Below are positions 1 through 64,000 of a DNA stretch of 64,000 nt, piece by piece. Source of the DNA: an uncultured Acidobacteriota bacterium (GTDB lineage Bacteria > Acidobacteriota > UBA6911 > RPQK01). The notes under the pieces were generated by a model. The model was not told where the DNA came from. It saw only the letters and a program-made list of their open reading frames with translations, and did not search any database. The stretch is taken from assembly GCA_963744645.1 (NCBI GenBank), contig CAVUUN010000024.1, positions 36,325 to 100,324 of the forward strand, given 5' to 3'. Position numbers and translations under genes: made by a program. Within the stretch, counting starts at the first letter, position 1; each line of letters starts with the position of its first letter.

Positions 1-2025
1 TGGGGACCGATATCGAAGAAGTAGGAGACTGTCGTCCCGGTTGACCAGTTCCAGGGTCATGCCGCTCGATGGCGGACCAGCCCCCTCCCAGGCCTCGCCC
101 ATGCGACGTGCCTGCTCATCGATATTCATCCGGAACGAAGTCCCGGTGACGATTTTCGACGACTGCAGGCGCAGGGCCGTCTGCATGAGGACCGTGAACG
201 GATCCGTGCCGGGGACCACCAGCAGTTCTACGGTCTTGCCCGATTTCTCGGCCATCTCGACGACCTTGGTGAACAGGAGGCGTTCGTAATCGGTGAACAG
301 TTGGTCGGCCGCAAGCTGATGCTGGCTCGCATTCAGTCCGGCAACCCGGCGGACGGTCAGGGCAACGATGTCCTGGTGTTTGACGTTTGTCTTTTCCAGG
401 ATCTTTTTCAATGGGTGAAGGGACCGGTAGTCCCTGACGGCTACCAGGACGTTTCCGGGCCGGACAGAGATCTCAGCGGCGGAAATCGAGCTCTTGTTCT
501 CGAGAAGGAAAGTCTCAAGCTCTTTGTTCTTGCTCAGCCGCCTGTTGGTCGTAATCCGCTCGGACAGCGAGAAGCCGAGGAACACCAGGGAGGTGAAAAT
601 GACCCCGGAGATCGTGGCCACTTCCTTCGTAAAAAGGTTCGTCAACGCGGTTGCAAAAAGAACAAGGGTGACAAGACCAAGCCCGACCGGCACTTCCCGC
701 CCGCGGAACCTGAAGTTCAACGGCATCTTCCATTCCCGATCCGCCGGCCGCTTAAACCGAAGGATCAGCGTGGAAAGGGCGTTCATGGAGAAACTCCAGA
801 TAACGCCGAAAGCATAAGCCTCGCCGAGAAGGAACACGTTGCCCCGGCTGACAATGACGACCACGATCTGGAGGAAGACGATCGAGTTGAGCAGACGGTA
901 AGTCGTTCCGAACTTCTTGTGCGGGTGCCGGAACCAGTCGGGCAGGACACCGTCTTCCGAGAGCCGGTTCAAGACCCCATTGGACCCGATAATCGCGGTG
1001 TTGCAGGCACCCGAAAGCATCAGGATGCCCACCACGACGACGAACATCTGGAAGAGCAGCCGCACCTCGTACGGCCCGAGCAGATACATCGCAATTCCGC
1101 TGATCAGGTTGTCGTAGTAGTGCGGGTCGATCGGCATCCGGGATCAGGGCGACGGCCAGGAAGGAAACAGCCGGCGTGAAGGTGGCGCTGAAAACGAAAA
1201 TCGCAATGGCGGCTTTCTTCAGATTCTGAAGTTTCGGGTGAGCGATCTCCCGGTAGACCTGGGCCAGCGTCTCTTCCCCGCTCAAGCGCCAGGATCGAGT
1301 GCCCGAAACCGATCATGATCATGATCAACGGGATGGTCGGAAGACTGGTCCCATCGAGCCAGCCCAGGGCCTTCTTAGAGAATTTGAAGCTGGACTCGGA
1401 CGGGGCGGGAGGCAATCCGAATCCGCCGCGCACTAACAGCGTGACGATCCCCCATCCGATCATCAGCACCACCATGACGGTGGCCACCTTCATGATCTGC
1501 ATCGCCTTGCTGCTTGACTCCTCGATTCCAATCAGGTTCTTGCGCCAGAAGTACAAGATGATCAGGATTGCGAAGAAAGCCGAGCCGGAACCGCGGGGGA
1601 TGTGGATCGGGTACCCGGACAGCCTGAAGATCTCATTGAGCAGGGCGACCAGGTACTGCCCAGCCGAAACTCCGCTGATTGGTGCGGTTAGGATGAAATC
1701 GAAGATAAGCGCGCTGACCGAGATCTTGGCCAGCGTGGACCCCATGGCCTCCTTGACTACCCGGTACACTCCGCCGCGCACGAACATCGAGGAGCTCTCG
1801 ATGTAGACCATGCGGACGCACAGCGAGAAGAGCATCACCGAGAGAATCAGCCAGGGCGCGGATTTTCCGATCGCCTCTTCGGCAATACCGCCCGGCATAG
1901 AAAGCGGAGGATCCCAAATCAGCCAGAACCACGGCGGCGGCCCGCCAGAAGCTGATGAAGGAGAGCAGGGCGGTCGTGGCGATGACGACGCGCGGAACTG
2001 CGGGAGGTTTTTGTTGTCCGCTCAT
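1..2025 (-). CDS. APC-family amino acid/cation permease (KimA-like); frameshifted, C-terminus runs off the window
   Basis: ORFs 1633..2049, 1104..1898 and 752..1285 join into one multi-TM protein (LADLGSSAFY, SSSMFVRGGVYRVVKEAMG, SGEETLAQVYREI). Confidence 0.8.
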
Positions 2026-2092
2026 ATCACGGGGCTTTGCCAAAAACAACTAGTATAGGGCAATTTCGGGGTGCTCGGCGCGCAAATTTGAA

Positions 2093-3061
2093 CTAGGAAG
2101 CGGTGGCTTGTTTCTGGCGCTTGATCCGTTCCTGCACCCGCTCAACGTTAGCCTTCACTTGGCTGTTTTGTGATAGTGAGTCGGCCTTCCGATAAAACTG
2201 AAGGGCTTTCGGGTAGTTCTTTCCCTTCTCGTAGATGTAACCCAGACGGTCGAATGCCTGCCAGTTGTCCGGCGCCGTTCGGGTCGCTTGAAGAAAAGCA
2301 TCCTCGGCGCCTCTCGTATCATTCGAGAACAGGCGGGCCAACCCCAGGTTGAACCAGGCGTCACCGTCCTGCGGATTCTCCTTGAGGTGGTCGGTGAGCA
2401 ACGAAACCGCTTTGGGGAAATTTTTGGCTTCGATCGCGGCCAGCGCTGATCCGTAATCGAGTTGCTTGAGGTACTTTTTCGCCTCCGCTGAGTTGCCGTT
2501 CAGCGCCAGCGCCTGCCTGAGATGTTTCTCGGCCTCGGTCATATTGCCGGTCTGGTAGTAGGCAATGCCGAGTTGAAGTACATCTTGATAACTGGCGCGT
2601 TGGATCGCATTGGCTTTCAGCAGGTCGCTGATCGCTTCGTCAAACTGCTTCAGGTTGAAGTAGGCTGATCCCCGGGTCCGGTAAAGAACCTGTTGATCCC
2701 GAGGCGATCTCACCAGTTTTTCCGCCTTGACCAGTGCTGCGATCGCGTCACGATAACGGTCGGCGTTGTAGTAGGCAAGCCCGAGACCCAGGAAAGAGAC
2801 GGCGTTATTGGAATTGAGCTGGACCGCTTTTTGAAAAGCCGCCGCCGCGTCATTGTACCGCTTCAACTTCAGATAGCTGTCTCCCAGGATCCGATACCCG
2901 TCCTCGTACTTGGGATTATCCTCGACGATCTTCTCGAACTCCGCCGCTGCCTTCGCATACTGGCCCTGTTTGTAAAACGAGACACCCTTCTGGTAGTCCC
3001 CCTGGGCCAATAGCGTGGCACAAAGGACCAGCACCAACAAACCGGCTATCTTGAGTCTCAT
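2093..3061 (-). CDS. Secreted tetratricopeptide repeat protein
   Basis: Signal peptide and several TPR motifs (AWFNLGLA, LGIAYYQTG). Confidence 0.9.
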   Translation of the reverse strand: MRLKIAGLLVLVLCATLLAQGDYQKGVSFYKQGQYAKAAAEFEKIVEDNPKYEDGYRILGDSYLKLKRYNDAAAAFQKAVQLNSNNAVSFLGLGLAYYNADRYRDAIAALVKAEKLVRSPRDQQVLYRTRGSAYFNLKQFDEAISDLLKANAIQRASYQDVLQLGIAYYQTGNMTEAEKHLRQALALNGNSAEAKKYLKQLDYGSALAAIEAKNFPKAVSLLTDHLKENPQDGDAWFNLGLARLFSNDTRGAEDAFLQATRTAPDNWQAFDRLGYIYEKGKNYPKALQFYRKADSLSQNSQVKANVERVQERIKRQKQATAS

Positions 3062-3109
3062 CGCTTCAATCCGCCTCGCTCTGGATTCGCGCCAAGGAAG
3101 GGTGGATGA

Positions 3110-3544
3110 CTATTCCAGGTAGCCCCAGGTTCTCCACCGTTCCACTTCAGTCTGAGTTGGGATGGAGACATTCTTCACCTTCAACTGCCTCAGGACGTCG
3201 AAGACGTCAATCATGGCGTAGTAGGGAACATCCGGCAACGAGTGAATGATCACGGGTTTGTCCGGTGCCTGCTGCATCTTCTGCTGAATGTAAGCCTGGA
3301 GCTGGTCCAGTCTCATCGGGACCCGGTCCACCTCGTAACTCGCTTCTCCAGTTACTTTGATGTAAACGGCTTCCTGTGGTTGCACGTTCAACTGCCTGGG
3401 GTCGTCCTTCGGAAAGGCAAACTCCAACCCCCGGGTCGAACTGTACACGGCCGTCAGCATGAAGAAGATAATCAGCAGGAACGCGATGTCAGCCATCGAG
3501 GCAGTCGGGACTTCAGCCGACTGCCGACGGATCAGTAATTTCAT
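3110..3544 (-). CDS. exbD: ExbD/TolR biopolymer transport protein
   Basis: TASMADIAFLLIIFFML TM motif. Confidence 0.9.
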   Translation of the reverse strand: MKLLIRRQSAEVPTASMADIAFLLIIFFMLTAVYSSTRGLEFAFPKDDPRQLNVQPQEAVYIKVTGEASYEVDRVPMRLDQLQAYIQQKMQQAPDKPVIIHSLPDVPYYAMIDVFDVLRQLKVKNVSIPTQTEVERWRTWGYLE

Positions 3545-3560
3545 CTTATCCCCTTAATCG

Positions 3561-3990
3561 TCACGAGCGCGGCGGTGCTTTCTGTTCGGTCAGCAACCCG
3601 ATGTTCTTCGCCCCGTTTCGGCGCAACTGGTCGAGCACACGGTCAACGATCTGATACTTGACGATGCGATCGGCCTTGATCACGAACTGCTTGTTCGGGA
3701 ATGCTCCGCACCAGCGCCTGAACGTGCGGGGCCAGATCGTCTGGACTCGACAAGTCGATCCCTGGGCTCTCCCCGTCCGAGTAAACGATCTGGTTCTGCG
3801 GACTGATCGCAACAATTGCCGCGTTTTGTTCCACCTCGGCCCGCTCGATCGACTCCGGCAAGTCGACGGATGTTTTGACCGGCGAGAAAGAGGTGGTCAG
3901 CATGAAAAAGATAATGAGCAGGAACGCGATGTCTGCCATGGACGCAGTCGGTATCGTTGCCTGTACTCTCTTCTCTCGATGCAGTCTCAT
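3561..3990 (-). CDS. exbD: ExbD/TolR protein (one frameshift)
   Basis: SMADIAFLLIIFFML in 3643..3990; VIKADR..VDRVLDQLR..IGLLT in 3561..3815. Confidence 0.85.
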
Positions 3991-4649
3991 ATCGCTCGCG
4001 CTCGGGGCCCGGTTGCCTCGTCTCCCTGGGCTTCCTTGAAGGTCTCAAGGAGGACGGCCGCGCTCGTCTCCATGTCCAGGGTGTAGTGGTTGACCCGGTT
4101 GGTAAAGTGGTTGAACGCGTATTGAACCGGAAGGGCGATCATCAGCCCCGCCGCTGTCGTGATCAACGCCTCGGAAATGCCTGACGCAACGGCTTTCGGA
4201 TTGCCAAGACCAACTTCGGCCAGCGCCTCGAAAGAGTTGATCATTCCGGTGACGGTTCCGAGGAAGCCGAACAGAGGAGCGATATTGGCCACGGTGGCCA
4301 GAATCCAGAGATTCCTCTCCAGCCGGTTGAGCTCATGAAGCGCGACGACCTGCATCGCCCGCTCGATCTCTTCCGAGGAGCGCCCGAAGCGCATCAGACC
4401 TGCTTTCAGGGTGGCGGCAACGGGATTCGTATAGGACTCGGTCACTTCGACGGCCCGTCGAAGATCGCCGGCCATGAGCGCCTCCCGCACCCGCGAAAAG
4501 ATTTCGGCGGTGTTCCCTTTCACACGGACATAGGCAATGGTGCGCTCGATGATGAAAACCACACCCAGGATTGAACAGATGAGCAACGGCCACATGATGG
4601 GCCCGCCCCGCTGAAAATATCTGAACAGTGTTCCAAGGGCTAGCAGCAC
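3987..4649 (-). CDS. exbB: MotA/TolQ/ExbB proton channel protein
   Basis: APLFGFLGTVTGMI and GISEALITTAAGL motifs. Confidence 0.9.
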   Translation of the reverse strand: MLLALGTLFRYFQRGGPIMWPLLICSILGVVFIIERTIAYVRVKGNTAEIFSRVREALMAGDLRRAVEVTESYTNPVAATLKAGLMRFGRSSEEIERAMQVVALHELNRLERNLWILATVANIAPLFGFLGTVTGMINSFEALAEVGLGNPKAVASGISEALITTAAGLMIALPVQYAFNHFTNRVNHYTLDMETSAAVLLETFKEAQGDEATGPRARAI

Positions 4650-4833
4650 GAGTGTTTCCTCCAGAAGTGTCTATCTCCAAGAATGAGACAAAAAAAGTCC
4701 AAAAAAGGATCAGTTAAACTTCCATGATAGAGCCCGGGTCAAAACGAAGTCAAACGGAGGAGGGCTCGGATCGGCTGGAAGCGATGCTGCTAAGTGTGGA
4801 GAGGCTGAGAGTTACCTGTTTTCGGTGCTCTAT

Positions 4834-6219
4834 CTAGCCCGGGATTTTGATGTTCAGCCGCTTCAGCTTCTCGTTCAGAGTAGTGGCGTTGACGCGAAGA
4901 AGATCGGCCGCTTTCTTCTGGTTGTAGCCGGTCTTCTCCAGGGCCGAGATGATCAGCCCTTTCTCGTAGTCCTGAACCAGGTCCTTCAAGGACGCACCCG
5001 ATTGCACCGAAGAGAGTCGTCCAAGGCCCACCGAGCTCGAATTGATCACATCCCTCGGGAGCAGGTCAGCCTTGATCGAACCTTCGGGGGGGGCGAGCAC
5101 CACCGCTCTCTCGGTGACATTCTCGAGCTCACGCACATTGCCGGGCCAGTCGTATTCCACCAGGACTCGCATCGCCTCAGAATCAAAGCGGCAGGCTGGC
5201 CGCTGGTTCTCGGCGCAGAAGCGTCCGATGAAATGATCGATCAGAAGCGGGATGTCCTCCCTTCGCTCTCGCAAAGGAGGCAAGTGCAGCGTAATCACAT
5301 TGAGCCGATAGTAGAGATCGTCTCGGAAGTTCCGTTCTTCGACCGCCTTTTTTAAATCGATGTTGGTTGCCGCGATGATCCTGACATCGACCTTGATAGG
5401 ATCAATCCCGCCGACCCGGCGGAATTCCCGTTCCTGGATGACCCGCAGGAGCTTTGCCTGTGTCTCCAGCGGAATGGTGCCGATTTCGTCGAGGAAGATC
5501 GTGCCCTGGTCCGCGATCTCAAAGAGTCCCTTCTTGGTGGCGGTGGCTCCGGTAAAGGCCCCCTTGACGTGCCCAAACAATTCGCTCTCGAGAAGATCCG
5601 AAGGAATTGACCCGCTGTTCACAGCGATGAACGGACGATTCGCGCGCGGACTGCAGTTGTGAAGCGCCTTGGCAACCAGTTCTTTCCCGGTGCCGCTCTC
5701 CCCCGTTATCAGGATAGTGCTGCGACTCGGTCCCACCTGGGTGATCATGTCGAACACCCTTTGGATCTGTTCGCTCTTGCCTACGATATTGTGAAAGGCG
5801 AATCGGTCGTGCACGAGTCGCTTGAGCTGGCGGTTCTCGAGCTCCAACTGTCGTTTGTTCAGGCCGTTCTTGACCGACAGTAACAGTTCTTCGTTTTTGA
5901 AAGGCTTAGTCAGGAAGTCGAAGGCGCCGGACTTGGTCGCCCTCACGGCACTCTCGATGGAAGCATAGGCCGTGATCATGATGACCACCGCGTCCGGGTC
6001 CGCTCGCAGGATTTCCTCGAGGACTACCAGCCCGCTCCGTCCCGGCAGCATCAGATCGAGCAGGACGAGGTCGACCACCTCCTGGCTCAGCAGCTCCATT
6101 CCCTGATCGGGCGTCTCGGCAGTGAGGACACGGTAACCGTCTTCGGCAAGAAGCCGCGACATGACGTCGCGCATGACCTCTTCGTCATCAATGACAAGAA
6201 TGGTAGGTTGTGAGGGCAT
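4834..6219 (-). CDS. Sigma-54-dependent response regulator (NtrC family)
   Basis: REC domain, GESGTGKE, ELFGHVKGAFTGA, WPGNVRELEN, C-terminal HTH. Confidence 0.95.
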   Translation of the reverse strand: MPSQPTILVIDDEEVMRDVMSRLLAEDGYRVLTAETPDQGMELLSQEVVDLVLLDLMLPGRSGLVVLEEILRADPDAVVIMITAYASIESAVRATKSGAFDFLTKPFKNEELLLSVKNGLNKRQLELENRQLKRLVHDRFAFHNIVGKSEQIQRVFDMITQVGPSRSTILITGESGTGKELVAKALHNCSPRANRPFIAVNSGSIPSDLLESELFGHVKGAFTGATATKKGLFEIADQGTIFLDEIGTIPLETQAKLLRVIQEREFRRVGGIDPIKVDVRIIAATNIDLKKAVEERNFRDDLYYRLNVITLHLPPLRERREDIPLLIDHFIGRFCAENQRPACRFDSEAMRVLVEYDWPGNVRELENVTERAVVLAPPEGSIKADLLPRDVINSSSVGLGRLSSVQSGASLKDLVQDYEKGLIISALEKTGYNQKKAADLLRVNATTLNEKLKRLNIKIPG

Positions 6220-6233
6220 ACGAGAGAGTCAGT

Positions 6234-9049
6234 TCAATTCACTCGTCTCAGGGGCAATTGCAGCGTAAAAGTCGTACCTCGGCCTGGCTGGCTTTGGACG
6301 TCGATCTGGCCTGAGTGCTCCTGAATGATACCGTAACGTGATCGAGAGCCCCAAACCAGTCCCCTGGCCCACATCTTTGGTTGTGAAGAAAGGATCGTAG
6401 ATCCGCTTAATGTCTTCGTCGGAAATTCCCCTGCCCGTATCTTTGACCTGCACGACAACAGCCGAGTCCCTCCGGTAGCTCTTGATCGTCAGGTGGCCGC
6501 CCTGCGGCATGGCGTCCTTGGCATTGAGAAACAGGTTCATGAAAACCTGCTGCAGCTTGCCGCCATTGGCAAACGTCGGGGGAAGGGAAGCGTCAAGCTC
6601 CAAATCAACCTCAACGTTGGCCTTTCGCATCTGGTGGTCAAGGAGCGAGAGCGATTCCAACATCAATGAATTGATGTTCACTTCCTGGACTTCGCTGTTG
6701 CCCACCCGGGCGAACTTCAGCAGGCTGTTCACGATATTCGAAGCCCGAAAGCTCTGCTTCTCGATCTTCTGCAGCAGCTCGCGCTGGGGATGACCTTCCG
6801 GAAAATCCTTCATCAACATCTGGGCATAGCTGGAAATTCCCGCCAGCGGAGTGTTGACCTCGTGAGCGACACCGGCCGCAAACAAGCCGATCGAGCTCAG
6901 CTTCTCAGCCTGCATCAACTGGTCTTCGAGACGGACCTTCTCAGTGACGTCCTCGAGAACCATGAGTGTCCCCGTCAGGACATCCTCGTTCAGCAAGAAC
7001 GGCGTGACTGAAACATTGAGCAGAGTGGTCTTCGCATTCCGGTTGACCAGGGCCGTCTTTTGCAGGCGGACCGTGTCGCTCACTGCCCAGTTGCCACCCG
7101 GCATCACGCTTTTGAGGGCTGCCAGGAAGGGAGACGGCAGGAGCGAACTGAGGTTCTGGCCGATAGCCTCCTGGCGATCGATGCCGGAGATGCGCTCCAT
7201 TGAGGCGTTCCAGACGGTGACTTGTCCATCAACGGTCACCACCGCCACTCCAGCGATCAGGGTCTCGATTACCTGTTCGTTGTACTGCTTGAGATTCGCC
7301 AATTCGTTGGCCTTCAGCGCCAGAGACTGGTAAAGCATCGCGTTGTCGATCGCGATCCCCGCGTAAACGGCAAGACTGGCAAGCAGATCGAGATCTTCGG
7401 ATGGCAACGGTTCTCCGCTGGCTCTGCGCCCAAACGACAGAAAACCAAGCAATCGTCCATGGACCCGCAACGGCTGCACATAATGAAGGCCCATCCCCTC
7501 CAGCTTCCGCTTCACCTGCTCGACCACCTCGTTCTGAGGACAGAAGAACACCGGGTTGAGCTCGCGGTCAAAGTCCGAAAAGATGCTGTCGGGAACCGCA
7601 AGGGACACCGATCTTCCCGAGCCGGGTTCATACTGGCGATAGGTGGATGGTTCGGCGCCGTCCCGCACGAACAGGGCCACGCAAGGAAGGTTAAGCGTTC
7701 TCTCAACCCGTTTACAGATCTTATCGATCAGCCGGTCAATATCGGTCTCCGATGCCAGCGTCCGACCGAATTCGGCAAGTGACCGTCTGTAGTCGTATTG
7801 TTCCCGGTAGAAGAGCTTGTCCAGTTGCTCCTGGATCTTGTTCTTGACTGGAGCGAAGAACAGGGCGCCGGCCAAGGCCGCAATTGCGAACAGAACAAAC
7901 CCCGAATCAGGCGAAAACCGGGAAGCGGCGTGTCCGATAAGCAGCGCGAGCAAAAGGTAGACGCCAAGAATGGCCGAACTGGCAATCACGTAGGCGGCGC
8001 CCCGCTTCACGATGACATCGACATCCATGAGACGGAATCGGGTGATGGCGTAACCGAAGCTCACGGGAATGAGAGCCAGCCCCAGAATCGAGGCATTCAT
8101 GAACATGGATATCGGCGCGCCGATCAGGTAAGGAACACCATAAAGCAGTGCGAACGGCACGATCCCCGCCACTGCGCCGTAAGTCAGCCATTTCATTTGC
8201 TGACGATGAGCCACCGAGTCGGCAGTCCTCCTCATCCAAACCAGGATCAGCGCCCCGGCCAGGAAGTAGGCGATAAAGTGCAGGAGGTGCACCCGATCGA
8301 GGAGCAGCTGGACTTCTAAAGTCTCGAGGCAGTCCGAAGCCGCTCAACTGACCGGCGAACCAAGCCATATGGACCGACAGGAGAAGGGCAAACGGAAAGT
8401 AGAGGGCCGGCTTGAGGTGCGGTCTACGCCGCATCAGCGGCAACGGTTCGGGAAAGTAGCAGGCAAAGTGCAGGAACAGCGGAGGCAGCAACAGCAACGC
8501 CACAGCCGAGGCCCAGTAGACAACAATGTCGAGGGCGTCCGCCTTCCCCGTGTGCCGGAACACGAACAGAACGAAGCCGACGAGGCACATCAGGTAGAAG
8601 TGGAAAGCGCCCGCCGCACTTCCGTTCCGAAGATAGATAAAGAGCCCTGTGAGCAGATACAGGAACGCCGTCAGGATCAGGAAGTAATCGGAAGCGGAGA
8701 CCTGAGACTGGAGGGTGATCCCGGCCGTGTAAACAAATTCGGCCTGGCCCCTTTTCATTAGGTATTCAGTCCGAACAACCTGGCCTTTGTCTTGAGGGGC
8801 GAGGAGATCCAGGATCTCGGTGTAGTCGTCGAAGTTGCGAATTGGGATCCGATTGATGCTGACCAGTTGGTCGCCGGGTCTTAAGGCTGCCTTGGCTTCA
8901 GGCGTTTCGGGGATACTTACCCGGACTCCGTTCTGCTGCTGCCACTCGATCCCGTCGACAGGCAGTCCCCAACTGATCCGCTCCGACAGGTTTACCAAAC
9001 CGGCGTAAACCGCTAAAGCGGATGAAATCAGGACCGCGAGTGTCTTCAT
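6234..9049 (-). CDS. Membrane sensor histidine kinase (PDZ-like, TM, GAF, PAS, HisKA, HATPase); frameshifted
   Basis: ORFs 7907..9133, 6229..8292 and 6234..6458; AHEVNTPL H-box, QVFMNLFLNA, PFFTTKDVGQGTGLGL. Confidence 0.85.
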
Positions 9050-9358
9050 CCGGATCGAAAAAAGCATATCAGACCCTGGGCGGCATATGGCCACCCACTT
9101 CCCCATCTCGGCAGAAGCAACTTCGGTGCCCATGTCAGCCGGAGCACCGTGTGAAACTCCTAAGAATCTGCAGCCTTTCCATATACAAGGATGAAACTCG
9201 GGCGCTTAAGTTACGACTCAATTCTACAATATTCAAAATGTTGAATTCCACTTCACGAGATTGGATGGGGGCGTAAGTCGCCAAGCTGCAAATAATTGGG
9301 GGACACCCCGGCCGACGGTCGGTTTGCTGGCAAAAAGGGGGGAGTTCTCTGGTTTGTT

Positions 9359-11133
9359 CTAGAACCGAAAAGCGATGCCACCCCGGACGCTTCGGGGCGC
9401 CCGGATCAGAACCACGTCGCCCTGGTTCGTCCGGATAACGCCGACGTTGTCGTTCGTCAGATTGCGAACGTCGAGCAGCGCTTCCAGCCTCGGTGACGCG
9501 AGAAAATCGAGGCCGACGAAGTTGAGGATCCCGACCGGGACCGGGATAATCTGGCGCACAAAAAAGTTGAGTCCCTGATTGCCGGTCTCGTAAACGTCCG
9601 AGTACCCGTCCAACGTGTTGATTGCACTGCTTCCGGGCATCAGTTTCACGAGGGCGGTGATGGTCGTGTTCGACCCCCGCAGGAAGGCTTCCAATTCGGC
9701 CGCAAACTGGTTGATGATGCCGGTTCTTGACCAGGGCCAGGACGGTCGGCCGATCGAAGAGTCCGGCGTCCACCGTCTGCGAGCCTAAACCGACGCCGCT
9801 GCCTCTGATATACGAGAAGGAGGACCGAAAGTCGCCGAACTGTTGACGCCAGGTGGTGCGATAGCCTGAGGTTCGGGCGCTGCTCGTCGTCCAGCTGCAG
9901 AACTTCCATCCCAGGTTGGTAGCGGAAAAGCGCCACGAGCGGAACAGTGCCGGCAAAGCGCTCGTTTGCAAAACGCGACACCTCCAAGACCGAGTTTCTC
10001 GCAATCTGCCTCGAAATGCTTGCCCCGTAATATCGTGAACCGCCAAGCGACATCTGGTCGCCGACGCGGGCATAATGCAGCGGGTCGCCCATGTTCACGA
10101 TATCGCCATCCGGTAGAGTCACCGAGTTGGCGTGGGTATCCCTTCGGGACGTGACCCAGAGATCGACCATGGTGCGCGAGAGGGGAGAGTAGGAGATTTT
10201 TGCAGTCGGGCTTACGAAAGACTGGGTCACTTCATTTCTGACCCGGTTCATCTCCAGGCCCCACAGCACTGTGAGGTTTGATCCCAGTTGAAGCCGGTCT
10301 TCAAACCCGACGTTCAACATGTGGCTGGTTCCGGTCGCGCGGACGAATTCGATGTCGTCCCCGATTCGAATCGGATTGCCGAGCGTTGCCAGACTCGGCT
10401 GTGTGAAGCTCATCCTTCCGTAGCCCAGGAAGAACTCCATGGTGTTGTTGTCGCTGAGGTCATACCGGTAGAGGTTCTTCAGCCGCCAGAGGGAGTCTTC
10501 GCCAGAGTTCAACTGGCCGGCAAAGATGTATCGTCCGTTTCCAATGAAGGAATCAACAAAAGCGAAGTTGGTGGTTGTCCCGGTGGTTGAGTCGCCGGGG
10601 AGAACCAGGTAATCCTCGCCCAGTCCGGCGTTGGTGTAAACCTGGAACACGGCGTTGTCAAAAAACTGGCCCGAGGATTCGTCGCCAGGCAGATCCATCG
10701 GCTGATCACGGAAGATCAACCGCTTCTGAACGGGTGTCCGAAGGACTGACTTGACACTCAGATTGCCATCGGCCTCGTTTCCATCCAACAACTGCTGAAG
10801 CACCAGCCTGACGACCGAAGTTTTCCCGGGCAGGATTTCTATCGGATTGACGTCCGCCACTCGGTACGCAGCGCTCTTGACCCGGATCTCGTAGTCGCCA
10901 GCCTCGATGTTCTGGAGAAAAACCCGGCCCATGGAATTGGTACGAGTCAGGATTGGGATCGCCTGTTCTGAGGCCTTATCGAGAAGGCTGACAAGGATGT
11001 TGGCGAGTGGAGTACCGGACTCATCCTGCACAATTCCCTGCAGGCTGCCAGAGGACGCAGCGTATGCAGAACTCGAGATGAGCGTACTTAGTAGTGCCAG
11101 GCGCAAGGCCCAGGGCTTAGTGATTCTCAGCAT
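9359..11133 (-). CDS. Outer-membrane beta-barrel protein with N-terminal carboxypeptidase-regulatory-like domain; frameshifted
   Basis: Signal peptide, GSLQGIVQDESGTPL..V..TRTNSMG, beta-strand-rich body, C-terminal RGGIAFRF. Confidence 0.7.
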
Positions 11134-11309
11134 AGCGTTCCCCAGACTTGGGAATCTGCCACTTTCAAAATGCTGGCGCACAATACTTCCCGCCCTGTCA
11201 CGACTTGGTTCATTCTACCCCTCAAGCCGACGTCAGTCAATCGAGAGAGGCCGATCCCAAGGTCCCTGAGTATACAAGACTCGAATCCAGGACAAAAGGT
11301 TCAAATGCG

Positions 11310-11514
11310 AAACTGTGAAACTGAAAAACTGTGAAACCGAAAAACTGACGACTGACGACTGACGACTGACGACTGACGACTGACAACGGACAACTGACGA
11401 CTGACTAAGTATCACTAACCACTGACATCCGCCAGCCAACCGGGGATCCTATCTCGTCCAGCTGGCACTTCGGCGGGTAGTGGTCGTCAGTCGTCAGTTG
11501 TCAGTTGGTCAGTT
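11310..11514. repeat. Inverted heptamer array (ACTGACR)x9 ... (YGTCAGT)x4, preceded by GAAACTGT-like octamers
   Basis: Direct copies at 11344-11406, reverse copies at 11484-11514. Confidence 0.9.
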
Positions 11515-12823
11515 GCTATACCAGTACCAGGCGCTTCCGGCAAGGAACGCACCAAAAAACGTGTTCCAGATATTAAAGCTCGCCTCTCGAAAAGGATTCT
11601 CGACTGCCCCGGTCTTCACAGCAGACTCGAAAAAACTGGCGGCCAGCGCCGACAGGGAAACGACCACGGCGCCAGTGATCGGGTACGAGCCGGTTGCGAC
11701 GGGGATAGCGGCGACAATTGTCGCCGCCGCCCATCCGCCCAGAGTGCCTCCGAGTGAAATGCCGCCCGGAGTTCCTGGAGGAACGCGGACGAGGGAGATT
11801 GGATTCACGGTCCGACCGCCGAAGCGAGTTCCCAGCTCGGTTCCCACCGTATCGCAGGTGGCGGCCGCCACTGCCGCAGTGAAGCCTGCCAGGAGAAAAG
11901 TACCGGGGCCGAAAGCGTAGAACACGGCGATGAGCACGGGCACAATTCCATTGGAAAGGACACTGAGCCAGTCTCGCGGTGTGCCGGTGCCCCGGCGGCT
12001 GACCATGCTGGCCAGGGCCAGGAAGGCGGCCAGGCAGGTGATCCCGGTGAAACCGGTGCCGAGTGGAACCAGTGCGCCAAAGGCGGCGGCTAAGCAGGCC
12101 CGCGCCTCGGGTCAGCCAGCCGAGCGACCAGGCGATGGCGAATCCGAGAATGCCGACGAGAATCGAGAGTTTCCAGTCAAAGGCCAGACGAGGGACAAAG
12201 CTCTCCAACCGAAAAAGGAGGAAGAAAACCACCCCGGCCACCCAGGTGATCAGCAGGTTGTCGTCGACGATCGGCGGTAGAGACTCGATGAAGGCACAGA
12301 GCAGGGCCCCGACAAGGGCGAAGACGAGCAGCGTCGCGGTGGAGTATGGCGGATTCGGAGCTCCGTTCCAGATCATCAGGAGCCATGCGGCCAATCCTCC
12401 GCCGAGCCAGAAGGACAGGCTTCCGAAGACTGTCTTACCGGGATTGTGGGGCATCGGGCGCCCGCCCAGCTTTCGGCCCACCAGATTCGAGAGTGCGTCA
12501 CCGACAGCCAGAACAGCAAACCCGGCTGCGCCGATGTAAGGCCGGTCCATGAAGACGAGCAGGAGGCACAGGGCCGAAAGCGCGTAATACAGTTTTGCCC
12601 TGGAGATGTGGTTTCGTTCCTCGGGCCTGGTCGTGATCGGTACGAAGCGGGGTGAGAGCCAGCAGGCGTAAGCGATTCCGACGACGCCGATGCCAAGTAA
12701 GATCGGACGATTAATATAAGGAAGAAGGAATGCGACAAACAGGGGGACGACGTGCTCGACCTGACGCAGATCCTCGATGCGTTCCCTGTCGACGGCCGTC
12801 TCCGAAGGCTCCCGGTTGATCAC
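11509..12823 (-). CDS. Polyprenol-kinase/cytidylyltransferase-like domain fused to DUF92 membrane domain; frameshifted
   Basis: [32 protein letters not shown]; then [28 protein letters not shown]. Confidence 0.75.
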
Positions 12824-12840
12824 GTTTTTTCCGGAGGGCC

Positions 12841-12850
12841 ATTGTATACT
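12841..12850. promoter_or_regulatory. Overlapping divergent -10 boxes: TATACT (+) for gltX and TACAAT (-) for the DUF92 gene
   Basis: ATTGTATACT lies in a 33-bp gap between divergent start codons. Confidence 0.55.
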
Positions 12851-12856
12851 GAGGCA

Positions 12857-14349
12857 ATGTCGGTACGAGTAAGATTCGCGCCCAGTCCCACCGGGCATCT
12901 CCATGTGGGGAATGTTCGCACCGCCCTGTACAACTGGCTTTTTGCCCGCCAGAAGGGAGGGAGCTTCATCCTCAGGATCGAGGACACGGATGCCGAGCGA
13001 TCCGAAAAGCGGTTTGAAGAGCAACTGATGGATGACCTCCGCTGGCTCGGTCTGGATTGGGACGAGGGGGTCGAAGTGGGCGGGGAGTACGGTCCGTACC
13101 GGCAAACCGAGCGTTTTGCCCTGTATCAGCAGTACGCCGAGCGTCTGCTCGAGGAGGGCAAGGCCTACTACTGCTTCTGCACGGTCGAGGAACTTGAACG
13201 CGAGCGGGAGCGACAGCTCAGTCTCGAGCAGCAGCCCCACTACTCCGGAAAGTGCCGGGCGATCCCGCCTGCCGAGGCCAAACGCCGCGTCCAGGCCGGC
13301 GAAGAGGCGACGCTCCGATTGCTGGTGAGGGAGGGCGCCGTTGGTTTTGACGACCTTGTCTTCGGGCGCGTGGAAGTCGATTGCTGCGGTGATCGGCGAC
13401 TTCATCCTGCTGCGTTCTGATCGTTCTGCACAGTACAATTTCGCGTGCGTGATCGATGATGCAGGAATGCAGATCACCCATGTGATCCGCGGAGAAGGGC
13501 ACATTTCGAACACGCACCGGCAGATCCTGCTTTACGAGGCCCTCGGCTTCCCGCTGCCCGTCTTCGCTCATCTCTCCACGATTCTCGGCAAGGACGGATC
13601 GAAACTGAGCAAGCGCCACGGGGCAACTTCCATCGACGAATTCCGGCGCCAGGGATACCTGCCCAGCGCCCTGGTCAACTACCTTGCTTTGCTCGGCTGG
13701 GCCCCCAGGATGGGGCAGAGATCCTCTCGGTGCCCGAGCTCGTGCGCGCTTTCGACCTCGGCCGCGTGAACCGGAGCCCGGCGACTTTCGATATTGAGAA
13801 GCTGAACTGGGTCAACCGCAATCATCTGAAACTGGTCCCGCCCGATGGAGCTCACCGGCCTGGCCGTTCCGTTTCTTCAGCAGTCCGGGCTTTTGCCGTC
13901 CGATCCGAATCCAGGTGTGTTGCTCTGGGCGGGCGAAGTGGCGGCTTTCGTTCTCCATCACCTGGAAAAGTTGGACGACCTGCCGCGTGAAGCGGCCCTC
14001 GTCTTCTCGTTCTCTCCCGAGGAGGACCTGCAACGGCCCGAGGTCCAGGAGGCACTGGCAGAGCCCGGGGCGCGGGAGGTGATCGCGAGCTTCGCCCGGC
14101 ACCTGGCTGCGGTCGAGTGATTTGGACGCCGACAGGTACAAGCAGATCGTCATGAGTGTCAAGCAGGAGACCGGGCAGAAGGGGAAGAACCTCTTCCACC
14201 CGATTCGTGTAGGCATTACGGGGAGGGCTTCTGGTCCGGAGCTGGACAGATTGATTCCGATTCTCGAAAAAGGCAGCAAGCTCTCGTTGCCCGTTCGGGT
14301 TGTGGGTGTAAAAGAGAGAGTGAACAGGGTTGCGGGGTTGCTGTCATGA
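12857..14349 (+). CDS. gltX: Glutamate--tRNA ligase; three frameshifts
   Basis: [39 protein letters not shown]. Confidence 0.95.
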
Positions 14350-15068
14350 TCATTTTCGGTGTCAATGCGGTTACCGAGGCGGTTCAATCCAAGAGCCCGA
14401 ACGTGCAGCGCATCCTGATCACGCGGGGAAAGAGCAACGCGCGTCTGCAGCTGATCATAGACCTCGCCCGGGAACGCAACATCCCGGTGTTGTTCGAGCC
14501 CCTGGCAGCGATGGACAACAAGGCGCAGAAGGCCCGTCATCAGGACGTCGTGGCCGAGACGACCGAAGTCAGGCTCTATTCACTGGAAGAAATCCTCGAG
14601 TCAAAGCCGGACCTGGTGGTGGTTGTGGATGGCGTCGAGGATCCGAGGAACCTGGGTGCTGTTCTTCGAACTGCCGAGGCGGCTGGAGTTCAGGCGATAC
14701 TGGTGCCCCAGCGGCACAGTTGCGGAATCACCCCAACCGTCGTCCAGGCAAGCGCCGGCGCGGCCCTGCACCTGAAGCTCGCCCGGATCGGCAATGTGGT
14801 CCAGGCGCTGGAAAAACTGAAAGAGGCGGGTTTGTGGGTGGTTGGGCTCGATATGGAGGGGCGGAACAAACTCGAGGAGATCCGGCCGGATACCCGGCTG
14901 GTCGTCGTCGTGGGCGGCGAGCACCGTGGGGTCAGAAGGCTGGTTCGGGAACACTGTGATTTCCTTCTCGCTCTGCCGATGCGCGGGAAGGTCTCCTCGC
15001 TGAATCTGTCCGTGGCGGCGGGGATTTTGCTTTACCAACTGACCGGGCGCACGAGCCCGAAGAAATAG
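14346..15068 (+). CDS. rlmB: 23S rRNA (Gm2251) 2'-O-methyltransferase
   Basis: DGVEDPRNLGAVLRTAEAAG, SSLNLSVAAGILLY (SPOUT motifs). Confidence 0.9.
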   Translation: MIIFGVNAVTEAVQSKSPNVQRILITRGKSNARLQLIIDLARERNIPVLFEPLAAMDNKAQKARHQDVVAETTEVRLYSLEEILESKPDLVVVVDGVEDPRNLGAVLRTAEAAGVQAILVPQRHSCGITPTVVQASAGAALHLKLARIGNVVQALEKLKEAGLWVVGLDMEGRNKLEEIRPDTRLVVVVGGEHRGVRRLVREHCDFLLALPMRGKVSSLNLSVAAGILLYQLTGRTSPKK

Positions 15069-15168
15069 TAGGACGATAGGACCAATAGGACCAATAGGAC
15101 ACATAGGAACAAGGCTGAACCGCAATCCTATATGTCCTATATGTTCTATTGGTCCTATTTCCCTATAG
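15068..15168. repeat. Inverted nonamer array (AGGACMMAT)n ... (ATKKGTCCT)n
   Basis: taggaccaa/taggacaca copies followed by their reverse complements. Confidence 0.85.
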
Positions 15169-15180
15169 AACGAGGGACTC

Positions 15181-17458
15181 ATGGAAAGACGAAAATCGCT
15201 GGTGAGGATCTACTGGATCTCCGGCGTGATCGCCTTTCTCATCTTGATTTATCTTGGCAGCGTAAGCCTGCTCAATCCTTCCTCGGTCGGAAACAGCCTG
15301 TTTGTCTGGAAGTTGAACCTCTGGGCAGTCGTGTGGGCCGTCAACTTCCTGCTGATCTCGGTTCTCCTTTTCATACTCGCCCGTGACGTCATCAAGCTGT
15401 TTTTCGAGTATCAGGGGAACCGGCCGGGCAGCCGCATCAAGAGCAAGCTGGTCCTTACACTGATCATCTTTTCGTTTTTCCCGGCCCTGATCATGCTTTT
15501 CCTGAACCTCGGCCTGATGAACCGGAACCTTAAGCAGTGGTTTAGTTCTCCAGCCGAGCAATTGCTCGACTCCTCCCGGGTGATATCCGAGCAATTCTAT
15601 GCGCAGAGGCGCAACTGGAGCCTCTCGACCGCCCGCTCGCTTGCCGCTGGAATCTCTGCCGGTGCCGATCCGGCGGGGCTGTTCTCACGACCCGGCTACA
15701 AGGAATTTGAAGGGCTGGCTCGTGTACGACTCCCGAGGCAACCGGCGGCAGTCGGCCGGCGAATGGGGCGATCGAGCTCCCTCGTCCGAAGTGGTCAGGG
15801 AGGTACTGGCCGGATCGGAATTCTACCGGGTGTGGACCAACCAGCAGCCGGATCGAATCGTTCCAGGCGCCACCCGGTTGGACCGGGGACTGGTCGGGGT
15901 GCCGATCCTGGCCGGGACCCGGGTGTCGGGCGCCGTCTTTGCACGATTCGAGCTGCCGGAGAGCGTGCTGTTCCACACGATGCGCGTCGAAGATGCGGTA
16001 GCCAAGTACAGGGACACCAAATCCAGGGTTCAGGATTTCGAAACAAACTACTTCGCGACCCTCGCCTTCACCACCCTGGCCATCGTGTTCGGTTTCGTGT
16101 GGCTCGGCAACTACATCGCAAAGCGGATTACTGTCCCCCTGGAGGCCGTTGCCGAGGCATCCCGCCGTCTGGCCGGAGGGGACTTCGACCACCGGGTGGA
16201 GGTAAAAGGGGTCGACGAGCTGGGAATCCTGATCGACTCGTTCAACCGGATGGCCGAGCACCTGAGGCACAGCCGACAGGCACTGGAAAGGGTCAACGAC
16301 GAGCTGAGAACGGCCAACGTCCGCCTGGAGGAGCGTCGCGCCTATATCGAGACCGTCCTGCAGAACATCGCGACCGGCGTCGTGACGGTCGATGAATCGG
16401 ACGTGATTCGGACGGTGAACGAGGCGGCCGCGAAAATCCTCCGCACTCGACGAGAGGAATTGCTCAACCAGCCCCTGACCAAGGCTGCGGATCCCGAGTT
16501 CTACGTCCGTTTCCAGAAGATGAAAGCGAGAGCCCGGCTCTATGGCAGCTACCGGAGTGAGCTGACCTTCGGACAGAATGAACGCCAGCTCCACATCGCC
16601 GCCACCGTCACCCGCAATTCACTCCCCGGCCCGGCGGGTGAGGAGTACCTGGTCGTTCTGGACGATTTAACCGAATTCATCGATGCCGAGAAGTTCGCCG
16701 CCTGGCAGGAGGTCGCCCGCCGCCTGGCTCACGAGATCAAGAATCCCTTGACGCCGATCCAGCTTTCGGCCGAACGGTTGAAAAAGAGGTTCGAGCGGAT
16801 ACCGCCCCAGCTCGTGGCCATGGGGGAGCTCAAGGATTTCTCCTCAGTGCTCGATGATGCGGTCAGGATTATCGTGGCGGAATCGGAGATGCTGAAGTCC
16901 CTCGTGCAGGAATTCTCCAAGTTTGCGCGTCTTCCGATCTGTAAGCCGGCCGAGGTCGACCTGCACGAGCTGATCGATCGTACCCTGTCGCTTTATGAAG
17001 GGGCTCTCGGAGCTGTTACGCTTTGCCGAGACTTTGATCCGCAGATCAAGACCATGCGGCTGGATCCGGAGCAGATACAAAGGGTGTTCGTCAATCTCGC
17101 CGATAATGCTCTCGACGCGCTGGGTGAGTGCGACAGCCCCCGAATCCTGACGATTTCCACGCGCCTCAACCCGTCTCGCAATGTGGTGCGGATCGAGGTG
17201 CAGGATAATGGGACCGGGATTGCCCCAGCTGACTACGAGCAGCTGTTCCTGCCCTACTTCTCGACGAAGAAAAAGGGGACGGGGCTCGGGCTGGCCATCG
17301 TCCGGCAAATCATCACCGAGCACAATGGTGCCATCCGGGCGGAACCGAACAGTCCCCGGGGGACTAAGATTGTCATCGAGCTTCCGGTGACCAACCAGGC
17401 TGCGGAGAAAGAAACCGAAGGTTATGGCCGGTCAGAAACTGCTGATCGTAGACGATGA
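15181..17458 (+). CDS. ntrY: NtrY-like HAMP/PAS sensor histidine kinase; frameshifted
   Basis: AAWQEVARRLAHEIKNPLTPIQLSAERL; N-terminal TM region in 15181..16395. Confidence 0.85.
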
Positions 17459-18774
17459 GGAGAATGTAAGGCGGTCCCTGCAGGCCGTGCTCGAGGACGA
17501 GGGCTACGGTGTGGATACCGCTCCGTCGGGGCACGATTGCCTGAAGCTGCTTGACCGGAGAAGTTACGACCTGATTTTTCTCGACGTCTGGTTGCCTGGT
17601 CGGGACGGGCTCGATGTTCTCAAAGAGCTGCGGGCGCGCCGGCCGACGCAGTACGTCATCATGATCTCCGGTCACGGGACGATCGAGACCGCCGTTCAGG
17701 CGACCAAGCTCGGCGCCTTCGATTTCATTGAAAAGCCCCTCTCGCTCGAGAAGATCCTCCTGGTTCTCGATCATGCCCTCCGACAGAAGACGCTCGAGGA
17801 CGAGAACCGTAACCTGAAAGACATGGTCCGCCAGGAGACCGTCATGATCGGTGATTCCGTGCCGATGACGGCGTTACGCCAGCAGATCGAATTTGCAGCG
17901 CCCACCGAGGGCCGAATCCTGATCTACGGCGAAAACGGGACTGGGAAGGAATTGGTCGCGCGGCTCATCCATCTGAACAGCAGGCGCCGCGATCAGCACT
18001 TCGTGGAGGTCAATTGCGCCGCCATCCCGGAGGACCTCATTGAGAGCGAGCTGTTCGGCAGCGTCAAAGGCGCATACACGGGCGCAACCGAGACCCGGAA
18101 AGGGAAATTCGAGCTGGCGGACGGAGGAACGCTCTTTCTGGACGAAGTCGGGGATATGAGCCTGAAGACCCAGGCGAAAGTGCTGCGAGTGCTCGAAGAG
18201 CAGCGCTTCGAGAAGGTCGGTAGCGGCCAGGCCGTCGACGTCGATGTCCGGGTGATCGCGGCCACGAACAAGAACCTCGAGGAGGAGATTGAAAAGGGAA
18301 CGTTTCGCCAGGATCTGTTCTTTCGACTCAACGTCATCCCCTTCGAAGTCCCGCCTCTGCGTGACCGCAGAGAGGATATTCCGGCCCTGATCGAACACTT
18401 TGCGGAACACTTCTGCAAACGGTACGGGAAACGGCACAAGGCACTCTCGGAAGAGGCGACGGGAGAGAATGCTCGAGTACCGCTGGCCGGGAAATGTCCG
18501 CGAGCTGAAGAATACTGTTGAAAGGCTCGTCATCATGGTCCCCGGGGGCGTGGTAAAGGTCACGGATTTGCCCGCCGCGATTCAGCGCTTTCAGCTGCGG
18601 GAGGTGCGCCCGGCGGCGAAAACGCTTCAGGAAGCCCGGCAGGAGTTTGAAAGAAGGTTCATCCTGGAAAAGCTCCGGGAATTCGACGGAAATGTTTCCA
18701 GGACCGCGACTGCGATCGGAATGGAGCGGACACACCTCCATCGCAAGCTCAAGGCATACAAGACCGAGACCTGA
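17424..18774 (+). CDS. ntrX: NtrX-like sigma-54 response regulator; frameshifted
   Basis: DVWLP, ISGHG, GENGTGKE, GAYTGA; HTH ERTHLHRKLK in 18400..18774. Confidence 0.85.
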
Positions 18775-18777
18775 GAC

Positions 18778-18811
18778 GAATGCGGAATGCGGAATGGCGA
18801 ATGCGGAATGC
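18778..18811. repeat. Heptamer tandem repeat (GAATGCG)x~5
   Basis: aatgcggaatgcggaatggcgaatgcggaatgc after the ntrX stop. Confidence 0.75.
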
Positions 18812-18854
18812 AGAGAAGTAGTCTGAAAACAGAAGGACCAAGAACGAACAGGAT

Positions 18855-19826
18855 GTGATGCGCAAAGAGATTGAGAGTTTTCTGCAACACCTGCAATTCG
18901 AGAAGAACTACTCGCCGCATACACTCAAAAGCTACGGTCGCGATCTGGCGGAGTTCCTGGCGTATCTGACCGCGAATACGGCGCGGGATGATGTCGCAAT
19001 CGAAGACCTTGATCACATCACAATTCGGGACTTCCTCTCGTACCTGACCCGGAAGGGAAACGCGAAGAGCTCGATCGGGCGGAAACTGGCTTCGATCAGG
19101 TCCTTCTTCCGGTTCCTGTATCGGGAAGCGCGCGTTTCCGTCAATCCTGCCCGTCTGGTCAGCACGCCGAAGCAGGGGCAGTACCTGCCTCCCTCGTTGT
19201 CTGTCGAGCAGGTCGACGATCTGCTCGCTGTTCCGGAAGCCTCTTCGGACCGCGGGCTTCGAGACCGGGCGATCTACGAGCTCCTCTATGCCAGCGGCCT
19301 TCGGGTCAGCGAACTCGTGCAGTTGAACGTACAGGATCTGTCACTGTCCGAGCGACTGGTGAAGGTGAGAGGGAAGGGCAAGAAGGAGCGGCTCGTCCCT
19401 TTCGGCGATCAGGCTCGGGCCGCCCTGACCGCGTACCTGGCCGTCAGGGGGAAGCTGTTGCGCCGTCAGCGCACGAGCGCCGAGCCTGCCGCGTTGTTTC
19501 TCAACTTGCGTGGCAGCCGGTTAACAGCCCGCTCGGTGGAACGCAACCTGCAACAGTATGTCCAGAGCGCAAACCTCCCGCTGGAGGCCCATCCTCACCT
19601 GCTTCGCCATTCTTTCGCGACCCATTTGCTTTCCGCCGGAGCCGATCTTCGATCGATCCAGGAGTTGCTCGGGCACGCGAATCTCTCTACGACTCAGAAG
19701 TACACTCATGTGTCGGTCGAGGAGTTGATGAAGGTCTACAAGAAGGCGCATCCACGGGCCAAGGAGGAGGAAAGACGGGGAGACAAGGAGACCGGGAAAC
19801 AAGGAGACAGGGAGCCGCACACTTAG
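18855..19826 (+). CDS. xerC: Tyrosine recombinase XerC
   Basis: [43 protein letters not shown]-terminal HPRA. Confidence 0.85.
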   Translation: MMRKEIESFLQHLQFEKNYSPHTLKSYGRDLAEFLAYLTANTARDDVAIEDLDHITIRDFLSYLTRKGNAKSSIGRKLASIRSFFRFLYREARVSVNPARLVSTPKQGQYLPPSLSVEQVDDLLAVPEASSDRGLRDRAIYELLYASGLRVSELVQLNVQDLSLSERLVKVRGKGKKERLVPFGDQARAALTAYLAVRGKLLRRQRTSAEPAALFLNLRGSRLTARSVERNLQQYVQSANLPLEAHPHLLRHSFATHLLSAGADLRSIQELLGHANLSTTQKYTHVSVEELMKVYKKAHPRAKEEERRGDKETGKQGDREPHT

Positions 19827-20009
19827 GCGGCGCGTAAGCGAAGCGAGACCCGGGTCTTGCAACAATCCGCGCGCTCCGCCAAAGACGCTCCGCTGCGGTT
19901 CTGTTCGCTCGGCAGGTCGATCGGCTTCCGGATCGATCTCGTCGTGTTTCGGCTGGGGCCCAGGGACCGTAACATCCCTGGATGTTGCAGTCTTCCCCCA
20001 AACAGCTTC

Positions 20010-20039
20010 TTGCGTGGTGGCGTTCTTTTCTGGTACAGT
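20010..20039 (+). promoter_or_regulatory. Candidate sigma-70 promoter of rpsO
   Basis: TTGCGT-N18-TACAGT with TGn extension. Confidence 0.5.
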
Positions 20040-20072
20040 AACGTCTTTTGAGACTAGGACAACGGGACGAAT

Positions 20073-20342
20073 ATGGCGTTAACGAAAGAAGCGAAGAGCG
20101 AGATTGTCAGCAAGTACCAGGCGAACGAGGCAGACACGGGTTCTCCCGATGTGCAGGTAGCCCTGCTCACTGACCGGATCACGTACCTGACTCAACATTT
20201 CAAGACCAACGCAAAAGACCATCATTCTCGCCGCGGACTGCTCAAACTGGTCGGCCAGCGTCGTCGGCTTTTGGACCACCTGAAAAAGTCAGATTTCAAT
20301 CGCTACAAGGACCTAATCGATCGTTTGGGTATCCGCAAGTAA
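20073..20342 (+). CDS. rpsO: 30S ribosomal protein S15
   Basis: [33 protein letters not shown]. Confidence 0.98.
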
Positions 20343-20523
20343 GAGGCGGACGCTGAGGCACACCCACGACACTCCCGGATTCTTGCTGCCATTGCTCCTT
20401 CGCGGGGCCACGTGGTCGCTCGTCCCAACCCACGCACTTGTGCTAATATTCAGTATCTCCTTATTCGAAAAGGAGTTACTCGCTGTTTTTTGACCACGCT
20501 GCTATCGGAGGAAAGAAGAAGAC

Positions 20524-22626
20524 ATGACGGAGAAAGTAAGTATTTCTCTAGGAGGACGCGAGTTCAGCCTCGAGACTGGGAAGATGGCCAAACAGGCCGA
20601 AGGTGCGGTTGTTGTTCGGTACGGGGATTCGGTAGTTCTGGTTACCGCTTGTGCGGCCGCTAAGCCGAGAGAAGGGGCCGACTTCCTCCCCTTGACCTGC
20701 GATTACCGCGAGTATACCTACGCCGCCGGGAAAATCCCCGGAGGGTTCTTTAAGCGCGAGGGAAGACCGACCGAGAAAGAGATTTTGAGCAGCCGGTTGA
20801 TCGACCGGCCGCTCAGGCCGCTTTTCCCCGACAATTACCACCACGAAACCCAGGTCATGGCCATGGTTCTCTCCGCAGAGCCGGACATGGCCCAGGACGT
20901 CCTCGGCATCAGTGGGGCGGGAGCCGCGCTGTTCATCTCGCCGATCCCGTACACCCATCCTCTGGCTGCCGTCCGAGTGGGGCTCGTCGATGATCAGTTC
21001 ATCATCAACCCCAAGCTGAGCGAGCTGGAAAAGAGCCAGTTGAACCTGGTCGTCGCCGGTACCGAAGAAGCCATTACGATGGTCGAGGCCGGAGCCCGTG
21101 AGATCTCGGAGGAGAAGGTCGTCGAAGCACTCCTGTTCGCACACGAGGCGATCAAGCAGATCATTTGCGCGATCAAGGAACTGGCCTCTCGCCTCAAGGT
21201 TGAGAAGCGAACTGTGGAGCCGGCTGCCACCGATCCTGAAGTTGATCGGGTGGTCGAGGACAAGGCGGTTGAGCCGATTCTTGCTGCGATGAATACTTCG
21301 GGGAAGCTGCTCAGCGAACACCAGATGTCGGCGGTCAAAGACCAGATCCTCGCCCTCTTCCCGGAAGAGGATGAGCAGAAGCGAGCGCTCGCAAGCAAGG
21401 CTTTCGAGCGGGTCAAGGAGAGTGTTTTCCGACGACAGGTTCTCAAGGACAAGCGTCGCCCCGACGGTCGTGCGTTCAACCAGATCCGCCCGATCAGTTC
21501 GGAAATCGCGCTGCTGCCGCGAACCCACGGATCAGCCTTGTTCACCCGCGGTGAGACACAAGCGCTCGTCACGGTAACCCTCGGAACTTCCGAAGATGTC
21601 CAACGCCTGGACGACCTCGCCGGTGAATCTTCCAAGAGGTTCATGCTCCACTACAACTTCCCACCCTTCAGTGTTGGGGAAACTGGTTTCCTGCGAGGAC
21701 CGGGTCGCCGTGAAATCGGGCACGGAGCCCTGGCAGAGCGGGCAATCACCACAGTGCTGCCTGGCGAAGCCGATTTCCCGTACACGATTCGCATCGTATC
21801 GGACATCCTTGAATCGAACGGGTCTTCGTCCATGGCGACAGTTTGTGGCGGCATCCTCGCCCTGCAGGATGCCGGAGTGCCAATCAAAACGCCGATCGCC
21901 GGAATCGCAATGGGCTTGGTCAAGGATGCAGACGACTACGCCGTTTTGTCGGACATCGCCGGCTTCGAGGACCATTACGGCGACATGGATTTCAAGGTTG
22001 CGGGCAGTGAAAAGGGCATCACCGCTCTCCAGATGGACATCAAGATAACAGGCCTCGACCGCGAAATCATGGCGCGTGCCCTCGAACAGGCGCGCGAAGG
22101 ACGCCTGTTCATCCTCGGGAAAATGGCCGAGACGATCAACGAGCCAAGAGCAACGCTGTCCGCTTTCGCCCCCCGCATCATCACCATGAAGATTCCGACC
22201 GACAAGATCGGTGGAGTCATCGGCCCCGGCGGCAAGATGATACGAAGCATCATCGAACAGACGGGCGTCAAGATCGATATCGAGGACGACGGCACGGTCA
22301 AGATTTTCTCAGTCGAAGAAGAGTCCGCCCGTAGAGCGACTCAGATCATCGGAGACCTCGTGGCCGTGGCCGAGGTGGGCAAAACCTATCTTGGCAAGGT
22401 CACCCGGGTCATGGATTTCGGAGCGTTTGTCGAGATCTTCTCGGGCACTGAGGGGCTGCTGCACATCTCGGAGATCGCCGAGAGGCGGATCCGGGATATC
22501 CGCGAGGAAGTGCACAACGGCGACAAGATCCTGGTCAAGGTTCTCAACGTCGATGATCAGGGCAAAATCCGTTTGAGCAGGAAAGCGGTGCTTCGCGACC
22601 AGAAGGAGAAGACCGGTAACCAATGA
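20524..22626 (+). CDS. pnp: Polyribonucleotide nucleotidyltransferase
   Basis: [31 protein letters not shown] and S1 domains. Confidence 0.98.
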
Positions 22627-23372
22627 CGCCGGAGCGGTTGCGGGCAATTCTAGCCGAGTTCAAGGAGGGGAAGATCGACGATAGCCAGGTTCTTGGCATT
22701 CTCAGGGATCTTCCCTACCAGAATCTCGATTACGCGAAGGTCGACCATCACCGTAGCCTCCGTCATGGCTTCCCTGAAGTGATATTCGGGAAGAACAAGA
22801 CCGCGGAACAAACGCTCGGGATAGCAGAGGCGCTGCTGGCCAAGCATCCGAATCTGCTGATTACCCGGACCAGCGAGGAGGTCTTTCGGCAGCTCCAGTC
22901 GAAGTTCCCGGAAGCACAATTTTCCAAGAACTGCGGCGCGCTCTCGGTCATCCGGGACGCTGACGATCGCGGCCGCGGCAGGATCGGCATCTTCTCAGCC
23001 GGCACCGCGGACATTCCCGTCGCCGAAGAGGCCGAAGTAACGGCCCGCTGCATGGGCAACCGAACGTTCTGCTGTTACGACGTCGGTGTCGCCGGCCTTC
23101 ACCGCATACTCAGCCAGCTCGATGAGCTTCGGTCATGCACCGTCGTCATCGTGGTGGCCGGTATGGAAGGTGCTCTGCCGAGTGTTGTCGGCGGTCTGGT
23201 GGATTTGCCGGTCATTGCTGTTCCGACGAGCGTCGGCTACGGTGCTTCCTTCAACGGCATCGCCGCGCTGCTCGGAATGCTCAACAGCTGTTCGGCCAAT
23301 GTCTCGGTTGTCAACATCGACAACGGATTCGGGGCGGGCTACAGCGCCAGTCTCATCAACCGAAAGACCTAG
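22623..23372 (+). CDS. larB: Nickel-pincer cofactor biosynthesis protein LarB (PurE-like)
   Basis: [39 protein letters not shown]. Confidence 0.9.
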
Positions 23373-23432
23373 ACAGGATTAACAGGATTAACAGGATCGG
23401 GTGAAATCCTGTTAATCCTGTTAATCCTGTCC
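23371..23432. repeat. Inverted nonamer array (ACAGGATTA)x3 ... (AATCCTGTT)x3
   Basis: Fills the larB-mutS2 gap as one hairpin. Confidence 0.9.
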
Positions 23433-23439
23433 ATTCTCC

Positions 23440-25788
23440 ATGGACACCGAAACTCTCTCACTCCTGGATTTCCCCCGGTTACTGGAAACGATCCAGGGGT
23501 TTGCTCACTGTCCTCTGGGCGTCGAGCAGGTGCGGGGAATCGTACCGGGGAAGCCGCTCGAAGAGATCACCGGGCAGCTCGCGCAAATCGAAGAAGCACT
23601 GCGTTACCGCGCGTCCGGAGGTCGTTTTGATCTTAAGCATCTGGAGAACCCCGGAGCGCTTGTCCATGCAGTCGAAGAGGGACAGGCACTCGAGCCCAAG
23701 GAACTCCTTCAGATGCTGGAGGTCCTCAAGATCGCCCGGCTGATGAAGCTGGCGTTCAAGGAGGCCGATTGGCCGGTTCTGTCGCGGATTGTCGAGCCGA
23801 TCCCCGCTCTTGATCCGCTTATTCAGGAGATCGAACGGGTTATCGATCCTTCGGGCGAAATCAAGGACAACGCCGATCCCGAGCTCTCTCAGGCGCGGCA
23901 TCGTCAGGTTCACTACAAGAGCCAGATCCAGGACCATCTGCGAACCTTTTTCGGAGGCCCGCGCGCCAAGTTCCTGATCCAGGAACCTTATGTCACGTCG
24001 CGCAATGGGCGGTACGTGATCCCGGTCAAGCTGGAGCATCAGCGCGATCTTCCGGGGATCGTCTCACGGCAGCAGCTCGTCCGGGTGCGACTCTCTTCAT
24101 AGAGCCTTTCACCGCGGTCGATCTGAACAACCAGGTCCTCTACTACGAGGAACGGGAACGGGAAATCATCAGCCGAATCCTGCGGCGACTGAGCGATCGG
24201 CTTCGCGCCCATATGGAGGTGCTTCGCCAGGTGGCCGCGATCACCGGCCGGATCGACATGCTCTTCGCCTGCGCCGAGTTCGGGGCGCAGAACCAGTGCA
24301 CGATCCCGGAACTGGTTGACATTCCCGACCTTGCCCTCGAGAATGCCCGACATCCGCTTCTGATTCGATCGCTCGGTTTCGACCGGGTAGTGCCGATCTC
24401 CGTAAGGCTGAATGACGACCATCGCGTGCTCGTGATCAGCGGTCCCAACACCGGAGGCAAGACGGTTGCCCTGAAGACGATAGGGCTGCTGGCCGCGATG
24501 GCTGGTGCCGGTCTGCCCGTTCCCGCCACCTTTGCCCGCTTGCCCGTCTTTCGGTCACTACTGGCCGACATTGGCGATCACCAGTCGCTGGCGGAGCAGT
24601 TGAGCACTTTTTCGGCGCACATTCTCCGCGTCAAGCGCATCATGGAGCGGACTTCGGTTCCCGCAATGGTCCTTCTGGACGAGGTCGGGGCGGGAACAGA
24701 CCCGGTTCACGGCGCGGCTCTCGGCGTTTCGCTCATCGACCATTTCCGTCGCCGCGGCGCCCTTGTCGTCGCCACGACTCATCTTCAGGAGATCAAGCAG
24801 TTTGCGTTCGCGACGCCGGGCGTCCAAAACGCGAGCGTCGAGCTCGACCCCAATGACCCTGCGGCCGAACTACGAGTTGAAAATCGGCGTGGCGGGCGGG
24901 AGCAGCGGCCTGGAGATGGCGGCGCAACTCGGCCTCGCCCGGGAGGTAGTCGAGCACGCGCGCACTCTCCTGAGCGAGCAGGATCTGCAGGCGGAGCGCT
25001 ATCTGACCAGCTTGCGGGCCGAAATCCGGGCCTCGCACGAGCAGCGGCAGGTTTTGCGCGATGAAGTGGAACGGCTGAAAGAGGAGGACTTGCGACGGCG
25101 GGCCGAAACGGAACGACGGGAGCAGGAACGCGAGAAGGAATTCGCGCGGGCGGTTGAAAAGTGGTCGGCGGAATTCAATTCCGAGGCGGAGCGGTGGCTC
25201 AAGTCGGTCAAGGATCGGTTCGAGGCGGCCAGGCTTCGGAAACAGCGCAAGCAAAAAGAATCGATTCTGAAAGAGGAATTCCGGCGTAGAATGTTAGCCG
25301 GCGCGGGAGGTGCTTCGGACGGGAAGCAGCAGGAACGGCCGGAGAGCGCATTTCAAGTCGGCAGTCTGGTCTTCCATACCTTCTTCAAAAAGCGGGGGCG
25401 ACTTCTCGCTCTGACTCGGGATGAGGCAACCGTCGAGATCGAGGGAAAACGGGTCTCGGCTCGACCGGATCAACTGGAGAAAGTGGAAGAGGGCGCAGAA
25501 GAGACGAAGGCTCCCGTCAGGGTCCTCCCCCGGAATGTGACCCTCGACGTCGTGGAAGAAGCCGAGCAGGAGATCAATCTGGTTGGCTGCACCGTAGAAG
25601 AAGCCCTGAGCAGGACCGACAAGTTCCTCGATCGGGCGTTCGTCGCCAGTCTCTCGCAGGTCCGCATCATCCATGGTTTTGGGAAGGGGAAACTCAAGCA
25701 GGCGTTGTCAACCTTCCTGGGGGACCACCCCCACGTCCTGAAGCACCAGGTGGAAGGCGGGGCAACGATCGTCTCGATTCGTCCTTGA
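23440..25788 (+). CDS. mutS2: MutS2 endonuclease / ribosome collision factor; frameshifted
   Basis: SGPNTGGKT, DIGDHQS, LLDEVGAGTDP, Smr motif IIHGFGKG. Confidence 0.9.
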
Positions 25789-25824
25789 GTTCAGTTCATT
25801 GTTTTTCCGTCCGCACGGTCGGAT

Positions 25825-27579
25825 ATGAAATTTGACGACCAGTTTCTCGAACTCGTCAGAAGCAGCACGAGCATTATCGAATTGATCGGCAGCTACGTGC
25901 GCCTGAAGAAGAGCGGCAAGGATCACTCCGCCCTCTGCCCGTTTCACAACGAGAAGACCCCCTCATTCTGGGTCAGCGAGAACAAACAGATATTCAAGTG
26001 CTTCGGTTGCGGTGCGGGCGGGGATATCTTCAAATTCCTCATGCTGATTGAGAACTTGAGTTTTCCCGATGCGGTTGCCCACGCCGCCAACCGGCAGGGA
26101 ATCCCGCTGCCGAAGAGCAAGGCCGTCCCGGATCAGGCGAACGAGGCCCGGGCTCACCTGCTGGAGCTCATGGAGCTCGGCAGGAAGTACTTTCTCGACT
26201 GCCTTGCCGATCCCCGGCTCGCATCAGAGGCCCGGGCGTATCTGGATCAGCGGGGGCTCGACGCGACGACCCGGGACAAATTCGGACTTGGTTACGCGCC
26301 TCCAGGCAACCAGCTTCTTGCCCATTTGCGCAAAACCAAAGTGCCGCTCGCCGACGCCGTCGCCTGCGGCCTGCTCAGCGAACCTGAGCCGGGGCAGTAC
26401 CGCGATCGCTTCCGCCATCGGGTCATGTTTCCGATCCAGGATCTGTCCGGCCGGACCATCGCTTTCGGTGGCCGGATTCTGGGGGAAGGCCAGCCGAAAT
26501 ATTTGAATTCACCCGAGACGCCCCTGTACAAGAAGAGCCTCAACCTTTTCGCATTGGACAAGGCGAAGGATACGATCCGGAAGACGGACGTGGCTATTCT
26601 CGTTGAGGGCTACTTCGACTGCGTGGTCCCGTTCCAGTTTGGTTTCACAAACACGGTCGCATCGCTGGGGACGAGCCTGACGCCCAATCAGGTTAAGCTT
26701 CTCGGTCGTTACACGCGAAATGTCGTGCTGAGTTTCGACCCGGATTCCGCGGGGCTTTCGGCGGCCTTGCGCTCAATCGACCTCTTCCTCGAAGAGGGGT
26801 TTCGGGTCAATGTCGTCAGTCTTCCGGACGGGTATGACCCGGACAGTTTCGTGCGGGAATTCGGAAGGGACGCTTTTCGTGATAGACTCAGGACCTCCAT
26901 CCCATACTTGGACTTCGCGTTGACGCGTTTTCAGAAAGCGCAGAAGGACCCGCTCAGTCCCAGAGGAAAAAAGGAAACCGTTTCCCAGATTCTACCGTAT
27001 TTGTTGAAGATACCGGATCGGATTGAGCGCTCGGAGTATGTTTCTCGGGTGGCGGCGAAATTGGGAATCGACGAGCAACTGATTCGTGAGCAGATGCGCA
27101 AGACGGCCGCAAAACCTGGCTCACAGCAGCTCACGCCGGCCAGTTGGCCGGCAGAGACGAGCCTGGCCGAGAACCATCTCCTGGCCGCGCTCGCGGACCC
27201 CGAGTGGACGGAATTCGTGCTCGCGCGCATCAAACCCGAGCTGTGCGAGGGGCTGTGCACCGCTCCGATTTTTGAGAAAGTTTTCGAATTACTAAAACAA
27301 AACCAGAAAATTAGCATCATTAGTTTGCGGAAGCTGTTAGAAGAGGGTCAATCTCTGGACCTGCTCGACAAAATCGCCCTTAGAGCTCCCCAACTGCCGA
27401 TCTCCGAGGATCTCATCCTCGGGAGTATTCGTGCCCTGGAAGCCTGGCGAACAGAACGACAAAACTACCTCAAGCAGGAAGCCATCAGGAAAGAACAGGA
27501 AGTTGATCCCGACTCCGTCAGACTAAAGCAGCTAGTGAAGGAGAAGGAGGAGCTCCGTCGAAGGCAAAATCTGGCTTGA
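25825..27579 (+). CDS. dnaG: DNA primase
   Basis: CPFHNEKTPSF, KYLNSPET, EGYFD, DPD. Confidence 0.97.
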   Translation: MKFDDQFLELVRSSTSIIELIGSYVRLKKSGKDHSALCPFHNEKTPSFWVSENKQIFKCFGCGAGGDIFKFLMLIENLSFPDAVAHAANRQGIPLPKSKAVPDQANEARAHLLELMELGRKYFLDCLADPRLASEARAYLDQRGLDATTRDKFGLGYAPPGNQLLAHLRKTKVPLADAVACGLLSEPEPGQYRDRFRHRVMFPIQDLSGRTIAFGGRILGEGQPKYLNSPETPLYKKSLNLFALDKAKDTIRKTDVAILVEGYFDCVVPFQFGFTNTVASLGTSLTPNQVKLLGRYTRNVVLSFDPDSAGLSAALRSIDLFLEEGFRVNVVSLPDGYDPDSFVREFGRDAFRDRLRTSIPYLDFALTRFQKAQKDPLSPRGKKETVSQILPYLLKIPDRIERSEYVSRVAAKLGIDEQLIREQMRKTAAKPGSQQLTPASWPAETSLAENHLLAALADPEWTEFVLARIKPELCEGLCTAPIFEKVFELLKQNQKISIISLRKLLEEGQSLDLLDKIALRAPQLPISEDLILGSIRALEAWRTERQNYLKQEAIRKEQEVDPDSVRLKQLVKEKEELRRRQNLA

Positions 27580-27641
27580 TTTGGGGGAACTAACAACTTT
27601 ACACTGTGGGTTTCAACCCGAGAGGGAAGGAGAGGAAGGTT

Positions 27642-29339
27642 TTGTCAATAGAGGACAAATACGATGGTGTTAAGGAACTAATTAACCTCGGAAAGGAGAA
27701 GGGATACCTGCTCTATGACGAGGTTAGTGACGTGCTCCCGGACGACATCCATTCCTCGGAGGATTTAGACAGCATATTCTACCTGTTCGGCGATGCGGGG
27801 ATCGAGGTCATCGATTCCGAGCAACAGTTCGAATCGGTTCAGAAGAAAATCGGGTCGAAGGCGGACATCGACGACGAAGAAGGCGATGTTGATGCTGTAA
27901 GCGAAAGCCTCGAGAAGACGAACGACCCCGTTCGGATGTACCTCCGAGAAATGGGGACGGTTCCCCTTCTGACTCGGGAAGGTGAAGTTGAGATCGCCAA
28001 GCGGATTGAAAAGGGTCAGAAGACCGTTTTGAAGGCACTCTCACGTTCACCGATCGTCGTCGCCGAGATCCTGCGCATGGGCGACGATCTGCGCCAGGGC
28101 CGCATGGGCATCAAGAACCTGGTCAATTTCAGCGAAGAAGAGCTCACCGACGAAATCCTGGAAACGCGAGCCGCCGACGTGCATGTACGGATCGCCGAGA
28201 TCTCGGATCTTGAGACCGAGGCGACCAAGGTGCGCAAGCGTCTGCGCAAGGCTCGAAAAGAGTCTCAGGAATACAAACGGATGCTCTCTCAGCTCGCCCG
28301 CTATCGCATCCCGATTGCACGCCACATCCGCGACCTGGACTTGACCAATGCGACTCATGACGAACTGGTCAATGCCATCAAGCGCACCGTTGATCGGATC
28401 GTGTCCCTCGAGCGCGAGAACAGGAGACTCAAGAAGCTGCAGGAGTCGCCGCTCAAGCTGGAGGAATCCAAGAAGGTCAAGCTGCGCCTGAGAGAGGCCG
28501 AAAAGGAGCTCAAGGACATCGAGGAGGAAACCCTCACGAGCCCGTTGGAGCTCAAGCGGACTCTCGCCACAATCAAACAGGGCGAGCTCGAAGCGGACAT
28601 CGCGAAGAAGGAACTGGTCGAAGCCAACCTGCGACTCGTTGTCTCGATCGCCAAGAAATACACAAACCGCGGCCTTCAGTTCCTGGATCTGATTCAGGAA
28701 GGCAACATCGGCCTGATGAAGGCAGTGGACAAGTTCGAATATCGGCGCGGCTACAAGTTCTCGACTTACGCTACATGGTGGATCCGACAGGCGATCACGC
28801 GCGCGATTGCGGATCAGGCGCGAACCATTCGAATCCCGGTCCACATGATCGAGACCATCAACAAGTTGATCCGGACTTCGAGGGCACTCGTACAGGAGTA
28901 CGGTCGCGAGCCGACCTCCGAAGAGATCGCCAAGAAGATGGACATCCCGGTCAGCAAGGTCCGCAAGATCATGAAGATCGCCCAGGAGCCTATCTCTCTG
29001 GAAACGCCCATCGGCGAAGAAGAGGATAGCCACCTTGGCGATTTCATCGAGGATCGAGGAGTGATCTCGCCGGCCGAGGCGGTCATCAACATCAACCTGA
29101 AAGAGCAGACGGCCGCTGTCCTGCAGACCCTGACACCCAGGGAAGAGCAGGTGATCCGGATGCGTTTTGGGATCGGAGACGGCAGCGAGCATACACTCGA
29201 AGAGGTCGGACAGCGTTTCTCGGTCACCCGGGAACGCATCCGGCAAATCGAGGCGAAGGCGCTGCGGAAACTTCGTCACCCGTCTCGAAGTCGGAAGTTA
29301 AAAGCCTTCCTTGAGAACACGGGAAAGGAAGGACTCTAG
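27642..29339 (+). CDS. rpoD: RNA polymerase primary sigma factor (probable TTG start)
   Basis: [44 protein letters not shown]. Confidence 0.97.
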
Positions 29340-29346
29340 GACCAGC

Positions 29347-29373
29347 AGGGGCGCAAATGCGCCCCTTTTTTTT
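29347..29373 (+). terminator. Intrinsic terminator after rpoD
   Basis: GGGGCGC-AAAT-GCGCCCC followed by T8. Confidence 0.9.
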
Positions 29374-29454
29374 GCCCCGGTGGGCCGGCCGAGCAGGCAA
29401 ACGGCAGTGGCGCCGCCCGTGGCCACGGAGTAAGATTCTTACTTCGAATCGAGT

Positions 29455-29531
29455 GGGCCCATAGCTCAGTTGGTTAGAGCAGCGGTCTCATAAACCGCGG
29501 GTCGTAGGTTCAAGTCCTACTGGGCCCACCA
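29455..29531 (+). tRNA. tRNA with CAT anticodon, probably tRNA-Ile2 (lysidine)
   Basis: Cloverleaf GGGCCCA..TGGGCCC-ACCA, anticodon arm GCGGT-CTCATAA-ACCGC, GGTTCAAGTCC; G1-C72 pair excludes initiator; position after rpoD. Confidence 0.9.
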
Positions 29532-29554
29532 AGTGAAAGGGTGCGAAGGATCTG

Positions 29555-30297
29555 ATGGGGGAAAAAATAGTAAATTCGGATCTACAGACTCTGGTTCGGC
29601 TGCAGGAACTCGACTTAGCGATCAGGCAGATTCAACGACCGCCTTCGGCGGATCCCGGACGAAATCGCCGCGCTCGACCGCGAGCTGGCCGGCTACCATT
29701 CCCGTTTCGACCACGTCAAGGCGAAGACCGAGGAGGGCGGACGCGAACGACGTCGCCATGAAGGGGAAGTCGATGCTCTTCGGCAGAAACTGCAGCAAGT
29801 ACAAAGACCAGTTGATGGCCGTCAAAACCAACAAAGAATACCAGGCGGTTCTCACGGAGATCGCAACCTGCGAGAAGGAAATCGCGGGGAAGGAAGACCA
29901 GATACTGGAGACCATGATTTTCGCCGATGAGCTCAGCTCGCAGGAAGCCGCGGCCAGCAGCGAATTGACCGAGAAGGAACAGGTCATCCAGGCGAAACGG
30001 AAAGAGCTGGAAGCCTTCATAGCGGACTTCACGAGCCAGGTGGCCGGGCTGGAAACCCAGAGGCAGGCCTGCGCGACTCTGTCACCGCGGAATTGCTTGT
30101 CGAGTACGAACGGATCGCGGCCGCCCGGCACGGCGTCGCTGTCGCCCCGGCTCAGGATCAGTCGTGTCAAGCATGCCATGTCCGACTGAGGCCCCAGCTG
30201 TTCACTGAGATCAAGACAAACCAGCAAATTATCTTTTGCGAGAGCTGCCAGTCGGATCCTCTACTATCCGCGATCGCAGCAGACGGCAGTTCAGTAA
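29555..30297 (+). CDS. Coiled-coil, C4 zinc-ribbon protein (CT398/DUF164-like); frameshifted
   Basis: LVRLQELD, VKTNKEYQA, CQACHVRLRPQ..CESC.RILY. Confidence 0.8.
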
Positions 30298-30305
30298 CGA
30301 TATCC

Positions 30306-31091
30306 ATGTTCTTTCCCTTTCGGAACCTGTTGTGCTTCTACAGGGAGGCGTACTGGGCCATTACGGATTTCTCCTTCTACCGATCGATCCTCGGTCAGCC
30401 CTGGAGGAAGACGCTCCTGTATCTGCTCTACCTGTCGGCGCACCTGGCCCTGTTGCTTGCGCTGACCTACGCCTGGCACTACGGCGGCGATTTCAGTCGG
30501 TTCTCAAAATGGGCGCAGGATCATTTTCCGCCGCTAGAGGTCAAAAACGGCGAATTGAGCGTCAGTGGCGCACAACCTGCGGTTCACAGGTATCAGGGAG
30601 AACAGAGCGTGACCTTTGTGTTCGATACCACCGGCACCTACTCAACGCCGGACGGATTCGCTCAGCCCGCGTTTCTGCTGACCAGGCGGAACATCTTCTT
30701 CAGGTACGACAATCAGACCCAGGCGCATGCCTGGGCCGAGTTCGGCGCTTTCAAGCTTGACCAGTCGCGTCTGAGAGATTTCGAGCATTTTGTCAGGATC
30801 GCCTATTTCCCGGTCGCTTATTCGCTCCTCTTGATCTATCACCTGTTCGCCAAAGCTTTTACAGCCCTCTTCATCAGCACCTTTGCCTTGTTTTCGGCGG
30901 CTCGGTTCGGGATGCGCCTGCCTTTTCGCAGTACATTCACACTGGGGTTGTACGGGATGACCCCCGCCATCGTTATCGCCCTCGCGGTCACGGCGACAGG
31001 AATCTATATTTCGTACTTTTATGCAATCTACCTGGCCATCGCCGCCATCTACACTTTTATGGCGACAGCGCGGTCAGTTGAGGTCGAGTAA
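30306..31091 (+). CDS. DUF1189-like membrane protein
   Basis: N-terminal TM, FPPLEVKNGELS loop, three C-terminal TMs. Confidence 0.6.
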   Translation: MFFPFRNLLCFYREAYWAITDFSFYRSILGQPWRKTLLYLLYLSAHLALLLALTYAWHYGGDFSRFSKWAQDHFPPLEVKNGELSVSGAQPAVHRYQGEQSVTFVFDTTGTYSTPDGFAQPAFLLTRRNIFFRYDNQTQAHAWAEFGAFKLDQSRLRDFEHFVRIAYFPVAYSLLLIYHLFAKAFTALFISTFALFSAARFGMRLPFRSTFTLGLYGMTPAIVIALAVTATGIYISYFYAIYLAIAAIYTFMATARSVEVE

Positions 31092-31104
31092 ACTCGGAGG
31101 AACG

Positions 31105-32028
31105 ATGAAGATTCATGTGGCAGTTGCGCTCCTGATGCTGGGGGCGGTCGGTTCGCCGGTTCTTCCGCAGGAGTCCGGCGAAAAGAAGCCGTTGATCAGA
31201 GCCCGGGTGGATGTGGTCAATGTCCTCTGCACGGTTCGCGACCGCGACGGCAAAGGCAATTACATAGAGACCCTCAAGAAGGAAGATTTCGACATTTATG
31301 AGGACGGGGTCCGGCAGAACGTTGATTTCTTCAGCTACAACAAGGGGCAGGAGGCTGACCCTCTCAGTGTCGTTCTTCTAATCGATGTGTCGGGCAGTGT
31401 GAAGGACAAGCTGGCCTTTGAACAAAAGGCTGCAATGGAGTTCCTGCAGGGCACGCTTCGGAAGAACAAAGACCTTGCCGCCGTCGTCCAGTTCCACGAG
31501 GAGATCCGGCTGCTCCAGGACTTCACCTATGACGTCGACCTGCTCGGCGGTGCCATTCAAGACACGCGGGCGGGCGGCGGAACCAAATTGTACGATGCGA
31601 TCTGGTTGGCCGCCGAGGATCTTCTGAAAAACGAAGTGGGACGCCGGGTGGCGGTTGTCGTGTCCGACGGGGAAGATACGTTGAGCGAGTACTCGAAGAA
31701 GGACGCCATCCGGGTGGCTCAGGAGCAGGATGTGATCATCTACGGGATCGGTGTTCAGAGCGCCCGTTTTGCGGCCGATTTCGGAGCTCTCAAGGACTTC
31801 GCCAAGGACACCGGCGGGTTGTTTGTGAACTCCGAATCGCGTTTGGATCGAATCCGCGAGGCGTTCACAAGCATCAACCAGGCGATCAAGAACCAATACA
31901 GTCTTGGTTATATCTCCACCAACAAGACTCGCGACGGCGCCTTCAGAAAGGTTCAGGTCCGGATAAAGCGGTCTGGGTTGAACGTGACTCACCGCAAAGG
32001 GTATTATGCGGACCAAAGTAAATCATGA
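31105..32028 (+). CDS. Secreted VWA-domain protein (acidobacterial type)
   Basis: DVSGS MIDAS, TKLYDAI, SDGED, QYSLGY..DGAFRKVQV..HRKGYY. Confidence 0.9.
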   Translation: MKIHVAVALLMLGAVGSPVLPQESGEKKPLIRARVDVVNVLCTVRDRDGKGNYIETLKKEDFDIYEDGVRQNVDFFSYNKGQEADPLSVVLLIDVSGSVKDKLAFEQKAAMEFLQGTLRKNKDLAAVVQFHEEIRLLQDFTYDVDLLGGAIQDTRAGGGTKLYDAIWLAAEDLLKNEVGRRVAVVVSDGEDTLSEYSKKDAIRVAQEQDVIIYGIGVQSARFAADFGALKDFAKDTGGLFVNSESRLDRIREAFTSINQAIKNQYSLGYISTNKTRDGAFRKVQVRIKRSGLNVTHRKGYYADQSKS

Positions 32029-32225
32029 AGCGAAAAGATCTGGAATTTGAGGACCTTCTTCCCATAGAGCTGAAGCTGCGACTGTTGCAGGCAGAGATCG
32101 ACCGGCTGGACTCGGACCTGCAGTGGCTCGAACAACGCAAGCACGAGGTATCCGAAGAGATCCGCTATTACGAAAAGTTGCTCTTCAAGAGCCGCCACGA
32201 ACGGCGGCTTCGGCGGGTAAAGTAG
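32025..32225 (+). CDS. Small coiled-coil hypothetical protein
   Basis: 66 aa, ATGA overlap with the VWA gene, heptad pattern. Confidence 0.6.
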   Translation: MKRKDLEFEDLLPIELKLRLLQAEIDRLDSDLQWLEQRKHEVSEEIRYYEKLLFKSRHERRLRRVK

Positions 32226-32228
32226 GGC

Positions 32229-32308
32229 AACACGAACGGACACGGACTGACACGGACGAACACGGATGAGTGGGGAGTGATTAGTCGTGTCAGTCCGTGT
32301 TGCAGTCA
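32229..32308. repeat. Nonamer array (ACACGGACK)n with partial inverse
   Basis: acacgaacg gacacggact gacacggacg aacacggat ... gtgtcagtccgtgt. Confidence 0.75.
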
Positions 32309-32309
32309 G

Positions 32310-33662
32310 CTAACTAACTGGCTTCACTCCCGCCAGGAACTCACCGCGCAGCCGGCTCATCACGTGCAGTTCCACCCACTTGGGGTCCCACCATTCGACT
32401 GGATTGATCTGCACTCCCTGCAAAACCATGCTGAAGTGGAGGTGGTCGCCTCCGGCTAATCCGGTCATTCCCGTTCTGCCGAGGGTCTGCCCCAGTTTGA
32501 CCCGGTCCCCGGGCTTGACGTCGATTGAGCTGAGGTGCCCGTAAAGGGACTGAAGCCCGAGTCCGTGATCCACGATCACGCAATTCCCGTAAATTCCGAG
32601 GAATTCGGCGAACGCGACAACCCCATCGTTGGCGGCTTCCACCGGATTCTGGGCGGACGTGGCCAGATCGAAGCCGAGGTGCGTCTGCTCGTCGATCTTT
32701 TTCCCTTGGTAGAAGTAAGACCGGCGGTCGGCGAAGACCGCTTCCACCTGGGAGTTTGCGAGTTGGAGAAATGGTTTGGACCAGAGCGGAGTCGCGGCGG
32801 ACTTCAACGATGCATCCGCGATCTGCTGGTTGTTGATCTTGCGCAGCGTTCGGTTGATTTCAAGGTAGGAATCAAGAAGATTCCCCTTCTCGGAAACCTG
32901 GTCGGTGTTGGCGAGAATTTGCGGAACCACTGTTTGCAGAAATTCGTCGGTCAGCGGAAGGTCCCTCTGGCGGAAAGCGGTGGGAAAGACCTTCTTCCAG
33001 AACCCCGTTTTAGCCACGTTCCCGGCCTGATCCCTTGCAAACAGAAACATCGGCGTAGTGACCGGCTGGTCCCACGCAAGGGCAAACAAGCAGATCCGGA
33101 GGTCCTTCTGGCCGGAGACAGGATAGCCGCGGAACTCGGTGTTCCCAACCAGTACGCCCGAAGCCTCGGCGTCCTCGGACACCCGGTACAGGATGGTTTC
33201 TGATCCGCCCTGTCGAATGTAGTGTTGCTGGGACAGGACCGCGAGTGTCGGCGGGCGCAGGTCGTGCAGGAACTTCTGCGTCGTTGTTGTTGTGTTATCA
33301 AACAGGAAGAGACTGGGCTGATCCACCGCTCGGACCTGGATCTGCAGTTCCCCTTGCTTGAAGCCTTTTTGCGCAGGTGAGACAGTCACCACGCGGCGGG
33401 CCTCGGATTTATCCCAGGGCCAGATGAGGGTCGGCGTGGAGAGCTTCGCAAGAACATCACGGCGACTTCCCTGCGTACCGATCACTTCAAACTCGCGCAG
33501 GCCGCGGCCCTCATCGGTTATTTCAATTAAGATCTGAGCATTTCGGCCGAGCGAAGGAGGAGCTTTGATGGCGATGCTCGGCGCTTTTGAATCCCACAAC
33601 AGCAGGAAGCAGCCGAGCGTTGCAAGCACCAAAAGGAGAAACAATAAAAGCAATTTCTTCAT
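32310..33662 (-). CDS. M23 family metallopeptidase
   Basis: HLGFD, YGHLS, TGLAGGDHLHF. Confidence 0.92.
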   Translation of the reverse strand: MKKLLLLFLLLVLATLGCFLLLWDSKAPSIAIKAPPSLGRNAQILIEITDEGRGLREFEVIGTQGSRRDVLAKLSTPTLIWPWDKSEARRVVTVSPAQKGFKQGELQIQVRAVDQPSLFLFDNTTTTTQKFLHDLRPPTLAVLSQQHYIRQGGSETILYRVSEDAEASGVLVGNTEFRGYPVSGQKDLRICLFALAWDQPVTTPMFLFARDQAGNVAKTGFWKKVFPTAFRQRDLPLTDEFLQTVVPQILANTDQVSEKGNLLDSYLEINRTLRKINNQQIADASLKSAATPLWSKPFLQLANSQVEAVFADRRSYFYQGKKIDEQTHLGFDLATSAQNPVEAANDGVVAFAEFLGIYGNCVIVDHGLGLQSLYGHLSSIDVKPGDRVKLGQTLGRTGMTGLAGGDHLHFSMVLQGVQINPVEWWDPKWVELHVMSRLRGEFLAGVKPVS

Positions 33663-33690
33663 GGCGCCACAATCCTAGCAGACTTTTGGG

Positions 33691-34025
33691 GATCAGCGAT
33701 CAGCTATCAGCGGGCAGCCGGCAGAAGGCAGAAGGCAGCGGGCAGCGGGCAGAAGGCAGCGGGGTTCACTCATAGCGCGGACGCGGCCCGGTGCAGCGAG
33801 GGCGCCCGGCCTTCTGGAGCGCGGACGTCCCGTCCGCACTGGGATCGCGGGCATCCTGCCCGCGCGCCGGGCATCTTGCCCGGCGTTAATGCGCTTGTTA
33901 TCGCGACAACCAGAAACGGCGGGCAAGATGCCCGCCGCGCGGACGGGACGTCCGCGAACCCAGTGCGGACAGGATGTCCGCGCTCCAAGGGGCCCGCTGC
34001 CCGCTGGCCCGCTGCCCGCTGACAG
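33691..34025. repeat. Composite palindrome: GGCAGMR heptamers around a cluster of REP-like hairpins GCGGRCRTCYYGYCCGC
   Basis: About six short palindromes in mirror arrangement, 33815-33987. Confidence 0.8.
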
Positions 34026-34045
34026 TTGCTCGCTTTTAGGGTACG

Positions 34046-35726
34046 ATGCCTACTGATCCTATGCACTGGCTCGTGGAGCTGTTCGTCACCGATTCAATCG
34101 CGCACGCGCTGCTGGTTCTGAGCCTTGTGGCAGCAGTCGGTGTGGCGGTGGGAAACATCAAGGTCTCGGGAGTCGGCCTTGGGATAGCCGGTGTCCTCTT
34201 TTCGGGTCTCTTCTTTGCTCACCTCGGCGTGACCGTCAATTCGGAAGTCATCGAGTTCGCGCGGGAATTCGGCCTGATCCTCTTTGTCTACACGATCGGA
34301 ATGCAGGTGGGTCCAGGCTTTCTTGCGTCCCTGCGACGTCAGGGCCTTCCCTTGAACCTAATGGCGCTCGCCGTTGTCGTCCTCGGTGTCGTGATCACCG
34401 TCCTTGTCACCTATGGAGGAATCGACGTTCCGGTGGCCGTTGGCCTCTTTTCGGGAGCGACGACCAACACCCCGAGCCTGGCGGCGGCGCAACAGGCTTT
34501 GAAATCGGTCCAAGGGGTGAGCGAGGCCACGGCCAAAATGCCGGGGCTCGGTTATGCGATCGCCTATCCCTTTGGCGTCGTGGGACTGATCCTCACGATC
34601 GTGCTCACGCGTCTGCTGTTTCGAATCGACGTGAAAAAGGAGGCGGCGGGGTTGGAGCGGGAACGGGAGTCGACGACCGGACGCCTGGCGACCATCAATC
34701 TGGAGGTTAAGAACCCGAACCTGGAGGGCCTGGAGATCCGCAAGATACCGACACTGGCGTCATCGGGCGTGGTGGTCTCCCGGATTTCCCGGGGTTCTGG
34801 CGTCGAGGTGGCGACTCCGGAAACGCAGGTCCGGCTCGGTGACATTCTCCACGCAGTTGGTTCCGAACAACAGCTGGAGGAACTTCGCCTGGTCGTGGGA
34901 AGCGAAAGCAAGATCGATTTGAAGGCGCTGCCCAGCAATATCATCACGAAGAGGATCATGGTCACGAAGAACGCGGCGCTCCGGCGCTCGATCGATGAGC
35001 TCGATGTGGCGCGCAATTACGGAGTGATGGTGACCCGGGTGACCCGGGCCGGCATCGAGTTCAGTGCCGCCGCCGACTTTCGGGTCCAATTCGGCGATAT
35101 CTTAATGGTGGTGGGAGAACCCGAGGCGATACGCCGGGTGGCGGAGGATCTGGGCGATTCGCCGGAACACCTCGATCATCCGCATGTCGTCCCGATTTTT
35201 GTCGGAATCGCATTGGGAATACTTCTGGGCAGTCTCCCGTTGACGGTCCCCGGAATGCCCGCGCCGGTGCGGCTCGGTTTGGCCGGCGGGCCGCTGCTCA
35301 CCGCGATTATCCTCAGCCGGATCGGCCGGCTGGGGCCGTTGATCTGGTACATGCCGGTCAACGCGAATCTGATGTTGAGGGAGATCGGAATCACCCTGTT
35401 TCTCGCGTGTGTCGGGCTGCGTGCGGGCGATCGTTTCGTAGCGACTCTGATCGAAGGGAGCGGTCTTTACTGGATGGGGATGGCCGCCCTGATCACAATC
35501 GTCCCGGTTCTGGCCGTGTCTCTGTTTGCCCGGACCGTGTACAAGCTGAATTTTCTCTCCCTGGCGGGGCTTCTGGCCGGGCAGCATGACCGATCCGCCG
35601 GCGCTGGCCTTTGCGCGTTCCCTGTCGAACTCCGAAGGCCCGTCAATGTCCTATGCGGCGGTTTACCCCCTGGTGTTGCTCCTTCGTGTTTTCGCCGCCC
35701 AGGCTCTCGTCCTGTTTTTGCTTTGA
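34046..35726 (+). CDS. YidE/AspT-family transporter with two TrkA-C domains; one frameshift
   Basis: GLILFVYTIGMQVGPGF, GATTNTPSL, LGLAGGPL, GSMTDPPAL. Confidence 0.9.
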
Positions 35727-35906
35727 TCGGGGTTCGTGGAACAGGAGCGAAACCGTTGTCCCGACGGCCTCGCTCCTGTTCAGGGGGGAGGTTTCTTCTT
35801 TCTGTTTTCTTTTACGGAACCACGACTGGATTTGTTCCCGGTATTTCTAACTTTGCTACTGACCATCGGCGGTTTGTGGCAGAATCATGCGCCAGGAGGT
35901 CATGCA

Positions 35907-36578
35907 ATGATGCGTCGAGTTGGCTTTGTTTGTTTGATCCTGTTCTTTTTCGCCGCCGTCCATGGTCAGAGTAGCCTGCCGGCGGAATGGTCGGGCACTT
36001 ATCAGACGGTTGCCGGTGAGACAGGTGCTCTGACCTGCACCATCTCAGCCCCGGCCGCCGACAGCTATAAGGCTGTTCTGGTCGCCGTCCAATACGGAAT
36101 TCAGTTTGAGCTGACCGGGAAAAAGGAGGCGGATAAGTTTGTTTTCGGCGGAACGGCGAGCACCGACGTCGGGCCGTTTGAATTCAAGGGCGAGGTTGTG
36201 GACCTCAAATTCACCGGCAATTTCAAGAGCCAGGCCTACAACGGCACGTTTCAACTCGCACCGGTTCAGCCCATGGTCGGGGATTGGTCCGGTTCCTTCC
36301 AGACCGCATCCGGAGACTCGGGAGACCTCACCGCGCAGATCACCGCAGGAAGCGGAGATGATTTGAAGGCGGTCATTACGGTGGCGAGTCCGGGATTGCA
36401 ATTCGAGCTGCCGGGCAAGAAAGAAGCCGACAAAGCAGTCTTTGCGGCTTCCGTGACGCCCTCAGCAGAAATGGGAACAATCGAGGTGAAAGGGGAATTA
36501 GCCAACGGCAAATTCGCCGGCACCTTTACCGGGCAAACGGTTTCGGGAACCTTCGAGCTGGCACCGGTCCGAAAATAA
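35907..36578 (+). CDS. Secreted protein made of two tandem ~100-aa all-beta domains
   Basis: AGGAGG RBS, signal peptide, internal duplication WSG.YQT..G..G.LT..I / GKKEADK.VF / GTF.LAPV. Confidence 0.8.
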   Translation: MMRRVGFVCLILFFFAAVHGQSSLPAEWSGTYQTVAGETGALTCTISAPAADSYKAVLVAVQYGIQFELTGKKEADKFVFGGTASTDVGPFEFKGEVVDLKFTGNFKSQAYNGTFQLAPVQPMVGDWSGSFQTASGDSGDLTAQITAGSGDDLKAVITVASPGLQFELPGKKEADKAVFAASVTPSAEMGTIEVKGELANGKFAGTFTGQTVSGTFELAPVRK

Positions 36579-36599
36579 GGTCGGGGCTCGGGTCGGGCC

Positions 36600-36827
36600 T
36601 CAGCCCTCGACCTGCTCCGCAACCGCAACGCGGCCGACGCCCCGGCAGCGCGCGCACCGGCCACTGCCGCTCGGATTACAGTATGTGCACTCGGATCCTC
36701 GGCCGGTGCTGCCAAACTCGACCTGGGCGATCGCGTAGCCACGATGTCCGCGCCCGTAGCAATGACGGCACCGTCCGCTGCCCTCACATTCGGGGCAGGT
36801 CACCATTTTCGGCTCGTGGTCTGCCAT
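36600..36827 (-). CDS. Small DnaJ-type CxxCxGxG zinc-finger protein
   Basis: Four CxxC(x)GxG motifs in 75 aa; AGGAG RBS. Confidence 0.7.
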   Translation of the reverse strand: MADHEPKMVTCPECEGSGRCRHCYGRGHRGYAIAQVEFGSTGRGSECTYCNPSGSGRCARCRGVGRVAVAEQVEG

Positions 36828-36909
36828 AGCTTCTCTCCTGGGTCATTCTTAAGTAGCAGGGAGTCCGGACCAATTCAAACTTCCAGCTTCGTAGCACTAT
36901 AATAGTGGA

Positions 36910-37383
36910 GTGGGTGCAAAAAGGAAATGGCTAATCCTCGCAGCGGCCCTGCTGCTCGGGATTCAGTTGCTGCGCCCCGAACGGACCAATTACCCCGTCG
37001 ATTCGAGTCAGACGTTTCAAACCCATGAGCAGGCACCCGCACAGGTCCGGAGTCTTCTGTCTCGCGCCTGCCTGGATTGTCATTCCAATCAGACACGCTG
37101 GCCCTGGTACAGTCAAGTAGCCCCAGTCTCCTGGCTGGTCGCGGACGACGTCAAGCGCGGCCGCAGGGAACTGAACCTCTCGGTGTGGAAGCAAAACGGC
37201 CGGGAGAAGAAGGTGCACCTCCTGGAGGAGGCGGCCGAGGTTGTGTCCGAAGGGGAAATGCCTCCCTGGTCCTATCGGCTCCTCCATCGCGAAGCGCGCC
37301 TGTCGGAAAGCGAGGCCAAGACTCTTTCTGACTGGATCTCCCGCCAGCGCCAGCAAATCCTCAACGCGAGTCCAACTGATTAA
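36910..37383 (+). CDS. Heme-binding domain protein (c-type cytochrome)
   Basis: RACLDCHSNQTRWPWYS, EMPP. Confidence 0.9.
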   Translation: MGAKRKWLILAAALLLGIQLLRPERTNYPVDSSQTFQTHEQAPAQVRSLLSRACLDCHSNQTRWPWYSQVAPVSWLVADDVKRGRRELNLSVWKQNGREKKVHLLEEAAEVVSEGEMPPWSYRLLHREARLSESEAKTLSDWISRQRQQILNASPTD

Positions 37384-37633
37384 CGAAGTCAGAATAACCC
37401 CGCGACGCTTGCCCGCACCCCCCGGATCACTCCGCTGGCCTCTGCCTTTTTGCGGTCTCTTTGCCCCTCGTCGCTCCGTCTCGCTGGCTCCTGAAAATAC
37501 TTCCCGGGAAGCACCGCCGCCGTATGGTAGAATTCGTTCAGGTCCCGGAATAACCAGGCGAGGCGGATGGATGCCGACCTCGGATGCCCTTGGTCCGCAC
37601 TTGTCTTCCATCTTAGCCTCCTGAGCGTGAACT

Positions 37634-39056
37634 ATGACATCCGTGGACCAGACTCGACCGTTTGGCGTGACCCCAGACGCCGTACTCGACAGCCTTTCAG
37701 ACGCCGTTTTCACTGTCGATCCCCACAGACGCATAACCTACCTGAATCGTTCTGCCGAGAACATCCTTGGCACGTTGAGGACGCAGGCAGTCGGACATCC
37801 TTGTGCGGCCGTCTTTCGCTCGAATTTGTGCAAGAAGGGATGCGCTCTCGAAAGAAACACTGGAGACGGGCCGACCCGTCAGCAACCGGCCGGCGGTGCT
37901 GTTGAATGCTGCCGGACGGCCGGTGCCGGTGGCGGTTTCCACCTCCGTCCTCGAAGACCAGAACGGCACGATTATCGGCGCGGTGGAGACGTTTCGCGAC
38001 CTGCGTGAATCGGACTCGATGCCCCGCCCGGAGCATTTGGAGACCGGGTCGTGCAGATGGTCGCGGTAAGCGAGTCGATGCGGGACATCGTGGCAGTCCT
38101 GCCGCAGGTGGCAAGCTCGGACACGACTCTGCTGATCCAGGGGGAAACAGGGACCGGGAAGGAAGTCCTCGCGCGCACGGTCCACGATTTGGGCCCTCGC
38201 CGGCGCAAGCCGTTTGTGGCGGTGAACTGCGCCGCATTGCCCGACACCCTTCTCGAGTCCGAGTTGTTCGGCTTCAAGGCGGGCGCTTTTACCGGAGCGG
38301 TCAAGGATAAGCCGGGCCGATTCGCGGTCGCTGAGGGCGGGACCATTTTCCTGGACGAAATCGGCGACATCAGCCCCAGCCTGCAGGTTCGTCTGCTGCG
38401 GGTTCTTCAACACAAGGAGTACGAGCCGCTCGGGGATACGCGATCCATCAAGGCGAACGTGCGAATCATCGTGGCAAGCAATCAGGATCTGGCCGAGTTG
38501 GTCCGCCAGGGCAGCTTTCGGCAGGATTTGTTCTACCGCGTGAATGTCCTGCGGCTGGAAGCTGCCTCCTTTGCGCCAGCGTCGCGACGCGATACCTTTC
38601 CTCGTGGACCACTTCATCCGGAAGTTCAACGCGGCTCAGGGGAGGGCAGTGACCGGGCTTCACCGGGATGCGATGAAAGCCCTTCTTGCTTATGATTTCC
38701 CGGGAAACATCCGCGAGTTGGAGAACATCATTGAACGGGCGTTTGTTTTCTCGACGGGGAACCTGATCATGCCCCAGCACCTGCCCGACGAGCTTCGAAT
38801 CATCGACATCCCGGCCGTCCGCACGACTACCCTTAACCAGGCAGTACGCAATACGGAAGCACAGGCCCTGGTGGGCGCGTTGTCGCGAAACGGTTTTAAC
38901 CGCGAGGCGGCCGCGCGCGAACTGGGGATGCACAAGAGCACCTTCTTCAAGAAGATCAAAGCCCTCGGCATAATCCTCCCCGAGCAGGACGGCCGATCCT
39001 CGCGCAAGGAAACCGCACGGCGCGCCTTCACCCGCCGCTCGCTCAAGGCAGTCTGA
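37634..39056 (+). CDS. PAS-domain sigma-54-dependent activator; frameshifted
   Basis: PAS domain, GETGTGKE, GAFTGA, FPGNIRELEN, HTH. Confidence 0.85.
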
Positions 39057-39060
39057 AGAA

Positions 39061-39170
39061 ACAGACAGGGAGACGGGGAGACAGGGAGACAAGGAGACAG
39101 GGAGGCAAGGAGGCAAGGAGGGGAAGGGGCCGCGAGCTCCCCGTCTCGTCCCCCGTCTCGTCGTCTTCTT
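39061..39170. repeat. Octamer array (GGAGACRR)n with partial inverse; further GTCTCC copies near 39525-39572
   Basis: About seven tandem copies. Confidence 0.8.
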
Positions 39171-39243
39171 CCCGTCGACATTCGTCATTCCCTATTGCCA
39201 AATAGAGCCCGGCGTCCCGGCTGAATCATGGCTTAAGCGAGAT

Positions 39244-39405
39244 CGTAAGGAGCCGCGCACGGCAGCAAGCGCCAGCGAGCGAGTAAGCGGACCAACCAAC
39301 ATGCTCTTCAGGTTGGCTCTTGCTACTCGCGACTGCCCCATGGGGCTGGGTGGCTGGTCCGCTTACTCGCTCGCTGGCGCTTGCTGCCGTGCGCGGCTCC
39401 TTACG
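39244..39405. repeat. Perfect 51-bp inverted repeat with 60-bp spacer (REPIN/MITE-like)
   Basis: 39244-39294 is the exact reverse complement of 39355-39405. Confidence 0.9.
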
Positions 39406-39668
39406 GTGATTGCTCGCCGCTCGTTCTCGCTGAAATAGCGACTAGCCCTCTGCCCAGGGGCTCTGGCTTCCCTTCGACATTCTTCATTGCTTGTTCGATA
39501 TTCGATATTCCGTTCCCCGCCTGCCTTCTCCTTGTCTCCATGTCTCCGTCTCCGTCTCCCCGTCTCCCCCTCTGTTTTTTGGCATTTCCAAAAAAAGATG
39601 ACAAGCACCGTGCAGTGTCGGTACAAAGGAACCAGTTGTTCTCTTCCGCGCGATTCCGAAGAGGACCT

Positions 39669-41400
39669 ATGGTGACTGGATGGGGGGAGATCTGGAGTAC
39701 CGGGGAGGGGCCGTTCCGGGCAGGCGGATTTTCTGTGGCTGTTGAACGGGTGTTATCAGGCGGCGATCTTCGGCACCAGCAGTCGGGATTTGTTCGAAAG
39801 AGTGTGCCGCCAGGCGGTAGATTCCGCTCGTCTTCCGCTCGCCTGGGTAGGAGTCCCGAACGGCTCTGAATCCGAAATCAGCCCTCTGGTGGTGGCTGGC
39901 CCGAGCTCGGATCTCATGAGTTCCTATTCCGTGCCGCTCGGATCGGACAAAGGGACGGTCGGCCGGGCAGCTCGGCTGATGAATTGCGTTGTTCGTCGTA
40001 ACGGCTCGACTCGCCGGCGCCCAGGCGGAGTTCGAGTCGAGAATTATTGATCGTGGCATTCGGTCCTGGGCTTCGGTGGCATTGGGCGTCCACGGACGGC
40101 TCCTGGGGGTCCTGAATTTCTACGCCGAGAGGGAGGATTTCTTTCCCCCGCATGCCTCGGTTCTTCTCGGCGCGGCCGGACGAGCCCTTGTCGAAGGCCT
40201 TCGTTGACCTCGAGCACGGCAAAACGGGACGAGACCAGATGCCAGCAAGTCCGACGGCAGGATCGAGCAGGTTCGGAAACTGGAGAGCCTGGGCTGTCTG
40301 GCGGGAGGGATCGCTCACGATTTCAACAACATCCTGAGTGGAATCCTCGGTTTTGCGGAGATCTCGATTCAGGAGCTTCCACAGGAAGCGGCGGTCAGTC
40401 GGCACCTGGAACAAATCGTGAGCGCCGCAAACCGCGCCAAGGAGCTTGTCCACCAGATCCTCTCCTTCAGCCGCGCAACCGAGCCTTGCCGGAAACCGGT
40501 TCACCTTCGCGAGGTGATGAAGGAGACCTTCAGGCTGCTGCGAGCCTCTATCCCTTCGACGATCGAGATGAGATGCAACGTCTGCACCGGCGAGGACATG
40601 GTGTTGGGTGATGTCACTCAGCTGGTGCAGGTTCTGATGAACCTCGGAACCAACGCCGTGCAGGCGATCGGCGACCGGCCGGGTAGGGTTACCTTCACCC
40701 TGTCCCAGGTATGCCTGACGAGCGGAGGATCTCACCCATTTCCCGGATCTGAAACTCGGCGACTATCTGGAAGTGAAGGTTCAGGATACGGGTCCCGGCA
40801 TTGAACCGGCGGTTCTCGGCAGGATATTCGAGCCGTTTTTCACGACCAAACCGGAAGGGAAGGGGACCGGAATGGGGCTCTCGGTCGCTTACAGCATTGC
40901 GCGTACTCACCGGGGGACGATCACCGTCGACACTCAACCGGGGAGAGGTTCCAGCTTCAGGCTGTACCTCCCGATGAGCCAGGATGCGGTGGAAGAAACG
41001 GAACTCGGATCAACCGAGGTGCCGAAGGGGCACGAGCGGGTTCTGTTCCTTGATGACGAAGAACTCGTCGTGGAGGTCGGCCAGAAGATGCTGGAGAGGA
41101 TCGGGTACAGGGTAACGGCTCTCGAGGACAGCAACGAAGCCCTGGACCTGTTTCCTCGCCAATCCTAATGCCTTCGACCTCTTGATCACGGACCAAACGA
41201 TGCCGGGGATGACCGGGATCCATTTCGCCCGCAAGTGTCTGGCCGTCCGGCCAAGCCTGCCGGTTCTGCTATGCAGCGGCTATCAGGATTTCATCGGTCC
41301 TGAAGAGGCGCGCGCCGTGGGCATATCCGAACTTCTGGCCAAGCCGTTTTCGGTCCATGAGCTGGCAACCGCCGTACGGAAAGCGCTCGCCGGGAAATGA
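39669..41400 (+). CDS. GAF-containing hybrid histidine kinase/receiver; several frameshifts
   Basis: [51 protein letters not shown]. Confidence 0.8.
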
Positions 41401-41426
41401 CCTTGCCGGGTGTAAAATGACCCGGT

Positions 41427-42873
41427 ATGCGAAAACCAATACCCCAAAACCGGCTCCGCGGGATCTCGACTGCCCTCCTCGCACTTATCCTCTTCCTTTC
41501 TGTCAGTCACTTACCCGGAAAAGGGCGGACGGCACTGGATGACTACGTCGCCAAGCCTGACGCTGCATACAAGTACCAGCTTACGAATACGATCGAGGGG
41601 CAGGGATACACAACCTACGTCATCGACATGGTCTCCCAGAGCTGGCTGACCAGCAAAGAGGTCAACGAGCCGATATGGAGGCATTGGCTGGTGGTGGTCA
41701 AGCCGGCCGAGGTGCGGAGCCGAATCGGTCTCCTGTTGATCGGCGGAGGAGCTAACGGCAGAAAGGCGCCTGAATCCGCCGACCAGGGGCTTGTCCGGAT
41801 GGCCCAGGCGACAGGGACGGTCGTCGCTGAACTGCGCCAGGTGCCTAATCAGCCCCTCATTTTCGCGGACGAGGAGAAGCCACGCCAGGAGGACGAGCTG
41901 ATCGCCTACACCTGGGACAAGTACCTCAAGACCGGTGACTCCAAGTGGCCGGCCAGGCTGCCGATGACCAAGAGCGCCGTTCGCGCAATGGACACCGTCA
42001 CCGCTTTCTGCCGCTCCTTGCCGGGCAGTCCCCAGGTGGATCGCTTCGTGGTTGCGGGTGCCTCAAAGCGCGGCTGGACAGCGTGGACAACCGCCGCGGT
42101 GGATAAGCGGGTTGTGGCAGTAGCCCCTCTGGTCATTGACCTGCTCAATCTCGAAAAGTCCTTCGAGCATCATTTCATGGTTTACGGCTTCTGGGCCCCG
42201 GCTGTTCGCGACTACAAGGCCATGGGCATCATGGACAAGTGGATGGGGACGCCGCAGTTCGACGCGCTCATGAAGCTCGTGGAACCGTACTCGTACATCG
42301 ACCGCCTCACCATGCCGAAATTTCTGGTCAACGCATCCGGGGATCAGTTCTTCCTTCCCGATTCCTGGAAGTTCTACTGGGCCGATCTGAAGGGGGCGAA
42401 GTACCTGCGCTACGTTCCGAACACCGATCATTCGCTCCGAAACTCGGATGCCCGCGAAAGCCTCCTGGCGTTTTACGCGACTATCGTCCAGGGAAGAGAG
42501 TTCCCGAAGTTCGACTGGTCGGTTGAAAAGGACGGGGAGATTCGGGTTAGAACCAAGACCGCTCCTCGCGAAGTGAGGCTCTGGCAGGCGACCAATCCTG
42601 AGGCGCGCGATTTCCGGCTGGATCAGATTGGCCCTGCCTGGACCAGTTCCGAAGTAAAAGCAGTCAAGTGGCGGCGAGTATCGCGCTCGTGTGCCGGCGC
42701 CGGCGAAAGGCTGGACTGCTTACTTTCTTGAACTGACCTTCGAAGGATCTGCCGGAGTTCCCTACAAGTTCACGTCAGGTGTCGTCGTGACCCCGGAGAA
42801 GACCAGCTTCCCGTCGCCCTTGAAGAAAGACAAGGAGACAAGGAGAAGGGGAGACAAGGAGACGGGTTCTTAA
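41427..42873 (+). CDS. PqaA (PhoPQ-activated pathogenicity-related) family hydrolase; one frameshift
   Basis: PNQPL, EDELIAYTW, PMTKSAVRAMD, GASKRGW, DQFFLPD. Confidence 0.88.
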
Positions 42874-42917
42874 TCGCGAAGGCTGCCCGGGCTCCAGCTG
42901 GAGACGGGGCGACAATG

Positions 42918-45063
42918 CTAAAAAGATGTCCCGGCGAGCGATGAACACAACAGCAAGGTCGCGTCCGTGAGCGTCTCGTCGGCTTGTCTCCTTGTCTCCT
43001 TGTCTCTCTTCCTACCTCTCGGCTCGATCTGCCGCAGGCCCTTCCTGGCCAGTGCAGCGTAGCAGTCCGGCAAGTCGAACCGGTTGAGTACGTTCGGGAT
43101 CAGGGCCGACAGCGGCCATTTGTATTCCTCGGTTTCGGCCACCGCGGAATACGACGGAAGGGTGTTCTTCAGGGTCACCGCGGTCACGTGATCGGAGATG
43201 ACCGCGGCGAAAGTCGCAGGCAAACTGCCCCACTGTTTCCCCGCGAGATGGATTTCTGAATACCCCACCCGGTGAAGCCACTCGAGAACGGTCAGGAGAT
43301 CGAGGGTCTTGCCAGCCAGGTAGGGACGGCCGAGCATCACCGAGTGAACCGCGTAGAAGTAATCGCTCCCGTATGGGTCGAGAAACGTCTGCTCCCCGCA
43401 GGTGTCGGGCCGGGATTCGCCGATTCCACGCACGTCGCAGGCGTAAAAATCACTGTCTGGTTCAGCGGCAATCAATGCTGAGACCAGGCTCTCTTCGCGC
43501 AGCTCCACATCACTCGACTGGTGAGCGACATACAAGATTGCCCGTTTCTTGCCGGGCAGGGGGCGGGAGTAATGGACCTCATCGGAGAGCCGGTAGACAA
43601 TCGCCTGGATGCCCGGTTCCGTCTCGACCGCATAGGTGGTCGAAAACTCTTTCGGGTACCCGCGAGCCTTGAGCGGGCGGAGGATCCTGTAGTCAGGGGC
43701 GGCTGGCCATCGGCCCAGGTTCAGGCCGGAGATCACGGCTGCCCGCAGGTCCTCGGGTTTTACGCGGCTCTTGGCCAGTTGCCGGGAACGCTCCTGCGTG
43801 AAGGAAAAGACCGGGCGGGAGCCGAGGCCGGCCACCTGGCCGTTCGGTGTGCAGACCAGGTCCTTCTCATCCTCGAGCTTGAGTGGCGGCTCCTGCGATT
43901 GGCTGGAAATTCCGGTGACCTTGTTGAACCAGCCATACATCGCCTCGCGGCTTTCCTGCGAGTATCCATGGTAGGTCGGGCCGATCGAGAAGGCGATCCT
44001 GTCTTCCGCTCCCAGCAGCCCGTACAGTCTCTTGAGCCGGGCGAACGCCTCCTCGGCGCCTCGGGCGTCGAAGAAATCGCGCTCCTTGGCGAGCACGATT
44101 ATCGGCTTGGGCGCCATAGCCGCCAGAAAGTCGGAATGATCGAGCCCCATGGCAAGAACCCGGGGAGGACATTGTTCGATGTCAGCCGGGAGCTCATTTT
44201 CCAGGTTGCGGCGGAACGTGGTCACGAAGCAGCCGGGCGCAGCCATCGTCCAGCGCCGCTCGAGTCCGCACAGCCAGGTGGTGATGGTTCCTCCGCCTGA
44301 GTTACCCGTTATGCCGACATGTTTCGGATCGACTTCCGGGCGGGTCAGGAGGTAGTCCAAGGCTCGAATCCCGTCCCACGTCCGCCAAGCTGCAAAACAT
44401 TCGCCCACAAGGAGTTGCTGGTTGCCTGCGTAGTTGTGCTCCCGTGTGCCGATGCCGATCCGCGACTGACCCGCGGAATCCGGATACTGAAGTCTCTCCC
44501 CCTGCCCTATCGGATCGAAGATGAGAACCACGTAGCCAAGCCTGGCGAGGCCCTGGGCAAACGACTGGTAAGTTTCGTTGGCTTTCCCGTCGTTTGAATG
44601 GCCGCAACTCCCCACCACGCCGGGAAGCGGAAATGAGCGATTCTTGGGAATGTAGAGATTGGCGGTCACCAGCATGCCTGGCCGGCTCTCGAAGATCACC
44701 TTTTCGACCCGGTAAGAGTCCCGGTCAAGTTGACCGGTGACGCGCGGGTTTAGCGGGGTCTTGTCGGGAAGCGGGCCGAAGCAGGCGGCTATCCTCGCGC
44801 GGACGCTCGCGACGTATCCTTCCGCCTCCTCGCGCGTGGTCAAGCGGGCGCGTGCCTCGTTGGCGTCCGTTTCGACTTCTCGCACTTTGGCGACGAAATG
44901 TTCCTGGACCATCCGGGGAAACCGGTTCAAGGGTTCGATCTTCGCCGTCTCCTTGGAAGCGGAGGTCGCCTCACCGGTTTGGGTTTTGATTGGCAGAAGC
45001 GGTAAAGCGGGTACTCCGGCGGCAACTCCCAACAGTGTCACGCCGGCTGAATCTGGTTTTCAT
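42918..45063 (-). CDS. Tat-exported acetylxylan-esterase-like alpha/beta hydrolase; ends uncertain
   Basis: MKTRFSRR start, FESRPG, CGH, DPIGQGER, GNSGGG. Confidence 0.8.
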
Positions 45064-45080
45064 TCGTCATCTCCCCGAGA

Positions 45081-46355
45081 TTAGCCTCGATGTGCAGGCA
45101 CGGTTCGAATCACCCCCAGTTCCCCGATCAGGAAGTGAACGAACAGGAACGCCACGATGTATGCGACTGCGCAGGTTGCGAAGATCGGCGCAAACGACGA
45201 CAGGTTCGCCACGACCCACCCGATCGCCAGCTGCGTCAGGACGCCGGCCAGCCCGCCGAGCGCACCGCCGAACCCGGAAACGCTTCCCACGACGTGGCGG
45301 GGGAAGACTTCAGCCGGCAGCGTGATGTTGCCCCATGCGGCGTGTCCAAAGAAAAGGGCGGCGACCAGCGCGACCGACAAACTGGCGCTTTCCACTTGGG
45401 TTATGAGGAGGCAAACGACTGGCATCAGACAGGAAACTACCAGCATCGTGCCTTTGCGCGCCCGGTTCAAGCTCCAGCCGCGGGAGATCAGGAATCGTGG
45501 GATCGCTCCGGACGCGATGTTTCCGGCGGCGAGGGCCGCGAATGGTATCCATACGTAGTAGCCCAGATCACGAAGGCTGAACCCGCGCTCTTGTTGGAAA
45601 TACAGCGGAATCCAGAAGTTCAGGAAGTAGGAGATGGGGTCCGTGAAGAAGCGGGCAGCGATGCAACCCCACGTTTCCTTCATGGAAAGGAGCGTCCGCG
45701 TCGATACTTTCGTCGCCGGCGCCTCGGTGGCGTGTCCGGCTTCGATAAGCTCCTTTTCAGCGGCCGTGATGTTCGGGTGCTGGGAAGGAAGACGGAAGAA
45801 GAGCAACCAGGCGGTTACCCAGAGGAAGCCAAGAGCGCCGGTGACGACGAAAGCCTGGCGCCAACCCCAGGCGAGTGCGATGGCGGAGACAAGTGGCGGG
45901 GCGAGAACTCCGCCGATAGCCGTCCCCGAGTTGAAAATCCCCACCGCCAGCGCCCGTTCCTTCATCGGGAACCATTCGGATACGCCCTTCACTCCACCGG
46001 GGAAGTTGGCCGGCTGCGCTGCGCCGAGCAGGAAGCGGAAAATGGAGAAGTGGAGCGCACTCCGGGCAAGGGCATGAAGCATGGTGATGACCGACCATGC
46101 TGAATGGAAGACGGTGAAACCCTGGCGTGTGCCGAGTCGGTCCAGTAGCCTCCCGCTCACCGCGTACATGATCATGTAGCTCGCGAGGAAGGACGACGTG
46201 ATATACGAGTATTCTTCACTTCCGAAACGCAGTTCCTTCTGAATGGTTTCCGCAAGCACCGAAAGCGTTTGACGGTCGAGGTAGTTGAGAGTCGAGGACC
46301 CGCACAGCAGGATCGCGATGTACCAGCGGAGATGCTTGATCTGGGTCTTTTTCAT
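45081..46355 (-). CDS. MFS transporter, ExuT/hexuronate-like
   Basis: LNYLDRQTLSV, SEWFPMKERALAVGIFNSG, ARFFTDP. Confidence 0.9.
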   Translation of the reverse strand: MKKTQIKHLRWYIAILLCGSSTLNYLDRQTLSVLAETIQKELRFGSEEYSYITSSFLASYMIMYAVSGRLLDRLGTRQGFTVFHSAWSVITMLHALARSALHFSIFRFLLGAAQPANFPGGVKGVSEWFPMKERALAVGIFNSGTAIGGVLAPPLVSAIALAWGWRQAFVVTGALGFLWVTAWLLFFRLPSQHPNITAAEKELIEAGHATEAPATKVSTRTLLSMKETWGCIAARFFTDPISYFLNFWIPLYFQQERGFSLRDLGYYVWIPFAALAAGNIASGAIPRFLISRGWSLNRARKGTMLVVSCLMPVVCLLITQVESASLSVALVAALFFGHAAWGNITLPAEVFPRHVVGSVSGFGGALGGLAGVLTQLAIGWVVANLSSFAPIFATCAVAYIVAFLFVHFLIGELGVIRTVPAHRG

Positions 46356-46374
46356 GTCGATGTCGCTGACTGTA

Positions 46375-46475
46375 ACACGGACTTGCACAGACTGACATGG
46401 ACGAACACGGACAAATGCGTGGTTCGTCCGGGCAAGCCCGTGCAACTCCTTGTTCGTCCGTGTTAGTCTGTGTTC
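46375..46475. repeat. Degenerate inverted nonamer array (ACACGGACK ... GTCCGTGT)
   Basis: Same unit as the array at 32229. Confidence 0.65.
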
Positions 46476-46491
46476 CACAACCAAGGGGAAC

Positions 46492-47343
46492 ATGACTACA
46501 ACACGCTGCTTCCGCGTCTTATCCGGCTTCTTCTTGCTGTTCGTGTCTTTCACCACCTGGCCGGCATTGTCGGCTCAGGACCTTGTTCCGGGCAAAGTCG
46601 TCGAGATCGAATTTCGAGAACGGGACATGCCTCCAACGCTCTACTCGCTCGTGACCGGCGATTCGATCCCGGCCCGTATGAGCGTGCGTCTGCCCGACGA
46701 TTATGATTCGTCGTCGACGTATCCGCTGCTCGTATACCTGCGGGGCAGAGACGGCGGGCCCTCAGGCGACATCGAGATGGCACAGAAGATTGTCGGGACC
46801 AAGGGCTGGGTCCTGGCCAGCCTCCCGCTTTTCAAAAGCTCCATAGACCGGTCCGAGCGGCTGGGCGGGATCGTGCTCAATTACGACGACTACCCCGCGC
46901 TCCAGAAGGCCTACGGAATCATGCTCGGCCGGCTGTTCGAGCTCGTTCCCAACCTCGACAAGGGCAAGAGCGCCATGGCGGGCTTTTCAAACGGTGCAAT
47001 CACCGTCGGAATCCTGGTTGCCTGCCAGGATCCGACGATTTTGGGTCATTTCCGGAATTTCGTGCTGGTGGATCAGGGCGCCTCGTTTCTGGCAGGCTGG
47101 TACAAGAAGCCGGTCATGGAAAGCCGGTTCCTGCTGCTCGTTGGCGACCGCAAGGACCAGGAAGGAGACGGAAGGGAGCTGCTCATCCGCCAGACACAAC
47201 TGACCGGGGATTTCGGCAAGTTCTTCGGGGTAACCGTGGAAGTCCAGGTGATGCACGACGTTGGCCACGCGTTCGCGGGGGAGTACATCAGCGGGACGGG
47301 CCGCTGGCTCAAGGGCTTACCTTTTCTTGAGCCAGCGAGCTAG
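46492..47343 (+). CDS. Secreted alpha/beta hydrolase
   Basis: Signal peptide, YPLLVYL, GFSNG, VGH. Confidence 0.75.
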   Translation: MTTTRCFRVLSGFFLLFVSFTTWPALSAQDLVPGKVVEIEFRERDMPPTLYSLVTGDSIPARMSVRLPDDYDSSSTYPLLVYLRGRDGGPSGDIEMAQKIVGTKGWVLASLPLFKSSIDRSERLGGIVLNYDDYPALQKAYGIMLGRLFELVPNLDKGKSAMAGFSNGAITVGILVACQDPTILGHFRNFVLVDQGASFLAGWYKKPVMESRFLLLVGDRKDQEGDGRELLIRQTQLTGDFGKFFGVTVEVQVMHDVGHAFAGEYISGTGRWLKGLPFLEPAS

Positions 47344-47354
47344 TTATAAATAGA

Positions 47355-48633
47355 TCACCGCTTGACGAGCTCGACCCGGCGGTTCTGGCCGCGGCCCAAT
47401 TCGGTGTCGTTGGAGGCCACAGGTTTGGAGGAACCGAACCCGGCCGCCTTCAGCCGGGCGGCGGGAATGCCTGCCGCAGTCAGAAAATCGATCACGGATT
47501 GAGCACGTTTCTCCGAAAGCGACTGGTTATAAGCAGCCGATCCGGTCGCGTCGGTGTGTCCTTCCACAGTCATCTGCCAGTCGGCCTTGCTCTTGAGCAT
47601 TGTGGCGATTCTCTCGAGTGTCGGTTTCGACTCTGACCGTATAACGGCTGAATCTGTATCGAAGTTGATTCCATAGATGCGGGCTCGACCGGAAGTCTCG
47701 AGATCCTTGGTAAGATCCTCCGCCGCTCCGCCCGACCAGTGAGGGCAGGTCCCGACCTCATTGCTCGTCTTGGTCCCGTTCCAAATTCCACCGTGCCCGT
47801 TGGTCGCGCCCTCGTGCCACCAGAGGCCGAACAGCTGCTTTGCATCCGGAGAAAGGACCATGATGGCCGGACCGTGGCTCTGACCCTCAGTCCAAGTGAA
47901 TTTGAGAACGCGGCCCTCGATTCCGCCCGGAGAGTACTCCCTCCTGGTACTCATAGCAGCCGGTCAGCGACGTCCCTTCTTGTCTGATGTGAAAATCGTT
48001 GTAGTTCGTCTCGTAAGTTCCGGAGATGTTCTCGACCGGTGTTTTGGTCAGCTGCCTGCCCGTAGCCCGGAAATCCATGAGCTCGATGTAGTCCGGTGCC
48101 CCATGGTTGTTCTTGACCGTGAGCCGGACCCAGCGGCCAGGCACCTCCGTTTCGACGGGGAATGTCTGGTTGTTCACTTTATCCCGAATGCTGACTGCTC
48201 CGATGGTCTTGAAACCCGACTGGGGACCCGTGTCCGACATCTCAACCGTAATGTCTTTGGCGCCTCGCTTGGCGCCGTCCGTCGACCCGGTGTCGAAAAT
48301 CAGGTTAGTGAGGACTGTCTGTTCGGGAAGGGCAATGACGATCACTTGCGGGGTTATCACCCCCTCCGGCGTAGCCCATCCGCTTTGTGGCCGTTCATCG
48401 ATAATCCAGAATGCCGACCATGACTCGTCGTACTCGGCCGGTTTCTGCACGATCAGGGCCCCGGCCGAGAAGGAAACCAGGCTGGGCTGGGGAACCGAGC
48501 TCACCGGTTTGGCTACTGGATTCGCGACCGGCTTCGCGGCCGGCTGTTTCTGGGTTTGCGCGAGGCCAATGCCGGCCGAAACGACAAGATAGACCGCTAA
48601 GAATGCGATGAATGCGGGGAAACGCTTTGTCAC
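47355..48633 (-). CDS. Discoidin-like plus OmpA peptidoglycan-binding protein; one frameshift
   Basis: GINFDTDS, EGHTD, LSEKRAQSV, NRRVELV; N-terminal GRWVRLTV. Confidence 0.85.
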
Positions 48634-48871
48634 TTTGAACCTCCGGGAAGAACCCGGTTCGCGCCGTCAACCTGCTTGCGTCACTCGCCGGGGGTCGTTA
48701 CGAGGTTGGGAGTATAGCCGGGTGATTGCCGACCTGCAATCGGGATGCATCGGCCGCATCACTTCGCCGCCAGCGGAGGGAGGAACTATGCCTAAGTCCA
48801 GTCGCCCGGGTCACCGGGTTACCTGCAGGCGCGTTTCGCACTCTTGGCCGGCTATCACTTCCAGCTTTCTC

Positions 48872-50182
48872 TCACACGCCGTATTCGGCGGCCAGCTGGT
48901 AGTTCTTTGGAATGCGACCGACCAGGTACGCCGCCGAGGCGGGGAGCAGGTCGCGATTGGGCCAGCTCGACTCGCGCCAGTGCTCGATCGCCTGTCCGAC
49001 GTAAAGGACATCCTGGGAGCAGGCACAGGCGGCGTCGTTCTTGATGGTCTCTTGCCACAGGGCGTGCAACAGCTCGTTACGCCTCGCTTCGGGCAAACCC
49101 AGGCCCGCCAGCACGGCGGTGGCGGAAGCATGAGGGTCCGTGTGGCTGATCACGCTCCTTAGAACGCCCGTAGGATCGGTCGGACACAGGCGCGCGACGA
49201 CGTCCTCGACGGTACGGTTGCGCTGGTTGGTTTCCGCGCTCGCTCGTGCCGCCCGGTTCAGAAGAACCACGGCCGTTCGGAGGTGGCTGGGCGGCTCGGA
49301 AGTCCGGGAATCCAGATGCCGGCAAAGGGAGATTACCTGGAAGACGCGCACGGGAAGCTCCCACTTCGTACCGTTGGAATTGATCACTGCCTGGGCACAA
49401 GCGAGCAGCAGGCCGTCGTACACCTGCCTGGTGCTCAGACCGCCGCCCGCCATCTTTTCGACTGCACGCGAAGCCTGCTCGGGTGATCCGGTCAGGAGTG
49501 CGGTTTCAGCCTCCCGGTAGGTCTCGGCGCTGGCGGATTTGTCTTCCCGGCCGGCACGGATGGGCGATTGCCCCTGTTCGCTCGGCTGCTGGTCGCCGAG
49601 CACGAGGAAGTGAAGGGCAGGGAGGAGGGAATCCGGCGCCCAGCGCCATTCTCCGCGCTCGGCAATAATCCAGGCGAGGTGAAGAAACAGCGCCTTGCAT
49701 CCGAAATATGAGGAGTCGGCCAGGGCCAACTCCAGGGACCGTGCTCGGAAGAATTCCCGTTCTGAGTCGGCCGAGAGGAATCCCTTGACTACCCCGAATG
49801 CCGAGTCGAAGTCCTGATCCCGGTATGCTCTCTTGAAGCGGTCGAACCGTTGCTCGGCCGTGCCGTTTTCGAAGGGAGTGAGTGGCTTGATCGTCAACGG
49901 CACCCGGCGTCTGCCTTTCGCAACCGCCCACGCCTGCCGGACAAACAGGCGCCACCTCAGGCTCTCGGGCACGAAGCAGGCGGTCGCGGCAGTGGCCTTT
50001 ACTGCTAACGCCGTGCATGGCGTTGCTATATAGAAAGGCTCGTAGAGGCGCGGGGCGGTGACCGCGTCAAGCCCGAGCATCCAGGCGAAAGCGTCGGGCT
50101 CCCCCTTCTCTATTTCCTTGGTTCGTCGTGTAAATTCTTTCACATCGGGGACGTGGAGGAGCTCATCGATCGCAACGTTCAT
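48872..50182 (-). CDS. Hypothetical alpha-helical protein
   Basis: Uninterrupted ~436-aa ORF between same-strand genes; no motif recognised. Confidence 0.6.
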   Translation of the reverse strand: MNVAIDELLHVPDVKEFTRRTKEIEKGEPDAFAWMLGLDAVTAPRLYEPFYIATPCTALAVKATAATACFVPESLRWRLFVRQAWAVAKGRRRVPLTIKPLTPFENGTAEQRFDRFKRAYRDQDFDSAFGVVKGFLSADSEREFFRARSLELALADSSYFGCKALFLHLAWIIAERGEWRWAPDSLLPALHFLVLGDQQPSEQGQSPIRAGREDKSASAETYREAETALLTGSPEQASRAVEKMAGGGLSTRQVYDGLLLACAQAVINSNGTKWELPVRVFQVISLCRHLDSRTSEPPSHLRTAVVLLNRAARASAETNQRNRTVEDVVARLCPTDPTGVLRSVISHTDPHASATAVLAGLGLPEARRNELLHALWQETIKNDAACACSQDVLYVGQAIEHWRESSWPNRDLLPASAAYLVGRIPKNYQLAAEYGV

Positions 50183-50280
50183 TTTGCCTCGGTTCAATAG
50201 GAAGCGGGAGGTTGGAAACCAAAGATACTACGGCCAGTCTATGTGAAAATCGGGGATCCTGACAAGGGAAGGGAGGGCAG

Positions 50281-50429
50281 GACAACTGACAACTGACGAC
50301 TGACGACTGACAACTGACGACTGACGACTGACGACTGACAACTGACAACTGACGACTCTGCCGTGCTCGGTCGGCAGTAGTTAGTTGTTAGTTGTCAGTT
50401 GTCAGTTGTCAGTCGTCAGTCGTCAGTCG
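50281..50429. repeat. Inverted heptamer array (ACTGACR)x~11 ... (YGTCAGT)x~7
   Basis: Same unit as the array at 11344. Confidence 0.92.
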
Positions 50430-50436
50430 CATTCGG

Positions 50437-51441
50437 CTACCGGTTCGCCTTCTCGAGGCTGATGTTTCCGCCGGATGTACGCAGGAAAAGCTGAGGGCCT
50501 CCGCCGTTGACCGGGCCGCGCATCTCGTTCTTTTCCATCACCTGGACGGAAATCGGGAAGTCGGCGCGCACGCGGCCTCCGCTGGTCTTCGCATCGACGT
50601 CAAAGCCGATGTTTTCGGCCATGCGGACTTCGATGCCGCCTCCGGAGGTTGATAATCGGCAGTCTCCGCTCGGTTGCTGCATGATCGTCGCCGACACGCT
50701 GCCGCCCGAAGTGGAAGCATCGATTTCGCCGAAGACCTCGTTCACATCGATCCCGCCGCCGGACGTTCTCGCGTGGACGCGTCCCCGGGCCTGTTCGATC
50801 GAGATGGAACCGCCGGACGTCTCGGCTGCGACATCGCCTTCCACGTCGCCGATATCGATTCCGCCGCCCGAGGTACGGATGTCGGCGGTGCCTCGCGAGG
50901 ATTGGAGTCGAATGCTCCCGCCGGAGGTCTTCCCTTCGACTGGTCCGACAATCTGGCCAAAATCGAGGCCCCCGCCGGAGGTCTTGGCCAGGACTCTACC
51001 CTCGAGGTCGGCGACTTTGATCGATCCGCCCGAAGTCTTCAAGTCCACGTTGTAGGATCGCGGAACGGTGATGATGAAAGAGAGTCGAAGCCGGTTGTGA
51101 CGAAACCAGTTGGAGCCGTGGGGAAGCTTGGCGCTCACATTCACGTTATTCCCCGACTGGACGATCGAAAGATCCAGCTCATCAAGCGCGCTTCGGGAAC
51201 TGTCGTCACGGACCTGACGAATGACCTCTACGTCGACGCGATTCGATGTCTGGGTCTGGACCTCGATAGAGCCGAGGTCCGAGTCAACAGTCAGTTGCCC
51301 GCCAGACGCAACTTCGAACGACTTTCTGACGGTGTCCTTCGGTCCATCCCAGGAGGCGGCCGTTTCGATGACGTCGCATCCCGAAAGAAACAGAACCAAA
51401 GCCGACAATGGAACCATCGCGAGTTGAAGTACCCTGTTCAT
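50437..51441 (-). CDS. DUF4097 beta-strand-repeat lipoprotein
   Basis: LSGC lipobox; repeated TSGG(S/G)I. Confidence 0.88.
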   Translation of the reverse strand: MNRVLQLAMVPLSALVLFLSGCDVIETAASWDGPKDTVRKSFEVASGGQLTVDSDLGSIEVQTQTSNRVDVEVIRQVRDDSSRSALDELDLSIVQSGNNVNVSAKLPHGSNWFRHNRLRLSFIITVPRSYNVDLKTSGGSIKVADLEGRVLAKTSGGGLDFGQIVGPVEGKTSGGSIRLQSSRGTADIRTSGGGIDIGDVEGDVAAETSGGSISIEQARGRVHARTSGGGIDVNEVFGEIDASTSGGSVSATIMQQPSGDCRLSTSGGGIEVRMAENIGFDVDAKTSGGRVRADFPISVQVMEKNEMRGPVNGGGPQLFLRTSGGNISLEKANR

Positions 51442-51633
51442 TCTGACGTTCCCCCTCCTTGAGGTATATGAGCAATAACGGATGAACAGGTCAGAATGTT
51501 CGAGTTTCGGGGACATAATACTTAATTCCCACTCAGTGACCGCCAATCGCGCGAAAGCAAAGGAATTAAGTTTTGTGTCCCCGAAACTCCCCGTCCCCGA
51601 AACTCCAGCCCCCGGTGGACAAGTCCCTCGCGG

Positions 51634-53986
51634 CTAGCCGATCTTCTGCCGCAACTCCTCCGTGGCGCTGGGAAGGGCATTCTCCAGCGCTTCTTCGACC
51701 CGGTCAACAAGCACGAACTCCATCTTTTCGCGGACATTGTCGGGCAGTTCCCTGAGGTCCTGCTCGTTGCGCTTCGGCAGAATGACGCGGCTGAATCCGG
51801 CCCGGCGTGCGGCCAGGACCTTCTCCTTGATGCCTCCGACCGGGAGCACGCGGCCCCGCAGGCTGATTTCTCCGGTCATGGCCGTGTCCGGTGCGGACGG
51901 GAGAGGAGGTGTACATCGAGACGAGCGCGCAGGCGATGGTGACTCCTGCCGACGGACCGTCTTTCGGGATGCCGCCTGCCGGGACGTGAATGTGGACTCC
52001 GGAGTTCTTGAAGGTATCCGGCTCAATGCTCCAAGCCTCGGCATGAGACCAGACGTAGCTCTGGGCGGCCTGCGCCGATTCGCGCATCACCTCGCCGAGT
52101 TGGCCGGTCAGAGTCAGTCCTTTGCCGTCGGGGAGCAGTGTAGCTTCGATGAACAGGACATCGCCGCCGGTTTCGGTCCAGGCCAGGCCGATTGCGACAC
52201 CCGGCGGAAGGTTCTCCCGGGTATCCTGCGATGGAATACGTTCGGGGCCGAGCAGGTCGATCAGCGAATCGGCGGTGACGGTAACCAGGTCGGTCTTCCC
52301 TTCCGCGAAAAGGAGGGCTACTTTGCGGGTGAGGCGGCCGATAGCGCGTTCCAGTTGGCGGACCCCCGCCTCCCGGGTATAGCCTGCGATCACGTGCTCG
52401 AGCGCCTCCTCGGTGATTACGATTTTTTCGTCGTCCAGTCCCGCTTCCCGTATCTGCCGCGGAATGAGGTAACGGCGGGCGATCTCAACCTTTTCCTCCT
52501 GGCTATAGCCGGAAAGGCGGAGGACTTCCATCCGGTCAAGCAGGGGAGCCGGGGTGGTTTCGAGCGTATTTGCGGTGGTTATGAAGAAGACGCTTGAAAG
52601 GTCGAAAGGCACCTCCAGGTAGTTATCCCTGAAATCCTTGTTCTGCTGTGGATCGAGGATCTCAAGAAGGGCGGCTGCAGGGTCGCCGCGGAAATCCCGG
52701 CCCAGCTTGTCCACTTCATCGAGCATGAGGACCGGGTTGTTGACGCCCGCCCGGCGGATTGCCTGGATGATCCTCCCGGGCATGGCGCCGATGTAAGTGC
52801 GTCGATGACCACGCAACTCCGCCTCGTCATGCATTCCGCCGAGAGACATCCGTTCAAAAGTGCGTCCGAGCGCTCGCGCTATGGACTGCCCAAGGGAAGT
52901 CTTCCCGACTCCCGGCGGGCCGACGAAGCAGAGGATCGGCGCCTTAGCCTGGGGGTTCATTTTCAAAACGCCCAGGTGTTCCAGGATTCGCTCCTTGATC
53001 TCATCCAAGTCGTAATGGTCCTCGTTCAGGACCTGGCGGGCGAAGGGGATGTCGATGTGGTCCTCGGATTTCTTCTTCCAGGGCAATTCCAGGACGAGCT
53101 CGATGTAGCTCCGAAGGACGCTCTGTTCCGGCGACATGCCGGGCAGCCGCTCGAGTCTGGCCAACTCCCGCTCGACCTCCTTTTGGACGTTCTCAGGGAG
53201 ATCGGCCTGGGAAAAACGGTCGCGCAGAAGCGCGGTCTCGGCCTGTTCGGGATCCTGCTCCCCGAGCTCCTGCTGGATGGCCTTCAGCTGCTGGCGCAGG
53301 TAGTACTCGCGCTGCTGTTTGTTCATCTCGGTCTGGGCCTTGCTCGCGATCCCCTTGCGCAATTCCAGCACCTGGACCTCGTAGGACAGGTAATCGTACA
53401 TGAGGCGCATGGCATCGATCAGACCCGGCGCTTCCAGCAGGGCCTGCTCGCGTTTGATATCAAGCGTGAGCATCGATCCCAGGTGATAGACCAGGCGCCA
53501 CGGGTCTTCCGCCTCGCCGAGCAGCTGGCTCACATCCAGGCCGCCGCCTTCTGCCTGGGCGGCCGCCATTGCGCGGCCGAGCAAATCGAGCAGGGTGCGG
53601 TGCAATGCCTCGACCTCGGGTCCGCTTTGCTCGACCGTCGGAAAAGGGCGGATGCGGCCGATCGGGTAAGGCTGCAGTCTCTCGAGCTTCACCAGGACGA
53701 TTCGCTCGACACCTTGCACGATCAGCTGGACGACACGCTTCTCCGCCCGTTGCAGCTTCTTGATGATGCCTTTCGTGCCGACCGAGTACAGGTCTTCCTG
53801 GGAGTGCAGGTCGGCGGACATGTTCTTCTGGGCGACCAGAACGATTTCCTTATCCTGGGTTGCGAGCGCTGCTTCCACGGCCGCGATTGAAATCTGCCGG
53901 CCGACCGACAGAGGCATGAGGACATGCGGGAACACCACGCTGTTTCGAAGCGGCAGAACCGGCAAACTCTGGAGCATCTCTGTCAT
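51634..53986 (-). CDS. lon: ATP-dependent protease La; one frameshift
   Basis: [43 protein letters not shown]. Confidence 0.95.
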
Positions 53987-54327
53987 GGCTGGTTCACCTC
54001 GCATAACAAATGGATCAGGAGCATTCCTTCCTGGTAGTCGCTCGATAATTCAACGGAACCAAGCTGCTTGCAGGGCAGCTCGAGGGTCCGCCTGAAACGG
54101 TTGTAGGCGATTTCCATCGCGTAACAGCTCCAACCGGGGTCGACTGTGAGGTCGCGCCGGGTTCCGCTGATTTCGACAATGGAGCCGGACACCCGGACGG
54201 AAACATCTTCGATCCGGACCCCGGCCACATCCACCTTGATGACCCAACCGTCCGCGGTCTGGTAGATGTCCACCCGGGGCTGCCAGGAATCGTCTCCCTC
54301 GGGGGCTTCACGAATTAGGAATGCCAT
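53983..54327 (-). CDS. Hsp20/alpha-crystallin family protein
   Basis: WQPRVDIY, VDVAGV, MEIAYNRFRR, YQEGML; AAAGGA RBS; overlaps the lon start. Confidence 0.88.
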   Translation of the reverse strand: MAFLIREAPEGDDSWQPRVDIYQTADGWVIKVDVAGVRIEDVSVRVSGSIVEISGTRRDLTVDPGWSCYAMEIAYNRFRRTLELPCKQLGSVELSSDYQEGMLLIHLLCEVNQP

Positions 54328-54608
54328 GCTGCGTCCTTTCGGGGATGGCTGGTGCGGGTCGTGGCGACTGGCGCTCTGGGGGGCGCAGTTGCCCCCGGCT
54401 GGGCGGCGCCTACTGCAGCAGATCGACCGATTGTTCGTTACCTCTATTCTGGCACGCCGGTCCGAGCACGCAAAGGGCGGGCGGAAATCGGGTGCTGTGC
54501 GGCGCCGCCGGCCTGTCTGCCTCAGAAGTGGCATTTGAAACGGATCGGGTCGGGAGTACAATCGCCCCCGAAAAGGGATACACAGCGCAGGGCAGGGCAG
54601 GGAACGGG

Positions 54609-54911
54609 ATGATTCGGCATATCGTCATCTGGAAACTGAAGGAGCAGGCGGGTCGCCGCACGAGGTGGGAGAACGCCGGCATCGCCAAAGAGATGCTGGA
54701 GAGTCTGAGGGGCCGGATCCCGGGTCTGCTCAAGCTTGAGGTTGGCATCGATTCGAGCCGAACAGGTTCATCCGGCGACCTCGTTCTGCTCTCGGAGTTC
54801 GAGGATCAGGCTGCCCTGGAACAGTATCAGCGCCACCCGGAACATGAGCGTGTGGGGGAGTTCATAAGCGAGATTCGCAGCGAAAGGATTGTTGTCGATC
54901 ACGAAATATAG
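54609..54911 (+). CDS. Dabb stress-responsive A/B barrel protein
   Basis: MIRHIVIWKLK, IPG, YQRHPEH. Confidence 0.88.
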   Translation: MIRHIVIWKLKEQAGRRTRWENAGIAKEMLESLRGRIPGLLKLEVGIDSSRTGSSGDLVLLSEFEDQAALEQYQRHPEHERVGEFISEIRSERIVVDHEI

Positions 54912-55006
54912 AGAGAAGGCGGCGACGGGGGTGAATGGCCGTTCGAGCTCGAGGCGATTGGTGTAAGTGAGGAAGACGAAGTCCGCCTGAAAACTCGAAG
55001 GAAACA

Positions 55007-55366
55007 ATGAAGAAGATCAATCTGGCCGAGAAGTTTTCGCTGTTCTCGACTTATTGGGACCCGAAGATTGTCGGCGAGCTCAACGGCCAATACGTCAAGC
55101 TGGTGAAATTTCAGGGGCCATTTGTCTGGCACAAGCACGACCACGAAGACGAACTATTCCTGGTGGTCCGCGGTGAATTGAGCATTGAGTTTCGCGAGGA
55201 AACTGTATCGCTCAGTGAGGGCGAGTTCCTCATTGTACCGAGAGGCGTCGAGCATCGGCCTGTAGCCGAACGCGAAGTTCACGTCTTGCTCTTTGAACCC
55301 GCCTCGACCCTCAACACGGGGGACTCGCCCGGTGAACGGACCGTTTTGAACCCGGACTGGCTTTAG
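55007..55366 (+). CDS. Cupin domain protein
   Basis: FVWHKHDHEDELF, VPRGVEHRP. Confidence 0.9.
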   Translation: MKKINLAEKFSLFSTYWDPKIVGELNGQYVKLVKFQGPFVWHKHDHEDELFLVVRGELSIEFREETVSLSEGEFLIVPRGVEHRPVAEREVHVLLFEPASTLNTGDSPGERTVLNPDWL

Positions 55367-55511
55367 TTTGGCACATCGAAGAAAAGGGGAGCGGCGGCAG
55401 AGCCTCAAGACCCAGGAGGAGGGAGTCGGAGCATGAACTACTCGAAAGTCTTTGGCTCTCCCGATTAAGTCCTGATCGTGCGGGTGTGATTCCGGCAAGC
55501 GGTGATTCTGC

Positions 55512-56471
55512 TCAGGAGTCAAGAGGACTCTTGACTCCCCGTCCCCCTTGGTTGAGGACGTGTGTATACACCATGGTTGTTGAGACATCCTTGTGGCCGA
55601 GGAGTTCCTGCACGGTGCGGATGTCGTACCCGGATTCAAGGAGATGAGTCGCGAAACTATGACGAAGCGAATGGCAGCTTCCCGCCTTTTCGATTTTGGC
55701 CGCTCGGATAGCTTCAGCGACGGCGCGCTCGAGGGCCGAGGCTCCCACATGGTGCCGACGAACCTGGCCGCTTCTCGGGTCTGCGGATCGCTTCTTGGCC
55801 GGGAACACGTATTGCCAGACCCAGTTGCAGGAGGCGTTCGGGTATTTGCGGTCGAGCGCGTCGGGCATGAACACCTGGCCGTACCCGTCGTTGAGGTCCT
55901 GTTGGTGAAGCAACCTCACCCTTTCAAGATGTTGTTTGAGTGGATCTTCGAGACTTAAGGGCAGGACTGTGACGCGATCAATCTGGCCTTTGCCGTCGCG
56001 CACAACAATCTGGTGATACCCGAAGTCGATATCCTTGACGCGGAGTCGAAGACACTCCATCAGGCGCAGCCCCGATCCGTAGAGCAGGCTGGTCATTAGC
56101 CAGAGAGTACCCTGGAGGTTCAGGAGGATGCGGCGGACCTCATCGCGCGTGAAGACGACCGGCAATCGTTTTGGTTTTTTTGCGCGTACGAGTTGATCTA
56201 GATCGGACAGCGGGCGTTGGAGGACCTTTTCGTACAGGAAGAGTAGCGCCGCCAAAGCCTGGTTCTGGGTCGAGGCGGCCACTTTCCGGTCCACGGCCAA
56301 ATGGGTCAGAAAGGCCGAGACATCTTTTTCGGCCAACGCGGTCGGATGCCTTTTGTTGTGAAAGACGATGAACTGGCGGATCCAGGCGATGTAAGCTTGC
56401 TCGGTCCGGAGGCTGTAGTGCCGGGTACGAATGGCGTTGCGGACCTGGTCCAACAGCTTCGGCTTGTCCAT
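55512..56471 (-). CDS. intI: Integron integrase
   Basis: [27 protein letters not shown], IntI insert [33 protein letters not shown]. Confidence 0.97.
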
Positions 56472-56493
56472 AGGAAGCCCCTCGCCGTATAAT
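56464..56493 (+). promoter_or_regulatory. Candidate cassette promoter Pc
   Basis: TTGTCC-N18-TATAAT spanning the intI start and facing attI. Confidence 0.6.
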
Positions 56494-56554
56494 CTTCGAT
56501 GTCTGTCTGTAAGTCAAAGATAATGAGGATATTAATCCGAAGTCGACGGAATTA

Positions 56555-56612
56555 GTCGGCCTAATCGCCGCAATTAATCACGTCGATTAGGCCGACGAAA
56601 CACAAGTTAGGC
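56555..56612 (+). other. attI site (crossover G|TTAGGC at 56606)
   Basis: First GTTRRRY upstream of intI with no preceding attC; 13-bp inverted repeat just 5' of it. Confidence 0.75.
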
Positions 56613-56803
56613 GGCGCCGAACGCTGAGTTCCTTTGGCCTGAGGGCGGAAAGACAGCAGCCTCAGCCGGAAGCGGTTGCCAATTCGAACTCGGCCGGGGC
56701 AAGATCGAGCCGGCGCGTTCGGGTGTTCCGGGTCGCGGGTGCAAGTTGATTGCCCCCGTGTCTGTTGCTTACCAGACTAACCGGTTCGACCCAGCCAGGC
56801 GCA
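56613..56803 (+). ncRNA. ORF-less cassette 1, candidate structured RNA (type A)
   Basis: No ATG on either strand; several helices; homologous to 61696-61892. Confidence 0.55.
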
Positions 56804-56931
56804 GCCTAACCAGTCGTTGCAGCGGAGCGGCTGGGAGTCGAGCTTCAGCGGGAACGAACCGGTGATAACACGAGTGGCGGCACGGCGCGACTGCTCGGCT
56901 CCAGCCGCCCGCTGAACTTTTTACGTTAGGC
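56804..56931 (+). other. attC1 (alpha subtype)
   Basis: GCCTAAC..TTGCAGCGGA..CCGCTGAAC..GTTAGGC. Confidence 0.92.
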
Positions 56932-56987
56932 AAATTTGCGACCTATCTCTTGACGACATAAAGAGATTCCCTGTTTGGGAGTACGCA

Positions 56988-57443
56988 TTGGATGAGGAAG
57001 ATTGTGAGGGACAGGATGAAGCGACTGTCAGGCCGGTTGAGCCACAGTCTCTTGACTTGGCCCATTTCTCCTACTTCATTCGTGCCAACTTCAGATTGGC
57101 CAACGGAGTCAGCTTCTTGGGATTGGTAACAGTGTCGCGACTGTCGGATGACGGGCTGATTAGCATCGAGGGGGACGAGGATCAGAACGCGGACCGACAG
57201 CCGATCATCATCACCTCCGAAGGGCAAGTGGGTTTCTGGTTCGGAGCGAGGAAACCTAGCGAAGAGGATCTACTTCAGGCCTATTCGCTCCTCGGATCTC
57301 GTGATCCTTTGACTGTTTTCCCTATTCAGTTCAAGACCGAGATTCCGCTTTCGATTTGGGAGGTTCGTGGTGCTATTGCCGGCTTCCTCCACCTGGAAGA
57401 CAAGGAAGACGAATTGAGCTATCGAGTGCGGGTGGCAAAATGA
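56988..57443 (+). CDS. Cassette 2 hypothetical protein (start uncertain)
   Basis: ORF fills the cassette between attC1 and attC2. Confidence 0.7.
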   Translation: MDEEDCEGQDEATVRPVEPQSLDLAHFSYFIRANFRLANGVSFLGLVTVSRLSDDGLISIEGDEDQNADRQPIIITSEGQVGFWFGARKPSEEDLLQAYSLLGSRDPLTVFPIQFKTEIPLSIWEVRGAIAGFLHLEDKEDELSYRVRVAK

Positions 57444-57472
57444 TCCGGGCTCGAAGCTCGGCCCGCCCCGCC

Positions 57473-57599
57473 TCCTAACCCCGCGTTGCAGCGGAGCCGC
57501 TGGGAGCCCCGTTCGCTCCAAAAACCGAGCGGCGCGGTTAGTTTCGGTCCGACCCGTGGTATCCTCCCCAGCGGCCCGCTGAACTTATTGCCGTTAGGC
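57473..57599 (+). other. attC2 (beta subtype)
   Basis: TCCTAAC..GTTAGGC palindrome. Confidence 0.92.
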
Positions 57600-57609
57600 G
57601 GCGAGAGCC

Positions 57610-57981
57610 ATGGACATTCCGTTCACTCACATCTCGGTTGGTGGGGATTTGAGTAACCCTGATGTCCTTATTGCTTTCTCGATCTGGCTTTCGGTCGTAG
57701 CATTACTGACGGTATCGTGGCTCTGGACCATTCGACACTATTTTGGCCCGCATCGTCTGCCGAAGGGCTTCTGGCCGGGTACCCTCGTCCTGCTTGGATT
57801 GATTTCTTTGGTGTCAACCGAATGTTGCTGGCACATCGCGCTGGTTGTGCAAACCGCTAGATTCGGCAAGTACATTGACACCACGTGGTGGGGCTATCCG
57901 CCCATTTGGCCGGTTCCCGCCTCGGCCGTGTCTGTGGGCATTGTCGCGTGGTGGTTCTTCTACAGGTTAAAAGCCGCCTAA
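57610..57981 (+). CDS. Cassette 3 small three-TM membrane protein
   Basis: Stop TAA lies inside the R'' box of attC3. Confidence 0.8.
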   Translation: MDIPFTHISVGGDLSNPDVLIAFSIWLSVVALLTVSWLWTIRHYFGPHRLPKGFWPGTLVLLGLISLVSTECCWHIALVVQTARFGKYIDTTWWGYPPIWPVPASAVSVGIVAWWFFYRLKAA

Positions 57982-58103
57982 CACCGCGTTCCAGCGGAGC
58001 GGCTGGGAGTCGCGCTTCGGTGGGAACGGTCAGGTGACAATATCCTGGGTGGCACGGTGCAGCGTCTCGGCTCCAGCCGCCCGCTGAACTTTTTCCGTTA
58101 GGC
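57976..58103 (+). other. attC3 (alpha subtype)
   Basis: GCCTAAC..GTTAGGC palindrome. Confidence 0.92.
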
Positions 58104-58153
58104 GGCGGCAAGGCCCTCGGAGAACTAAGAGTGGCGAAAACAAAGGAGATCAA

Positions 58154-58620
58154 ATGCTCGGCAAGAGAATCGCGCTAGGTTTCGGCATTGCGGTTGTTTT
58201 CCCAGCCATGGTTCATTTTGGGGTAAGCACTTTTGTTCCTGCCCCAAGAGAAAGGGATTATCAGGTCGAGAGTTACTACGGACGGCACGAAAGGGCGAAC
58301 CCAGAAGAACAGAAGAGCCTGGAAGATGAAGCGCACGCGACTCGAGAAACAGAAGGAGCAGGCGCAACTGAGATTTGAAAAGTACCTCTTCTTCGTTGCT
58401 GTCCCTTTGGGTCTATTTGCCATCATTGTTGGAGCGTTTTTCCGAAGCCACACGATAGGCACGGGCCTTATGTTGGGCGGGATTTTCAGTGCCTGCGACG
58501 GTTACTGGTACTATCGATCAGAATTACCCGATGTTTCTGTGGTTCGCATCAATGGTAATCGCGTTCGTCGTGCTTCTCTTTGTTGGGTACAAAAGGATCG
58601 AAGCGACTGGCGTCTAGCAG
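58154..58620 (+). CDS. Cassette 4 membrane protein; frameshifted, end approximate
   Basis: AGGAG RBS; TM, charged coil, then TMs across 58154..58378 and 58233..58691. Confidence 0.7.
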
Positions 58621-58636
58621 GCCGCGATGCTCCCCC

Positions 58637-58762
58637 GCCTAACCCGGCGTTGCAGCGGAGCGGCCCCGGCTTCCCTCCGGCGGGAAATTAGAGGTGAAAA
58701 ATCGGTTGGTGGCTCAGCGCAACGACTCGGCCGGGCCGCCCGCTGAACTTGTGCCGTTAGGC
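58637..58762 (+). other. attC4 (gamma subtype)
   Basis: GCCTAAC..GTTAGGC palindrome. Confidence 0.92.
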
Positions 58763-58797
58763 GGCTCAAAGGTTCCGAAGGCGGGTTCTAAGCTAAT

Positions 58798-59226
58798 ATG
58801 CAGACGCTGGTCGTTCGGGTACTGACGGCAAGTGTACTTCTCCTGGAAGTTGTCGCTGGTCGCGCGGCCTGGGGAAGAGCGAACTTCCTCTGGCCCACAG
58901 ACCTGAGCAAAACTGCGACTTCTCCGAGTTCAAACCACTAAAAATCACAGCCGAGACCGAACGGATCAAGCAGGTGAGCAAACGCCGATTACCCTGAAGA
59001 CGCGAAGCAGCGAGGAATAGCAGGCCGAGTCGTAGTCAAAGTCCTCGTTGATTCAGACGGCGTAGTCCGAAGAGCCTGCGCTACCAGCGGTCACCGAATG
59101 TTGCGAAGCAGCTGAGAAGGCGGCGCTCAACTCTGCTCTTTCATCCCGTACTTTTGAACCGAAAAGAGGCTCCGCCGGTTTCTCGAGGAGACAATAATCT
59201 TCGACTTCAAACCTGCGGCCAAGTAG
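58798..59226 (+). CDS. Cassette 5: exported TonB C-terminal-domain protein; frameshifted, absent from the ORF track
   Basis: Manual translation YPEDAKQRGIAGRVVVKVLVDSDGVV...SGHRML..AAEKAAL...ETIIFDF. Confidence 0.75.
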
Positions 59227-59236
59227 CGGCCGCACC

Positions 59237-59360
59237 GCCTAACCCCGCGTTCCAGCGGAACGGCCCCGGCGCTGCGACTAGGTGACCAAGAGGTGAAAAC
59301 GCGGCTGGTGGCTCGGGGCAACTGCTCGGCTGTGGCCGCCCGCTGAACTCGACGTTAGGC
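59237..59360 (+). other. attC5 (gamma subtype)
   Basis: GCCTAAC..GTTAGGC palindrome. Confidence 0.92.
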
Positions 59361-59391
59361 GGGCGTCATCCCCGGCCGATATAGTGAAGCC

Positions 59392-59675
59392 GTGAAGCTC
59401 ACGTTCGAATGGGATTCCGAGAAGGCCAGGCAGAATTCCAGCAAGCATGGTGTCACTTTCGAAGAGGCCAGTACCGTATTTGACGACCCGCTTTCGTTGA
59501 CTGTCCCTGACCGAAGGCACTCCGTTCAGGAGCGTCGCTTTGTTATTATTGGCGATCCCAGCCCGGAAGACTGCTCGTCGTGGTTCATACCGATCGCGGT
59601 CGAACTGTTCGGTTGATAAGCGCCCGGCCTGCAACAGGACCTGAACGTAAAGAATATGAAGAAGAAACAAAGTGA
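59392..59675 (+). CDS. brnT: BrnT family toxin (cassette 6); one frameshift
   Basis: FEWDSEKARQNSSKHGVTFEEA..F.DP; LLVVVHTDRG..RLISAR. Confidence 0.9.
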
Positions 59676-59889
59676 GCCAGATCCGGACATGTTGCCGGAG
59701 TACGATTTTTCGGGCGGGGTCCGAGGAAAGTACACAAGCCGGTACCGGGAGGGAACAAACATCGTGGTCTTAGAGCCCGAAATCGCTGAGGTGTTTTCCG
59801 ACTCCCAGTCCGTGAATGATGCCCTTCGCCCGCTGGCTAACCTCATACGACGGCACCGTAAGGGTGCCAAATCGCCCGCCGCCTCCTAA
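59656..59889 (+). CDS. BrnA-like antitoxin
   Basis: DMLPEYDFSGGVRGKY..LEPEIAEVF..SVNDALR; overlaps the toxin gene. Confidence 0.85.
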   Translation: MKKKQSEPDPDMLPEYDFSGGVRGKYTSRYREGTNIVVLEPEIAEVFSDSQSVNDALRPLANLIRRHRKGAKSPAAS

Positions 59890-61298
59890 GAAACTGCAGT
59901 CGTGGCGGGGGTTCCAGAGGCGCTCCGGGGGACCAGTTCATAGCCCAAAGAGCGGGCTTTTTTCTCCAGGTATCGAATCGTTCTCTCCTGATTTTTCTTT
60001 TCGTAGTAATCCAATCGTGTCGGGTCATAGGAGCCGGGATCTGACCAGAGTCGGTAGAAAATCCGCGCCAGCTTGTGAGCGGTGGCGGTGATGGCTTCGG
60101 GGGCGCCGAATCTCGCTTTCATGCGGCGGTAGAAACAGCCGAGCGGTCCCTGGCTGTTGGAGAGGGACTGGGCGGCGAGGCGGAAGGCGCGGGCGGCGCG
60201 ATTGGCGCTGGGGCGGGTCTTGGAGCTTTTGATCTTGCCTCCGGTGATGCGGTTGTCGGGGCACAGGCAGAGCCAGGAGGTGAAGCGCTTGCAGGTGGGG
60301 AAGCGGGAGGGATCCAGTCCGATTTCGGAGATCACGGTCTGGATGGTCAGGGCGTCGAAGCCTTCGATCTGGGTGAAGTCGACGCCGGTGACGCGATACA
60401 TCTCGAGGCGCAGGTCGAAGAGGGTTTGGTTGCGCTGGGGCTTTTTGCTTTTGTTCGATCGGGTGGAGGGAGGCATGGGGACGAGGGCGGGGTCGACCCG
60501 GGAATCCATGCTCTGGAGATAGGCCTGGACCTGCTGGTCGCACTCATCGACCTTGGCGGCGTAGACATCATAAAGCTCAAGGGCCTGGCGCAGGGCGAAC
60601 AGGTGCTCGGGGCGGTAGTCGCCGACCAGGGCCTTGGCGATGGTCTCCCGGGAGGCCTTGATGCGGAAATCGCGCAGGGCGGCCAGCTGCTGCGGATCGC
60701 GCTCTCCGTTGAGAAGGGCGCGGATGATGCGCAGGCCGGTCACGCCGGTGAGGTCGCTGATCACGTGGTGGAGCTGAAGATTCATCTGGACCAGGGCTTT
60801 TTGCATGTGCTGGATGTGGGTGGCTGCGGACTGGATGAGCCGGGAGCGCTGGCGCCAGTAGGAGCGCAGGACGCAGATCTGATCGGCGGGGCGGAAGGAG
60901 GCGGCCAGCAGGCCGTAGGAGTGGAGCTCCTGCAGCCACTGGCAATCCTGGACGTCGGACTTGCGGCCGGGAAGGTTTTTGACGTGGTGGGCGTTGACCA
61001 GGCAGATGTCCAGTCCGTAGGGTTCCAGGATCTGGGCGACCGGGATCCAGTAGACCCCGGTGGATTCCATGGCCACCGAGGTGACGCCGCAGGCCACCAG
61101 CCAGCGGGCCAGGTCGTGGAGGTCCTCGGTGAAGCAGAGGAAGCGTCGGACCGGGTCGGGATCACGATCGGCGGGGACGGCCACGAACAGCTCCTCGGCG
61201 CCGATGTCGATGCCGGCGGTGTTGGGGTTGATCAGGCGTGGGGCGGCCGGGCGATTTTTGCGCGGCTTTCGAATGGATTTGGATTTAGACTTGGACAC
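59886..61298 (-). CDS. IS110 DEDD transposase/recombinase
   Basis: GIDIG, MESTGVYW, KSDVQD, EIG..RF, TATAHKLAR; GTG start with AGGAGG. Confidence 0.95.
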   Translation of the reverse strand: MSKSKSKSIRKPRKNRPAAPRLINPNTAGIDIGAEELFVAVPADRDPDPVRRFLCFTEDLHDLARWLVACGVTSVAMESTGVYWIPVAQILEPYGLDICLVNAHHVKNLPGRKSDVQDCQWLQELHSYGLLAASFRPADQICVLRSYWRQRSRLIQSAATHIQHMQKALVQMNLQLHHVISDLTGVTGLRIIRALLNGERDPQQLAALRDFRIKASRETIAKALVGDYRPEHLFALRQALELYDVYAAKVDECDQQVQAYLQSMDSRVDPALVPMPPSTRSNKSKKPQRNQTLFDLRLEMYRVTGVDFTQIEGFDALTIQTVISEIGLDPSRFPTCKRFTSWLCLCPDNRITGGKIKSSKTRPSANRAARAFRLAAQSLSNSQGPLGCFYRRMKARFGAPEAITATAHKLARIFYRLWSDPGSYDPTRLDYYEKKNQERTIRYLEKKARSLGYELVPRSASGTPATTAVS

Positions 61299-61320
61299 GG
61301 GCGGCCTCCTTTGCAAAAAG

Positions 61321-61485
61321 GCGCGCGCACGGGCCCGGGTCGGTGGATGTACGAAATCTCCTAAACGGGATCGTGTCCGGTGCACGAGACACGTCACCAG
61401 TGCGGAAACCGAAAGCCCCGGGACCAGGCTAACCGACGGGCACGAAAGCACCAATGGCGAAACGGTCTTAACTGCCCGCGCGCGG
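61321..61485 (+). ncRNA. Candidate IS110 bridge RNA, antisense to the transposase
   Basis: Two guide-ACGGG-hairpin-CACCA modules; CTCCTAA matches the target, AGGCTAA matches the donor; closing stem GCGCGC..GGG/CCC.GCGCGC. Confidence 0.7.
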
Positions 61486-61565
61486 CCGCCCAAGACCTTG
61501 CACCGAGTGGCGGGCTGGCCGCAAGTTTCTTTCAGCAGAAATGCGTCCCGAAGGGGCGTTTAAAA

Positions 61566-61695
61566 GGCTAACCCGGCGTTGCAGCGGAGCGGCCCCGGCG
61601 CTGCGACCACTGTTAATTAGTGTGGTAAAAGCATGGCTGGCGCTTCGGGGCGACTACTCGGCTGGGGCCGCCCGCTGAACTTATTGCCGTTAGGC
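61566..61695 (+). other. attC6 (gamma subtype; first bases supplied by the IS end)
   Basis: GGCTAAC..GTTAGGC palindrome. Confidence 0.9.
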
Positions 61696-61892
61696 GGCGC
61701 CGGGGATCGAGTTCGTTGCGGGGCTACGGAGCCGAAAGGCAGCAGCCAAGATCGGGAGGGTTGCTAATTCGAACTCGGTCGGGAGCAGGATCGAGCCGGG
61801 GCCGTCAGGGTGTTTCGGGTCGCGAGCGCAGGCTGGATTGCCTCCGTGTCTGGTGGTTGCCAGACGAAGCGGTTTGATTCAGCCAGGGCGCA
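61696..61892 (+). ncRNA. ORF-less cassette 7, candidate structured RNA (type A, second copy)
   Basis: Homologous to cassette 1 with structure-preserving changes. Confidence 0.55.
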
Positions 61893-62020
61893 GCCTAACA
61901 GATCGTTGCAGCGGAGCGGCTGGGAGCTAAGCTTCGGGGGGGACGGGCAGGTGACAATATCGTGGGTAGCTCGGGGCAACAGCTCGGCTCCAGCCGCCCG
62001 CTGAACTCGGGTCGTTAGGC
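61893..62020 (+). other. attC7 (alpha subtype)
   Basis: GCCTAAC..GTTAGGC palindrome. Confidence 0.92.
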
Positions 62021-62031
62021 GGTGAAGCAGC

Positions 62032-62487
62032 ATGAAACAGCCCTTGCACGAAAGCACTCTGCGTGACTATTTTCTCGGTTTAACGAACGGCGAGTGTCTG
62101 GACGCGCAGACGAGAGCAGCAGTCAAGGTCCGCAGCCGGATCCGGAAGGACGTGCACGTGCGTGACATGGCAGAAGAGTTCCTGGTGACGAGAGCCATGA
62201 TATTGAGGCTATGTCAGGATGCGATCAACGCTCATATCACCGCGGACTCCCTTGAAGATATTGCTTTTGTTCTGCTCGCCTCCGACTCTTTCCACTTTGA
62301 AGAGGAATCGGTGGCTGAAGTGGTACACGATTGGTCGCAACCTAGAGTCAAGTGCGCGCTCACTTCGGAAAACCTCCTGAAGTTTTGTGGTTGGTTGCTC
62401 GGAAACAGCGCGTACCCAGCCCACGAAACACCACCAGCTGAGGTGACGGGAACCGTGGTCAGCGTTAAGCGTAAGGTGGTTGACTAA
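62032..62487 (+). CDS. Cassette 8 hypothetical protein
   Basis: ORF fills the cassette exactly. Confidence 0.8.
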   Translation: MKQPLHESTLRDYFLGLTNGECLDAQTRAAVKVRSRIRKDVHVRDMAEEFLVTRAMILRLCQDAINAHITADSLEDIAFVLLASDSFHFEEESVAEVVHDWSQPRVKCALTSENLLKFCGWLLGNSAYPAHETPPAEVTGTVVSVKRKVVD

Positions 62488-62491
62488 GGCT

Positions 62492-62585
62492 GCCTAACAC
62501 GCGTTGCAGCGGACCCGCCCTCGCGCTTCTTGCATTGATCATCTGGTGGTGAGGCCCGGGCGGGCCGCTGAACTTCACGTTAGGC
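62492..62585 (+). other. attC8 (short, 94 bp)
   Basis: GCCTAAC..GTTAGGC palindrome. Confidence 0.9.
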
Positions 62586-62756
62586 TGCCAAGGGCGAAAG
62601 AGAAAGTGGGCGAAAGCAGTTGCAGCGGTGTGGGCGCAAGCGAGCCAGGGGGAAACCGGGCGAGATTCAGTCAGCGCGGTGCCCGGCCAACAACTTGCTC
62701 GCCCAGGTTGGTTGCCCGGTGCGTGGCCGATTTGCGTTCGATTGTGCACGCGGGCA
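62586..62756 (+). ncRNA. ORF-less cassette 9, candidate structured RNA (type B)
   Basis: No ATG on either strand; GGGCGCAAG/TTTGCGTTC and CCGGGCGA/TTGCCCGG helices. Confidence 0.45.
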
Positions 62757-62885
62757 GCCTAACACGTCGTTCCAGCGGAGCGGCTGGGAGTCGCGCTTCG
62801 GTGGGAACGAAGAGGTGACAGCATCGTGGGTGGCAGGGTGCAGCTACTCGGCTCCAGCCGCCCGCTGAACTCTGTGCCGTTAGGC
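62757..62885 (+). other. attC9 (alpha subtype)
   Basis: GCCTAAC..GTTAGGC palindrome. Confidence 0.92.
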
Positions 62886-62913
62886 GGCTCAACGTCTGAG
62901 AGTCGGTGTCCAA

Positions 62914-63357
62914 GTGATCATGAGGCGGAAGATTCTCCTCGGCTCTTCCATTGTAGCTATTCTTGCTACCGTTGCCTTTCTGGTCCTCGTGCCAGCCGCC
63001 CGTGCTGAACTGTGCTGGGACTGCCCTTTGAGCTTCGAACAAGCGTCGATGATACTGGCAGCGATCTTCATATTCTTGATGTTAGGCACTTGGCTTCGAG
63101 GGAGCAGCAAGTGGCAACTTCACGCGCTTGGCAACATTCTGCTCGGCGTCGCAGCTCTCTACATTTGGGTCATCCATCATGCGGGCCGGGAGTGGGGAAT
63201 CAGTAAATTCAATAATCCCCACGAGGGGTATGATCCCAACATAGTCTCGGTGTTTGCCCTGGCATTGCTCATCGTGTGTGCAGGATTCGTCACGCTTTTT
63301 GGCAGGCGATCGTCTTCGCTCGGCGCTGAAGGGGCCAACAGCAGAACAGCCGCCTAA
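62914..63357 (+). CDS. Cassette 10 membrane protein (signal plus about three TMs, CWDC motif)
   Basis: Stop codon lies inside the R'' box of attC10. Confidence 0.8.
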   Translation: MIMRRKILLGSSIVAILATVAFLVLVPAARAELCWDCPLSFEQASMILAAIFIFLMLGTWLRGSSKWQLHALGNILLGVAALYIWVIHHAGREWGISKFNNPHEGYDPNIVSVFALALLIVCAGFVTLFGRRSSSLGAEGANSRTAA

Positions 63358-63479
63358 CCCGGCGTTCCAGCGGACCCGCTGGGAGTGGCGGCTCGCTCGG
63401 AAATTGAGGCGGCGCGGTCAATCCCGACCCGACCCATGGTATCCTCCCCAGCGGACCGCTGAACTTGTGGCCGTTAGGC
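63352..63479 (+). other. attC10 (beta subtype)
   Basis: GCCTAAC..GTTAGGC palindrome. Confidence 0.92.
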
Positions 63480-63496
63480 GGCGGCGAGGTGACGAC

Positions 63497-64000
63497 ATGG
63501 TCAAACCTAAGAGAAAGAAAGACAAGGAGGGAGAGTGCGTCGTCCCTTCTCATGCGCTACCCGCGAACGAGCTTGATAAATACAGCGTATTCCGCGATCC
63601 GCACACTGAGCTGGACATTGCCCGTTATGTCGAGATAGAAGCGCCCGACGAAAAGGTCCTGCACGCAGAGAGGATCAAACAGGAGATAGTATTGGGCGAT
63701 GTATACGACATATGGGATGTGACCACAAACAAGGACCGTTGGTGGGTCATCACAAACCTTACCAATCTCTATTCGCAACGGCATTTTCCGAGCTTGGATT
63801 ACACACTTTCGTTCCACATAGGGCTGATGATGCGGCTACGAAGCCGCAATGACGGCGCTCGAAGTGAGGAACCTAGTCCGTTCGATGAGGTTTTCAGACG
63901 CCAACAGCAGGCCGACGACCGCCATGAAAGTGCGGTGGAAGCGGAGGACTACCAAGCTGTTGGCATGCAACTTCGCGAATGCCTGATTTCTCTTGTCAGC
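63497..64000 (+). CDS. Cassette 11 hypothetical protein; early frameshift, runs off the window
   Basis: GAGGTG RBS; manual translation WDVTTNKDRWWVITNLTNLYSQ..LSFHIGLM..EDYQAVGMQLRECL. Confidence 0.7.
   Translation, partial: MVKPKRKKDKEGECVVPSHALPANELDKYSVFRDPHTELDIARYVEIEAPDEKVLHAERIKQEIVLGDVYDIWDVTTNKDRWWVITNLTNLYSQRHFPSLDYTLSFHIGLMMRLRSRNDGARSEEPSPFDEVFRRQQQADDRHESAVEAEDYQAVGMQLRECLISLVS

What the first reader, a model, noticed from the sequence alone, without database searches (positions are those of the whole stretch)
56606..61899. Two homologous ORF-less integron cassettes (56613-56803 and 61696-61892) with a conserved fold: candidate mobile structured-RNA family
Seen: cassettes 1 and 7 are ~200 bp, have no ATG on either strand and align end to end. 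Shared blocks include GAAAGRCAGCAGCC, GGTTGCYAATTCGAACTCGG, GATCGAGCCGG, GGGTGTTYCGGGTCGCG and CCGTGTCTG..CCAGAC. Their differences keep top-strand pairing. GAGTTC/GAACTC is extended in copy 2 to GATCGAGTTCG/CGAACTCGGTC. CGCG-GG-t-GCAA..TTGC-CC-c-CGTG becomes CGCG-AG-c-GCAG..TTGC-CT-c-CGTG, a G-C to A-U compensatory change plus A-U to G-U. GGGTCG/CGACCC becomes GGGTCG/TGATTC, using wobbles only. The GTCTG..CAGAC stem is kept while its loop varies. Established: ORF-less cassettes occur in Vibrio, Xanthomonas and Treponema arrays, mostly with unknown or promoter function. Inference: these encode a structured RNA read in the array direction. One copy is in the first slot, directly behind Pc/attI.
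Basis: partly seen in the sequence, partly recalled or inferred. Interest (0 to 1): 0.9.

Follow-up and report, generated by a model that had tools for sequence, protein, structure and literature searches.

The report
Amplified gene-less integron cassette family
These are two of eight copies of a roughly 200-base non-coding integron cassette that has multiplied in one acidobacterial genome; the family is real, but the proposed conserved RNA fold is not supported and its function is still unknown.

Summary
The two ORF-less cassettes exist as described and are homologous. They belong to a larger family. This genome holds 8 diverged copies in 4 cassette arrays. A same-genus genome holds 2 more, and metagenome contigs add 5 further distinct copies. 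Nothing was found in 135 other genomes of the class, in viral contigs or in plasmids.

The element is non-coding. It has no conserved start codon, 1-nt indels fall inside the conserved core, and no protein or Pfam relative was found. No Rfam family matches.

The claimed "conserved fold" fails on 15 copies. The consensus fold changes when sequences are added. Top-strand alignment z-scores are -0.8 to +1.0. Ten attC sites from the same window, tested the same way, show clear covariation, so the test has power here.

What is conserved is sequence. An about 95-nt core (83% identity) follows a variable 5' part (56%). Its two best-kept windows coincide with a weak promoter-like pair, TTGCCA-18-CAAGAT. 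The element is the first cassette at 2 of 3 attI sites.

My best reading is a cis-regulatory, promoter-type gene-less cassette, held at low confidence. The main rivals are a selfish or neutral amplified cassette and an RNA.

The parts
55512..56471 (-). Integron integrase gene intI (319 aa)
   Evidence: ORF. Pfam Phage_int_SAM_4 (E 8.4e-33) and Phage_integrase (E 9.5e-33). It is the only full-length copy in the genome by tblastn.
56464..56493 (+). Pc-like promoter TTGTCC-18-TATAAT pointing into the array
   Evidence: 10 of 12 consensus matches, with 2 promoter-like sites found against 0.2 expected in shuffles. This is a consensus match only. A divergent Pint-like site lies at 56517-56489 (-).
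56520..56612 (+). attI region ending in the crossover core GTTAGGC (56606-56612)
   Evidence: Sequence. Homologous attI-like stretches lie at the heads of the C14 and C22 arrays.
56606..56810 (+). Element copy 1 (first cassette), from GTTAGGC to GCCTAAC inclusive; interior 56613-56803
56619..56673 (+). Variable 5' part of copy 1
   Evidence: Mean pairwise identity is 56% over alignment columns 14-76 in 15 copies.
56674..56798 (+). Conserved core plus 3' part of copy 1 (alignment A5)
   Evidence: Core columns 77-170 are 83% identical and the 3' part is 74%.
56676..56705 (+). Weak sigma-70-like pair TTGCCA (56676-56681), 18-nt spacer, CAAGAT (56700-56705)
   Evidence: It is the only site with at least 8 of 12 matches on either strand, and it is present in 10 of 15 copies. 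It coincides with the two best-conserved 10-column windows, 0.90 and 0.94. Such a site occurs in 16% of shuffles and falls below the 9-of-12 threshold.
56804..56931 (+). attC of cassette 1
   Evidence: Covariation of the attC set is shown.
61689..61899 (+). Element copy 2 (seventh cassette), from GTTAGGC to GCCTAAC inclusive; interior 61696-61892
   Evidence: It carries three 1-nt insertions in the core relative to the majority. Its promoter-like pair is weaker: TTGCTA, 19-nt spacer, CAGGAT at 61761-61791 (read).
61893..62020 (+). attC of cassette 7

Best explanation
The element is a non-coding ('gene-less') integron cassette. It consists of about 190 nt of interior plus its own attC. The integron integrase moves it like any other cassette, and it has been amplified to 8 diverged, partly recombinant copies in this genome. 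I hold that identity at about 0.9. As its most likely mode of action I commit to the following. It works in cis on transcription of the array through conserved primary sequence, not through a conserved RNA fold. Most probably the core carries a weak internal promoter (TTGCCA, 18 nt, CAAGAT, top strand) that feeds transcription into the cassettes downstream. It could also act as an untranslated spacer that changes how much Pc-driven transcription reaches them. The confidence figure refers to this mechanism. The shown steps are the cassette anatomy, the copy number, the lack of coding capacity, the lack of covariation and the pattern of conservation. The inferred steps are promoter activity, strand and effect on neighbours.
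For: All 15 copies are bounded by the attC core sites and sit in cassette arrays. There are 8 copies in 4 of 5 arrays. This is the largest cassette family in the genome; the other repeats are 2-3 copies.

It is non-coding. No ATG, GTG or TTG start is conserved in the one frame with a weak coding-like pattern. One-nucleotide indels fall in the core in 6 of 15 copies. No protein relative was found.

Conservation is uneven: 56% in the 5' part, 83% in the core and 74% in the 3' part. This points to constraint on sequence. The two best-kept windows overlap the only sigma-70-like hexamer pair found on either strand.

The element is the first cassette at 2 of the 3 attI-like sites found, on C24 and C14 but not C22. 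About 8 of about 70 cassettes are this element. My hand binomial gives P of about 0.03.

For precedent, I read the abstract and sections 18 and 23 of PMC11014356. Most of 29 gene-less Vibrio cassettes had sense-strand promoter activity, and in-silico tools did not predict it. I read the abstract and introduction of PMC6557892, which shows promoter activity of ORF-less Treponema cassettes. [quoted passage not shown]
Against: The promoter-like pair is weak. It matches 8 of 12 positions and its -10 element begins with C. It is degraded in 5 of 15 copies, including window copy 2. The 9-of-12 scanner does not report it. A comparable site turns up in 16% of shuffles. I noticed its overlap with the conservation peaks after the fact.

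The element is not AT-rich: 60-67% G+C against 59.9% for the genome. The published promoter cassettes come from AT-rich hosts.

The conserved core of about 95-125 nt is longer than a promoter needs. No expression data exist. Recombination among copies could create uneven similarity without selection.
Confidence: 0.38

Rival explanations
1. The element is a selfish or neutral amplified cassette. It is an empty cassette with no host function that has multiplied because the integrase excises and re-inserts it often. The uneven similarity then comes from recombination or gene conversion between copies. It could also come from features that help its own recombination, such as inverted repeats in single-stranded DNA or the GGCGCC/GGCGCA ends that would lengthen the attC stem in the excised circle.
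For: It has the highest copy number of any cassette here. It occupies the attI-proximal slot, where new insertions land, at 2 of 3 attI sites. Tandem copies occur on C22 and in L033. The copies are mosaic: M37p is 93% like M36 in the 5' part but 98% like G1b in the core. About 45% of core columns vary and there are no long invariant runs. Folding z-scores are the same on both strands, with a slightly better consensus fold on the bottom strand, z -2.78 for columns 77-205 (1 of 150 shuffles as low). That fits DNA-level inverted repeats. The family is confined to one genus among those searched.
Against: The copies are old, 55-91% pairwise identity, yet all 8 keep the full core. The 27-point gap between the core and the 5' part is large for drift alone. 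The bottom-strand helices show 0 of 31 pairs changed on both sides. The bottom-strand z-score is one of six tests. No recombination assay exists.
Confidence: 0.3
2. The element is a structured non-coding RNA read in the array direction. It would be a mobile RNA gene or leader whose function depends on a conserved fold.
For: The top strand would be transcribed from Pc when the element is in slot 1. Inverted repeats exist, for example GGGGCAA/TTGCCCC and a CCGG..CCGG hairpin. The RNAalifold structure on 15 copies has 7 compensatory cells against 2.4 in shuffles (9 of 500 as high). The structure conservation index of the core is 0.71. There is precedent: an ORF-less Xanthomonas cassette encodes sRNA-Xcc1, as stated in the introduction of PMC6557892 and in passages of PMC12444791.
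Against: The predicted consensus changes between 10 and 15 sequences. The structure tested was optimised on the same alignment, and the tool warns that such values arise in 5-25% of unconstrained related alignments. My helix scan found no helix with more than one covarying pair on either strand. Top-strand z-scores are -0.77, -0.46 and +1.01. There is no strand asymmetry. No Rfam hit was found in 12 copies searched. The attC positive control passes with fewer sequences.
Confidence: 0.13
3. The element makes an RNA that acts through primary sequence. It would be a base-pairing small RNA or antisense transcript, on either strand, without a strongly conserved fold.
For: Sequence blocks are conserved without covariation. 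Cassette-borne regulatory RNAs are known, as stated in the introduction of PMC6557892.
Against: No convincing complementary target was found in the genome. Apart from the 8 copies, the best BLAST matches are 15-18-nt identities at E of 0.1 or more. No intrinsic terminator is conserved inside the element. No expression data exist.
Confidence: 0.1
4. The element encodes a small protein of about 46 aa in the frame that reads ..VANSNSVGARSSRAVRVFRV.. through the core.
For: Substitutions in core columns 1-78 show a weak 3-base periodicity of 24/21/9 (chi-square p 0.03). In that frame pN/pS is 0.63. A stop at the same place is kept in 7 of the 9 indel-free copies.
Against: No ATG, GTG or TTG is conserved in this frame; 11 of 15 copies have none of these upstream of the core. 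In 7 copies the frame opens directly after a stop inside the GTTAGGC core. Frame-shifting 1-nt indels occur in 6 of 15 copies within the region. The antisense frame scores the same, pN/pS 0.65. There is no periodicity in the other two regions. No Pfam hit was found for 3 ORFs. tblastn of 24 six-frame translations against the genome gave nothing outside the 8 copies better than E 0.023.
Confidence: 0.04

Closest known systems
Promoter-carrying gene-less cassettes of Vibrio superintegrons (Blanco et al. 2024, PMC11014356) and ORF-less promoter cassettes of oral Treponema integrons (Tansirichaiya et al. 2019, PMC6557892)
   Same: These are attC-bounded cassettes with no ORF above about 70 aa, scattered through chromosomal arrays, sometimes in the first position. 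Any effect would be on neighbouring cassettes.
   Different: Promoter activity has not been shown here. The host is a 60% G+C acidobacterium and the element is not AT-rich. It forms a diverged 8-copy family with a long conserved core. There is no sequence similarity to anything outside its own genus in the collections searched.
sRNA-Xcc1 cassette of Xanthomonas integrons (known to me only through citations in PMC6557892 and PMC12444791)
   Same: It is a non-coding RNA gene carried in integron cassettes and spread between arrays and species.
   Different: According to passages of PMC12444791, sRNA-Xcc1 lies with symE in one cassette and is oriented against Pc. Here there is no partner gene and no evidence of a transcript. 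No Rfam family matched. I did not check whether Rfam 15 holds a model of sRNA-Xcc1.
attC recombination sites, which structured-RNA searches have picked up as 'motifs' (Weinberg et al. 2017, PMC5737381, passages read)
   Same: They are repeated non-coding sequence in cassette arrays with inverted repeats, and strand-symmetric folding suggests DNA-level structure.
   Different: The element lacks the inner (L-box) motifs that are invariant in the 10 attC sites of the window. CAGCGG/CCGCTG is present in 0 of 15 cores, and CTGAAC/GTTCAG in 1 of 15. It lies between an R' core and an R'' core, which is the cassette side and not the site itself. It shows none of the attC-type covariation.
Claimed aminoglycoside-sensing leader RNA behind attI1 of class 1 integrons
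   Same: It is a proposed structured RNA in the Pc-proximal leader of an integron array.
   Different: There is no sequence relation. That claim is disputed: I saw one supporting title and abstract in the listing (PMC7588185) and one refuting title in the reference list of PMC11014356. It is a caution, not a relative.

Membership tests
Integron gene cassette | Bounded 5' by the crossover core GTTRRRY of the preceding site and 3' by its own attC, in an array next to attI/intI | tested here: met
   Both window copies and all other complete copies run from GTTAGGC (one GTCAGGC, one GTTAGGT) to GCCTAAC followed by an attC. intI and attI are adjacent to copy 1.
Integron gene cassette | Found at different array positions with different neighbours, which is evidence of independent mobility | tested here: met
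   There are 8 copies on contigs C24, C22, C9 and C14 with different flanking cassettes. No direct excision joint for this cassette was seen in the contigs laid.
Gene-less / ORF-less cassette (criterion of PMC11014356: no ORF above 70 aa) | No ORF longer than 70 aa | tested here: met
   The longest ORF from ATG, GTG or TTG in any of the 15 copies is 56 aa, and 45 and 53 aa in the window copies.
Promoter-carrying gene-less cassette | Measured promoter activity or a mapped transcription start | not testable with these tools
   No RNA run was listed. Only a weak consensus match exists, 8 of 12 positions in 10 of 15 copies.
Structured non-coding RNA family | Secondary structure supported by covariation above controls | tested here: not met
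No helix has more than one covarying pair. Top-strand column-shuffle z is -0.77 to +1.01. The attC control passes. Power is limited to 15 sequences at 76% mean identity.
Structured non-coding RNA family | A transcript of defined strand and ends | not testable with these tools
   No RNA holder was listed.
Any Rfam 15 family | Covariance-model match | tested here: not met
   Nothing overlaps the element at E up to 10 in the window or up to 1 in 10 loci holding other copies.
attC site | R''-L''...L'-R' architecture with conserved inner repeats | tested here: not met
   The inner motifs invariant in 10 of 10 window attC sites are absent from the cores: 0 of 15 and 1 of 15. I built no attC covariance model.
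Small protein-coding cassette | Conserved start codon, preserved reading frame and codon-pattern substitutions | tested here: not met
   There is no conserved start. Frameshifts occur in 6 of 15 copies. Only a weak periodicity is seen, p 0.03, with pN/pS 0.63.

The most novel reading that the evidence does not exclude
This may be a mobile non-coding regulatory module of integrons. It would be a cassette selected, or self-selected, for the attI-proximal slot, from which it sets the transcriptional output of the whole array as a promoter or insulator, or boosts its own recombination through DNA or RNA structure on the bottom strand. It would be the first such family described in Acidobacteriota and the first with enough diverged copies to dissect by comparison.
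Probability: 0.2. Interest if true: 0.55.

Novelty: new member of a known kind. Interest (0 to 1): 0.3.

Why it matters
Gene-less cassettes make up a sizeable share of integron arrays: 13 of 63 cassettes in the oral survey cited in PMC6557892. Only in Vibrio and Treponema have they been shown to act as promoters. A diverged, multi-copy gene-less family in a soil or sediment acidobacterium gives a natural mutational series for a reporter assay. It could show whether regulatory cassettes are a general feature of chromosomal integrons. It could also show whether some cassettes spread selfishly. For the scan, the useful result is negative. Apparent compensatory changes between two paralogues did not survive the addition of 13 more copies.

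Tried and rejected
Known RNA families. cmscan at permissive thresholds found nothing on the element. The only hits were chance-level matches elsewhere and a tRNA in L003.

Structured RNA on either strand. I tested this with RNAalifold, pair counting, my own helix scan, single-sequence z-scores, column-shuffle z-scores and the structure conservation index. None gave robust support. The best figure is z -2.78 for the bottom strand of columns 77-205, one of six tests, with no compensatory pair.

Coding. I tested this and rejected it.

attC-like site. I rejected this on motif grounds.

Derivation from another gene of the genome. tblastn found nothing.

Wider distribution. BLAST in 101 genomes found only the same-genus genome plus one 32-nt match at E 2.8e-4 in G100, which I take as chance. 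The sequence profile R1 was searched in 137 genomes of the class. The two weak extra hits (E 0.0013 and 0.0065) lie in ordinary sequence without attC cores. The pattern scans found 1 genome contig, 7 metagenome contigs and 0 viral contigs. The pattern was strict and derived from the known copies, so divergent relatives would be missed. Plasmids gave no match.

Expression. No RNA holder was listed.

Read laying. Contigs of four DNA runs covered the stretch only in fragments and at low depth. They showed variant letters and paired +1/-1 indels in the element region, probably from paralogous copies, and no joint that removes cassette 1 or 7.

Supplements of the papers were not consulted. Table S4 and Figures S5-S6 of PMC11014356 might refine the promoter comparison.

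Full report
WHAT IS THERE. The end of the window is a chromosomal integron. A tyrosine-recombinase gene lies at 55512-56471 on the minus strand. A Pc-like promoter, TTGTCC-18-TATAAT, lies at 56464-56493 and a divergent Pint-like site lies beside it. An attI region ends in GTTAGGC at 56606-56612. From there an array of cassettes, separated by attC sites of about 127 nt (one of 93 nt), runs to the window end. They align end to end. BLAST gives 80% identity and E 4.3e-30. Neither has an ATG on either strand, and their longest ORFs are 45 and 53 aa.

THE FAMILY. The two copies are part of a family.
- BLAST and nhmmer each find exactly 8 copies in the genome (E 4.3e-30 or better and 1.9e-51 or better). 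Nothing lies between these and chance-level hits.
- The copies sit on contigs C24 (two), C22 (three, two of them adjacent), C9 (two) and C14 (one). Each runs from the GTTAGGC core to GCCTAAC plus an attC.
- A same-genus genome holds two adjacent copies separated by an attC collapsed to its two cores.
- A pattern scan found one species-representative contig (L034), whose title names an uncultured Acidobacteriota genome. It also found 7 metagenome contigs from two related samples. After removing identical copies, these contigs add 5 new distinct copies, one of them partial.
- A sequence profile of the core found the element in 2 of 137 genomes of the class, namely this genome and its congener. 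Two further hits at E about 0.001-0.006 are ordinary sequence.
- Viral contigs and plasmids gave nothing.
- The genome has about 70 cassettes in five arrays. This is its largest cassette family. The other repeats are a short cassette in 3 near-identical copies on C9, a few pairs, and a toxin-antitoxin cassette carrying an insertion sequence.

IS IT CODING? No. The one frame with any coding-like signal reads through the core, but 11 of 15 copies have no ATG, GTG or TTG upstream of the core. In 7 copies this frame opens right after a stop codon inside the GTTAGGC core. One-nucleotide indels fall inside the conserved core in 6 of 15 copies. There is a weak 3-base periodicity of substitutions in core columns 1-78 (24/21/9, p 0.03), but none in the other regions. 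In that frame pN/pS is 0.63, the same as the antisense frame at 0.65. Pfam found nothing for three ORFs. Six-frame translations find nothing else in the genome (best E 0.023 among 24 queries).

IS THERE A CONSERVED FOLD? This was the core of the finding, and I tested it on 15 distinct copies (alignment A4, mean pairwise identity 76%).
They have one pair changed on both sides against 1.4 expected, and a covariation score of 0.091 against 0.091.
- Three of the 25 pairs are unpaired in 7 of 15 copies. Seven copies carry the A with an unchanged C, and only window copy 2 has the matching change.
- RNAalifold found 0 of 58 pairs with compensatory change on 10 copies. On 15 copies it gave a different structure with 3 scattered pairs of 44.
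- That second structure, which was optimised on the same alignment, reaches 7 compensatory cells against 2.4 (9 of 500 shuffles). The tool's own notes say unconstrained related sequences often reach such values.
- My scan of all stacked helices found none with more than one covarying pair on either strand.
- Column-shuffle z-scores of the consensus energy are -0.77, -0.46 and +1.01 on the top strand. They are -1.85, -2.78 and -0.67 on the bottom strand. The bottom-strand helices have 0 of 31 compensatory pairs.
- Single-sequence z-scores average -1.37 and -1.41 for the two strands. The structure conservation index is 0.59 and 0.56 for the whole element and 0.71 and 0.75 for the core. There is no strand preference.
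- No Rfam family matches any of 12 copies searched.
- As a positive control, the 10 attC sites of the same window show five stacked compensatory pairs. The same counting gives 96.3% against 90.8% paired, 13 against 4.7 compensatory cells and covariation 0.157 against 0.071, each with 0 of 500 shuffles as high.

The approach therefore detects real structure in this locus with fewer sequences. The element's inverted repeats look like properties of the shared sequence and not of a selected fold. The caveat is power: there are only 15 sequences, all from one genus.

WHAT IS CONSERVED. Similarity is strongly uneven.
- Mean pairwise identity is 56% in the 5' part (columns 14-76), 83% in the core (77-170) and 74% in the 3' part.
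- The copies are mosaics. The partial copy from L037 matches the L036 copy at 93% in its 5' part, yet matches a different copy at 98% in its core.
- The two best-conserved 10-column windows (0.90 and 0.94) overlap TTGCCA and CAAGAT, which lie 18 nt apart on the top strand. This is the only hexamer pair on either strand reaching 8 of 12 consensus positions with the key A and T of the -10 element. It is present in 10 of 15 copies.
- This evidence is weak. The standard scan, which needs 9 of 12 positions, does not report the pair. In 16% of shuffles a comparable site appears. Five copies, including window copy 2, have poorer versions. The element is as G+C-rich as the genome or richer (60-67% against 59.9%).

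CONTEXT. Only one intact intI exists in the genome. attI-like sequences homologous to the window's attI head the C14 and C22 arrays. In both, intI has been lost or reduced to a few codons. The element is the first cassette at 2 of these 3 sites. Given a frequency of about 11% among cassettes, my hand calculation puts that at P of about 0.03. This fits frequent re-insertion, because new cassettes enter at attI. It also fits selection for the Pc-proximal position. It does not tell the two apart.

INTERPRETATION. Three papers frame the reading. In Vibrio, most of 29 gene-less cassettes carry sense-strand promoters, and in-silico prediction did not identify them (PMC11014356, abstract and sections 18 and 23). 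ORF-less Treponema cassettes act as promoters (PMC6557892, abstract and introduction). The identity and translation of the first cassette set the expression of those downstream (PMC11511950, passages).

On this background, and given sequence-level conservation without covariation, I commit to a cis-acting transcriptional role as the single most likely mechanism, at about 0.38. Most probably this is a weak internal promoter. A selfish or neutral amplified cassette comes next at about 0.30. A small protein is at about 0.04. None of these can be settled without expression or reporter data. No RNA run was listed, and the contigs of four DNA runs were too fragmentary to show cassette movement.

VERDICT. 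The interpretation as a conserved-fold RNA family is not supported. The element is a new, genus-restricted member of a known kind, the gene-less integron cassette. It is of moderate interest, mainly as a ready-made comparative series for testing what gene-less cassettes do outside Vibrio and Treponema.

Noticed in passing
window 59889-61565: An IS110-family transposase gene lies at 59889-61301 on the minus strand (Pfam DEDD_Tnp_IS110 and Transposase_20). It sits in an element inserted into the R'' end of an attC. About 265 nt of non-coding sequence lie upstream of the gene. From recall, IS110 elements encode their guide ('bridge') RNA in that position. No Rfam hit was found there. The same element end precedes the element copy in L003, and near-identical copies (95-97%) lie in the C14 and C9 arrays.
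   Followed up: partly
window 59392-59889: A two-gene cassette has a BrnT-type toxin domain in the first ORF (E 5.3e-16) and a 77-aa partner with no Pfam match. The whole cassette plus the insertion sequence is duplicated on C14 at 95.9% identity over 2203 nt.
   Followed up: partly
window 62586-62764: A second, unrelated ORF-less cassette of about 180 nt is rich in GAAAG/GCGAAAG repeats. It has no Rfam hit and no other copy among the parsed cassettes of the genome.
   Followed up: partly
G000 contigs C14 (about 986.7 kb) and C22 (about 658.8-659.0 kb): Two further attI-like platforms are homologous to the window's attI but lack an intact intI. The C14 one abuts a membrane-transporter-like ORF. 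The C22 one keeps a Pc-like TTGTCC..TATAAT and only the first codons of intI. One integrase may therefore serve at least five arrays.
   Followed up: partly
L033 1632-1650: Between two tandem copies of the element in the same-genus genome, the attC is reduced to its two core sites with 5 nt between them. This looks like a deletion of the whole inner part of the site.
   Followed up: no
G000 contig C9, parsed cassettes 18, 29 and part of 22: Another short cassette of about 150 nt interior is present in three nearly identical copies (96-99%) within one array. Its coding status was not examined.
   Followed up: no
L003 2695-2781: A tRNA gene (Rfam RF00005, 60 bits) lies a few hundred bases beyond the last attC detected in the C22 array.
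   Followed up: no
window 58104-59360: Cassettes 4 and 5 have overlapping or short ORFs only (58154-58378 and 58233-58691; 58798-58941). This suggests frameshifted or decayed genes.
   Followed up: no

What the first reader, a model, noticed from the sequence alone, without database searches (positions are those of the whole stretch)
61299..61571. IS110 non-coding end carries guides for its target and donor: candidate bridge RNA aimed at integron attC, antisense to the transposase
Seen: two modules of the form [guide]-ACGGG-[hairpin]-CACCA. The first guide, CTCCTAA (61358-64), equals the target left flank plus core (59883-89). The second, AGGCTAA (61426-32), equals the IS end plus core (61565-71), the left half of the predicted circle junction AAAGG-CTAA-GAAAC. 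Established: IS621-type bridge RNAs have a target loop followed by a donor loop, with 5' guides identical to the left half-site plus core. That layout fits only the + strand, which also has the GAAA loops and a terminator-like hairpin at 61543-61561. Inference: a divergently transcribed bridge RNA. I could not assign the right-hand guides with confidence.
Basis: partly seen in the sequence, partly recalled or inferred. Interest (0 to 1): 0.8.

Follow-up and report, generated by a model that had tools for sequence, protein, structure and literature searches.

The report
Bridge RNA, but on transposase strand
The non-coding end of this IS110-family insertion sequence does encode a guide ("bridge") RNA that aims the element at integron attC sites, but the evidence places it on the same strand as the transposase, as in known members, so it is a new member of a known kind.

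Summary
The two 7-mers and the "[guide]-ACGGG-hairpin-CACCA" modules are real and sit where stated. Both modules are conserved upstream of related transposases: 102 regex hits in 99 of 146 sources, 76 unique. The guide segments track each element's own junctions.

The reading needs two corrections.

1. **Strand.** Consensus folding, G-U versus A-C counts, tetraloops and the ends of 171-180-nt contigs from RNA libraries all favour the minus (transposase) strand.
2. **Core.** The shared core is the dinucleotide CT on the plus strand (AG in transposase sense), not CTAA. It is the only dinucleotide kept in both loops and both junctions.

With that core, the variable loop (61427-61436) copies the attC half-site plus core plus two bases of the IS tip, so it is the target guide. 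The conserved loop (61358-61364) copies the IS right end plus core, so it is the donor guide.

The sense RNA then follows the published guide polarity (identical to the left half plus core, core at the 3' end). I saw the same polarity in an IS1111-type comparator.

The guides for the right halves were not found. No stranded RNA data were available.

Verdict: an ordinary sense-strand bridge RNA of an IS110-family clade that inserts into the attC R'' box.

The parts
59883..59884 (.). Core dinucleotide CT (AG in transposase sense) at the left junction of the window. The flank to its left is the end of the upstream cassette.
   Evidence: Junction registers of 49 elements. Positions 7-8 of both loops are identical in 71 of 76 unique sequences.
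59885..61567 (-). The IS110-family insertion sequence as re-bounded here. Which of the two CT copies belongs to the element is arbitrary.
   Evidence: Removing it restores GCCGC-CT-AACCCGG, the commonest attC R'' form in this genome (CCGCC before TAAC in 19 of 41 sites).
59886..61298 (-). Transposase gene. GTG start at 61298, 470 aa, TAG stop at 59886-59888, inside the last bases of the element.
   Evidence: ORF. (PF01548 6.5e-16, PF02371 8.9e-10). (NF033542, 232.5 bits against a cut-off of 140).
59883..59889 (-). Donor left half-site: right end of the IS plus core (sense TTAGG-AG). It is copied in the loop of module 2.
59888..59895 (.). Right arm of a subterminal inverted repeat (sense AGTTTCTT).
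   Evidence: In 37 of 40 elements, the reverse complement of the right end matches an interior motif of the left end over at least 7 nt. Own mean 7.75 against 5.12 for mismatched pairs.
61524..61531 (.). Left arm of the subterminal inverted repeat (sense AAGAAACT). It lies outside the RNA seen in the contigs.
61314..61486 (-). Candidate bridge RNA, about 173-180 nt: terminal stem P0, module 1, module 2 and a UUUUU tail. The ribosome-binding site of the transposase follows directly.
   Evidence: RNA-library contigs at 61306-61485, 61315-61484 and 61314-61486 with 2-3 differences, from 3 runs of 2 studies. Fold. Family alignment.
61463..61467 (-). P1 5' arm (sense GACCG), which closes module 1.
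61422..61426 (-). P1 3' arm (sense UGGUC).
61437..61453 (-). Inner hairpin of module 1 (sense UGGUG...CCCG).
   Evidence: C-G in 12 and U-A in 11 of 24 sequences at the variable pair. CG 36, TA 34 of 76.
61427..61436 (-). 3' strand of the module-1 loop, read as the target guide. Sense U-CGGUU-AG-CC is the attC left half (GGTT), then core AG, then the first 2 bases of the IS left tip (a handshake-like extension; the matching third base, U, is the first base of the P1 3' arm at 61426).
   Evidence: (mismatch at position 9 in 3 of 90 sites, position 10 in 21 of 90).
61454..61462 (-). 5' strand of the module-1 loop (sense UUUCGCCAU), where a right-target guide would be expected. None was detected.
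   Evidence: no signal above mismatched controls.
61366..61399 (-). Inner hairpin of module 2 (sense UGGUGA...AUCCCG). Its length varies across the family.
61358..61364 (-). 3' strand of the module-2 loop, read as the donor guide. Sense UUAGG-AG is the IS right end plus core.
   Evidence: (mismatches almost only at positions 9-10).
61568..61695 (+). The interrupted attC site from its R'' box onward. CT at 61568-61569 is the core; AAC... continues the R'' box; R' (GTTAGGC) lies near 61689.
   Evidence: repeat families D2-D6..

Best explanation
**What it is.** A 1.68-kb IS110-family insertion sequence sits in the R'' box (GCCTAAC) of an attC site of a chromosomal integron cassette array. Its 270-nt left end lies upstream of the transposase and on the same strand. 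That end encodes a bridge RNA of about 175 nt.

**RNA layout (transposase sense).** A long terminal stem encloses two internal-loop modules. Each module has the form: outer stem, 5' loop strand, UGGUG-hairpin-CCCG, 3' loop strand, outer stem. In each module the 3' loop strand reads U, then five bases identical to the left half-site, then the core AG.
- Module 1 varies between relatives. Here it copies the attC bases GGTT plus AG, then two to three bases of the IS left tip. It selects the target.
- Module 2 is conserved. It copies the IS right end TTAGG plus AG. It recognises the donor junction.

**How it would work.** Pairing would be with the bottom strand of each left half-site, with the core at the 3' end of the guide. 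This is the polarity published for IS621.

**Shown here:** the family-wide match of each loop to its own junction, the shared core, the conserved sense-strand structure, and RNA-library contigs that span exactly this structure.

**Inferred:** binding to the transposase, recombination through a circular intermediate, and how the right half-sites are recognised.
For: 1. **Protein.** DEDD_Tnp_IS110 plus Transposase_20, and NCBIfam 'IS110 family RNA-guided transposase'.
2. **Context.** attC repeats flank the element. The other copies in the same genome lie in attC arrays.
3. **Conservation.** nhmmer finds the non-coding end upstream of relatives. The modules are in 99 of 146 sources, 76 unique.
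4. **Guides.** The loop-to-junction matches exceed mismatched controls: 8.67 against 4.79, and 7.41 against 4.89. The reverse complements give nothing.
5. **Core.** Positions 7-8 are AG/AG in 68 and AA/AA in 3 of 76 unique sequences. The same dinucleotide is in both junctions.
6. **Target loop.** Relatives whose left junction lies in an A-run next to coding sequence of an IS3-type transposase carry A-run module-1 loops (L050, L155, L072). For L155, intact copies of the flanking IS3-family sequence align up to the last A before the element's own sequence starts, and an intact copy reads TTAAAAAAAG. That right half does not resemble the module-2 loop.
7. **Strand.**
   - RNAalifold: -8.34 and -12.14 in sense, -2.73 and -3.81 in antisense.
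   - P1: 41 G-U against 2 A-C cells, in many clusters.
   - P0 and the module-2 hairpin fold better in sense than their shuffles predict (p = 3e-6 and 1e-5).
   - Tetraloops: 11 against 1.
8. **RNA.** Three RNA-library runs from two studies each hold a 171-180-nt contig covering 61306/61314/61315 to 61484-61486 at 98-99% identity. In sense this is a 13-bp terminal stem plus UUUUU.
9. **Polarity.**
   - Durrant 2024: passages read.
   - IS1111-type comparator: an element with an empty site has a guide complementary to core plus right half on the 5' strand.
   - The same comparator has a guide identical to left half plus core right after the inner hairpin on the 3' strand. That is the placement seen here.
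Against: - No stranded RNA data: contigs carry no strand, and the tool itself rates shared contig ends as a weak hint.
- The outer stem of module 2 gives no strand preference. Duplex energy is better in sense in 33 sequences and in antisense in 41. At helix ends there are 25 G-U against 21 A-C.
- Two substitutions in the close relative L076 and in the RNA contigs (plus-strand C>T at 61417, and TGGTC to TAGTC in P1) would be wobble pairs only on the plus strand.
- Guide-to-site mismatches inside the module-1 guide are 3 sense-type wobbles against 8 antisense-type, out of 22. Some of those sites are mis-registered.
- Guides for the right half-sites were sought and not found, so half of the expected bridge-RNA recognition is unaccounted for.
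- No sigma-70-type promoter was found on either strand, or across the predicted circle junctions of 40 elements.
- A U-tract after the terminal stem is present in only 18 of 76 relatives.
Confidence: 0.8

Rival explanations
1. The bridge RNA is transcribed from the plus strand, divergently from the transposase. The target loop (CTCCTAA) comes first, the donor loop (AGGCTAA) second, and the core is CTAA.
For: - With a CTAA core, the plus-strand RNA has the IS621 order and polarity.
- A few substitutions and guide mismatches are wobble-compatible only on the plus strand.
Against: - Consensus folding on the plus strand is poor: SCI 0.25 and 0.08, against 0.68 and 0.25 in sense.
- P1 would carry A-C mismatches in 41 of 152 cells.
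- No terminator is called at 61543-61561, and no promoter was found.
- The RNA contigs would end in GC-rich sequence without a U-tract and start with an A-run.
- CTAA is not conserved as a core across the family; only the dinucleotide at loop positions 7-8 is.
- It would require all relatives in very different hosts to share nearly the same target, TTAG(G/A)AG.
Confidence: 0.07
2. The sense-strand RNA is the bridge RNA, but with the reader's boundaries (crossover inside TTAG in sense). Its guides would then be identical to core plus the right half-sites, the mirror image of the published polarity.
For: - The window's junctions alone allow a 4-nt overlap.
- Intact attC sites with CTCCTAAC exist: 3 of 41.
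- In every element the loop matches begin at the position next to the last base of the right end.
Against: - It needs a guide geometry opposite to IS621 and to the IS1111-type comparator analysed here.
- The empty IS3-family site next to L155 matches the module-1 loop on its left half and has nothing like the module-2 loop on its right half.
- Co-variation of AG/AG and AA/AA at positions 7-8 marks that dinucleotide as the core.
Confidence: 0.05
3. Both strands are transcribed. The sense RNA is the guide and the leader of the transposase mRNA. A plus-strand RNA complementary to it acts as a regulator, as proposed for Asr9 and Asr10.
For: - Precedent in ISPpu9 and ISPpu10.
- Contigs cannot exclude plus-strand transcripts.
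Against: - No promoter-like site on the plus strand here or in the enterobacterial relative.
- No conserved plus-strand structure.
- Nothing in the data calls for it.
Confidence: 0.08

Closest known systems
IS621-type bridge RNA of the IS110 group (Durrant et al. 2024, PMC11208160; passages read)
   Same: - It is encoded in the long left end, upstream of and on the same strand as a DEDD recombinase.
- It is about 175 nt.
- It has two internal-loop modules, the first variable (target) and the second conserved (donor).
- Its guides are identical to the left half-site plus a 2-nt core, with the core at the 3' end.
- It has a 2-nt extension that matches the partner DNA, like a handshake guide.
   Different: - The left guides sit on the 3' strand of each loop, not the 5' strand.
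- Guides for the right halves were not detectable.
- The core is AG (or AA), not CT, in the element's own frame.
- The transposase is 470 aa (the range given for the family in the paper is about 300-460).
- There is an 8-nt subterminal inverted repeat whose left arm lies about 40 nt inside the left end.
- Rfam 15 gave no match.
IS1111-type seekRNA / bridge RNA (Siddiquee et al. 2024, PMC11187229; abstract and sections 6, 9, 10, 12, 13 read)
   Same: - The guide that is identical to the top-strand left half plus core lies on the 3' strand, directly after the inner hairpin. I saw this in the comparator L158/L159/L162.
- Subterminal inverted repeats are present.
- Some members target attC (ISKpn4, ISPst6, ISPa25).
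   Different: - The non-coding region is upstream of the transposase gene, not downstream.
- The transposase is 470 aa rather than 330-350.
- The insertion point is in the R'' box.
- The IS1111-attC targets listed in PMC13604230 (table seen) lie in a different part of attC.
Asr9/Asr10 antisense small RNAs of ISPpu9/ISPpu10 (PMC12288879)
   Same: They are RNAs made from the region just upstream of an IS110-family transposase gene, on the opposite strand.
   Different: They are described as regulators of translation or processing, not as guides. No evidence for such a transcript was found here.

Membership tests
IS110-family bridge RNA system | Adjacent DEDD (RuvC-like) plus Tnp-domain recombinase | tested here: met
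   PF01548 and PF02371. NF033542 at 232.5 bits, cut-off 140.
IS110-family bridge RNA system | Long non-coding end holding a conserved structured RNA with two internal loops | tested here: met
   Alignments and RNAalifold. Compensatory changes in P1 and in both hairpins.
IS110-family bridge RNA system | One loop carries a guide matching the target, the other a guide matching the donor junction, varying with them across relatives | tested here: met
   Own against mismatched controls. Register table. A-run module-1 loops in relatives whose left junction lies in an A-run next to an IS3-type transposase.
IS110-family bridge RNA system | A core dinucleotide shared by target, donor and both loops | tested here: met
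   AG/AG in 68 and AA/AA in 3 of 76 unique sequences. 5 are discordant, of which at least 4 look mis-registered.
IS110-family bridge RNA system | Second guide in each loop pairing with the opposite strand of the right half-site | tested here: inconclusive
   No match or co-variation above controls for the 5' loop strands against any half-site.
IS110-family bridge RNA system | RNA is expressed from the transposase strand and binds the recombinase | tested here: inconclusive
   RNA-library contigs span the structure but carry no strand. Binding is not testable with these tools.
IS110-family bridge RNA system | Circular intermediate with a junction promoter | tested here: inconclusive
   No sigma-70 consensus across the predicted junctions of 40 elements. 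The hosts are diverse, so a negative result means little.
IS1111-attC group | IS1111-type transposase (330-350 aa) with the non-coding region downstream | tested here: not met
   470 aa; non-coding region upstream; the stop codon lies within the last bases of the element.

The most novel reading that the evidence does not exclude
This clade may use a simplified bridge RNA. Each DNA partner would be read by a single guide strand: five bases of the left half-site plus the 2-nt core, with a 2-nt handshake in the target loop. The right halves would be recognised without RNA pairing, perhaps through the subterminal inverted repeat and protein contacts. The clade would also combine an IS110-type layout (upstream RNA, long transposase) with an IS1111-type placement of the guide on the 3' strand.
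Probability: 0.25. Interest if true: 0.55.

Novelty: new member of a known kind. Interest (0 to 1): 0.4.

Why it matters
**Integrons.**
- It shows how an IS110-type element can home in on integron cassette arrays. A 6-7-nt guide reads the conserved R'' box of attC.
- This is an RNA-guided route to attC that differs in transposase type and layout, and apparently in insertion point, from the known IS1111-attC group.

**Bridge recombinases.**
- It adds a widespread clade. Relatives were found in 64 genome loci, 311 metagenome stretches and 410 plasmid records, including enterobacterial plasmids.
- In this clade the target loop and donor loop can be read directly from the sequence.
- Its guide placement is intermediate between the two described types.

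**Method.** A mis-set core length can flip the inferred strand and swap the target and donor labels of a bridge RNA.

Tried and rejected
- **Rfam 15** at E up to 10: only two chance-level matches.
- **Single-sequence folding:** uninformative. z = -0.99 and -0.64 for the whole end. MFE was better in sense in 16 of 24 sequences.
- **Folding with G-U forbidden:** noisy structures.
- **Duplex-energy test for P1:** no better than shuffles, so P1 rests on the position-specific counts.
- **Hairpin at the IS tip:** folds better on the plus strand in 27 of 40, but shuffles show the same bias (p = 0.45).
- **Promoter scans:** nothing on either strand or across predicted circle junctions.
- **U-tract after the terminal stem:** not general, 18 of 76.
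- **Right-hand guides:** common-string and column-by-column tests against left flank, right flank, right end and left tip all stayed at control level.
- **Wobble test on guide-to-site mismatches:** too few informative positions.
- **Sequencing runs:** the RNA runs are contigs only, holding 0.05-0.08 of the sampled words. They give no strand and no expression level.
- **Earlier findings of the scan:** nothing relevant.
- **Other IS110-family genes of the same genome**: useful only as queries to reach the IS1111-type comparator.
- **Supplements of the papers are closed.** The covariance models and Extended Data figure 10c of Durrant 2024, and the ISfinder-wide tables of Siddiquee 2024, may already contain this clade. 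I could not check.

Full report
**What is there**

The minus strand of 59886-61298 encodes a 470-aa protein with a GTG start and a ribosome-binding site at 61303-61312. It carries the two IS110 domains and matches NCBIfam 'IS110 family RNA-guided transposase'.

The element sits in a cassette array. At least ten repeats of about 130 nt in 56000-64000 begin with GCCTAAC and end with GTTAGGC, which are attC sites. The cassette to the left carries a BrnT-family toxin gene.

The genome holding the window has other copies, all in attC arrays:
- a second full copy at 95% identity;
- a copy truncated at its left (non-coding) end;
- a 209-nt remnant of the non-coding end.

**The observation**

Each 7-mer is rare in the window (4 and 6 matches on both strands).

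**The family**

Transposase relatives were found in three collections:
- 64 genome loci;
- 311 metagenome stretches, of which 80 were kept;
- 410 plasmid records.

nhmmer finds the non-coding end upstream of many of them. A regex for the two modules hits 102 times in 99 of 146 sources, giving 76 unique sequences.

Written in transposase sense, each module reads: outer stem, 5' loop strand, UGGUG-hairpin-CCCG, 3' loop strand, outer stem. A further stem (P0) encloses both modules.

**The guides are real**

I used the 49 of the 76 unique elements that have both flanks.

| Loop strand | Compared with | Own element | Mismatched pairs |
|---|---|---|---|
| Module 1, 3' strand | own left junction | 8.67 nt | 4.79 nt |
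| Module 2, 3' strand | own right junction | 7.41 nt | 4.89 nt |

The values are mean longest common strings. The reverse complements give no signal.

Mismatches fall almost only at positions 9-10 for module 2, and at positions 10-11 for module 1.

**Which strand**

| Test | Sense (minus) | Antisense (plus) |
|---|---|---|
| RNAalifold, module 1 | -8.34 kcal/mol, SCI 0.68, P1 predicted | -2.73, SCI 0.25, P1 lost |
| RNAalifold, whole region | -12.14 | -3.81 |
| P1, two variable pairs | 41 G-U cells | 2 A-C cells in sense (= G-U in antisense) |
| GNRA/UNCG tetraloops in the two hairpins | 11 | 1 |

- At P1 position 0 the counts are GC 39, GU 20, AU 12, AC 0. At position 1 they are AU 37, GU 21, CG 9, GC 3, UA 3, AC 1, CA 1.
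- The G-U states occur in 13 and 11 of 42 sequence clusters.
- P0 and the module-2 hairpin fold better in sense than composition explains. The sense-minus-antisense difference is -1.51 and -1.34 kcal/mol, against -0.08 and -0.15 for shuffles.
- The outer stem of module 2 is neutral.

*RNA-library contigs.* Three metatranscriptome runs from two studies each contain one short contig that lies wholly inside the non-coding end:
- 61306-61485 (contig of 180 nt);
- 61315-61484 (171 nt);
- 61314-61486 (179 nt).

Each has 2-3 differences from the window. Folded in sense, 61314-61486 is a 13-bp GC-rich terminal stem that encloses both modules and is followed by UUUUU. In antisense it would begin with an A-run and end without a U-tract. 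Contigs carry no strand, so this is a hint, not proof.

**The core, and why the labels change**

On the sense strand that gave guides identical to core plus the right half-site, the mirror image of the published rule.

The published rule is this. [quoted passage not shown] The core is included in each (Durrant 2024).

I checked that rule on an IS1111-type element from enterobacterial plasmids that has an empty site. Its sense RNA has TTATTGTAC, complementary to core plus right half, on the 5' strand. It has CTTAACG, identical to left half plus core, directly after the inner hairpin on the 3' strand. So the polarity is shared by both described types.

Four points resolve the conflict:
- Positions 7-8 of the 3' strand are the only positions kept in both loops and both junctions. 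They change together: AG/AG in 68 and AA/AA in 3 of 76. By eye they are also AA/AA in L155 and L072. That is the signature of the core.
- With core AG in sense (CT on the plus strand), each loop reads U, then five bases of the left half-site, then the core. This is the canonical polarity, on the same loop strand as in the IS1111-type comparator.
- Module 1 is variable and becomes the target loop. Module 2 is conserved (TTTAGGAG or TTTAGAAG across very different hosts) and becomes the donor loop. This matches the conservation pattern described for IS621.
- In the window, the empty site then becomes GCCGC-CT-AACCCGG, the commonest R'' form. CCGCC precedes TAAC in 19 of 41 sites.

*Independent check.* The enterobacterial relative L155 lies in an IS3-family transposase gene. 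Intact copies of that gene align with its left flank up to the last A of an A-run, exactly where the element's own sequence begins. The intact site reads TTAAAAAAAG. Its left half matches the module-1 loop (TAAAAAAACA). Its right half has nothing like the module-2 loop (TTCAGGAAG).

In this window the target guide is sense GGUU-AG followed by CC(U), which matches the first bases of the IS left tip. That extension is kept across the family: mismatch at position 9 in 3 of 90 sites, and at position 10 in 21 of 90. It resembles the 2-nt handshake guides mentioned for IS621 (passage).

**What remains open**

- No guide for either right half-site was found on the 5' loop strands.
- An 8-nt motif inside the left end (61524-61531) is the reverse complement of the subterminal right end in 37 of 40 elements. 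It lies outside the RNA seen in the contigs. I read it as a subterminal inverted repeat.
- No promoter was identified.
- A few substitutions in close relatives would be wobble pairs only on the plus strand.
- Antisense small RNAs do exist in other IS110-family elements, as regulators. A plus-strand transcript is therefore not excluded.

**Literature**

| Paper | What I read |
|---|---|
| PMC11208160 | passages |
| PMC11187229 | abstract; sections 6, 9, 10, 12, 13; passages |
| PMC12288879 | passages; section 16 |
| PMC13604230 | passages, including its table 1 |
| PMC13626964 | passages |
| bioRxiv 10.64898/2026.10.21.760802 | passages |
| bioRxiv 10.1101/2025.10.25.684509 | outline and abstract |
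| bioRxiv 10.1101/2024.06.21.599552 | term search only, no hits |

A search for 'bridge RNA', 'IS110' and 'antisense' together returned 15 papers. Judging from the 12 titles and abstracts listed, none describes an antisense-encoded bridge RNA. I read only two of them, in passages.

**Verdict**

This is a correct detection of guide-bearing modules in an IS110-family non-coding end. The RNA is most likely the ordinary sense-strand bridge RNA.

Noticed in passing
L075:20-345 (metagenome relative, 93% aa identity): The attC flank runs straight into the 3' part of module 1. About 140 nt of the left end are missing, between two copies of the same 9-nt string. One copy is the left junction; the other is the DNA that encodes the target guide. 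Every integrated copy carries this direct repeat by design, so the guide-encoding DNA looks like a built-in site for internal deletion.
   Followed up: partly
L155 (Citrobacter plasmid), L072, L050, L041: A sub-group of the family has core AA and an A-run target loop. For L155, L072 and L050 the left junction lies in an A-run at or near the slippery A-run of IS3-type transposase coding sequence. For L041 only the loops were read. Transposases about 50% identical to the window's occur in many enterobacterial plasmids (61 Citrobacter records among 410 plasmid hits).
   Followed up: partly
window 59886-59888: The transposase stop codon TAG lies in the last seven bases of the element. It overlaps the donor half-site copied in the module-2 loop, so the coding sequence and the recombination site share bases. 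Several relatives show the same arrangement (GTTTCT TAG).
   Followed up: no
window 59819-59889 and G000:C14 near 978507: The two full copies share an identical flank of more than 70 nt on the cassette side, but continue into different attC sequences on the other side (CCCGG against CCAGG, then divergent). This suggests duplication or recombination of cassette plus IS rather than two independent insertions.
   Followed up: no
window 59392-59889: The cassette left of the IS encodes a BrnT-family toxin (PF04365, 5.3e-16), followed by a 77-aa ORF with no Pfam match. It is probably a toxin-antitoxin cassette.
   Followed up: no
L026 and L055: Two module sets per locus. One element lies directly against the end of another copy, as a nested or tandem insertion.
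   Followed up: no
window 61404, 61417, 61446: The RNA-library contigs and the relative L076 share the same three substitutions. The expressed environmental variant is therefore a close relative, not this exact copy.
   Followed up: partly
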